A stretch of 54,258 bases of DNA from Nemertoderma westbladi. Taxonomy: Eukaryota; Animalia; Xenacoelomorpha. The notes under the pieces are model-generated. The model saw only the letters and a program-made list of their open reading frames with translations. It ran no database searches and had not been told where the DNA came from. This document shows, piece after piece, positions 1-54,258 of the stretch; position 1 is the stretch's first letter; the number at the start of each line of letters is the position of its first letter. The position numbers and the translations under genes are program-made. Where the stretch lies: NCBI GenBank assembly GCA_032718475.1, contig JAUCBJ010008687.1:1-54258 (forward strand), given 5' to 3'.

Positions 1-504
1 TTATTTTTGACGTCAAAATTGGATTTAGGGCTTTTAGGTTCTTAAGCGACGAAATATAGGTAGGCCTACGTCACATTATTAAAATGTTTTAATAAACTCT
101 GTTTACTTGATATATATATTATATATATATATATTTGACATATTTTATCATTTTTCCTGAAATGAGGACCATAAAGATTTATTATGATTGGTTATATTTT
201 CAAATAAGTTTTATTGGGAGGTGTAACTGACAAAGAAGCAAATAGAGACTAGAGTGTACATATTATTAAGATATGTGAGGAAATGGAATGGCGAGCCGAA
301 TAAGAATACATTTTACACAATTTCGCTTATGACACTTGTCCTGTATATTTCCATTCCAAGAAATTTTCTAAAAAAACAGTTGCTCTAGAAAATCATCCAT
401 AACCGAATTTTGAAAATCTTCCATTACCTAAAGCATATTCATCCTAGTTTGATAAAGAAACCCTTAGTCCGACAAGTTTATCATCCATTTTACCAATAAT
501 ATTT

Positions 505-2707
505 AATAATAATAATAATAATAAAATTTAATCATTTGTATAGCGCCAACATTACCGATAGTATTCTATGGCGCTAATCAGAGTTAGGTTAGTCAATTTA
601 AATAAAAAGAAAACCGCGTAGAGTACATAATTAAGAAAAGTAAAAACAAAGATTTTTAAAAACGATCGGCTAAAAATGAGTCTATTTTATAGGTGGGTGG
701 GTAAACAGGTGAGTCTTTAGTTTTCCTTTGAATGATGCCGTAGACTGGATATCACGTAGCGAAGCCGGTAGTTTGTTCCACAGCCGGGGCGCGCATACCT
801 CGAACGCCAGCCACCCGAGAGTGTAGCACTGGAACCGTGGTTCGACGAGACTTACTGTGCTACAACTTCTAGTTTGGAGGCGATCGCGACTAACTTTATG
901 GAGCATTTCGATTATATATTTGGGAGCGTGGCCGACCAAGGCCTTGTGCGTCATCAGCAGTATTTTAAATTCTACACGTTTGCGCCCAGGCAGCCAGTGG
1001 AGGGACTTCAACGTCGGCGATATATGGTCGTATTTGTGTACACCTGTAAGCAACCTAGCAGCTGTGTTTTGTACACGTTGGAGTTTATGTAATTGGTAGC
1101 TTGGGACTCCATAGAGAAGGGCGTTACAGTAGTCTATGCGGCTAGTCACGAGAGCATGTATAATTGTTTCTGCGGCCTTAGTGTCGAGATATTTCCGAAT
1201 TGAGCGAATGTTGTGCAGGTAGTAGTATGCGGCACTGCATGTTTTAGATATAAATTTATTCATTCTCATCTCGGAGTCGAACCAGGCTCCAAGGTTTCTG
1301 ACCGATTTAACCGGTTCGATATCAAAGTTTCCAACGCGAATTGAGATTGAGGACAGCTTACTCAATTGAGATTTCGATCCGAGCAAGATAAATTCAGTCT
1401 TGTCGTCGTTTAGCTTGAGCCGATGTTTTAATAACCAGCTGCGCATCTCCGCGATGCAGGCTTCCATGGACTCTATGGCTGCTCTTTCGTTAGACGATGT
1501 TAATGGTTGCAAGGAGCAGTAGACCTGATGGTCATCAGCATAACCGTGGCCAGCCAATGGTAAATGGTGCTCTATTACATCCAAGAGGCCAGCACTGTAG
1601 TTGGGGAAAAGTGTGCATGATAGACATGATCCTTGAGGGAAACCATATTCCAGTAGCTGATCGTCGGATGTGGCCCCTAACGTGGCTACTCGTTGGACTC
1701 GGCCAGATAGGAAGGACCGGAACCATTTGAGACAGGTGCCGCAGAAGATATGAAGGCGATTTCCAAGGACGTTCATCAGTCGAGTGTGATCTACATTATC
1801 GAAAGCGGCGCTGAGGTCAAGTAACACAAGTCAAGTTATTTGTTTGTTATCCATGTTTCGGAGAATATCGGATTGGACTTTGATGAGGGCCGTTTCGGTA
1901 CTATGATGTTTCCTATACGCCGATTGAAATATTGGCAATTGGTAATAGGTGTCAATGTGTGGCTGAACTTGAGCTATTACTGCCCTCTCAGTTATCTTTG
2001 AGATAAAAGCTATGCCACTAACTTGGCGAAAGTTCTTGTTTTTAACAGTTTTAATTGCATCTGTTGACCGATCTGAGGAAGGTTTTTTAGGTATTGGTGC
2101 AATTGTCCCAATTTTCCACAGTGGCGGGACCACTCCAGTCTCCAGTGATTGATTGACCATGGTAGTAATAGGCCGAATGAGAACCGGTAGACAAGACTTC
2201 AATACCTGCGTCGGTAGGGGATCCTGTGGACATTGTTTATTCGGTGCAGTATTGACCAGTTTCGTAACTTCTTCTGCAGACAGAGTGTTTTGCTTAGATA
2301 ATGATTTTATTACATTAAATAGCTTCTTTTGGTCACCTGAGCATGCGCCGATTAATCCACGATAGTATTCCTGGCGATCAGTTGTTAGTTTTTTTTGAGT
2401 ATATGTTTCGAATTTCTTTAAACTTAACTTTATCTTCTATTTTACCAGTTTTACACCACCTTTTTTCTGCTTTACGACGCTGTTGTTTTAGGCGGCGCGC
2501 CTCATGGCTGAACCACTTGTTCCCATCTCGTAGTCTAGTTGCTTTCGATTTTAAAGGGGCGTGTTTATCAATCAGTTTCGAAATTGTAAAATTATAAAGT
2601 TCGGATTTATTTACAATTGATAGATCGTCGAAACTAGGCTGACATAGTACCGATGTTGTTATATCGTGTTTGACATTGTTCAAGTTATTTTTTCCGATAT
2701 TGAACAT
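505..2707 (-). mobile_element. 5'-truncated, decayed L2-clade LINE
   Basis: Minus-strand ORF2 pieces at 2378-2707, 1831-2202 and 682-1827. 3' stem-loop TAGCGCCA(541-548)/TGGCGCTA(569-576). (TTA)n tail at ~505-523. Confidence 0.88.
682..2707 (-). pseudogene. LINE ORF2 reverse transcriptase, broken by stops/frameshifts
   Basis: Motifs QSAYRKHHSTETAL, LLDLSAAFD, GFPQGS, YADD, KLNDDKTE, SRIDYCN, LQRVQNTAARL, SLHWLP, FKGKLKT, typical of L2-group RT and C-terminus. Confidence 0.88.
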
Positions 2708-2889
2708 TGGTTCAACTATACCAACAACTATTCTGGGAATTTTGATCCCTCTGACACATCAAACTACTTACAACAGGCTGCAGATGATGAAGAAAGCTTA
2801 CTAGCAGGAGATAGCTCTCACAGTTTGAATCGTGGTATTCGTTCTAGGGGTGGAAGCAGCTCAGGACGTGGAACTGGACGGGGGTAAGT

Positions 2890-3380
2890 TTCAGTATATA
2901 AGTATTTATTTTGGGGGGAAATGTATTTATTTTGAGGAAAATATGTATATATTTTGGGGGAATATGAATTTATTTTGGGGGATAACGTATTTATTTTGGG
3001 GGATTATGTATTTATTTTGTGGGATTATGTATTTATTTTGGGGGAAAATGTATTTATTTTTGGAAAATTTGTATTTATTTTGGGGGTTTTGTCATTTATC
3101 TTGGGGTAATTTGTCTTTATTTAGGGAGTGTTGTCAGTTATTTTGGTGTGAATAATTGGTTTTGGGGAGCATTTATTTATTTTGGTGTTGAATAATTGTT
3201 TATGGTGTTGAATAATTGTTTTTGGTGTTGAATAATTGTTTTTGGTGTTTGAATAATTTTATTTGGGAGTGACTTTATTTTATTTGGTGTTGAATAATTT
3301 TGTTAGGGGTCACATTATTTAAATTGGCGTAATATAAATTTGTTGGTGAAATTTTCATAGATTTTTGGTATGACTTTAAT
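2890..3380. repeat. Degenerate ~20-21 bp tandem array (TATTTATTTTGGGG / TTGGTGTTGAATAATT), member of a dispersed family
   Basis: Visible periodicity; an inverted relative lies at 10460-10773. Confidence 0.75.
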
Positions 3381-4729
3381 TATTGGTATTGGTATTATTA
3401 TTACTGCACCTCGAGCAATATTCCAGCGATATGTAAAACGAGTACAGAGTAGACCTACACTACGAGGAGAGTAGTGAGTAGCTGAACACTTACGTGAATA
3501 ATACAGAATTAATGACTGACAGATACTGAATTGTCTTTATTGTCTGTAAACAAAAACAATACAATACCTACTATATTCGATTGATTTTTGCATTAGAAAA
3601 GGGACATAACTCCATTTTTTCATGATAAATAATGCTGCTTTTCCTAATATTACAAAATTTCATTGTTTTTGTGTTTATTGTGTAACTTTGCCCTGATTTG
3701 TCAATTTTTTAAAAGAATTCCCTGACCTTTCCAAGAAAAAATGACATTTCCTGACCAACCCCCTCATGTAGACTGTCATAGCATATTCGTTACCTGGGTT
3801 TGTACGGATATTTTAGAGAACAGCTGTTGTTTCCACATTTGATCAAATTTTCGGTCGGTGGTACAACAATGGATGGGGGGGGGGGGGGGGGGGTGGGGTT
3901 AGAGTGATTAGAGTTGTAGTGTCAAGAGTGAAAAAAAAGATCAAAAGTGATAATTTGTTAAAAGCAGTTTATTAAAAATAATATAAAAAATATTTTAATA
4001 TAGTGTTAGTAATTTAGTGATAAATTAATTAAAATTAGCGATTCAAGCTGTGTGGAATTCAGTATGAAAAAAATATAATATTTAAAAAATAATAGATAAA
4101 TAATCATCTCCAGCCTTGACATCCAACTAACTCTACGGTGGCTGATAAAAACATGCAAAGTAATAATTAGTGGTATTATATTAATTACTAACTAACTAAT
4201 GAGGTTGAGGTTTTTTTTTATTAAAGCTAATAAATACACAATAATTAAACGGTACCGGTATACAAATCATCATATACAAATCAATGATTAGATTCAAAGA
4301 TTATTGTTCAAAATCGGAATTATTATAAAATAAATAAAATATACATTAAATACAAACTGACAAAGACTGTTGAAAATAGTTACATACAATATGTGTATGC
4401 TTTGAGGATATCCTCATGAGGTTTAACCTCGTTTCCATGATTCAAAGTTAATATTTATAGCTTTGGTATCATAGTTTGTTGTTAAGTTAAGTACAAAAAT
4501 TAAAATTATTATGATATATTATAAAAATATTAGGTAGGAATTTTAGTTCATTTAAGAAAATAAAAAGGAAGGATAGTTATTGGTAGGACATTTATGTACA
4601 GTTGATTTAAAAATATTAAAAAAAGGAGTGTGGCGCATAATAATTGGTAGTCCGAAATAAAATAATGTTAAATATTTGTGAAATCTAAATAGATATTATC
4701 CGTACAACTCCTGATTAGTTTAGATGTTT

Positions 4730-6172
4730 TTACTTCTTGGTACAGCCGAGAACCGTTGCAAATGGATTCAGCAGCTCGATAACGAGTTCCACATCGGCAG
4801 TACGAAGTCCCAAAGCAACAACGAAACCGTCGACGCCATCGCGAATAATGATACCAATACCGTCGACGCCTCTTCTAACGGGAGCAAACCCTGAGTAGAC
4901 AGAGCGACCACTACCGAAATCTATAACGTGTTCGAATTGGGACCAGTTACTTATGGCGTAGGTTGACAGGGAGAGAACAGATCGAGCGAACGGGTTCACA
5001 AGCCAATCCTTCCTCTCCACGGACTGGAGATACGAGATCTGATTCCTAATGCGTTCCACGTCCATCTCCACCACGGAGTTCCTCACCAGTTCCGCGCATT
5101 CCAACACGATCTTGGATGCGTCCCTCGCCTCGTCTAGGATGACGTCACGTCGTACTGAGGACCACGCATACAACGACGAGTTCCCGAAGAACCCATCGGG
5201 GAGCGGTAGGTCCAGCCGTCCGGACCTCCGTACCGACACCGCGATGGTAAGAAACAAATCTTCCGGGAACTTCTCCCCGGCCCGGAAGCCTCTTGCCCGC
5301 GATACCGCCCACCACACAGCCCCGCAAATGACGTCATTGTTACTTAGCGACGATTTCGGGCCTCGCAGTTGGGCGATGGCAGAACGTGAGAAACGTAACC
5401 GAAGGGTTTCCATGGAGGGAGCGAGGAAAGATAGATTGGCGATGAGTTTACCACGTCGTCTGATTAACCAGGAGATTAAAGTGCGGATATAACTGGGAAA
5501 CTTGGAAGGAGAATATAGTAAGGAGGGGGAGGGAGATTCATTAGCCCTAAACGGAGGGAAAGCGAATTCCCCTATTGAGTTTATAGAGATGTCCTGGGGT
5601 GATTCGCCTCGACAGAAGGAGGCAAAATTCCGAGCGAGAGAGAAGAAAGTACTAGCGTCAGCGATGCAATGGTGCAGGGCCATGGTGAGTGCACAGCCTC
5701 CATCGGAGAGCGTCGTGTGCTGAACGACAAACACCGGTGACGGATGGAGTACGCCGGTCCAACTGTCTGGATACGCGTCGAATATCTCCGCTACGGGGAG
5801 CAGCGAGGGGGGTAGGTCATCGGGGGAGGTTGTCGTTGTAAAGGAGAGGGACTCAGCCGATATTAGGAGGGCAGTCTCTGTGAAGGGGGAGCCTCCGCGC
5901 GACCATCGGCCGTCTGGGTGTCTACGGTACTCCCTGGCCAATACGGCGGCGTATAGCGGGGTTGCTAGGAGACGCTGTAACCCCGATCGAAGGGATGAGA
6001 ATGTGGGAGCCCCTCGGGAGTCGAACACCCAGAGGAAGCTGATGTAGCAGGGCGGGACTGTGTGGTCCAGTACGGTTAGGAATGTGTCTGTGAGGGGTCC
6101 GTACACAGCCGTGGTAGACAATGCCTCCTCGGTCGGTAGTCGTATCCGTTCAAGTTCATAAACATCATTCAT
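4730..6172 (-). CDS. BAHD/transferase-family (CoA-dependent) acyltransferase, intronless, 480 aa
   Basis: Open ATG-TAA frame. Catalytic HxxxD (HHCIAD, 5657-5674), DFGWG-like DFGSG (4907-4921), AVSVRR..LDLPLPDGFFGNS and LSNNDVICGAVW motifs with BAHD-like spacing and length. Confidence 0.85.
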   Translation of the reverse strand: MNDVYELERIRLPTEEALSTTAVYGPLTDTFLTVLDHTVPPCYISFLWVFDSRGAPTFSSLRSGLQRLLATPLYAAVLAREYRRHPDGRWSRGGSPFTETALLISAESLSFTTTTSPDDLPPSLLPVAEIFDAYPDSWTGVLHPSPVFVVQHTTLSDGGCALTMALHHCIADASTFFSLARNFASFCRGESPQDISINSIGEFAFPPFRANESPSPSLLYSPSKFPSYIRTLISWLIRRRGKLIANLSFLAPSMETLRLRFSRSAIAQLRGPKSSLSNNDVICGAVWWAVSRARGFRAGEKFPEDLFLTIAVSVRRSGRLDLPLPDGFFGNSSLYAWSSVRRDVILDEARDASKIVLECAELVRNSVVEMDVERIRNQISYLQSVERKDWLVNPFARSVLSLSTYAISNWSQFEHVIDFGSGRSVYSGFAPVRRGVDGIGIIIRDGVDGFVVALGLRTADVELVIELLNPFATVLGCTKK

Positions 6173-7322
6173 TGTAATTCTGTAATTTGTAACCGTCGTG
6201 GGTAAGGCTGTAAGGTGGCCTTGATGGGTAAACTTCTTATATTAGTAGAGCAGGATCAGTTAGCCTATGGTTTTCTGTGACAGATTTAATTAAGTTCTGG
6301 CCCTGTCTTCACTACCGAAACTTAAGTATGCCCGTATGTAGCCAAAAAGGTTACTGTATGTTTACCATTTTTTTTAATCTTGTATTTCAAACTTGAACTT
6401 ATAAAAGTATTGCAGTATTGACATTCAGTTGTTTAATTTTGTTAGGCGTACATCAGCACATTAAATAATTAGAGGATAAGTAATGCTTTAACGGTAAACT
6501 ATGAATTTAAGTTTAGGAGGATAGAAAGTTCCTTCAGAATGAATTTTCGTCAATATTTTGAAATTGCCGTCACAATCTAACACTCACTGATTTACAGTGT
6601 AGCCAATTAAAAGTAAATATTCTAATTTGATTGCACAACTGACAACATACTCGGCGTTACCAACTTAGAAGTTAAATATTAATAAAACAGAACGATCAAT
6701 TTTTCGCATTATTTGATTGTTGTTAAATTCAAAAGCAAGATATAATTAGAGATAGATAGGGCGAGGTAATAACTTTTGCTATTATTAAGATAAATATTGT
6801 TCTTATGGGAAAATGACGAAAAATCGAAGAGCGGACAGTGTTATTCACATGGAAGGCAAAATAGCTTTATTGATAACTTTTGGAGAAATAATTATACAAA
6901 AAAATTTAAATATTGTAAATCCGACAGCATCCCCATCCCCACCCCCTCCATGTTGTATAAAACAGGCTAGGAGGAAACTTGATGCAAATCACGTCTATTT
7001 TCCCATGGGGAGGGATGAATTTTGATAGAGTAGAAGCAGCTAATTAATGTATAAAATTGTATCTGACTGTGAAGAAAACAAAATAAACTTTAATTATTGT
7101 CATTCATTACCTATTTGCTATTTATTGCAATGTATAAAATTGAGTACCATAAACCTGACTTAAAAGAAAACAGAATAAACTGTAATTATTATAATTACCT
7201 ATATTTATTACGATGTATAAAAATGAGTACCGGTACCGCATACTTCTAACTTATGTCTAACTTATGTTCAGAAAGTACAGTGCAATGCCTCTCGAATACG
7301 GGTGTGATTCCCTGATTAAACG

Positions 7323-7910
7323 TCAATTCTTTAAAAATGAAGGATCGTTTTGCAATTTATTCAGAACCAATTCGTACCACTTTTGAACCTCTTTTAAAGG
7401 CACAAATAACTCCGATGGTTGTGGGGTCATTTGGCTTTGTGTTATTGCGAAGGAGGCGATATAATTAAACAGCTGATTGGCTAATTTCTGGGGCAAGTCT
7501 ATATTCATTGTTGTGTTAGCTGCATTCGGAGTTAATTGCGAGATTTCAGCATCCGATTTTATTTGTATTCCCAGTTGAGTCGGCGTAGTGGAAGTGAAAG
7601 CGTCGCCGAAACCGTGAGGTGTAGCCACAGCGCGGGATTGTAAGGAATCCAGTCCGGACAGTTTAAACACGGCGCTGGGTTTCGCGTTGCTAAGGAACCC
7701 GAGATACAGCCATGCCTGTTGGCCGTCGTTCCTAGGGAAACCGAAGTAAACGGCCCCTGCGAAACCGGTCGGAAAAGGGACCGCGCCGGTGAGGAAGACT
7801 ACGAGATGGTGGATAGAAGTGGCGTCCGTCACGGTAGTGAGGAAGCTGGTTTCGTCGATTTGTTGGAAATCGGTTTGAACTAGACGCCCTGATGCTACAC
7901 AGGCGAACAT
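7323..7910 (-). CDS. HIKESHI: Protein Hikeshi / OPI10 homolog (Hsp70 nuclear import carrier), intronless, 195 aa
   Basis: MFACVASGRLVQTDF...IHHLVVFLTGAVPFPTGFAGAVYF...W.YLGFLSNAKPSAVFKLSGL...FNYIASFA.TQSQMTPQPSE.FVP...VQKWY...DPSF matches Hikeshi as I recall it. The true start is the ATG at 7910. Confidence 0.95.
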   Translation of the reverse strand: MFACVASGRLVQTDFQQIDETSFLTTVTDATSIHHLVVFLTGAVPFPTGFAGAVYFGFPRNDGQQAWLYLGFLSNAKPSAVFKLSGLDSLQSRAVATPHGFGDAFTSTTPTQLGIQIKSDAEISQLTPNAANTTMNIDLPQKLANQLFNYIASFAITQSQMTPQPSELFVPLKEVQKWYELVLNKLQNDPSFLKN

Positions 7911-8047
7911 TGCACGGTAGGGCCTAATGTTATAAGCAAAATAACTTAGAAAGTGGCAAAGACTGACAAGAACTGCTGAACTGAAAATATCCGAATTTAT
8001 GCCACCTACCAAGACAATACCAGCCTACCGATGTATGGCTATTCCGA

Positions 8048-8471
8048 GGTAATGTAGCGTTAGGTCTAAATCGGTATACCTTAGGTCCCGTAGCTTTAGG
8101 TCCTGGCGCGTTAGGTCCTGTAGCATTAGGTCCTGTAGCTTTAGGTCCTGGCGCATTAGCTCATGTAACATTAGGCAGGTCCTATCTGCCTATAGCATAT
8201 ACTGATATATCTGACTGTTGATTATTCTCTATTAATCTATTCTACAATATCCCTGACTCTCGTTTATTGTTTTGGTTCCTTTCAAGTTCAACTCGCCTCT
8301 GTGCTCTGTAACCTGTTCCTTCACTAACCTGCCTGGTTTTGGAGGCAGACTGGACCTACTGACCTAATGGCACGGCCCTAACGCTTCCAGGACCTAACAC
8401 CACGGAATTAATGCTACCAGGACCTAACGCTACCAAGGACCTATAGCGCCAGGACCTAACGCACCATAATC
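8048..8471. mobile_element. MULE/foldback-type MITE
   Basis: 9-bp TSD CTATTCCGA (8039-8047, 8472-8480). Imperfect G...C-ended TIRs built from tandem TTAGGTCC / GGACCTAA subrepeats. Confidence 0.75.
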
Positions 8472-8918
8472 CTATTCCGACAGTAAACAAAACATGGACT
8501 CAGACCAGCAGAAAATCGATCGTAATATCATTCAATCGCTGGATGAACTTGTAAGCCATGTGAATGACTTCTGCAACCTCGCCTTAGATTGGAACATGGG
8601 ATAGGACGTATCGTGAAGATCTCATCGAGTCCCAGAAATTGCAAAAGGCCACCTACTCTACTTTCCCTTTCTGCCTTTGTTATTTTTACCTTAGGCCTAT
8701 GCCTATGACATAAGCTATGCGGCGGTGTTATATAACGTCTTGCAAAGACCCAGCACCACCCCACGGAGATACCGCCTGAAGCTTGCTGGGCACTGTTGCC
8801 GCGGGCGGTACACAACCTTGTGTTATTGCAGCCTGATGGTGTGGTGAGAATATGTAGACGTGGGACGTGGTATTCAGCCTATAACTTTCTTCAGAGGCCT
8901 GCTCAGGAACACTGGAAT

Positions 8919-8949
<31 letters not shown>

Positions 8950-9796
8950 TTGCGATCTGGTGGACCTTGCTGGGTCTGCCGCTGCCGTCACTGAATCTTG
9001 TGCAAGCCGTTTATCATATCATCATATTAACAAGAAAAATTTACCGAGGCTCCTGTTCTCAATTAAATATCTACCAATTTTCAGGCTAAAAATGTTCATA
9101 AACTGTTTTAATTTATAAATGAATATGATAGGGTGGAATTTGTATTAACACTAAAAACGTTGGCAACACTGACCACAGCAAAAAACAATAGACCCGAGTC
9201 AGAAATTGCCAGATAATGAGCTACAGTAGGCCTACTGTATCTTTGTCACAGCAGTAATATTATTTTATACAGTACACTTCCAGTACATATTCAAAGAGGT
9301 CTAGATACTTAAACTTTAAACGAATGTTCCAAGAAACACTCAATGGAGGTCAACTGCTTAAATGACCAAGGTGCCCATGTTCAGGAAAGCTGGCTGATTA
9401 CGTTATCCGATAAACGTCTAGGGCCCTAGGGTGAGAGTGAGGGAGACTTGAACCCCAAAAGTTATAATCGTTCTAAAGAACAGTAGGCGCGGATACACAA
9501 TAGGGGCGCGCGGCACCGCGCACCATCGATTTTTTGAGAAAGAAAATAAAATGAGTAATTGAGTAAATGAGTAATTTTTTTTTAGATTTACTATTGATGG
9601 CTACGTTAAAACATACAAGGGCAGTCATCTAACCCCAAGCGAAATCCACATTTAATTAACCACAAAACTTCCATCTCCATACCCCCTAAGATAAAATCGC
9701 TGTAAAACTTCCACAGGGCGCGCTCCATATAGGCGGGAGGGGGGTATCACCTTGGCATAATAGATCAGCGCAGTAGGGTATGGGTGTAAACGTTAA

Positions 9797-10086
9797 GCAG
9801 ACACTGGTGCAGACACGTGGTGCAGACACTGGTGCAGACAGTGATGCAGACACTGGTGCAGACACTGGTGTAGACAGTGGTGCAGACACTGGTGCAGACA
9901 GTGGCGAAGACACTGGTGCAGACACTGGTGCAGACAGTGGTGCATACAGTGGTGCAGACACTGGTGCAGACACTGGTGCAGACAGTGGTGCAGACTCTGG
10001 TGCAGACACTGGTGCAGACAATGGTGCAGACAGTGGTGCAGACACTGGTGCAGACAGTAGTGCAGACACTGGTGCAGACACCTGGT
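9797..10086. repeat. 12-bp minisatellite (GGTGCAGACACT/GGTGCAGACAGT), ~24 units
   Basis: Directly visible; explains four spurious low-complexity ORFs. Confidence 0.95.
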
Positions 10087-10459
10087 GAAAATACTGAAAT
10101 ACCAGAGTACTCCAAAACAAAATATCAGCAGGCACTATTACAGTATATTATATTTTATCATAGATTTTATTATCTACAAATATGCGAGTAACTACTGAAA
10201 GGTTCTACATGAAGTAGGGAGGGAGTATGTAGTACAAGTCGGGGTGCGTGGGGGTGAATGTGCCCTGATTACAAATAATTATAAGTGGTGTGTACAAAAG
10301 TAATTAATCGGTATTCTCGTTTTCATATAAACAATAATGTACAGTATACAAACTGTGAGCAGCATGTAGCAATGTCTCCAAGGAATGGAGCTTAAGCGAC
10401 AGTGTTTGATTTTTTGTACATGACCTACTTTATGCAGAGTATGTTTACTTTTGGCTACC

Positions 10460-10773
10460 GATTAAAGTCATCCCAAAATTGATGAAAATTTCACCAAATA
10501 AAATTATTCAAACACCAAAACAAATTTTTCAACACCAAAAAGAATTATTCAACACCAAAACAAATTATTCAATACCAAAATAAATAAATGCTCTCCAAAA
10601 CCAATTATTAGCACCAAAATATATGACAAAACCCCCAAAATAATTACAAATTTTCCCAGAACAAATATATTTTCGCCCAAAACAAATACATTTTCGCCCA
10701 AAATAAATACATTTTCCCCCAAAACAAATACATTTTTGCCCAAAATAAATACATATTCCCCCCAAATAAATAC
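10460..10773. repeat. Inverted relative of the 2890-3380 array
   Basis: ATTAAAGTCATCCCAAAATTGATGAAAATTTCACCAA is approximately the reverse complement of 3343-3380, and is followed by CCAAAATAAATACA units. Confidence 0.75.
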
Positions 10774-10824
10774 TACTGCAGCAATAAGCCTAGCACTTCC
10801 TGGAATTTAAGTAAAAACTTCGAG

Positions 10825-10905
10825 ACAGGGGGGAATCTGAACGCAAAACCCGCCTTGGCGAATTAATATCCCGCCTCAATGTTAAATTCTCAATATATTA
10901 ATTTC
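10825..10905 (+). repeat. Fragment of a dispersed repeat also present at ~54055-54125
   Basis: GGGGAATCTGAACGCAAAACCCGCCTTGGCGAATTAATATCCCGCCTCAAT vs GGGGAGAAAAATGGACGCAAATCCCATCTCGGCGAATTAATATCTTGTCTCAAT. Confidence 0.6.
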
Positions 10906-11537
10906 TCAATTTAGAGAATTTACTCGCCATTTACATGGCTATGTTAGTTTTCGTGCGGTGGTCCCTTTCTGGCACCAATCTCCAGTATTTTTTGTGGTAA
11001 AATTTTCATAAGTTATTATCGTTCACTAAAATTTATTTATTTGCGGTTTATAGCGGTTTTTTTGGGTGCAGGGGTGATATGCACCAATTTAGAATAGAAT
11101 GGGTCTAATTAGTTCACTATTTTAGTGTAGACTCAGTCTAGAGTTAGATCAGTCTAATTCATATATGCACCAACATTTTCCAGTCTATTCTATTCCTAGT
11201 TCAGTCTAATTAGTTAGATTAGACTGGAAGAACCAATACAATGATTAGCTCCATGCTCCAATGATTAGTATCAAATCTAATCATTGGCCATCAGATTTAT
11301 CATTGGCTGCCTGTCTACACTACTGTATATAAATGTTACATTAATTTTTAATACTACTCTGCTGGTATTGTGTTGTGTGGTGCTGGTTACTTACATTGTG
11401 GGATGTTTCCTGTTGTTATATGGATACCGAATACCGGTATCGGTAATAATTGTTTGTTAATGATAGGTACAGTAGCGTTAACGCTTAACTTAAATAGGCC
11501 TTAAAGCATTAATAAAGCATTCCCAACTGGGTGTAAG

Positions 11538-11668
11538 CGCTGTGCAGACAGTGTCGGCATAACGTTGTGACGACAGTGTCGGCATATCGTTGTGCCGACA
11601 GTGTGTAGATAATGTGTCGAGTGTCGGCGTTACGATATGCCGGAGTTACGTTGTGCCGACAGTGTCGG
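11538..11668. repeat. 25-bp satellite (ACAGTGTCGGCGTTACGTTGTGCCG), left part, split by the LTR element
   Basis: The same unit resumes at 31403. Confidence 0.9.
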
Positions 11669-12882
11669 TGTTCGCGCTTTCAGACCTTTGGCAGTTTAAC
11701 CCACCAAATTAAGATGTCTTCTAGATATTAAATCAGTTTTTAGTCTATGACAAGTATTTGATTCACTACACTAGTCGAAACCAATCCGTGCGCGACCATT
11801 CACCCGCTGGATATTCCCGGGAGATTGGGTTCGACGGTTTAATTTTATTGCTATGTAAGCCTAATGTATTATTCGACTGACAGTATTATATAATCTCTGA
11901 CAATATTATTCACCTTCGGGAATATTAACAGTTCCTTTAGGACGTGGCGCTTTATCTATATAAACAGAGTTATGACTTAAACTACTCACAACGATATGGC
12001 TTAATTATAATTCACATATATGGCGCATTCTTTAGGAATTGCTTCTTTAACAGACTCACTCATACACAATGCTGCACAATACTGCACACTAATCTGCCAA
12101 TCTTCACTGATTTTAGTCACATATAAAAGGAACACAGGCTGACTCATGTAGGGTCTATCAAATAACATTAGATTCACTTCAAACCACTTTAACATAAGTC
12201 ACAATCGTTATTGGTAACCTTTCTCTCTTACCTTCGGTATATCAAGAATATTGGGTTTCGGGGTTATTTATCGTTATTCCAAATATAATAATTCATCAAC
12301 CATATTATGAAGAACTGACAGTAAATAGCAGTATAAAACAACAACTGAACACTGATTGTTATGAGTTTGCAATGTTTCAGCAGTCAGTATGTATGATCAG
12401 TTAGCAGTGATTCCATGAGTCAGGTCAGTTAAAGGATATATGTCCTTATAATTAAACCTACTAGTGTAAAACTAAAAACTGAAAACACGGAGGTGCCAAA
12501 AGCCGGTTCTTAGGCTCTGGGCAAAAACATAACACTGCACTACTGAGTTTCTGTATATACCTCCAACACAGAGACAACAAACGCTCTGATTGGTCAACCT
12601 GAACAACGAGAGAACAAAGAAACAAAGAAACGTCGACGTGGCAATATCAGCTGCTAGCCGTCGTCATGGTAGCGACACTGTTTTCAAAAGTATCCAGCTA
12701 TTGCGTCACGAGATTGTGGATTATGTCCTCTAAAGTACAAATACAGTACAAATACATAAGAAATGACTTTTATGTCCTCTAAAACACCAGTACAGCAAGG
12801 ACACGGCCCTTTTATGCCTGGCAAACCAACTACAGAGTACTTTAAGGGAAAATAACCGGCTAATTACGCAAAAGCTTTTACA
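11669..12882 (-). repeat. 3' LTR, 1214 bp, uninterrupted
   Basis: Matches 25270-25759 + 27725-28007 + 30961-31402 almost perfectly; TG...CA ends. Confidence 0.95.
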
Positions 12883-15800
12883 CCGCTCCCAGAAAATGGG
12901 ATTTAAGTCTATAAAATATAACAAATCACAGTTTCTAAAATATAAAGATACTCTAAACAGTTAGCCTTTCTTACGCAGACGGCGTTTACGCAGTTTTTTG
13001 AGGCTAGCAAGAGTCTTTTTCTCTTTGGGGGGAGCCACTTTACTAGGAGGGCCATAACTCCTGGGTGAAGGGTGCAATATGATTGCATCAGAAGGTGTAG
13101 GATTGTGGTCGAGGTATCTGCCGTTTCGATATGCTTCTCCTCGAGCTGATTTTCCTCCGCTCGTAGCTGGATACGTTCATCCAAAAACTCTCGCAGAGAA
13201 TAGGATCGTCCAAGTTCGATAACTTCTTAGAGATTCTGGATTTCCCAATCGAATTGAGATAAGGCCAATTCGCTCATCGATTGGACTTACTGTTATAACT
13301 TACGTTTATCTGAACAAACGCAGGTTTCCCTTTTGATCTTTATAGAATAGCGTTTAACTCGTTTCGTACAACGCTCTCCTTCACCTTGATGAGGGGTTGT
13401 ATCGCGTTAAACGGGGACGACCATACGGTTGGATAGTGATATTAGGTGTCCGCGTCACAATCCGGCTAGGTAAGATGGGCGGCTAGCTAGAAATCACTGT
13501 CGGAGTGTTACCGATTAATTGTTAGGGTAGCACTAGATCTTTGAACAGTGAATACAGTCCGCGAGGATCCGCGACACTACCAGGATCGCAGGTCTGAGGT
13601 CCAACTAAGGAATGAGGAGGTTTGACCGAGTATTCCGGGACTCTGATCGTAGGTTTACTCCAGGATCGTTCGAGCCGAGTGAGCATAGGTGATACGTCAA
13701 CAAGTTTCGGTTTCCGTGGATGTTTATGTCTTTCCGTTTATTAGTTGGGTCTAGGGCATTTATCGTAATAATACCAAAGACGCACGTCTGGTAAGGTAAA
13801 CGCGGGTGATATTTATTTGTTGTTACAATGCTTCTATCAAGAATTCCAAATATACGTTGGAGTTACCGCGTCCATTTGTTTCTTTAGTGTCTTTTCTTTC
13901 GAGTCGATTTCGAATAGAATTTTCGCATTCGAATTTCAGTTTATGGTTCCGACTCCGCTGGGCAGGATATATAGTCGACATAGTCCGTATTGGGTAAATC
14001 GATAGGATGACCAGTAGTTAAGAAGCCCATATACGTACCATTACGCTGCGTATATCGAGCAACGAATTTTCTATAGTCCAACTCACGCGTGAGCTGCTCT
14101 TGGGACATTGGCGGTTCGATATAACGACCATCGTCCTCCGCAGCAGTTGGACTAACGTCGCCGCGTATTAAGCTATCAACAAACGCTTGTAAAAGTAGAG
14201 TATATCGCTCCCCGATACCAAGACCATCTTCTATCAACTCCGTCATATCTGCTATATATGAGTTTATCCATATTATAATGAGTCCACATTTAGGCGAGCG
14301 GGCGTCGCTGCCTACCCCAATCAACCCCCGGACAGTACGAGATCCTCAGCGCCGATGTGTCGTCGCCGCTGTACTTTCGCCAACGACGTAGCCGCACAAC
14401 GACAACGACAACCGGCACAAGTCACTCAACTGTCCGTCCCAAAGGCTTAGATGTACTTCAGGTTTTCCTTGGAGAGTTAGGTTACTTTACGATTGCGACT
14501 GGCTACTGTAAACACACCTTAGTAGTAACATTCGCCTATAAGCTCACAAGTACCACACACACAACTTGTCACAAATTACACACACTCGGGTCACTTGTCC
14601 GTTAGTCAATGCCTTCCAGAATGTCACTGTATTATTATGTATCCTTGGATACTAGTAGTGCGCTATTTATTCCCTATGCTATTCAATGGGACAAGCTTTC
14701 TATTGTTCGTTTAACTCAATTCTAATTCTAGCGTGGTTGTTGCTATGGTGACATTATGCAAAGCTAGCGGTAGAATTAGGGTGATTCCAATGCATACAGA
14801 TCTGGGATGTTATTTAATAGTATTCTTTAATAGTCAATGTTCTGTTTTATACATGACTTTATGAATTTTATCGGCTATTGACTATGTTTGGGAGACTTTC
14901 ACACACTCATACGCATGATAAGATAAATCTCCGCTCCCTTGATCTATTAATTAATGGAATCTTGGGAACTTTATAAATTGCGTAAAAATGGCAATTTATT
15001 AAATTCATTAAAAGGCATGAATTTAAATTTATTCCCTGAAATTTTATTATTTGATAATTAAATGGACATATTTTGATTCTAGAACTTGTCTAGGGACACA
15101 AGATCCTTAATTCTAAGAAAACTGTCTCTTTAAGAATATCGGTAAATGCTACGATATCTTAATTGACTAGAATTGTTGAAGGATCTGAATTTTACAGATT
15201 TTGATTTATTAGATTTGCAAATATTAAATAATTAATATTTGAGATGGGCACCAATTTATTCCAGAACTTGTCTGGGGACGTTAACCACTGATTCTAGAAT
15301 TTGTCTTTCAAGTATATCGGTGGGTGCCGCGATATCTTAATCGACTAGAATTACAGATGGTCAAAGGGTTTAACAGATTTATTTTGCGTTATACGCTACT
15401 GTTAAAGGGACATCACGCTACTATATGTATTATTTAATATACGGTATGAGAGCAATATCGCACGAAGCAATGTCAGTGTGAAGAGGCAAGTCGTTTCCAA
15501 GGTCTACCCAGAGCTTGGTTTAGCCGAGACACGAGGATCTGAACTTTGCATTCCTAATACTCTGCCTACCAATAATACTAAAATATAGTAGTGGCTTTAT
15601 TGTACTTTAATAAGTACGGACATTTCATCTTACTGTAGTTACGTATTTATAATATAATACGGACAGTAAGGAAAGAGAAAAATAACTATTTCTTCGCCGT
15701 CGCACTAAATATAATATAAGTAAGTATGTACGTAATAAACACGAATATATTGCACTATTCTACAAAATAATCGCTAAATAATATTCTACTAAATTAAATA

Positions 15801-15896
15801 AAACGATTATAATAAAATTACATAGTAATACATACATAAATGTAAAATAATAAAATAATATAAAATAATAGAGTCATACACCCACTCCATATGTTG

Positions 15897-18800
15897 TTAC
15901 GTTATGGAGTCCCTAGATGTTTGAAGGATTAGGGAGGTGGTCGTGGGAAGAGAATCTTGCCTTCCACAGTTTCCGGAGAGTCCTCCATTCCCTTCCGGTA
16001 AACACAAACGACCGACTGGGTGATTGAGTCGCTGCATCCCGAATACAATTCCAGGTTTCCTCTTCGTCCTGGAATAGTGACGATAGAAACATCGCTCAAA
16101 GTATATGACGGCGTCACAAAGCCGATTCCAGGAGCTATAGTGGTCCGTCGTTCTCTGCAGGAGAGGTGAGAGTCCCTGCGAGACGTCTGATGTTCCAGAG
16201 CTCCAATCGCTCTCTCTGATCTTCATGAAGGATCCACTCGCGGAGGGGAGGCCCAGATCCACGGCGTCGTCCCTGGCAACATGTAATACCGACAGATCTA
16301 TCCCGGGTTCAAATAACTCCGATCCACCCGTCCGGGTTTCAGGTTCGACTTTCTCCGCTCCCTTGGCTGGTCTAATCTCAGTCGGAGTAAGATGGGGAGG
16401 CCATTCATTCTCCTTACTCAGGAAGTCGGGTTCACCTAACCGGTCTATAGTATCTGTCAGTTCTTGAGGAGTTGCTCCTCTGGAAGCGATGTCCGTTGGA
16501 TTAAACTTCTTGGGGCAATATCTCCATTGATCTACATTGGAGCTAAGATTGTCATTATCTGAGGAGTGTGGTGTTCCCTCAGTTGGGTCGTCTCCCTCAC
16601 TAGTATCATCTTCCCATTCACTCACCTGGCAGACGCGATCTTGAAGCAGTCTTTCCCTGAGCGTTCTACGGGAAGGTCCAGTAAGGTACCAACCTACTCT
16701 AGTTCTTACCGCATAGGTCTGTAGTGGCTGCGGTTGAGCAGGCCGTTTCTCTAATGTCTCCAGCGCCTCATGCGCGTTTTGGCCGATGAGTATTTGCACT
16801 CCAGGATAATCAGTCTGGAATCGAGGTATGTTAAGATGTTGGATGCTCTCATCCTCGTCCCAATTATAAAGGTCTGCTTGAGTAGTAGCGAAGTTCTTTA
16901 TAGCCACCATTTTCACTGACCTTATGCTGTGTTCTCCTAGTTCGTCCTGGGGGGTGGACAACGCTCCTACATAATAATCAGCTGTTATTGTAGATTTCCA
17001 AACTTGCATAATGCCTGACATGTTGAGCTTAGTTTGGAGCTTGGGTTGTCCAGCAAATATATCTTCGGCTAACTCTTTATCGATGAATGTTCCTGTGCTG
17101 CCGGAGTCCAGGAGGGCGTTCACTACATAACTCCTCTTAGGTCCGTGAACCCTTACTTGCACCACAGGAAACTCTCGGATCCCTACATTGGAAGATGTCT
17201 CTTTCCAAGGTGGTTGTCGTTCAGAAGTAGTTAGAGTAAAGTCGTTCTCTGTATCTTTTTCATATGTGAGTGCTCGATACACTGCGGTATTTATCATGTA
17301 ACAGGATTCGTTTTCGTCGGAGAACTCGTCTGTATAGAATCCTTCCATCTCAGATTGATCAGTGTCGTTCACATCACTGAATTGGACATGTAGCTCGGAA
17401 TCACTTACCTGATTCGGACTATTTCGATCGAATTCAGCGTGCAACAAGATATGATGTTTCGCACCACACTTTGCACACCTTATGTCAGAGAAACAGGTTC
17501 GCCGTTGGTGTCCTTGTCTGAGGCAATTATAACATAACCGCTTATCCCACATGACTTCGCGTCTCTCCGTTAATGATTTCTTTAGAAATTCATCACACCT
17601 ATTCAAATAGTGGGTCCCGTCGCACAGCGCACATTTTGGTTTGATGTTACTTACCTTATTTTGAGTCACATTGTGTACACTTGCCCTTTCTTCGGGCTTT
17701 CTCACCTGAATTCTCTTGGGAGACGTAGGAGGAGTTTTTCTTACCTGTTCCCTCCTGTCATTTGTTCGAGACTTGAATTTACTTACCTGCTCTTTAGGCA
17801 TTTTATTCACGTGATAAGATCTATCCGTGTCCTTCCCGCTATCTTCTCCTTGAGAAGTCTGGCTTTCGCCGTCATCGGTATAACATACTGGTGTTATTTT
17901 TCTCCTAGAGACGGGTTTTTCACTTACCTTGTTTTCCGGTGTTTTCTCCCTAGACAGTTTCAGGAGCTGTAATTTCACTTCTCCATCCAGGAATGACATG
18001 AGATCAGCCATGGTAGGGTCTCGCTGTTGTTGTTCCATCATATATAACACTTTCTTATCCCAGCGTGTACCTACTCCACCTTTAGGTAAAGTAGAAGCCA
18101 CTGCTCTAATAACCATAGTGTTCTGATACTCATGAGACTTACCTAGCCAATCTAATTGTCTGCAGATCTCCTGGATCTCATCGGAAAACTCGATAATTCC
18201 GCTACTAATAAACTTTCGGGGCGCTACTAACTTTGCATACAAGTACCCAGCGATATTATTCCTATTACCATACCTGATGTTTAGTGTATCCCAAACTTGT
18301 CTTAATCCGTCTGGATGTCCAATAAACTTTAACGCCATTAACTTGGGAGATCCTTCCAAGCACTCGATGAGGTATCTAAGTTTTTCTCCATTAGATAGTA
18401 CAGAGTTCTGTATGTTATCTTTATAATATTCATTAAAAGGTAACCATTTCATCTCATCTCCATTGAACTTGACGATCTCTCCAACCTTTACCGCTTGCCG
18501 GGCTTCGGTTCTAGCCATTTGACGCGTAAAACTTTCTTGGGCCATCGTGCTATTTAATATCGAGTTATCGGTATATAAATTTCTCGGATTATGATCCGGT
18601 CTATAGGGAATATCACTATCAACAGGTATATAATTACCCTTAATAGGGTTCACTATAGGAGTTTCTACTTCGCTAGCAGTATAGATGCGTGTAGGCTCCA
18701 CACCTTCCGCATGAGATACTTCAGACCTAACGGGTTGACACATTGTTACAGAGGGTGGTGGTATACCCTTTTTTAAGTTTACTAATTTATCGCGTTCTAA

Positions 18801-20906
18801 CGCGATACTTTGCTGCACTTCTTGCAACTCTAACTTACTTTCCCTCACCGTTCCTTTTAAATGTTGGACAGTCCCTTCCAACTCTCGGACCTGTTGGGAA
18901 GAGCGTTTCCGATTCTCCTTCATCTCTTCTAGGAGAATATCCATCCCCCGCCGTCTCTCGTCTACCCAATCAACCGCCGAAACGGGATCCGCCAACGTCG
19001 TAGCGGGCAGACGAGGGACAACGGGCGACAAATTTGGAATATTTCGCTCGGGGTCCAGGACCTGAACTGTCTCCTGGGCAGTTCTACGGGGCACAGGTAG
19101 CTTAGTGCTATGCAGAGGGAATTTATAGGTAGCTTCAGGGAGCCCGGGTGTGTCTATTACCGAAGGGGTGATTTCAAGAACAGGCCTACTTATTTCAGGC
19201 TCATCTACTATAGTAGGGAGTCTTTCTATTGTAATTATTTGGTCTGTGGGTTCTGTACTCTCTAAGTTGGTGTTATTTAGTTGCCTTCTAACAGCTGGAG
19301 GCAAATCAGGCAATTTCTGACGGTGGAATGTTCTTTTACGTCTGCTTAGGCGGGATCGATTTCCTCCGCCTTCAGCGTCGGTGGTATCGCCTTCCTCAGA
19401 TGATGTATACCCCTGTCTCTTGGGAGTAGATCGACTCATCATCTGCATATTGCTCGCTGTTAACTGTTTATTGAAGTTGTCTTGCTTCTCTTGAAGATTT
19501 TCCAACTCTAGTTGGGTTGCCTCTTCAGATGCCCTCCGTTCTGCTTCTGCCACTGCCTCTGCTGTTTTTCTTTCGGCTTCTGCCGCTGCCACTGCTGCTG
19601 CCGCTTTCCTTTCCGCTTCGGCCTCTGCCACTGCCACTGCTGCCTTTCTTTCCGCTTCTGCCTCTGCCACTGCTGCTGCCGCCTTTCTTTCCGCTTCTGC
19701 CTCTGCCACTGATGCTGCCACTGCCGCTGCCTTTCTATCTTCTATACGTTGTTTCTTTAATTGTTCTTCTTGGTCTCTAGCGATGCGGAGTTGTTCATCG
19801 AATTTAGCTTGGTTCGCCGCTAACCTATCCACATCAATTGCATCCAACACACGCTGGGCTCCTTCACTATTAGGGCTAAGCCCATCTAGTCTTCTCCGCA
19901 ACTCTTCATCACCTACGAAACGCTGATAGTCTGACAGATAGATGTCAATGGCATCCCTCTTATGCGGTTTCTCTGCCGTCGCTTCACTTTCCACTTGGGA
20001 AAAAGTAGCGTCTGTTGATTCTCCATGGGTTGAGCGCTCCTCCAACTGAGCTTTCCACTGAGCTGCTCCTTGAACCTGGCGACTCACCCGTTGAAACCAA
20101 GTCTTTACGGCAACTTGCAACGACGTGTCTTGTTTTCTTTTAGAAGCCTCCTCAAAGGCGGATAAGATTAGCCTAATCCGCAGAACTCTTTCTCTAACTT
20201 GATAAAGCAGCGATCCCTGCTCTTGAGGTCCTTGAGGTTGTTGAAAAAGTTGCTTTTCTATTCGCTCCATAGAGCTGAAGAATCCCTGTGCGTATCCGGC
20301 TGCGGACCTCTTCCACACAGCTGGATCGATGGTTTCCTTGGCTACTCCCATCCGGTGTATGTCTTCCCAGGCAGCTTCTGATAAATCAAACGGGAGTCCG
20401 GGTCCGGGGAAGTTCCATTGCGACTCGACAATAGACTTCAGTTCTTCACTAGTGTATCCCGCGTAACTATCTCTAGTTGTCCGTTGACTTCTCGCCCAAT
20501 CGATCTGGTGTTCTTCCACCGCGATCAATAACCCAGCGAGCACGGCTGCAGGAAGGATGAGAAGGGGATCCGTATAAACCGCATCCGTCATCTCTGCTCC
20601 GCTCTCGGGTGTCAGCTCTACAGTATCCTCACTACTGGAGCTGCTGGGCCGCTGAGGAATAAGTTCTTGACTAACGGGTTGTTGCTGTTCCGCTGCTTCT
20701 TGGTCCCGCTTGACCTGAGCTCGGGTGCCTATGATAGACCTACGATGTTGGACTAGCCTAGGTTCTGTTATTACTACTGGAGGGATGACCTTCCTCACAG
20801 TGGGAGGTGAACTGAACTTACGACCAGACGGTTGTACGTCTCGATCTGAGTTGCAGATAGTTACATCTAATAAACTGTCTGACAGGTTCTGCTTAGTATC
20901 AGACAT
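15897..20906 (-). CDS. BEL/Pao Gag-aspartic protease polyprotein (1669 aa) with in-frame loss of RT, most of RNase H and integrase
   Basis: DUF1759-like capsid region (KFNGDEMKWLPF...EKLRYLIECLEG). Three Zn knuckles (CALCDGTHYLNRC, CYNCLRQGHQRRTC, CAKCGAKHHILLH). Protease ALLDSGST and YAVRTRVGW. After that only vestiges: WRYCPKKFNPTDIASRG, YSSWNRL, HPVGRLCL. Confidence 0.92.
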   Translation of the reverse strand: MSDTKQNLSDSLLDVTICNSDRDVQPSGRKFSSPPTVRKVIPPVVITEPRLVQHRRSIIGTRAQVKRDQEAAEQQQPVSQELIPQRPSSSSSEDTVELTPESGAEMTDAVYTDPLLILPAAVLAGLLIAVEEHQIDWARSQRTTRDSYAGYTSEELKSIVESQWNFPGPGLPFDLSEAAWEDIHRMGVAKETIDPAVWKRSAAGYAQGFFSSMERIEKQLFQQPQGPQEQGSLLYQVRERVLRIRLILSAFEEASKRKQDTSLQVAVKTWFQRVSRQVQGAAQWKAQLEERSTHGESTDATFSQVESEATAEKPHKRDAIDIYLSDYQRFVGDEELRRRLDGLSPNSEGAQRVLDAIDVDRLAANQAKFDEQLRIARDQEEQLKKQRIEDRKAAAVAASVAEAEAERKAAAAVAEAEAERKAAVAVAEAEAERKAAAAVAAAEAERKTAEAVAEAERRASEEATQLELENLQEKQDNFNKQLTASNMQMMSRSTPKRQGYTSSEEGDTTDAEGGGNRSRLSRRKRTFHRQKLPDLPPAVRRQLNNTNLESTEPTDQIITIERLPTIVDEPEISRPVLEITPSVIDTPGLPEATYKFPLHSTKLPVPRRTAQETVQVLDPERNIPNLSPVVPRLPATTLADPVSAVDWVDERRRGMDILLEEMKENRKRSSQQVRELEGTVQHLKGTVRESKLELQEVQQSIALERDKLVNLKKGIPPPSVTMCQPVRSEVSHAEGVEPTRIYTASEVETPIVNPIKGNYIPVDSDIPYRPDHNPRNLYTDNSILNSTMAQESFTRQMARTEARQAVKVGEIVKFNGDEMKWLPFNEYYKDNIQNSVLSNGEKLRYLIECLEGSPKLMALKFIGHPDGLRQVWDTLNIRYGNRNNIAGYLYAKLVAPRKFISSGIIEFSDEIQEICRQLDWLGKSHEYQNTMVIRAVASTLPKGGVGTRWDKKVLYMMEQQQRDPTMADLMSFLDGEVKLQLLKLSREKTPENKVSEKPVSRRKITPVCYTDDGESQTSQGEDSGKDTDRSYHVNKMPKEQVSKFKSRTNDRREQVRKTPPTSPKRIQVRKPEERASVHNVTQNKVSNIKPKCALCDGTHYLNRCDEFLKKSLTERREVMWDKRLCYNCLRQGHQRRTCFSDIRCAKCGAKHHILLHAEFDRNSPNQVSDSELHVQFSDVNDTDQSEMEGFYTDEFSDENESCYMINTAVYRALTYEKDTENDFTLTTSERQPPWKETSSNVGIREFPVVQVRVHGPKRSYVVNALLDSGSTGTFIDKELAEDIFAGQPKLQTKLNMSGIMQVWKSTITADYYVGALSTPQDELGEHSIRSVKMVAIKNFATTQADLYNWDEDESIQHLNIPRFQTDYPGVQILIGQNAHEALETLEKRPAQPQPLQTYAVRTRVGWYLTGPSRRTLRERLLQDRVCQVSEWEDDTSEGDDPTEGTPHSSDNDNLSSNVDQWRYCPKKFNPTDIASRGATPQELTDTIDRLGEPDFLSKENEWPPHLTPTEIRPAKGAEKVEPETRTGGSELFEPGIDLSVLHVARDDAVDLGLPSASGSFMKIRESDWSSGTSDVSQGLSPLLQRTTDHYSSWNRLCDAVIYFERCFYRHYSRTKRKPGIVFGMQRLNHPVGRLCLPEGNGGLSGNCGRQDSLPTTTSLILQTSRDSIT

Positions 20907-21226
20907 GACTAGGTATGTACAGTTGAATGCCTACTGCTATATTACAGTCTAAGCAAGTCTAGTAACTCAGTATGAACTGCTAGCCTAGTAATTAATTACC
21001 GTTACTGCTACTCAGTGTAGCGTGATATATATATAATATATTAGAATACCGGTATACTTATAGTATATATAACTATATAAGTATTATTACAGACTAGGTT
21101 TATCACAGAATACCGGTATAATTTTAGCACAAATATATATAAATATATAATAGGCCTATCGGAATACCGGTATACAGCTTACAGTTTGTAGTATATATAA
21201 TTCTGGAATAGAATTAATTACAAGTA

Positions 21227-21640
21227 CAGTTAGGAACACTGGTCACTTTCTGGCTGAAGCTCAGCCAAAAATTGTCCACATATTTACAGCCAGAAAGTGT
21301 CCGTGCAGCCACTATTTGTCCTTCACAGGCTGCGATTATATTTCCGGACATATTTTGGCTGTAACTCCACTAGTACCCAAAGCAGAAGCTGGGCACATTT
21401 TTATTTTTAATATTATGATAGTTATCCCAACGATGAGATTCTAGTTCTCAAATTAATTTATACAGAATTTTATGGCGGTTCTAATGGCATAATTTTTAGA
21501 ATGCCAATGTTAAAATTTCACTGCCGGTTTTCAAATGAAATTTAGCATTGTTTTCAATGGAGAAATTTCACTCTGAGAGCGTTTTCCGCGGACACATTCT
21601 GGCTGTAAATTGGACATATTGTGACCAGTGTTCCTGACTG
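21227..21640. mobile_element. MITE with CAG...CTG ends and 5-bp TSD, superfamily unassigned
   Basis: 20-bp TIR CAGTTAGGAACACTGGTCAC / GTGACCAGTGTTCCTGACTG (1 mismatch). AAGTA at 21222-21226 and 21641-21645. Subterminal TGGCTG/CAGCCA and GGACA repeats. Confidence 0.8.
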
Positions 21641-22343
21641 AAGTACCGGTATAATTTCAGCCTAGATTTATAGAAATAAGATAATAGGCCTATCGTAAAT
21701 ACCGGTATATCAATTATTTTGGAATAATTGAATTTCTGAACTTTAGGGTTACTTGGTTACTTTAACTTACTTTATTACCGTTATTTAAGCAGTAATCCAA
21801 CTGATATTGAGACCTAATGGTTGTATGGTAGGCCTACTATTTATAAATCGTTAGATTTGATTTATAATATATATATACCCGTTTTAATGGGTTTAGTCAA
21901 TGTTTGAAATAAATGTTATTATTTCTGGGGTAATCACTACACAAAGCGGTGCGCTTTCAGTGAAGTGTTACGTATAGGACACTAAAACAAATAATTCTAA
22001 TTTACCTAAGTTACTTAATACTACAAATTACGTACAATTCGGGTGAGATTACAATCTCTAAATAAATGCAAAAATTTACAAAAAACACAAAATACGAATT
22101 TTTAGGGTAATTTTACAAGAAGTCTACAAACCAGCCTAACAAAGGGTTAGAAAACTGGTTATTACAACGGACAGGGTACTGCGGTATTTGAAAATAATAC
22201 GTAGTAGTAAATACACTGCGTTGTCCAGATAGGAAAATACCACCGCCTGACGACCTATAGCCGTATCGCTATAGGTTCTACGTTATGTATCACGGAGTGT
22301 TCCTACCTAGAAGTTAATAGAGCTAATCGAATGTGCCTATCAA

Positions 22344-23222
22344 CCAGGTTGGAATTCATGCTGCAAAACTCGGACGCGTACCTGCGCGAATGACCGCAAA
22401 CCAGATGCGCGTTGCGCGTTTGGGTGAGACAGGCAGACAGGTGCGCGTTCGGGTGAGACAGGTGCGCGTTGCGCCTCAGCGCGCAGCTCTGCCTCTGATG
22501 CGCACCACAAATTAATTGAAATCACGAAAATACACAAAAAAATTTCGCTCGCTTCGCTCGCATTGGTTTCTCATTTACACTTCTTCAAACAGTCAAATCA
22601 CTTCACCATAATACTGTAATACCGACAACCGGAGCTGAATTTGTCTATTTGTTTTAACTACAGTACTCTATTGTTGTATTGTTATTAGGTCTATGCTATA
22701 CCGATGTTACGTTTGTAGTAAACAGGTAAAGTCAGAAAGTAACAATGTATTATAAGTATGACTTAATTATAAGCCAACTGTATGTTTAAGCCTAATTGTT
22801 AGGTAGGCCTATACAAAGCTGCAAAGTATTACTGGCAGACTGGTACCTATTTCAATATTCGTTTTTTTGAAATTACATGTTTTGTTTGTAATCTAAAATA
22901 ATATTTTCTGTTATAAAAGCAGTGAGCCCGATGGGCCACCATAGTGAGTGGTGGATTATAAAAATATTTTTTAATATTAACATTTTGGTGTTGCAAAAAT
23001 TACATTTATTATGTAAGCCTAGACAGACAGACAGGCAGACGTTTGTAAAATAGGAATGTAAAATTGTTCTTATGAACTGTGTGATTTTTTGAGATATGCA
23101 TGACATGAGCTGCGCGATTTTGTATGGATTATGATGAGGTGCGCGACGAGCCAATTTCAGGTGCGCGGTGATTTCAAAACAACAAAGCGTACCTGCGCGC
23201 TCATGCATGAATTCCAACCTGG
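22344..23222. mobile_element. MITE (hAT-like)
   Basis: 18-bp perfect TIR CCAGGTTGGAATTCATGC. TSD CCTATCAA (22336-22343, 23223-23230); equally parsable as CAG ends with a 10-bp GCCTATCAAC TSD. Confidence 0.85.
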
Positions 23223-23562
23223 CCTATCAACCACTTTACAACACAAATATAATGCCTACACTAATTATTTTCGGAAAGCACTGTACACTAAACCCTAAAT
23301 TAGGTACGAGTACTTGTACAACAGATAATCAGTAATTAAATATACTTGAACAGCTAAAAGAACCACGGCATCTGCTGGAGTGACCGATGCACAAAATCAC
23401 CAGTCTTTACCTACGCCAAGCAGCCCGTGTAGTACCGAGGTTAATTTAACTATAGCGGTATGTATAACAAACACAATTACTGTAGGAACAAACTTGGGGA
23501 CTTGAATGTTGCGAATAATCGCATAAACTCTGAATAATAAATATTACGCTACGCGTACAAAC

Positions 23563-24436
23563 TAGTGTTAGACCGGAGCTCCGGCTCCGGTCCGGATCCG
23601 GCCCGGAAAATGGTGCTCCGGTTCCGGTCCGGCTCCGGCTAAAATATGACCGGAGGACCGGAGCTCCAGTATAAAACTGTAAAAGACAGACAGAGACACA
23701 CAATGTACAGATGTACAATGCACAATCAGTTGTCCACAGTCACAGTCATCTAGTCTAGTCAGCTAGTCCATCATAGTACAGCCAGACAGCTTTGCCTACT
23801 GCTGTACTGGCTGCTGGCCTACTAGGTGCCAGGCTGAGGCTACAAAGACAGGCCAGTCAGTACACTATTACCTACAGTACTGTACTACCTACTCACTCTC
23901 TGACTCTGTCTAGCCTGTCGCTGTCACTAGCCTAGTACAGTAGTATTAGTACTAGTACCTATACCTCTACCTGTTGCCTGTCTACATCTACAGATCTACT
24001 GGCAGACTGAGTTTGAATGCTATCAACCATTCTTCTATTGCATCGTTGATCTGAGTTGTTTTGTTAGATTTAATATGTAATAAAACTACCCGACTACCGT
24101 CAGACCGTAATGCTGTAATGTACTGGTTTATGAGTATAAAGTATAAACAAAGTCAGAAAGTGGAGAAGTTGGCTCACTAAATGTAGCTGTGTAGTGGACT
24201 AACTGCCAGACCTGCAGACTGCAACATGCTGACATGCCAGGTCGTATTATAGTACAGTCTGACAGTGCAGCGCAGCAGTGGTACCGGTACCTTTAGGTCA
24301 TACAGTCATACCAGGCTTCAATATATTTTTTTTAATTTTACCTACCCGGTCCGGCTCCGGTTCCGGCTCCGGTACTTTTGGAATTTACCCGGTCCGGTTC
24401 CGGCTCCGGCAAAAATCTGGCTCCGGTCTAACGCTA
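23563..24436. mobile_element. hAT MITE
   Basis: TIR TAGTGTTAGACCGGAGC / GCTCCGGTCTAACGCTA. 8-bp TSD GTACAAAC (23555-23562, 24437-24444). Subterminal (TCCGGC/T)n. Confidence 0.9.
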
Positions 24437-24473
24437 GTACAAACCACTCAAACAAAAATGCAGACTAAATACT

Positions 24474-24985
24474 GACAGACTACTATCAAGCCTAAATAAA
24501 CTACAGGACATGCAGACTCCGAAATAGTTAGGTAGTATGCGTTCTAACCCAGTAGTACGACTTATTCTTTAATTGGGGGTTTACTTTACAGCAATGGCTA
24601 CCCCAACTTCCCAACCGTTCTTTATCGGACAAGGGCTCTACACACACTGCAATCCGTTCAGACCTAATAACAGACAGACAACTATCCAGCCTACAAATTA
24701 TCTAAATGATATTATACGCTACCTGTACAGACTACACAAACAAAGTACAGACCAAACGATGGCAGACTACTCTCAAGCCTAAATAAACTACAGGACATGC
24801 AGACTCCGAAATAGTTAGGTAGTATGCGTTCTAACCCAGTAGTATGACTTATTCTTTAATTGGGGTTTACTTTACAGCAATGGCTACCCCAACTTCCCAA
24901 CCGTTCTTTATCGGACAGGTGACCTACACACACTGCAATCCGTTCAGACTTAACAGCAATCAGACAACAGCTCAGCCTACAACTT
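24474..24985. repeat. Two-copy tandem duplication (period ~287 bp) in the 5' leader of the LTR element
   Basis: CAAGCCTAAATAAACTACAGGACATGCAGACTCCG... starts at 24487 and at 24774. Confidence 0.9.
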
Positions 24986-25759
24986 GTCTGTACAATATGA
25001 TCAGGCTTACACGCCTTCTGTTCAATACTGGCCTACAAACAAATAAAACTTGACAGAAATTGGTAAAAATCTCAATAAAAAACCAGGGCTGCAGTCCCTG
25101 ATTAATTATTAAGGCCCACCGGTATATAATTATCAAAATCGAATAATACTGCTGTACCTGTACTGCTGTAGGTACCGGTCCGGGTGGTTAGGTAGTCAGG
25201 CCTACTGGGTACCGGTTGCCGGTACTTCAGCTTTATTGCCTACTGCAATACAGAAGCTATATCCTTTAATGTTCGCGCTTTCAGACCTTTGGCAGTTTAA
25301 CCCACCAAATTAAGATGTCTTCTAGATATTAAATCAGTTTTTAGTCTATGACAAGTATTTGATTCACTACACTAGTCGAAACCAATCCGTGCGCGACCAT
25401 TCACCCGCTGGATATTCCCGGGAGATTGGGTTCGACGGTTTAATTTTATTGCTATGTAAGCCTAATGTATTATTCGACTGACAGTATTATATAATCTCTG
25501 ACAATATTATTCACCTTCGGGAATATTAACAGTTCCTTTAGGACGTGGCGCTTTATCTATATAAACAGAGTTATGACTTAAACTACTCACAACGATATGG
25601 CTTAATTATAATTCACATATATGGCGCATTCTTTAGGAATTGCTTCTTTAACAGACTCACTCATACACAATGCTGCACAATACTGCACACTAATCTGCCA
25701 ATCTTCACTGATTTTAGTCACATATAAAAGGAACACAGGCTGACTCATGTAGGGTCTAT

Positions 25760-27718
25760 GTTTAATGTTTAATGTTTAATGTTTAATGTTTAATGTTTAA
25801 TGTTTAATGTTTAATGTTTAATAGTTTGGGTATAAGAAAGCTAATGCTTATGGAACCCGTACACACCAAAAGAAAGTCCAACTGAAAGTAATTATAACAG
25901 TACCGGTAAGTAATTAAGTATTGCGACCAATACCGACCATGTTTACGAAACAATGACAAAAACATATATAAAACAATTGAAACATAAAAGGACGCAGTTA
26001 AATTAAAATAGTGTTCTTATAAAAATGGTTACTAATAAAATGTCTTGCTTGCTAAAGGGTTAAAGTGACGTCTGTAAAATCACGAGTATACACAGCAAAT
26101 TACATAACAGTCGATAAAGTCAGATACATACACTAAAAATTACAAATATACATTAGAATTACTAAACAAATTCAATAAAATGACAGTCTATATAGTATCA
26201 CGAGTATACACAGAAAGTTACATATCAGTCGATAAAATCGGATACAAGTATATCGGTTAGGGCTAATATCGATAGTTTAAGGGTTGGAAATAAAATATAA
26301 AATTAATTTAAAATATCAGATAATCCATAGCTATAAAAACAGTACGGTATGTAAAATAGATCAAGACATTTGAACACTTAAATTTACATGGATTAGCTAA
26401 CACTACACGATGAGAAAATAAGTACCGGTACACAGTTTAAGCTTTAAGGGTTAAAATAAAATATAAAATAAAATTAAAATATTCGATAAAATCGTTGTAT
26501 AGAAACAGTTTGGTATGTAGAACTGATGGATTTAATTAAAATAAAATATTGCATATGAATTGGATTATTTAAGAAATAACAAATAACAGTTGCACCATTT
26601 GGGTCTATTTAAAAATACGAACGATTGGTAAGAGATTATACTGTAAGTTACATAAAAATAAGTAGATCAAGTGAAAAATAAGTAGATAAGTAAAATAAGA
26701 TAAAATGGAATGAAAGTTGGTGTTGTAATTAAAAAAAATTTTAAAATATATGATAGATAAAACAACGTTAATGTGATGAAAAAAAGTTGGTGATTATTAA
26801 TGCAGGTAATAAGTGGATTATGTGAGGTTCCACCACGAGGGGGTGAATTTCAGGGGTAAATGTTTATAATGAGTGTTCAGCCTGGATTTGAAGGTGTTTA
26901 GCGAGGGTGAGGTGACTATATTATCGGTCAGTGCATTCCATGGGTCAATGACCCGGAAGTGGAAGGTAGAGTTCCGTTGGAGTAATCTCGCACGTGGTTT
27001 CTGGAGTTTTAGGGAATGGCCGCGAGTACTGCTGGAGGAGAGAGTAAATAGATGGTCGACTGACTCCAGACCCGACAGATACCGATAGACCTGGACGAGG
27101 TCAGCGCGGTGGCGACGATACTCGAGGGTCGGGAGGCCCAGTTGCCGCAAACGAAGAGGGTACGGTGTGTCTCGCAGGTTGGCTACTAACCGAGTAGCTC
27201 GCCGTTGGACTGATTCAATCAGCCGTGTCTCTCCGATCCGATGTGGCGACCAGACAGTGGAGGCATACTCCAGTGTTGGTCGTACGAGGGCTTTGTAGAG
27301 ATTGATGAAGATATCCCCATCCAGGTGCTTGAATGTCCGATATATTAATCCAAGAGTTCGGTTTGCTTTTTTCACGATCGTTGCAATATGGTGGCCGAAT
27401 GAAAGGTCATTTTGAAATATAACACCAAGGTCTTTTTCTTTGGATGTCCGTTCTAGAATGTGATCACCAAGTTGATATGGAAGGCAAGGGTTGTCGTATC
27501 CTATATGCATAATTTTACATTTTGTAAAGTTGAAACTCAACTGCCACGTCAAACTCCAGTTGTAAAGAATATCTAAGTCCGATTGTAAGGGGCCAATCGC
27601 AGGGCATGGGTGTGCATTAAAAACTACTGAGTCCTTAGTGTCGTCCGCAAATAAATAAATTAAAAATCGAACAAGAGATGGTAGGTCATTCACGTAGCAG
27701 AGAAAGCAAATAACATTA
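25760..27718 (-). mobile_element. 5'-truncated CR1-clade LINE inserted in the 5' LTR
   Basis: Tail (TTAAACA)x9 at 25759-25821. TSD GTCTAT (25754-25759, 27719-27724). ~1 kb 3'UTR. Absent from the other LTR. Confidence 0.92.
26818..27705 (-). pseudogene. CR1 ORF2 C-terminal part (open, but 5'-truncated)
   Basis: YVNDLP, LFADD, KCKIMHIG, EKDLGV, LYKALVRPTLEYASTVWSP, VQRRATRL, TRGHSLKL, FKSRL. Confidence 0.9.
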
Positions 27719-28510
27719 GTCTATCAAATAACATTAGATTCACTTCAAACCACTTTAACATAAGTCACAATCGTTATTGGTAACCTTTCTCTCTTACCTT
27801 CGGTATATCAAGAATATTGGGTTTCGGGGTTATTTATCGTTATTCCAAATATAATAATTCATCAACCATATTATGAAGAACTGACAGTAAATAGCAGTAT
27901 AAAACAACAACTGAACACTGATTGTTATGAGTTTGCAATGTTTCAGCAGTCAGTATGTATGATCAGTTAGCAGTGATTCCATGAGTCAGGTCAGTTAAAG
28001 GATATATCGTGGGGCGGGTGGTAAAACGTCCTAAGTCTAAAAAAGTTGTTCTGAGAAAACACGTTTTTTGTTTACTATTTTAACAAAAATGCACATTTAC
28101 ACTGTTTTATTTCTCTTTCTAACTTTAAAAGGGTGTTGAATCGTTTTCTGATACCAGAAATACAGATAAACAGCCTCCTTGTAGGGCTTTTTGACAAATT
28201 TGCAACATAGGACGTTTTACCAATTTATATTTTAATGCGACATAGGACATTATATAACCAATCTTTTTTATGTTTATAACATAGGACGTTTTACCAACTT
28301 AAATATTTATGCGACATAGGACATTTTACAAACTTTTTTCCAAGAAGTTTCGCAAAGCCCCCCCCCCCCCCCCCCCCCCCCCCTCCGAATTATTAGGAGT
28401 AATATACAATTATACAAATAAATGTTTTGTTGTTGTTTAATATTTATTGTTATTTTTCAATAGTTGTATTGTTTATAACAAAATTATCTAAAGATAAACC
28501 AACATAAAGT

Positions 28511-30555
28511 TTAATCACTTTCAATTTCGTCATTTCCCGCAACTATGATATCATCATTCACGAATTGAGATTCCGACAGTGTTTCGTAATATGCCCCGTT
28601 TGTTTTTTATATAAGACCTTGTTGGCAAATATCAAGTAAATCTTTTTTTTTCTTTAGACTAATCTTACGGGGACCAGTGAAAGCTAGAGACAGAGATGGG
28701 AGATTCTTACCTGCTGCATAAACTTCTTTACCTGTAGCTTTTCCTTTAAAATTTTGCTTTTTCCCCTTTCCTTTACTACGTAGATTGCATCTGTCTCCAA
28801 CTTTAGTTTCAGCTTTTGGTTTAATTTCAACAACTTTAAATGGTTCATCCTCAGCACTAAAGCTGTATTTAAACTGAATGATGTTAGTATTTGTTTTCTG
28901 AAACCTCATCCATTTGACCTTAAGCCAGTTAACATACTGTTTTTTCTGTTTTTTACAGCTCCGTTTATTGATCATTTTACCAATTTGGTCACCGACCTGT
29001 TCACCATTACATTCACCAATACGTCCACCCCTTTCTTCAACGACCTGTTCACCACTCCGTCCACCAATACATCCACCCCTTTGTTCAACGACCTGTTTAC
29101 CACACCGTCCACCAATACATCCACCCCTTTGTTCAACGACCTGTTCACCAATCCGTCCACCAATACATCCACCCCTTTGTTCAACGACCTGTTCATCACT
29201 CCGTCCACCAATAAGTCCACCCCTTTCTTCACCGACCTGTTCAAAACTCCGTCCACCAATACATCCACCCCTTTCTTCAACGACCTGTTCACCACTCCGT
29301 CCACCAATACATCCACCCCTTTGTTCAACGACCTGTTCATCACTCCGTCCACCAATACATCCACCCCTTTGTTCAACGACCTGTTCACCACTCCGTCCAC
29401 CAATACATCCACCCCTTTGTTCAACGACCTGTTTACCACACCGTCCACCAATACATCCACCCCTTTCTTCAACGACCTGTTCACCACTCCGTCCACCAAT
29501 ACATCCACCCCTTTGTTCAACGACCTGTTCACCACTCCGTCCACCAATACATCCACCCCTTTGTTCAACGACCTGTTTACCACTCCGTCCACCAATACAT
29601 CCACCACTTTGTTCAACGACCTGTTTACCACTCCGTCCACCAATACATCCACCCCTTTGTTCAACGACCTGTTCATCACTCCGTCCACCAATAAGTCACC
29701 CCTTTCTTCACCGACCTGTTCAAAACTCCGTCCACCAATACATCCACCCCTTTCTTCAACGACCTGTTCACCACTCCGTCCACCAATACATCCACCCCTT
29801 TGTTCAACGACCTGTTCATCACTCCGTCCACCAATAAGTCTACCCCTTTCTTCACCGACCTGTTCAAAACTCCGTCCACCAATACATCCACCCCTTTGTT
29901 CAACGACCTGTTCACAACTCCGTCCACCAATAAGTCTACCCTTTTCTTCAACGACCTGTTCACCACTCCGTCCACCAATACATCCACCCCTTTGTTCAAC
30001 GACCTGTTCACCACTCCGTCCACCAATAAGTCTACCCCTTTCTTCACCGACCTGTTCACCACTCCGTCCACCAATACATCCACCCCTTTGTTCAACGACC
30101 TGTTCACCACTCCGTCCACCAATAAGTCTACCCCTTTCTTCACCGACCTGTTCAAAACTCCGTTCACCAATACATCCACCCCTTTCTTCAATGACCTGTT
30201 CACCACTCCGTCCACCAATACATCCACCCCTTTCTTCAACGACCTGTTCACCACTACATTCACCTATTCGTTCACACCTTCGTTCACCATTCACCTGTCC
30301 ACCACTCCCTACACCAACCTCTACACTGATCTGTTTTTCGACTGTATCATTGACACTAATGTCACTTATTACACGACGGTTAACAATAAGAACCTTACAT
30401 AGTTTCTTGAAATCGTAGATATCACTTTGTTTTAACAAAGTGATCTTATATGGATTATTTCGCCTCGCTCCTAGAATTATATTTGTCCAATCATTAGGAA
30501 CTTCTACTACCTGATTAGATTTAGCATACTCTATTGCGGAGTGCATGCTGTCCCC
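28511..30555 (-). pseudogene. Sola1-type transposase C-terminal half, frameshifted, with tandem-repeat expansion
   Basis: GDSMHSAIE...VPNDW...ARRNNPYKI..L.QSDIYDFK; then VNWLKVKWMRF...KKKKDLLDIC..GLI; after a frameshift AYYETL...stop at 28511. Confidence 0.75.
28990..30262. repeat. 48-bp minisatellite, ~26 units
   Basis: Unit CCACCAATACATCCACCCCTTTGTTCAACGACCTGTTCACCACTCCGT; no spacers. Confidence 0.95.
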
Positions 30556-31073
30556 TTGAATTAGTTCTGTCTAGAATACTAAACATTGCGACATTTTGGT
30601 CTTTTTGGAATCACTAAATGCCATTCAGCAAGAAATACTAACTATTAATAGTAATGGAACTCCTGTCTTGACTGACCTTTAACGTGACAAAACGTCCTAT
30701 GTTTCACTTTTAATTTGTTATTTGTAATCGTTTTTTCGACTTAGGACAACTTACCACCTTAAGTATAAAGTTAGGACGTTTTACCATCCGTAGCCTTAAC
30801 TTAGGACAACTGAAAATTTGCAAATAACTCCGTTAAACTGTTATTTTATCACTAATCCTTTGGTAGAAAGGAGGGAAATTCAATTTTATACCCAATTCAC
30901 TCAAAACATGAATTTTGAGAAAATTTGACTTAGGACGTTTTACCACCCGCCCCACGATATGTCCTTATAATTAAACCTACTAGTGTAAAACTAAAAACTG
31001 AAAACACGGAGGTGCCAAAAGCCGGTTCTTAGGCTCTGGGCAAAAAACATAACACTGCACTACTGAGTTTCTG

Positions 31074-31114
31074 TATATACCTCCAACACAGAGACAACAA
31101 ACGCTCTGATTGGT
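31074..31114 (-). promoter_or_regulatory. Putative LTR promoter (CCAAT box then TATA-like box)
   Basis: Minus-strand ACCAATCAG (31106-31114) followed by TATATA (31074-31079); the same arrangement occurs in the 3' LTR at ~12554-12594. Motif-only inference. Confidence 0.4.
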
Positions 31115-31402
31115 CAACCTGAACAACGAGAGAACAAAGAAACAAAGAAACGTCGACGTGGCAATATCAGCTGCTAGCCGTCGTCATGGTAGCGACACTG
31201 TTTTCAAAAGTATCCAGCTATTGCGTCACGAGATTGTGGATTATGTCCTCTAAAGTACAAATACAGTACAAATACATAAGAAATGACTTTTATGTCCTCT
31301 AAAACACCAGTACAGCAAGGACACGGCCCTTTTATGCCTGGCAAACCAACTACAGAGTACTTTAAGGGAAAATAACCGGCTAATTACGCAAAAGCTTTTA
31401 CA

Positions 31403-31582
31403 GTCGGCGTTACGTTGTGCCGTCAGTGTCGGCGTTACGTTGTGCGGACAGTTTCGGCGTTACGTTGTGCCGACAGTGTCGGTGTTACGTTGTGCCGACA
31501 GTGTCGGTGTTACGTTGTGCCGACAGTGTCGGCGTTACGTTGTGCCGACATTATCAGCGTTACATTGTGCCGACAGTGTGGC
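31403..31582. repeat. 25-bp satellite, right part
   Basis: ~7 units of GTCGGCGTTACGTTGTGCCGACAGT. Confidence 0.92.
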
Positions 31583-32552
31583 GGGCTAAAACATAAATAT
31601 GAGACTGTAGTATAAGTGATTAAGTGATAAGACTGTAGGGTAAATGATTTTAATCACCGCTGACTGTGAACGACCCAACAGGTAGTCAGGCGGTACACCC
31701 CGCGGTTTACCGCAGCCCATTGAAACAATGTTAAAAAAATTAATGTCATTTCCTGTTGAATTCGCAGTCGACAGATAGACTATCAGTTTCCGCTCACGCA
31801 CCGTTGGATGTGAACATGGCTTAATGTGAATCTCAGTAGTATACCGAACTCGTTCGAGACAGAGTGTCGCCATATAGATATGCTTCTCGCCCTGCAACAG
31901 ACCCAGCTACTATACATAGAACTATAATTAGGACGCCTTCAGACGGTGTCGCCATTTCATAATGATTATATACTGAAGCTACCCAAGTAGGTGAGAAGTA
32001 CACACACAATCACATTATTACATACTCCTCCTAACAAAGCCGCATTCAACTCCCTTAATAGCCTGTGTGCTGTATCAATGCCTCAGTGGGTGGTCTCCAG
32101 TACTAAAATAAGGCCCAACTCATCTCGGGGTAATGGTAAGGTAGCAACAATCTGTCAATAATAAAAGCGAGCCAAAATTTAGTCTGAGAAACTAAAGGCA
32201 GTGATTTTTTATGTCCTTTTATTTGACTTTTTTTGTCATTTTTTTTTTATGAATTATGCATAATGACTTTTGTTGTCCTTTTAATGACTTTTATCGTCCT
32301 TTTAATGACTTTTTATGTACGTATTTCTTAAACTGTCAGACTGCTGATTTCTGGACTGTCAGACAGTTGATTTCACTATGCCTGTGCCAAAACATTCCAT
32401 GATTCCATGATTTATAGACTATGAGATAGATTTCCATATGCGCCTGTGGTAAAAAGACTCTATATTTAATAGTTTGTGGTTGTTGTCGATAATCGATTAC
32501 CACATGACGTAGCAAAACACTCATTTTATAGCCAAAAACAAATACCAATTGA

Positions 32553-33186
32553 TGGAAAGGAGCAGGTTAAGGCCGAGTTTTCTAACCAAAACAATAAACA
32601 GTCACTTTACCAAATCAGGGAAAGGAGCAGGTTACAGAGACGGGATTTTCTAACCAAAACAATAAACGATCACTTAACTAATTGAGGGAAAGGAGCAGGT
32701 TACAGAGGCGGGATTTTCTAACCAAAACAATAAACGATCACTTAACTTATTGAGGGAAAGGAGCAGGTTACACAGGCGGGATTTTCTAACCAAAACAATA
32801 AACGATCATTTAACTAATTGAGGGAAAGGGACAGGTTACAGAGGCGGAATTTTCTAACCAAAACAATAAACGATCACTTAACTAATTGAGGGAAAGGAGC
32901 AGGTTACAGAGGCGGGATTTTCTAACCAAAACAATAAACGATCATTTAACTAATTGAGGGAAAGGGGCAGGTTACAGAGGCGGGCCTTTCTAACCAAAAC
33001 AATAAACGGTCACTTTACCAATTCAGGGAAAGGAGCAGGTTACAGAGGCGGGATTTTCTAACCAAAACAATAAACGATCATTTAACTAATTGAGGGAAAG
33101 GGGCAGGTTACAGAGGCGGGATTTTCTAACCAAAACAACAAACGATCATTTAACTAATTGAGGGGAAGGAGCAGGTTACAGAGACG
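32553..33186. repeat. 68-bp tandem repeat, ~9 units
   Basis: Unit GGGAAAGGAGCAGGTTACAGAGGCGGGATTTTCTAACCAAAACAATAAACGATCACTTAACTAATTGA at 32618, 32686, 32754, 32822 and onward. Confidence 0.95.
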
Positions 33187-36100
33187 ATAAAACTAATACA
33201 GTAATAGGCCTAAATTATGTGAAAGGTATATCCACATTTTCCACAATCCTGCAATCCAGTTTGGCCTATCAATTATTTAAAATTTATTAGCACAACCGGT
33301 AGGCCTACCATTACCGTATTTAAATGGTAGGCTACACAGTAGGCCTATAGCAGTACCCGTGCCGGTACCGGTACTAAAATACAGAAATACCTGCTTTATA
33401 CCTACATCTGTACATACAATACAGCAAAATAGTGCTATATATACTAATACCGGTACTGATAGCCTGAGAGAACAGCAGTAGAGAAACCGGTAGCATGGAA
33501 CCTAACATTAGACTTTTGGAGGACATAAAAAATAAAAAAAAAGGACAAAAAAAGGATTTAAACGGACAATAAAAATTATTGCGGAAACTAAATCTATGTC
33601 CAAGGAGACAGACAGTCTGGATTTAGCTGAGTCGAGCTAAAACGAGCCAATAAAGGATATAATTAGGATGGGTAATAACAGTGGATGTAACATTGATAAC
33701 CGAGTGAATCATGGTGTGGTATGGCTAAGAGTATGAAGTAATAACCAGATGAGGCGTGAGTATTGAGTGTGACAACTGTGACAACCAAACCCAGTTAGAA
33801 TTCCAAAATGATAAAGCTAACAAACGTGCAATAAATACTGTAGAGATTACAATACAGTACGAACAACAATGTATACAGTTTGTATGGACGAAAGCGGATT
33901 ATTATTGGTTGGGGTTTGGCATCGTACTCACAGCTGAGATGGATAACTTCCATTTTGGGTGTACAAAGTTGAGGTGTTAACAGTAGAGCGGCCAGATGTT
34001 TAGTGATGTTTATTGCCAATATTGCGGTGTATTTAAATGTGATGGTTTAACATACGATTTATTCTTAGGTTCATTTCTACATTAAATGTCATCAAACCTA
34101 TATCATTCATTAGATTGTATCGTATTGTGTATTATTGGTGTTTCGTTATTCGCACTGTGTACGTGCGAACTTCTATGGATGAGAAATAGTAGTTATTGAA
34201 CTAGTAGTTAACAATATACATTGCAAGTCAAACTGAAATGAACAAGTAAAAGGTACAAGGTACTTACTACAAGTAAAATGAAGTTATCTGAGAACGTGAC
34301 CTTGAAACACCTGCATGAATAAGATTATGATTAATAAGACGATTAATGATTGCGCCTCTATTAATATTTTCGTTACTGATTTAAATATTTGAGGCCCTCA
34401 ATATCTGCGCGCATCAATGTTTGTTTCCCTCACTAAATATGTTTGTGCGCACTGTATTGCGGTGCACACCACCCCCCCTTCCCTTGCTGCCTTACGGAAA
34501 TATGAATATTATAAATATTAAATCGAAGTTCATTTAACCATCTAAATGTTCACGTCAAATGCTGCGTACTGTAGGTATACGTTCCCCCGGGCGAACTCAC
34601 CCAGGGGGGGCTGAAATGTCAGGGAAAATGTCAGGGAATTCTTGTAAAAATAGGAAAAATCAGTGAAAATTAAGGGATTGCCTGATACAGTAATTACAGG
34701 AGATGTGTAAAAAAATTGTCTCTGCTCGCTTCGCTCGCCATTCAATATACAGTATTATAATTTCACTCTATCAAACTTGCGCAAAATAGATTTGATATAG
34801 TTACAGTATACTGTTAGATATATAACAACGTCATAAAATAAAAGTTGCAATTATTGAAGGTAGGGGGGAGGGGGCGCCATCTCAGCTTCACTCCCCTGGG
34901 CACCAGAAGTGTTCGCTACGCTTCTGGGTTTTAGGAATTATTGGGACCGGGTCTTAGGAATTTTCACGTGGACCGGGCAATAATTGGACCTATCGGATTT
35001 TAGGTTCAATGGACCGAGACCGGGACCGGCCCGGGTTTTAGACAGTCCCGTTTCAAAGCGGTGGATATTACAAGGACCTTCTGCTTCTGCTGCCCTTGTG
35101 AGGGATATAATATACGGAAGGTAACCCTGCAAACATTTTGACGTTAATTTAACGTTAATTTACGTTAATATTCTACCATTCCAACGTTGTTTTTTAACGT
35201 GCCCTTACGTTAAATTAACGTATTATTGGCCGGGGTTACTACGTTAAAAATATACATAAATTGTACTCAAATCATACTAATTAACTCATGTCTGAAAATA
35301 ACGTTAACTGCCGTATATTGTGAACGTTATTTTTTAACGTGCCCTTACGTTAAATTAACGTATTATTGGCCGGGGTTACTACGTTAAATAAATACGTTAA
35401 AAAAATACGTCAATAATACGTTAAAAAAATACGTCACTAATACGTTATTTTTGATTCAAAAGCATAAAAAAGATCAAATTTGAGATTTACTTCATGGACC
35501 ACAGCGGCAGTTATTTGGTGGACCTGCAAGGGACTGGGGGGGGACCTAACCCTAACCTGCACAGCCTACGCCTACGCTCCTACACCTACTACACCTTAGG
35601 AGTGGAACCTTCAATGCATTTAGGCAAAATAAATATCGGATTATTTCTGAGAAGAATTATGATGACTTTTGATCAATTGCTAAGAAATTTGTTTAGATTT
35701 ATATAAAATACTATCACATACCTATTTGGCCTCTACGTTAGATAAATCATTTGATTAAATTATTTAAATTTATTAGTTATCAAACAATTTAATTGATAAT
35801 TTAAAATTAAATTATAGGAAATTAATAACTATTTAGAGTCTGACGTCATTTAACGTTAGACTTGCGTTTTTTGCAGACGCTGGGGGTAGAATGAAACCAA
35901 TTTATTGTTTGTATTAACTACACTGTATATCAAACCTCACCAATCATTTAACGATGGTAACGAATGGTGTTTATTTTATTTAGCCACTCACACTGAATAA
36001 ACGTAGTGCCGATTTTATATAAATACTTGGCAGTCGAAAATGAACTTATTTAACAAATTTTGCCCGGAATAAAAAATAATTCACAAAGTTAAATTTACGG

Positions 36101-36317
36101 TATATCGGTAATATAAATCGGCATAACGTACTGTACTATATACAGTATTGACTAAATAAACTTCAATAACAAAAATATGAGAAATAAACAAAACTACAGT
36201 ATAAAAAAATAATACCAAAATTGAAATAAATATTCAATATTGCATCGTTATAAATTCAATAATATTGCACATCCACATCACAATAATATATTGAAGAACA
36301 TGTAAACTAATTAATAT

Positions 36318-37075
36318 TGCAGTTACAGTAGTTATATTATGGGAGTACAAAATAAAGACCTGCAGTTACAGTAGTTATATTATGGGAGTACAAAATAAAG
36401 ACCTAAGACCCAACACCTTAAGACCAAAGACCCTACAAAAGTAAGACCCCCCCCCCCCTTCCCCGCCCTGATACAATGTACGATCCCCCAGGTACAATAG
36501 TAAGACCCCCCAGGTATAAACGTAAGACCCCCCCCCCCCCCCAAGGTACAAAAGTAAATCCCCCTGGTACAAAAGTAAGACCCCCTGGTACAAACGTAAG
36601 GCCCCCAGGTACAAACGTAAGACCCACCCAGGTACAAAAGTAAGACCCCCAGGTACAAACGTAAGACCCCCCCCCCAAGGTACAAAAGTAAGACCCCCTG
36701 GTACAAAAGTAAGACCCCCTGGTACAAACGTAAGGCCCCCAGGTACAAACGTAAGACCCACGTGGCCCAGGTACAAAGGTAAGACTCCCCTGGAACAAAA
36801 GTAAGACCTCCAGGTACAAAAGTAAGACCTCACCCCCTTAGGTACAAAAGTAGTGTAAGACCCCCAGGTACAAAAGTAAGTCCAAGTATGACCCCTCCAG
36901 GTACAAAAAGTAAGACCCCGCCAAGTACAAAAGTAAGACCCCCCTGGTACAAAAGTAAGACTCCCCTGAAACAAAAGTAAGACCCCCTAGTACAAAAGTA
37001 TTAAGACCCCCCCAGGGAAAAAAGTAAGACCACACCCCCTCCCCACCAGGTACAAAAGTAAGACCACAGGTACAA
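36318..37075. repeat. ~21-27 bp minisatellite GGTACAAAAGTAAGACCCCC, preceded by a 43-bp tandem duplication
   Basis: Directly visible; source of the GLTFVPG-type spurious ORFs. Confidence 0.9.
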
Positions 37076-37180
37076 CTTGAGTGATAGTTGCATGACACTG
37101 AATTACAACACTATATTCCGGGGGACCTGGTGCAATAAATATTAACGTGACTAAATTAAATTACAATTTTCTAATACAAG

Positions 37181-37680
37181 AATGATTCTATTTAACCAAT
37201 GTCAGACGTTTTAAATTAACATTAAAAATCGATGTTAAATTTCAACGTTTGTTTAATATTGGGTTTAGTGATTTGTGTTCATGATTAAATTGAACCAATG
37301 TCTGACGTTTCAAAATAACGTTAAAAATCTATGTTAAAATTCAACGTTTGTTTAACGTTTGGGTTTAGTGATTTTTGTACATGATTAAATTTAACCAACA
37401 TCAGACGTTTCAAAATAACGTTAAAAATTGATGTTAAAATTAAACGTCTGTTTAACGTTTGTGTTTAGTGATTTTTGTTCATGATTAAATTTAACCAATG
37501 TCAGACGTTTCAAAATAACGTTAAAAATTGATGTTAAAATTCAACTTCTGTTTAACGTTTGTGTTTAGTCATTTTTGTTCATGATTAAATTTAACCAATG
37601 TCAGACGTTTCAAAATAACGTTAAAAATTGATGTTAAAATTGAACGTCGGTTTAACGTTTGGGTTTAGTTGATTTTAGAC
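37181..37680. repeat. 100-bp tandem repeat x5 (CACTA subterminal)
   Basis: ATGATT...TTAACCAATGTCAGACGTTT at 37181, 37281, 37381, 37481 and 37581. Confidence 0.92.
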
Positions 37681-40554
37681 ATGTAGTTTTTAAACGATTA
37701 TAAGACGTTAGAAAACGTTTGTTCTAAGTTATTTTTATAACTTTAGTTTTCTAACCTAAAACAGACTAAAGTCTAACGTTAGATTAGCGTAATTAACGTA
37801 AAATGTTTGCAGGGAAGGGGAATACGTAAGGGAAAGGCATGGGCAGCCTTGAATAGGCTTTCCAGGATTTGGAAGTCACCGAGAATTAATAGGAAACTTA
37901 AGGTCCGATTATTTAGAGCAGCAGTAGTTCCAATACTCCTCTACGGGAGTCCATGCTGGGCTCTAACTGCTGAGGACACCAAATCTCTGGATGGCACATT
38001 CACAAGAATGCTACGCCGGGTTCATTGTGTCAAGTACAATGCACACATCTCCAACCAGACACTATATAACATTGGAGGTGTCTCATTGGTTCCCCCAAGC
38101 TTGACACTAGAACAAAATCGCCTCCGCTTTGCAGGACATTGCTTTCGCCGTGAGGACCAGCCAGTGCATAATCTTGTACTTTGGCAGCCTCATGGAGTGA
38201 ATAAACATGGTGGACAGCCCATGACTTTCTTGAGACGCATCTTAAAGGACACTGGCCTTGAAGATGCGGATGATCTAGCAAATGTCATGGGTGATAGGGA
38301 GTTGAGGCGGTGCAATTTTGTTGACAAGCCGGCACAGCATTCTTAAAAATGCAGCTGCAATGCAGCATGCCGATCCTAGTAGTAGTAGTAGCCCTTGTGA
38401 GTCAGCTGGTAGTCAGTGGGCGGGCAGTTTGTTGAATGTTGGATATGGATACAGGACAGCGCAGTACAGGGATATGTAGGCCCTCCAGACTGTCAGATGT
38501 AGTACCGGTGTGAGTGAGTCTATTCAGCTATGCGCAGATTACAGTGGATTAGCCTACATGGCCTACAAGCTCAGTCCTGCAGTCCTGCAGTCAGACTACA
38601 GGACTACAGACTAGCCAGCTAGCTGCAGAGCTGACTAGGCCATAGGCTGCTAGGCCTATACAGCAGTACACCTGTACACTGACTGATACAATTGCAGAGC
38701 TGGTAGAAGTGTAGCAGCATACTGCTGTACTGGCATTACTGATTACGATTACTACATTACTGTGTCAGAATGTCTGACTGTGGACTATATTGTATTACCG
38801 GTACAGTCAGACAGTATTCATGGTATTAGCACTTACCTGGCAGCCTGGCATGCAGCCGGTGTAACAGACATACAGAGAATTTTCACTCCAGCAGTCCCCT
38901 CCCCACAGGCTGGCAGCTGGATAGGCTGCCTTTATCTACTGATCTAGCAACTTTATTGAGTTCTCCCTGAATTGAATTGAATTGAATTGAACTCTCTTTT
39001 TTTATTAAAATTATAAAAACATATAACAGTATAAGTAACGAAATTAACAATTTAAATACACTGAAATTGGAACCGCCGTAATTATAAATAACCACGACAT
39101 CAATAACTACTCACTATCATGTAAAAAAAAAAAATATTTTATGTATTTAATAAAATTAAAAGAAAAAGAGGGGAAGACCACCAAGGCAAATTGCACTTAT
39201 TGGGGGTGCTGCGCAGCATCACAAAAAAATTATTATAATGCAAAAACATTGTATTACGTACGCAATGAAATAAAAAAAGTTAACTACGATATGTTCATAA
39301 AAAGGACGAAAGTGTATACATACCAAATAGAAAATAAATAAAAATAATCATAATCACGCGTGATAATCAATCGAATCTATTAAAATGACAATGTTCTAAC
39401 AAATTACAAGTATTAAGTTTGTCAAAAAAGGACTTAACACTTACTGCTTCGACTACGTCACTGGGAAGTGAGTTCCATATTGGCACTACTCTATTGGCAA
39501 ACGAATGTTTAAATACATCAACTCTATATGAAGACATATAGAGTTTACTTATGTGTCCTCTCAGACTACTTCTGTACACACTTGCGTAGGTGAAAAAATC
39601 ATGAAAATCCAAATCAACCAGATTACGTTCTATATTGTATACCATTTTTAAATCAAAAACGATACGACGCATCTCTAAGGGCTGTAAATTAAGGTAATCT
39701 AGCCTTTCCATATAGCTTATATACGATAAACTGCACCGCGCAAAAAGCCTTCGAGTAAAATATCTCTGTACGCGTTCTATGAGGTCGATGTTATACATCT
39801 GATATGGGGACCAGATAACGGTACAGTATTCGACTAAGGGTCGAACAAAGGCCTTATACGCTGTTACCAAAGCACTAACAGAGCTAGTGTAAAAAGAACG
39901 CAAAATCATGTTAATGATCTTAAACGCTTTTTTTACACGCTCTTTACAATATAACGAAAATTTCAGGTCATCACATATCGTAATGCCCAGATCCTTAAAA
40001 CTTCTAACAGCTTCTAGTTTCGTATTGTTTAGGTAATAAGACGGCTTCAAATTTTTACCACCAATATTAAGTACTTTACATTTATGCGGTGCAACTGGTA
40101 GTTGCCAGGTATCAGACCACAAGTTAAGTGTAGTCAACGCATTGGATAAAAAGGAGGAGTCTATGTTACAAAACTATACAACTTTATATCATCTGCATAT
40201 AATTTACAATGCACTGAATCAAGCAATGGAGGAAGATCATTGATATACAACACAAACAAAACAGGTCCAATGACACTTCCTTGAGGTGTACCCGAAGGTA
40301 CATTACGGTAATTAGATAAGCTATTACCTACCATAACACGCTGAGTGCGGTCAGTTAGGAAAGCTTTCAACCAAGCATACAAGTTTCCCACTATACCATA
40401 TCCAGCAAGTTTGCACATAAGCTTCGCATGAACTACTTGGTCGAATGCTTTTGCGAAGTCCACATATAAAACATCCACTTGTAATTTTTTGTCTACATAT
40501 TTGCACCAATCATGAGTACATTCCAATAACTGGGTAGCGGTAGAACGGCGCTTC

Positions 40555-42517
40555 CAGGGATGGCAAAAACCATGGTTTTTTGAAAAAAAATTTTTGGTTT
40601 TGGTTTTATTGTTTGGTTTTTTATGGTTTTTTTTGGTTTTTTATGGTTTTTTATGGTTTTTCTGTGGTTTAATTAAATCCAATACAGCAATACATACAAA
40701 TGTAGGGCCTACATACAACAGTCTGACAGTACAACAACCCTTGCGCTTGCCCAATAGAACAAAATACTGGAATAACTGAATAAGGCCACATACAGTATGC
40801 TGGCAGGCTGGTTTGAAGCGTTTCTTCTGCTGTTCTGTTCTGTCCTTACTCTCATCCAACCCATCTGCCCATGCAGCCATGTCAGCATGTGACAAAATAC
40901 TAACAACATAGGCCTACAACGTAAAAATACATAAAAACTGACATACCGACGTCTGCACTGCTCCACTGCACGCCAGGCTGCAAACCACCACTGAACCGCG
41001 CACAACGCCTGCGCACAATTTTTCAGCCGCGCAATATTGGACAATACAGCAATATACCGCGCATGCAGGCATGCACTGATGCACCGAAAAAAAACGCGCA
41101 CACCACATTTTAACAATGTAAACGAGAAACATATGCCAGCGAAGCGAGCAAAACCTTTTCATTAACATTGCAAAATGAACAGATGAAAAAGAAACGCAAG
41201 CAAAACTCAAAGTGAGAGAAATTTTTCATTCTAAGAGCTGAACAGTGCACAGTGCAAAATGATAACATAAAGAAACGCGAGCAAAACTCAAAAGTCTGAA
41301 AGTGAGCGAAATTTTTTCCTTCTAACAGTGCAAAATGAAAAAGAAACGAGAGCAAAACTCAAAGTGAGTGAAAGTTTTTCATTCTACATGTAACAGGGCA
41401 AAATGAAAAAGAAATGCGAGCAAAACTCAAAGTGTTCGAAATTTTTTCATTCTAACAGTGCAAAATGAAAAAGAAACGCAACTACCAGTCTGCTTTATAT
41501 TATTTTTTAGGCACTGCCCCTTCTTACTTGTCGGACCTTATTAAACCCTGCAGTAATAACCGAACAGGCCGAAATATGAGATCTGTTTCATCGAACTGTT
41601 TACAGGTTTATCCAGCTCGAACAACGTTTGCTAGACGATCATTTAGCTATGCAGCACCGATGGTTTGGAATGCACTGACTTGTGACCTGAGAGATCCAAG
41701 TATTACACTTGAGATGTTTAAAGCTAGACTGAAAACACACTTTTTTAATCTGTATTTTAACTCATAATTGATGCAAAGTTTTTAATTGGGAAATTATTTA
41801 TAAAAATTATAATTTTACACATAATTATTATTAAAGGGATAACAATACAGAACTATGATGCTATTTATGAATTATATGATTTTTATCGATAACATTTATT
41901 TAGAACATTTTTAGAACACGATTGCATTTTATGCATTTTTATATTCGATATATTTTTAATTTATGACCAAACACTGTACAGTATTACAACTTTGCTATTT
42001 ATGGAATCGGTTATCTTTGCAAATTTGTAATGGAAGAACTTATATTTTTGAAATTAGTGCTGTTTGTTTTTTAAATAATCGTAAATTATTTTGCGATAAC
42101 TTGATGTAATAATTTTAAATCCCTTGTATTTTTAATGTAATAATTTTAAATCCCTTGTATTTTTAATGTAATAATTTTAAATCCCTTGTATTTTTAATGT
42201 AATAATTTTAAATCCCTTGTATTTTTAATGTGTGTTGTAAATATAAGTTTGTAATAATTAATTAGTATTTGTATTTAAATAATGTGCAGAACTATACATT
42301 TGATTACGGTGCCCTCTGCATGACTAATGTTAGAAGGGGGCACGTTAATAAGCCATTATTATTATTATTATTATTATTTACAGTGTTAATTGTAAAATTT
42401 TATGAAAAACCATAAAAAACCATAAAAAACCAATTTTTTCGCCTTTTTTTAAAAGTTGGTTAAACCAAAAAACCATAAAAAACCAATGGTGAGAAAAACC
42501 ATTGGTTGCCAACCCTG
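40555..42517. mobile_element. hAT MITE copy 1 (carries an L2 fragment)
   Basis: CAGGGATGGCAA / TTGCCAACCCTG ends. 8-bp TSD GGCGCTTC (40547-40554, 42518-42525). Confidence 0.93.
41506..42371 (+). mobile_element. 3' fragment of an L2 LINE inside MITE copy 1
   Basis: APSYLSDL...RSFSYAAPMVWNAL...FKARLKTHFF*. GTGCCC...GGGCAC stem-loop at ~42309-42343. (ATT)n tail. TATTATTT target duplication. Absent from MITE copy 2. Confidence 0.88.
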
Positions 42518-44434
42518 GGCGCTTCATAAACCCGTGTTGGGCGCGAGATATTAATTTATGCTCTAGTAGATATACTAGTAATTCATTCTTAATTAAAGAT
42601 TCCATAATCTTGCAGGCCACGCATGTTAACGATACGGGCCTATAATTATACGGGTTAGAAGCGTCGTCCTTTTTGTAAATGGGCACAATAATAGCTGTAA
42701 GCCAAATTCTAGGTAAAGCATGTGTGCAAAAAGAAACCTCAAAAATATGGGAAAGTGGTGTAGCCAAAGACTGAGCTAATTCGAAAAATAAAATATTAGG
42801 AAAACCATCTGGGGTAGAACTAGTCTTTTTACCAAGTTGTTTTAATACTGGTAAAATCCTACTAGCACTAAAATCAATATTCCCTTTAGATATATTATCA
42901 TTAACCCTAGAATTGAAAGGAGGTAAATCACCGTTATCTTTACTATAATTTTCCGATAATACCTTAGACATGATCCGAGCTTTTGTGGGGTCATCCACAA
43001 TGATAGAGCCATTATATTTCAAGGGGGCAACACCAGTCTTATAATTCCGTTTAGAATTAACATATTTAAATATTGCATCAGGTTTCCCAGATGTTAAGAT
43101 ACGGTTTTCCCTGGCACAAGCAAATCTAAAAATTGCACGAGAAACTTCCTTTGAACACTTTTTATATTCATTATTACCAGTGTCTGTGTGTCTGCGGCGC
43201 CAGAGCGCCTTTTTTTTACGTTGCAATGCTCTAATATGTTCTGGGTAATATTTATTTTTTCTAGTGGGGGCAATACTTTTAAATGGGATAAATAACACAA
43301 TACCATGTTTTAAAATAGATGCAAATGCGGACCAAATATCATCGACTGTAATACATGTATTATACACTTCATACCAGTCAATCGAATCTAAGTATTCACA
43401 AAAGCTTTGAAATTTTCCATTTTTAAAATCATAGTAACCAATATTTTCATTTGAAATGGGCCCTCTATAATTTTGCAGGCTTGGGACCGTTTTTTTGTGT
43501 TTTTTTTTGGAACACAAAAAGCTGCATTAAAACTCATACCGGTCAGCCGGTACCTGTAGTCATAAGATTGTAACAGTCGGGCACTTTGTCAATATTGACA
43601 TGTTGTCAATATTGACATGTTCCATGTCAAAATTGACATGATGTCAATATTGACATGTTTTGATCATAAATTTTTTAAATATTGTGATTTAAAAAGTAAA
43701 AAATGTTTTTTTGTAAAGAGAATATCTATTTTAATTAAAATATTGTTGAATCCAACCAATGTATATTGTTCTTTGTAATAATTTTAATGATATGTTTTAT
43801 TGCATGTCAATATTCAGTCAGGGAAAACATCCCCGTGGGGATATGTGAAATTTAGGCTTAATTTCTCAACCTATCCTAGTGAGGATAGATGACATATCCC
43901 CACCAGGATAGATGGCACATTTTCCATTTTTCCGGTTTGCGCAAAAATTGGTTGGATGGCTATGTATTTCTTCGGTATTACAATGATCAATCAATAGGTT
44001 ACAAAAATTGTAAAATTTCACGCCCTTGTCATTGGTAAGATTTATAAGAAGATTATAGGGGTTTTAAATTCACATTGATTTCTATCCTGCTGGGGATATT
44101 ATCGACATATCCCCAGCAGGATATGTTTTATTTATATCATGGTGGGGATATTTTAGATATATCCACAGTAGGATATGTTTTAAAATAATATGTGTGTTTC
44201 CTATTCAGCATATCCTATTCAGGATATGCTAGGCTGTTGCTGGTGTGGGTGTTTACTGTTTCTACTGTATAGGATTTTGAGGGTGAAGACATTTGATTTA
44301 TCTGTCAGTAATTGTTAGGCAAATTATTAAAAAACTGCAGTCTGAATACTGGTAGGGCTACCGGTACTTATTAGACCCTATTACGATAGTTTGTTCTGTA
44401 CCATAATAATTCTGATTATTAATTATTTTGATAA

Positions 44435-45914
44435 TGGCTTCCGGCAGTCCGGTGCGGTAAATATAAAGAACCACGGAAGGGCCGTGTTGAAACTTGCTTC
44501 TGTTCCAATTTATCTGATCTATGCTCAACTGAAACTAGTGAAAATTTTTACACGAGGAATAAAATTTTCGAACTTCTTCTTTGGGTCCAAAATCCCAAAA
44601 GCTATGTTGGACCATTACCAGGGATGGCAAAAACCATGGTTTTTTGAAAAAAAATTTTTGGTTTTGGTTTTATTGTTTGGTTTTTTATGGTTTTTTTCGG
44701 TTTTTTATGGTTTTTCTGTGGTTTAATTAAATCCAATACAGCAATACATACAAATGTAGGGCCTACATACAACAGTCTGACAGTACAACCCTTGCTGCCT
44801 TGCGCTTGCCCAATAGAACAAAATACTGGAATAACTGAATAAGGCCACATACCGGTACAGTATGCTGGTTTGAAGCGTTTCTTCTGCTGTTCTGTTCTGT
44901 CCTTACTCTCATCCAACCCATCTGCCCATGCAGACATGTCAGCATGTGACAAAATACAGAAATACTAACAACATACAACGTAAAAATACATAAAAACTGA
45001 CATACCAACAGACCAACGTCCAGACGTCTGCACTGCTCCACTGCACGCCAGGCTGCAAACCTCCACTGACTGACTGAACCGCGCACAACGCCTGCGCACA
45101 ATTTTTCAGCCCGGCAATATTGGACAATATTACCGCGCATGCAGGCATGCACCGAAAAAAAACGCGCACACCACATTTTAACAATGTGAACGAGAAACAT
45201 ATGCCAGCGAAGCGAGCAAAACCTTTTCATTAACATTGCAAAATGAACAGATGAAAAAGAAACGCGAGCAAAACTCAAAAGTCTGAAAGTGAGCGAAATT
45301 TTTTCCTTCTAACAGTGCAAAATGAAAAAGAAACGAGAGCAAAACTCAAAGTGAGTTCGAAAGTTTTTCATTCTACATGTAACAGTCAGACAGTGCAAAA
45401 TGAAAAAGAAATGCGAGCAAAACTCAAAGTGTTCGAAATTTTTTCATTCTAACAGTGCAAAATGAAAAAGAAACGCGACTACCAGTCTGCTTTATATTAT
45501 TTACAGCGTTAATTGTAAAATTTTATGAAAAACCATAAAAAACCATAAAAAACCAATTTTTTCGCCTTTTTTTAAAAGTTGGTTAAACCAAAAAACCATA
45601 AAAAACCAATGGTGAGAAAAACCATTGGTTGCCAACCCTGACCATTACATACCAGGGAGTCTATGGTAATGAATTATGTAGATTCATCCAAGTTTGGTGT
45701 CATGGTTAGAGCTGCCACTTCGCCTGCAGCATCTTACCCCACTCAACAGACAATCATACAGGCATCTTCTGTAGACTTCCCTGAAGTGTCGCCGTCTAAA
45801 GATATATGTATTGCGATAGATAACTTTCAATTTATAGGCAAAACCTACCGCCTTTTCAATAAGGGTGTACCAATAAGCAAGGTTTGCTCAGTGATCAGCA
45901 TACAGGTACCTTAA
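44435..45914 (+). pseudogene. Decayed ORF fragment (~149 codons after removing the MITE), family unknown, probably TE-derived
   Basis: 44435-44618 and 45649-45914 join in frame without stops once MITE copy 2 and one TSD are excised. Confidence 0.45.
44619..45640. mobile_element. hAT MITE copy 2 (1022 bp)
   Basis: Same ends as copy 1. 8-bp TSD ACCATTAC (44611-44618, 45641-45648). Confidence 0.95.
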
Positions 45915-46582
45915 TTGTCAGGATTTATTAATTCAAAGGCATCCAATTCAGTTTGTCAGTTCATTGACCTAACTGGATTGGATGTAGCCGAGTGAGTGGA
46001 GGCATTTATTGAAATTGAATTGATTGTAACATTGTTTATGTTACATTTAACATAACGTAACTATATTTAAAATATATAATATTAAGTCTGTACTGGTCAG
46101 TGTAATGCAGTAATGTACTCTGACTCTATCTCTCTGACTTATCTGACTGATCAGTCCCCCGCTCAATGCGTGGCTCACCGGCCACAATGCTTTGTTTTAT
46201 TTTGTGTACATCATGCAGTCATCTGGTCATGCAGTCATGTGCGCCCCTCTACACGATTTGAAGTGAACTAATCTTATATACCCGTTTTGCAAGCGTTTCT
46301 CACTCGTTTGTACTCTTGTGTACTATTTTGCACTCTTTTGTAGGGTACCGGTCTGCCGGTACTGGGTACTATTTTTGCACTTTATTGTACACCTGTCAGC
46401 CTGTTGTACTCTTTTGTACTTTATTGTACTATTTTGTATTTTTTTGTACTTTTTTGTAGGCCTACAGATTCGTCGGACCCCAGAAATAATAATATTTATT
46501 TTCCTTTTTTCTATTAATTCAGTAATTGTTCCTCAATTACTTTTCCTTATTTTCTATCAACCATTTCTGGTCAATCACCGGT

Positions 46583-47767
46583 ACTTAAACTTGAACTTGA
46601 ACTTGTTTATTAACGGATTACAAAGTAAAATAAATACAAATCACTACAGTTAGGTATATGGCTTGTACAACTACAGTACAGTACGACAATCATAGTGCAA
46701 TTGTTACTGTTTAACACAATCTGACAATATAGGCAATTTAGTACATAATATACGCCATTTAGTACATAATATAATATACGCAATTTTAGTGTTAAATATT
46801 AAATATTTACAACAATGTTCGATTCGCAGTTGAAATAAATGAATATAGAACGTAATTGATACAGAAACTAAGAACATAATTGAATATAATATAATATACA
46901 GTATTGCAGTATAAGCATTATAATACTCCAGTTGAATAAAAATAATAAAATGGCAATGGTATGTTCGATCTTGTTAAAAAAAAAAAAATTATCTGAAAAG
47001 AATCCACAAGCAAAATTAATATGAATAGACCAGGTGCATGTAACAAATAAAAATAGGGAACGTTATTGATACTTAATAAAATAACACATAAATACTGCCA
47101 TTAACAACTTGCAACAAGAAACATATTAAAGTTCCAAATGAAAAATTACTAGAGAGGTGGAGACTAGTTTTCCAAAACTACAGTAGGCCTATCTTGATTG
47201 TCTGTGGATGTACGAATTATATTAAAATAAAATAATGAGAAATAAATATGGATTCGATCTTGTTTAAAATATCCTAAAAAAGTTAAAATAAACTGACACC
47301 ACATTTTTCACCAAATTAACATCTGAACATATTTACTTTACACTAACAAAATATATTTAAACTAAAATAATTACAAGATAAAAAGCATGATCCAAGCTTG
47401 ACGCCCAAAGTGTGTAGTGTTATCACCGATAGAAATTAACAAAAAGAAAAAAATGTAGCCGCTAAGGATAGCCCTAAGAGATAATTACATCTCATTTCCA
47501 TAGGGATCCTGTTATAAAAGGTAGATAAAATATAAAGTTTATAAGTAATAGAAACATAATAAAATCGCTATGTTATTGTGAACACCGAGATATCCGTGGA
47601 TGCAAGTTTATCTAAAAAGTGTTTCTTCAGGTTGTGTTGGAATACGACAAGAGATGGCGCTCGAGTTATATTGACCCTGGTAGATCATTCCACAACGAGG
47701 GCCCGTAGTATGAGAATGTAGAGGTAGACTGGCCGTGGACGGTGTGTCTCTGTGGGATTTCCGCACC
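46583..47767 (-). mobile_element. 3' end of a CR1/L2-group LINE with ~1 kb 3'UTR
   Basis: Minus-strand remnant GQSTSTFSYYGPSLWNDLP / APSLVVFQHNLKKHFL (~47600-47765). AATAAA followed by a (CAAGTT)n tail at ~46583-46611. Confidence 0.7.
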
Positions 47768-49123
47768 TATATGTATAATGTATTATTGTATATGTATATG
47801 CTTACCCTACCTACATATTATAGCAGTATATTTCTCTTATGTGTCAGTGTGTGTGATTATCCTTTGTGCAGTAGCAGTAGTGTAACATTTGAGAGACTTT
47901 CCCGCGGAAGATCGCGGCACAGATTTTCACGACCTCGAAAATTTGAGACGACAAAACTTTTTTTGAGATTAAGATAGGCCTAAGAAAACAATGTTTGGAG
48001 ATTTGGATTCCAAATTACAAGGCCTCTTAAATGCAGTAATGATATATAACTTTACATACCTGCATTGCTGCATACCAGCATTCCGATACCGGTATCTACA
48101 CCGATTTCAAATTTTGGTGTAATAGCCTATTAATTGCTAATTTATGCTGTCTATTCAGCTATTAAATATTAAGTGTAAATCATAGCAAAGTCAAAGTGCC
48201 AACCGTATCATTATGGCACATCTGTGCCTGCGATCTGCTCGTATACCTGTCAGCCTGTATGAAGTCAGCAGAACAGGTCAAGCCGAGATTTAAATATTTT
48301 TGCAGTTTTTTAAATGCGGATTTTGAGTGGTTGCAAATATTAGGAATAGAATAGTTGATAGTAGTGTTCAAAAACAAAACATTAAAAAAAGTAGGCCTAT
48401 ATATATTTTACGCTAGACAGATTATTTAGACAAATTGTATGTCAGATTTTCATATTCAGATATTGTCAGTATGTCATATGTAGCGGTATCTGGTAGGCTA
48501 TACACAGCATACAAAAATCATAAGAAAGTACCGTACCTTCTCATACTGATAGCACTATGACAGTATGATTACCGGTATCGGTATATACTGTATAGTAAAC
48601 CTAACCTATGTATTAGGCCTACTCCCTACTGCCTGACTGTTATTGTTTAGTCCTATTCCTATCTAGCGCTAGACCCCCATCGCCAACCTGCCCTGTGGTC
48701 TGTACCCCTGCAGCCTCACCATATTTAGAAAATTGATAACCAGTTTATGGGTAACAACTCAAGTGCCTAACAGTCTCATCTTCGTACTTTCGGATGAAAG
48801 TCTAGTTAAAGCAATAAAACTTTCAAGGTCAACCTGCAGGGAGCTGCAGGGAGTATTTATCTCTCGGAGACTCTTATACCGACTTAAATAATGGAATATA
48901 TATCAGCATAATTGTAACTCTGTTCACGATAACTACGATCTTATCATTGTGTGAAGGGGGAGCGAGATTGAGGAAGCTGACGATAGCAGAAGCCGTCAAT
49001 GATATATTGGATTTGTTGGGTTGTGTTTCTATTCGTTATATAAAGTTGGTTCACATCGCTCGGTCTTTATATTTAATTCCGTAGGGATTTTGTTTTATGT
49101 GACAGCTAAGCGAAACTAAAGAT

Positions 49124-49252
49124 ATGGCTTCTACGAGCAGCAGTAGTATAAAGAATGAGTTCCACGTCGGGGGCAAATATAGAATTATTAGGAAGATTGG
49201 TAGTGGATCCTTCGGTGATATTTATTTGGGTATGAATGTCAGCAACGGTGAG
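49124..49252 (+). CDS. CSNK1A1: Casein kinase I alpha, coding exon 1
   Basis: [43 protein letters not shown], then a GTAAGT donor. Confidence 0.96.
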
Positions 49253-49575
49253 GTAAGTCACGGTGACTGTATTTACTAGTGAAAATTATTTTACCAAATA
49301 ATCGATTTGAAGATTTACTAGTAATTATATATTTATTAGTAATTTACTGTTTTAGTAAATTTACGTATATTTTCCAATACTAAATCCAATCTCCTGAGCA
49401 CGTTTATCGTGATTTTTCGTTTTACGAGTTTATAAATTATTAGCGTGAAGTTTTTCGCGTGTTAAATTGAACGCTGAAGATTACATAAGTCGTTTAATAC
49501 GTACTCTACTGACTGGTACCGGTACATTATATATTTATAGCAGGTTATTTATATTTTATTTGTTTATTATTATAG

Positions 49576-49682
49576 GAAGTTGCTGTAAAGATTGAATCAC
49601 ATAAGGCTAGACATCCACAGCTTCTATATGAAAGCAAGGTTCTTAAAATATTGCAAGGGGGTGTTGGAATTCCTCATATAAG
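49576..49682 (+). CDS. CSNK1A1: Casein kinase I alpha, coding exon 2 (107 bp)
   Basis: tatag|[36 protein letters not shown]|gtttgt. Confidence 0.96.
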
Positions 49683-50478
49683 GTTTGTGGTTAACCTACA
49701 CTTACTATGCTACGCAGACGTTTACGAATACGTCTCTATTATGTTTGAACATTCGTAGATATAACATAGTAATATCATATCGGTAATTGGTACCGGAATA
49801 TAATATATGTTATATATTTTAGTTTTTGTAATATTCAACTTGTATAGATTATAAATTGGCAAGAGAAAGCAGTTGGGATGTGGGATCCGGTTACAATAAA
49901 TATTATGTACTGGTACTGTATGTACCGGTGTAACTGTACCGGTATTATATAATATTATTAATGTTATTTAATCCACGACTTTAGCGGGATTTAACTAATG
50001 ATTACTGTAAGTAGGTTTATTTACCAGCCTAATTCGTGGAAATTTATATCCGACAAATTTTTTAATTAGTTCCGGGTCGTTGAAACATAATATCAACGGA
50101 ACCGTTTAGGCCTATGTTGTTACCTACTGATTCGGTTAGTGGGCAGTAACAGATTATATTTTACGTAAAAATAATGAAAAAATATATACTTTTATATACT
50201 TTGAAGATATTTTTTTCCATCAGCTCTCAGCAGGTTTGAATAATATAAAATTATGAACTCCGTGCGATGAAAAGGGAAACCGAAGGACTTCAGGAGACAA
50301 ATTTCTTTAGTTACCGTCATCCTATGTATATAGAGAAAGAGAGCAAATATAATATGATCTTGATCTATTTATCTCTTCATTCTCACGGTAAATAAGAGAT
50401 CGCAGGGCGAGAGGAGAATAAAGTTTACTTTAATTACTTTGCAATAAATATTTATTTAATCGTTGTTAATTCCCCTAG

Positions 50479-50605
50479 ATGGTACGGCCAAGAGAAGGAT
50501 TACAACGTTCTAGTGATGGATCTTCTGGGGCCGAGTCTTGAGGATCTATTTAATTTCTGTTCCCGTCGGTTCACAATGAAGACAGTGTTAATGCTGGCTG
50601 ATCAG
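50479..50605 (+). CDS. CSNK1A1: Casein kinase I alpha, coding exon 3 (127 bp)
   Basis: cctag|[42 protein letters not shown]|gtaaca. Confidence 0.97.
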
Positions 50606-51384
50606 GTAACATTGACTTTACAAGTGATCTTATTAATATTGTTTAACGTTTAACTAGTAGATTAATATCCATCTAACAGCTTGCGGATCCGATTGGTTTG
50701 TCAGACTAAGGAACGTAATTAGTCACTTACAATGTGCCCACGAGTTGGGGAACACTGTAAAGTGTTGTGCTTGACAGAGAGTCATATTACCTTTGTATAT
50801 TTATATTAATTTTTATTGTTATTCTTAACCTGAAGTTTGTTATTATTAATTTTGAAATAAAACGTAGTTGTTTTTTAGACGTCTTTACTGATCTTCTTCT
50901 ACCTGTGGATTATTTTAACTCACTCATTACGTTCATTCACGTATAAACCACTGGGATCAGTGAATAAAGAGCTACTTTATATTATTGTGCTGATCAAACG
51001 TAACGAGTGAGTTAAAGTGTAGCGACGAGGATCAGAAAAATGTGAAATACTTTGCGGTAAAAAAGGCTAACATCGTTAATTGTTTAGGGGTGATAACAAA
51101 AACATAATGTTCAGGTTCTCAAAGTTTTAAGTTTAAATAAATGATGTAATACTGACGTAATACTTAATAATTATATAATAAAATAATATTTGTAATTGTA
51201 GTTGATAAACAATATGATATTTGTGTTCTCTATTTTTTTATTTTTATGTATAAAATAATTCAATTTTTTTTATGAGTTAATTTTATCAGATAAATCCACG
51301 TTTTCAAACTTGAAATGTAGAAAACACTGTAAGAATATCAGTAATAGCTAGCCAGTTAGCATAGCGCAGGAGTTATGTTATTAT

Positions 51385-51691
51385 GTGAACGGAACCGCCT
51401 CCGCTTTGCAGGACATTGATTTCGCCGTGAGGACCAGCCAGTGCATAATCTTGTACTTTGGCAGCCTCATGGAGTGAATAAACATGGTGGACAGCCCAGA
51501 CTTTCTTGAGACGCATCTTAAAGGACACTGGCCTTGAAGATGCGGATGATCTAGCAAATGTCATGGGTGATAGGGAGTTGCGGCGGGGGCGGCGAAATTT
51601 TTTCCAAGCCGGCACAGCATTCTTAATATATATGTAATATATATATATAATGAAGCGCAGCTGCAATGCAGCATGCCGATCGTAGTAGTAG
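51385..51691 (+). mobile_element. Short RTE 3' fragment (same family as 37822-38390) in CK1alpha intron 3
   Basis: Closely matches 38119-38390. (GTA)n tail. 11-bp TSD TATGTTATTAT (51374-51384, 51692-51702). Confidence 0.92.
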
Positions 51692-51873
51692 TATGTTATT
51701 ATTTACTGGGTTTGAGACCATGCAGTGGCAGTATTTTATTGTAATTATTATTCTTTAAAAATTTGATCATTATTTAAAAATGTGTAATAAAATCAGCCGA
51801 ATAAAGCATTCCATTATTAGTTATTATGCATTGCACATGTTAAACCTAGTGCTGAACACTGGAACTGAACTGA

Positions 51874-52495
51874 ACTGTACCTCTAACTGTGTACCTGTAA
51901 CTGTGTACCTCTAACTGTGTACCTCTAACTGTGTACCTCTAACTGTGTAACTCTAACTGTGTACCTCTAGCTGTGTACCTCTAGCTGTGTACATCTAGCT
52001 GTGTACATCTAGCTGTGTACCTATAATTGTGTTCCTGTAACTGTGTACCTCTAGCTGTGTACCTCTAACTGTGTACCTCTAAGTGTGTACCTTTAACTGT
52101 GTACCTCTAGCTGTGTGTGTACCTCTAACTGTGTACCTGTACCTGTAACCGTGTACCTCTAACTGTGTTCCTCTAACTGTGTACCTCTAACTGTGTACCT
52201 TTAACTGTGTACCTCTAACTAACTGTGTACCTTTAACTGTGTACCTCTAACTAGCTGTGTACCTCTAACTAACTGTGTACCTCTAACTGTGTACCTCTAA
52301 CTGTGTACCTCTAACTGTGTACCTCTAACTGTGTACCTTTAACTGTGTACCTCTAACTAACTGTGTACCTTGAACTGTGTACCTCTAACTAGCTGTGTAC
52401 CTCTAACTGTGTACCTCTAACTGTGTACCTCTAACTTTGTACCCGGTACCTGTAACTGTGTACCTCTAACTGTGTGCCTCTAACTAACTGTGTAC
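51874..52495. repeat. 14-bp minisatellite (CTGTGTACCTCTAA)n, intronic
   Basis: Directly visible, about 40 units. Confidence 0.95.
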
Positions 52496-52651
52496 TGCAA
52501 TGAGAGTGGAGGAGTACAATATTTGGAAAAGCATTATGGAAGCAATAGTATAATACTGCAGTTAAATTATTTTGTATATAACTTTTTTTTCACTAATTCT
52601 CATTATATTTTACTATAAATGATATTAACCATCAAATGTTTGACCTTACAG

Positions 52652-52750
52652 ATGATCGGAAGAATCGAGTATGTGCATAGTAAGAATTTTATTCACCGAG
52701 ATATCAAACCTGACAACTTCCTTATGGGTATCGGGAGGCATTGTAATAAG
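52652..52750 (+). CDS. CSNK1A1: Casein kinase I alpha, coding exon 4 (99 bp); gene continues beyond the window
   Basis: ttacag|[33 protein letters not shown]|gtaagc. GIGRHCNK is characteristic of the alpha isoform. Confidence 0.97.
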
Positions 52751-54054
52751 GTAAGCGATATCGTCTACTCTTTGTTGTACACATACAAGTGACTAAATAT
52801 ATAATTAAATGTTATATACTCACATATATATCGTCACAAAGCAATTAATAATAATTTGTGGACCTGCCAAATGTATAGTTATTGGAGCAAAATGGCTATA
52901 AACTCCAACTTGTGGTGTTTAGTGGGTTTAAAAATGTGGTGCTTTCTAACCAAAGCTAAAAACGAAACTTTATTTCACTTGCGGTCTATCTGCGCCACTA
53001 TCTGGCCAAATTTTATTTCATTTATGTATCGTAGTTTCTTGTATTTAAATTTATTAAAAATACAATGTAATGGATAGTTGATTGTTTTTCGCCAAACGGA
53101 TTTAATTGATTTACATATGTGAATTAAATGTACAACGCTGTGGTTTTCGCCGAATTTTGGACGCACTTTGATAACGCGGTCATTTTTAACTTCCACCGTT
53201 TATAGGATTTTTCCACAATTAGTATATCAAATCCGACGTAAAGCGTTTATTTCCATTTCTGGACAATATCAATATATTACATAATTAATTACAGTTGCAT
53301 TAACAGCTCAACTCCAATTTATTTAATTAATATCACCTGGCAGCAATACTCGAGCTGAATATGTATTTATTTGTATTTCCCTCCCGTTTTATTCTAACAT
53401 ACTTTAGGCCGTTAGATCCGCTGTTAGATATAGATGCAACGTAACAACGTAAGACTGCCTGTTCAATATAAATGGATTAGGTGGGAGAGTGAGTGTCAGG
53501 GGCAAGTGGCTGAACTGGTTAGCGCTACCGATGAGGCCTGATAGGCCTAAACGTACGTATAGCGCTGGTTCAACCCCCGGTGCTTCCATATTTTTACATT
53601 TCTGAACAAAACCATAATATTACATCATTAAAGCATAAAGATTAGTTCATTTCTCCTGAATCAGTAATAATGCTAATTATATTCCACGCGGGCACGCGAC
53701 TGTAAATCAAAATGTGCCGACGCGTTATGTAGTAGCTGGATGAGAACCAGATACACACTAAACTACTGCTACAGTGTCTGCTTACAGACGATAACTGTTA
53801 TTTAGCAGTGTGGGTTCTGGGTGTTAATATGTATTAGTAAGTATTCTCCATAATTATATCTGATAAAAGTAAATAATGTATCCTACAGTATTTACTTTTA
53901 TCAGGTATACCCCCCCCCCCCCCCCCCCCCCCCCCTAATTTATTTCTAGCTTACAGTATTTTTTCTATTGTGTTATTCACCTATGGTAACGTGCAATGTT
54001 AAATTTATTGCCAAAGTTACGTTACATGCGTTGCTATCGTCTTGTAGCCGCAGT

Positions 54055-54258
54055 CAAGGTAGGGGAGAAAAATGGACGCAAATCCCATCTCGGCGAATTA
54101 ATATCTTGTCTCAATTTTCAATTATCAATTAAGGGGATAGTGTAGGTTACAATATCACGTTATTCTAACCAAAACAATAAACGAAAGTCGAACAGTAGAA
54201 CAAGCGCAGGGATGGCATAACAAAACGAAACGAAACGAAGCGAAGCCGTTTTGGCAAT
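54055..54258 (+). repeat. Dispersed repeat containing one diverged monomer of the 68-bp satellite
   Basis: Shares sequence with 10825-10905, and shares AGGTTACA...TTCTAACCAAAACAATAAACG with 32553-33186. Confidence 0.6.

What the first reader, a model, noticed from the sequence alone, without database searches (positions are those of the whole stretch)
4730..6172. Intact BAHD-type acyltransferase in an animal genome: candidate horizontal gene transfer
Seen: intronless 480-aa ORF with HxxxD and DFGSG, visibly more GC-rich than its flanks, embedded among animal TEs and 1.15 kb from Hikeshi. Known: the BAHD/Tri101-like transferase family is typical of plants, fungi and some microbes. It is generally absent from animals except by transfer, for example whitefly phenolic-glucoside malonyltransferases and bdelloid rotifers. 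Inference: a horizontally acquired enzyme for detoxification or small-molecule biosynthesis. GC alone is weak evidence because the Hikeshi CDS is also GC-elevated.
Basis: partly seen in the sequence, partly recalled or inferred. Interest (0 to 1): 0.8.

Follow-up and report, generated by a model that had tools for sequence, protein, structure and literature searches.

The report
Protist-type BAHD acyltransferase in an animal
An invertebrate genome carries an intact, intron-free gene for a plant-style acyl-transferring enzyme (BAHD family) beside an ordinary animal gene, and family trees place it not with the plant or fungal versions tested but in an unnamed group that includes single-celled eukaryotes, so it was likely picked up from such a microbe and is predicted to attach acyl groups to small molecules.

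Summary
The 480-aa single-exon ORF (4730-6172, minus strand) passes Pfam PF02458 (E 7e-18). It has a BAHD fold (Z 28, against 18.8 or less for non-BAHD HxxxD folds) and keeps His168, Asp172, Trp410 and DFGSG. Contigs from two other studies cover the ORF; one runs from the ORF to 131 nt short of the Hikeshi stop, so a contaminant junction is unlikely.

The protein falls in an unnamed 13-row clade (100/100). AU tests reject grouping with plant HCT-like, Tri101-like or Basidiobolus proteins. The only named clade member comes from the ichthyosporean Abeoforma whisleri, and another (L001) is a GC-rich gene with three introns. None of 20 looked-up hits is named as animal, but most are unnamed.

Best reading (about 0.6): a predicted cytosolic acyl-CoA-dependent O/N-acyltransferase, likely acquired from a microbial eukaryote. 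Main rival (0.25): an ancient holozoan gene lost in most animals. Substrate and expression are untested. Whitefly BAHDs are the known precedent; the scan noted a rotifer BAHD on other DNA, but not this gene.

The parts
4730..6172 (-). Single-exon ORF, 480 aa, BAHD/Transferase (PF02458) acyltransferase
5657..5671 (-). HCIAD (HxxxD) motif, residues 168-172; His168 is the predicted general base
   Evidence: aligns with the His and Asp of plant HCT-like P0085; His 11 of 11 and Asp 10 of 10 among clade rows with a letter there
4943..4945 (-). Trp410, counterpart of the HCT tryptophan (AtHCT Trp371) that stabilises the tetrahedral intermediate
   Evidence: 12 of 12 clade rows with a letter there; role from PMC13119808 passages
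4907..4921 (-). DFGSG, variant of DFGWG, residues 418-422
   Evidence: within the clade only the closest relative (P0017, DFGCG) also matches the pattern
4217..4222 (-). AATAAA about 510 nt downstream of the stop: candidate polyadenylation signal (untested)
6173..7322 (.). AT-rich 1.15-kb spacer joining the ORF to Hikeshi
   Evidence: X2 contig 5752-7192 runs from inside the ORF through the spacer; X4 contig 7163-7499 runs from the spacer into the Hikeshi ORF
7323..7910 (-). Intact single-exon Hikeshi ORF, 195 aa: animal-type neighbour that anchors the locus to the host
   Evidence: 43-46% to the top five hits, whose named members are arthropod; E 1e-46 to solved Hikeshi 3WVZ
15897..20906 (-). 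BEL/Pao-type retrotransposon gag-protease ORF; context supporting an animal host
   Evidence: BEL/Pao described as metazoan in the PMC3118150 abstract

Best explanation
The ORF is an intact BAHD-family gene that sits in the animal's own DNA next to Hikeshi; it is predicted to encode a soluble acyl-CoA-dependent acyltransferase and was likely acquired horizontally from a single-celled eukaryote rather than from a plant or fungus. Shown: intact frame, family, predicted fold, motifs, presence in three studies, continuity with the flanks, placement in an unnamed clade apart from the plant and fungal rows tested. Inferred mechanism, by homology with HCT: an acyl-CoA and a small alcohol or amine enter the channel between the two domains; His168 deprotonates the acceptor, which attacks the thioester; Trp410 stabilises the tetrahedral intermediate; CoA leaves. 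Inferred origin: one old insertion of an intron-free copy (from an mRNA or an intron-poor donor) beside Hikeshi, since kept open and now diverged to about 54% or less from any known relative. Inferred role: acylating a dietary, microbial or own small molecule (detoxification or chemical defence); the substrate is not known.
For: Family: PF02458 65 bits against cutoff 22.7, Condensation only 13 bits; 22 of 22 PDB sequence matches at E<=1 are plant acyltransferases of the BAHD type. Fold: AF2 pLDDT 74, pTM 0.78; Foldseek top hits HCTs at E about 1e-22, TM 0.65-0.69; VIA-align ranks 1-15 are BAHD/TRI101 at Z 22-28, then PapA5 and NRPS C domains at Z 18.8 or less. Soluble: highest 19-residue hydropathy 1.61, N-terminal maximum 0.21. 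Host DNA: 3 studies of organism A hold the stretch, one possibly the source. In an independent sample X2, contigs 4249-5750 and 5752-7192 bridge both ends of the ORF into the AT-rich flanks, and X4 holds one contig 4070-6275 across the whole ORF. Constraint: X2 differs at 8-9 of 1,442 ORF sites against 21-22 of 1,501 flank sites, Fisher p 0.016-0.043; none of the 8 listed ORF changes is a stop. Origin: clade support SH 99 (11 rows), 100/99 (12 rows), 100/100 (13 rows). AU rejects union with plant HCT-like rows (p 6e-5), Basidiobolus P0010 (2e-34) and Tri101-like rows (5e-120). Clade member L001 has three GT-AG introns and GC3 0.79, so it is eukaryotic; spliced, it is 34% identical, 242 bits. 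Of 20 hits looked up, including all 9 above 99 bits, 0 carry an animal name. Fourfold-site GC 0.61 against 0.40-0.46 for the 4 other window ORFs.
Against: The only named clade member is a holozoan, and a sister relation to it is not rejected (p 0.084), which fits vertical descent too. Relations inside the clade are unstable: the window protein was sister to P0007 (96/82) and unresolved. The listed ORF differences are 5 missense and 3 silent, pN/pS 0.58, not significantly below 1 (p 0.34). 7 gap letters in the X2 contig and 3 in the X4 contig were not placed by the cut tables, so a frameshift in those haplotypes is not excluded. No single independent contig spans both ORFs. The search library shows one representative per 50% cluster, which can hide named members.
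Confidence: 0.6

Rival explanations
1. The clade is an old holozoan gene family, inherited vertically, kept in ichthyosporeans and a few animal lineages and lost in most others; no transfer is needed.
For: Abeoforma whisleri (Ichthyosporea, recalled as a close relative of animals) is the only named clade member; a sister relation to it is not rejected (p 0.084); P0001-P0005 may be animal (AU p 0.129); no relative above about 54% identity is known.
Against: It needs losses in nearly all annotated animals and other holozoans: only 7 of 1.84 billion representatives reach E<=1e-30, 0 of 20 looked-up hits are named as animal, and the profile search returned only the Abeoforma protein, though from 7,997 word-picked candidates. 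The nearest relative (54% over 262 columns) has a GC-rich amino-acid make-up (GARP/FYMINK 1.9-4.8), like L001 (3.45) and above the window protein (1.49).
Confidence: 0.25
2. The gene came from a plant or a fungus, as in whitefly or bdelloid rotifers.
For: The best solved-structure matches are plant HCT/SHT enzymes; the best named fungal hit is Basidiobolus, E 2e-17.
Against: The best plant-like and fungal rows identified score under 80 bits, against 100-240 for the full-length clade members; AU rejects all three unions tested. Caveat: the rows were picked after earlier trees were seen, and only 1 of 4 plant-like and 1 of 3 Tri101-like rows were labelled by search.
Confidence: 0.03
3. The ORF is contaminant or symbiont DNA mis-joined into the assembly.
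For: It is intronless and GC-rich against its flanks; no single independent contig spans both ORFs.
Against: It is held in 3 studies; X2 contigs bridge both ORF ends and reach 7192, inside the X4 contig that carries the 3' end of Hikeshi; X2 and X4 share 7 of the 8 listed ORF differences, as alleles would.
Confidence: 0.04
4. The gene is real and foreign but is not an acyltransferase in use: either a recent neutral passenger, or a BAHD-fold protein with another chemistry (as COSY, EPS1 or CER2 in plants; their activities recalled).
For: pN/pS is not significantly below 1; non-acylating BAHD-fold proteins match at Z 25.6-26.2, close to the top; expression is not shown.
Against: His, Asp and Trp are kept in every clade row that covers them; the ORF is less variable than its flanks; divergence from all relatives argues against a recent arrival.
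Confidence: 0.08

Closest known systems
Plant BAHD acyltransferases, HCT/SHT type (PF02458; PDB 5KJS, 6DD2, 6LPV)
   Same: Two-domain fold (TM 0.65-0.69, Z 28), HxxxD, a DFGWG-like motif and the Trp of the oxyanion site.
   Different: About 18-25% identity; DFGSG instead of DFGWG; counterpart of the arginine handle uncertain; separate clade, union rejected; sits in an animal with no sign of a phenylpropanoid context in the window.
Whitefly plant-derived BAHDs (BtPMaT1/2 and related clusters; PMC9599486, passages read)
   Same: A BAHD acyltransferase in an animal genome, explained by horizontal transfer.
   Different: The whitefly genes have plant best hits (40-58% for the three acyltransferase clusters in that paper's Table 1) and are multi-copy; this gene groups away from plants. 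The whitefly sequences themselves were not compared here.
Fungal TRI101 trichothecene 3-O-acetyltransferase and relatives (PDB 2RKT, 2ZBA)
   Same: Same fold (Z 25.9), HxxxD; a detoxifying acetyltransferase (role recalled).
   Different: 17-18% identity; union with Tri101-like rows rejected.
Abeoforma whisleri protein EP00121_P007781 (P0006), uncharacterised
   Same: Same clade (100/100), PF02458 positive, His/Asp/Asn-Trp kept.
   Different: 28% identity, no DFG motif, AT-rich make-up; no function known.

Membership tests
BAHD acyltransferase superfamily (PF02458) | Pfam PF02458 above the gathering cutoff over most of the length | tested here: met
   65 bits against 22.7, residues 31-447
BAHD acyltransferase superfamily (PF02458) | HxxxD with the catalytic His in register | tested here: met
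   HCIAD 168-172 aligns with the HCT motif
BAHD acyltransferase superfamily (PF02458) | C-terminal DFGWG motif | tested here: met
   DFGSG in register, 4 of 5 letters; variants at this position are common among the 150 hits
BAHD acyltransferase superfamily (PF02458) | Two-domain CAT-like fold closer to BAHDs than to NRPS condensation or PapA5-type folds | tested here: met
   On a predicted model: Z 22-28 for BAHDs, 18.8 or less for others
BAHD acyltransferase superfamily (PF02458) | Acyl-CoA-dependent acyl transfer | not testable with these tools
   Needs an enzyme assay
Plant HCT/HQT subfamily | Groups with plant HCTs in a tree | tested here: not met
   AU p 5.8e-5
Plant HCT/HQT subfamily | Arginine handle (AtHCT Arg356) that binds the shikimate carboxylate | tested here: inconclusive
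   HMMER aligns Asn393 with it, but Arg397 is near, the MAFFT register differs, and the loop has pLDDT under 50; role from PMC6203249 and PMC13119808 passages
Fungal TRI101-like transferases | Groups with Tri101-like proteins in a tree | tested here: not met
   AU p 5e-120 for 3 rows, 1 of them labelled by PDB search
Horizontally acquired animal gene | Physical linkage to host genes in independent data | tested here: met
   By tiling of X2 and X4 contigs, not by one spanning contig
Horizontally acquired animal gene | Nested within an identified non-animal donor clade | tested here: inconclusive
   Clade is strong but mostly unnamed and internally unresolved
Horizontally acquired animal gene | Absent from most other animals | tested here: inconclusive
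   0 of 20 looked-up hits named as animal, 18 unnamed
Horizontally acquired animal gene | Purifying selection | tested here: inconclusive
   ORF less variable than flanks (p 0.016-0.043) but pN/pS 0.58, p 0.34

The most novel reading that the evidence does not exclude
An unnamed branch of BAHD acyltransferases circulates among microbial eukaryotes and has entered animals by a third route, independent of plants and fungi. If P0001-P0005 are also animal genes, a hidden family of animal-encoded BAHD enzymes exists that could make acylated natural products now credited to symbionts or diet.
Probability: 0.25. Interest if true: 0.75.

Novelty: new variant of a known kind. Interest (0 to 1): 0.5.

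Why it matters
BAHD enzymes are treated as plant (and fungal) specialities; one review read here calls them plant-specific (PMC13119808, passage). The animal case in the papers I read comes from plants (whitefly, PMC9599486). This gene points to an undescribed BAHD clade in microbial eukaryotes and gives a single-exon, easily expressed animal enzyme to assay. Either outcome is informative: protist-to-animal transfer of a specialised-metabolism enzyme, or an old holozoan family that most animals lost. The gain is limited by the unknown substrate and the unnamed relatives.

Tried and rejected
No whole genome is held, so paralogues and Hikeshi copy number could not be checked genome-wide; inside the window there is no second copy of the ORF. 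Word-indexed protein search with the ORF: 0 hits among 7,997 candidates. The 3 window proteins looked up are not in the collection.

Pattern scans found no relative in metagenome contigs, prokaryote genomes or viral contigs; tblastn of plasmids gave no match. These scans find close relatives only. Viral fold library: best TM 0.32, no real match, so a giant-virus carrier has no support. The protein atlas gave no result.

Expression: no RNA holder listed. X4's contigs end about 100 nt upstream and 660 nt downstream of the ORF and none was laid on 6356-6928, as a transcript assembly would look. X4 is not on record as RNA and a hole in contig cover proves nothing, so this was not counted. Runs of organisms B and C (X6, X7), X5 and X8 laid nothing on the ORF at 80% likeness; this is no proof of absence.

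Composite transposon: two inverted copies of a minisatellite-bearing repeat (2901-3380, 10461-10774) bracket both genes, but I saw no target-site duplication by eye and the family looks high-copy; rejected as likely chance.

My first reading that the four pieces of the closest relative (P0066, P0039, P0059, P0017) are exons was dropped: the P0066 break is a frameshift (0 of 100 shuffles reach the score); the other two breaks tested are uninformative (40 and 73 of 100). Codon-usage correlations were uninformative, and the L001 row was read out of frame and is void.

Literature: 'BAHD' with 'Abeoforma' gave 0 papers; searches listed no report of this clade or gene (listings only). The supplement of the metazoan HGT compendium PMC13342648 could not be read and may list further animal PF02458 genes.

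Full report
Observation. The ORF is as described: 4730-6172 on the minus strand, 480 aa, no intron needed, chance probability about 4e-9 per frame. HCIAD (168-172) and DFGSG (418-422) are the only matches to the two motifs. GC is 0.548 against 0.28 and 0.32 in the flanks; Hikeshi's CDS is 0.478. At fourfold sites the ORF has 0.61 (160 sites), Hikeshi 0.46 (71) and three transposon ORFs 0.40-0.46; Fisher p 0.044 against Hikeshi and 4e-6 against the pooled transposon ORFs. This is a weak hint of a GC-richer source.

Family and fold. Pfam PF02458 scores 65 bits (cutoff 22.7) over residues 31-447; Condensation scores 13. All 22 PDB sequence matches at E<=1 are plant acyltransferases of the BAHD type. 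An AlphaFold model from a 9-row alignment (pLDDT 74, pTM 0.78) matches HCTs best in Foldseek. In the Foldseek-independent search of 48,161 chains, ranks 1-15 are BAHD or TRI101 (Z 22-28), followed by PapA5 and NRPS condensation domains at Z 18.8 or less.

Is it host DNA? Five runs from 3 studies of organism A hold the stretch or a part of it; one may be the source. In X2, an independent sample, contig 4249-5750 crosses the stop into the downstream flank, and contig 5752-7192 crosses the start and runs through the spacer to 131 nt from the Hikeshi stop. X4, from a third study, holds one contig across the whole ORF (4070-6275) and one from 7163 into Hikeshi. No single independent contig spans both ORFs, so linkage is by tiling. 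The neighbours are animal-type: Hikeshi 43-46% to its top five hits, whose named members are arthropod, a BEL/Pao-type ORF (metazoan by the abstract of PMC3118150) and LINE fragments. Earlier notes on this genome describe animal genes, and one suggests a marine acoel worm; I did not test that.

Constraint. X2 differs from the window at 8-9 of 1,442 ORF sites and 21-22 of 1,501 flank sites (one of 30 differences was not listed; Fisher p 0.016-0.043). The 8 listed ORF changes are 3 silent and 5 missense, none a stop; X4 shares 7. pN/pS is 0.58, not significantly below 1 (p 0.34). Seven gap letters in X2 and three in X4 could not be placed because the tables were cut. Function is favoured but not shown.

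Relatives. A full HMMER scan of 1.84 billion representatives gave 299 hits at E<=1e-3, 38 at 1e-10 and 7 at 1e-30; 150 were listed. I looked up 20 of the 150, including all 9 above 99 bits. Two carry an organism name: P0006, Abeoforma whisleri (E 2e-35), and P0010, Basidiobolus meristosporus (E 2e-17). None is named as animal; 18 are unnamed ENA, NCBI, Logan or JGI proteins. A member of P0007's cluster led to locus L001, a GC-rich gene with three GT-AG introns that splices to 513 aa, 34% identical and 242 bits, so it is a eukaryote's gene. Four pieces that each come from a 5,959-nt ENA contig (likely one contig) are the nearest relative, 54% over 262 columns against 31-40% for the longer clade members on the same columns (columns were chosen from the pieces' own local alignments, which favours them). 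At least one of their breaks is a frameshift.

Trees. FastTree on 120 rows (the window protein, the 115 of 150 hits of 340-560 aa and 4 shorter proteins) gave an 11-row clade at SH 99. IQ-TREE on 37 rows gave 100/99; the mixture model on 30 rows gave 13 rows at 100/100 with the inside unresolved. AU tests on the 30-row set reject union with four plant HCT-like rows (p 6e-5; P0085 labelled), with Basidiobolus (2e-34) and with three Tri101-like rows (5e-120; P0020 labelled). They do not reject union with the seven unnamed AT-rich rows (p 0.129) or with Abeoforma alone (p 0.084). Rows were chosen after earlier trees were seen, and the trees are unrooted.

Origin. A plant or fungal donor is out for the rows tested. 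Two readings remain. Transfer from a microbial eukaryote fits the lack of named animal relatives, the eukaryotic member L001, the GC-rich nearest relative and the raised fourfold GC. Retention from a holozoan ancestor fits Abeoforma and the low identities, but needs very many losses; the same choice is posed for deuterostome novelties in PMC4729200 (passage). I put about 0.6 on the whole best reading and 0.25 on retention. The lack of introns says little, since Hikeshi next door has none either.

Mechanism (inferred). In HCT, His153 deprotonates the acceptor, Trp371 stabilises the tetrahedral intermediate, and Thr369 and Arg356 hold shikimate (PMC13119808 and PMC6203249, passages; motif roles also in PMC13205910, passages). 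The window protein keeps His168, Asp172 and Trp410, each invariant among clade rows that cover it, and has Ser408 at the Thr position. The arginine handle has no clear counterpart. There is no signal peptide or membrane helix by hydropathy. I therefore predict a cytosolic CoA-dependent O- or N-acyltransferase for a small molecule other than shikimate. Detoxifying dietary or microbial compounds, or finishing a defensive metabolite, are the likeliest roles; nothing here distinguishes them.

Novelty. A phylogenomic study of BAHDs sampled plants, algae, two stramenopiles and one cyanobacterium only (PMC11449225, passages). Low HGT is reported for one xenacoelomorph genome, with no mention of acyltransferases in the main text (PMC11521371, passages). 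Searches listed no report of this clade; subscription journals and the compendium's supplement were not seen. The scan had no look-alike by sequence. Verdict: a real gene, a member of a known enzyme superfamily, from an undescribed clade and likely by a different route than the known animal cases. Interest 0.5.

Noticed in passing
window 7323-7910 (-): Hikeshi is intact and single-exon here; whether it is the only copy or a retrocopy could not be checked without the genome.
   Followed up: partly
window 2901-3380 and 10461-10774: Two inverted copies of a repeat built from 21-bp and 20-bp minisatellites, with the same inner boundary, bracket the BAHD and Hikeshi genes; no target-site duplication seen.
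   Followed up: partly
window 8081-8466: Inverted pair of 15-bp tandem arrays (MITE- or foldback-like, deep contig cover) about 170 nt upstream of the Hikeshi ATG.
   Followed up: no
window 2648-2890 (+): A short open frame ending in a Gly/Arg/Ser-rich stretch followed by a consensus splice donor (GTAAGT at 2885); possibly an exon of an unrecognised gene.
   Followed up: no
window 15897-20906 (-): A 1,669-aa BEL/Pao-type gag-protease ORF that appears to run into an integrase-region fragment with no reverse transcriptase match (internally deleted element?), with a 39-bp Ala/Glu repeat.
   Followed up: no
window 28984-30255: A 48-bp tandem array of 26.5 copies, open in several frames on both strands.
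   Followed up: no
L001 71-2666 (+): Three-intron member of the same BAHD clade in a GC-rich eukaryote with a CA microsatellite at the third acceptor; it has no DFG motif.
   Followed up: yes
proteins P0008, P0012, P0021, P0122: A second unnamed BAHD clade (100/100), sister to the window's clade in the unrooted trees, also lacking DFGWG.
   Followed up: no
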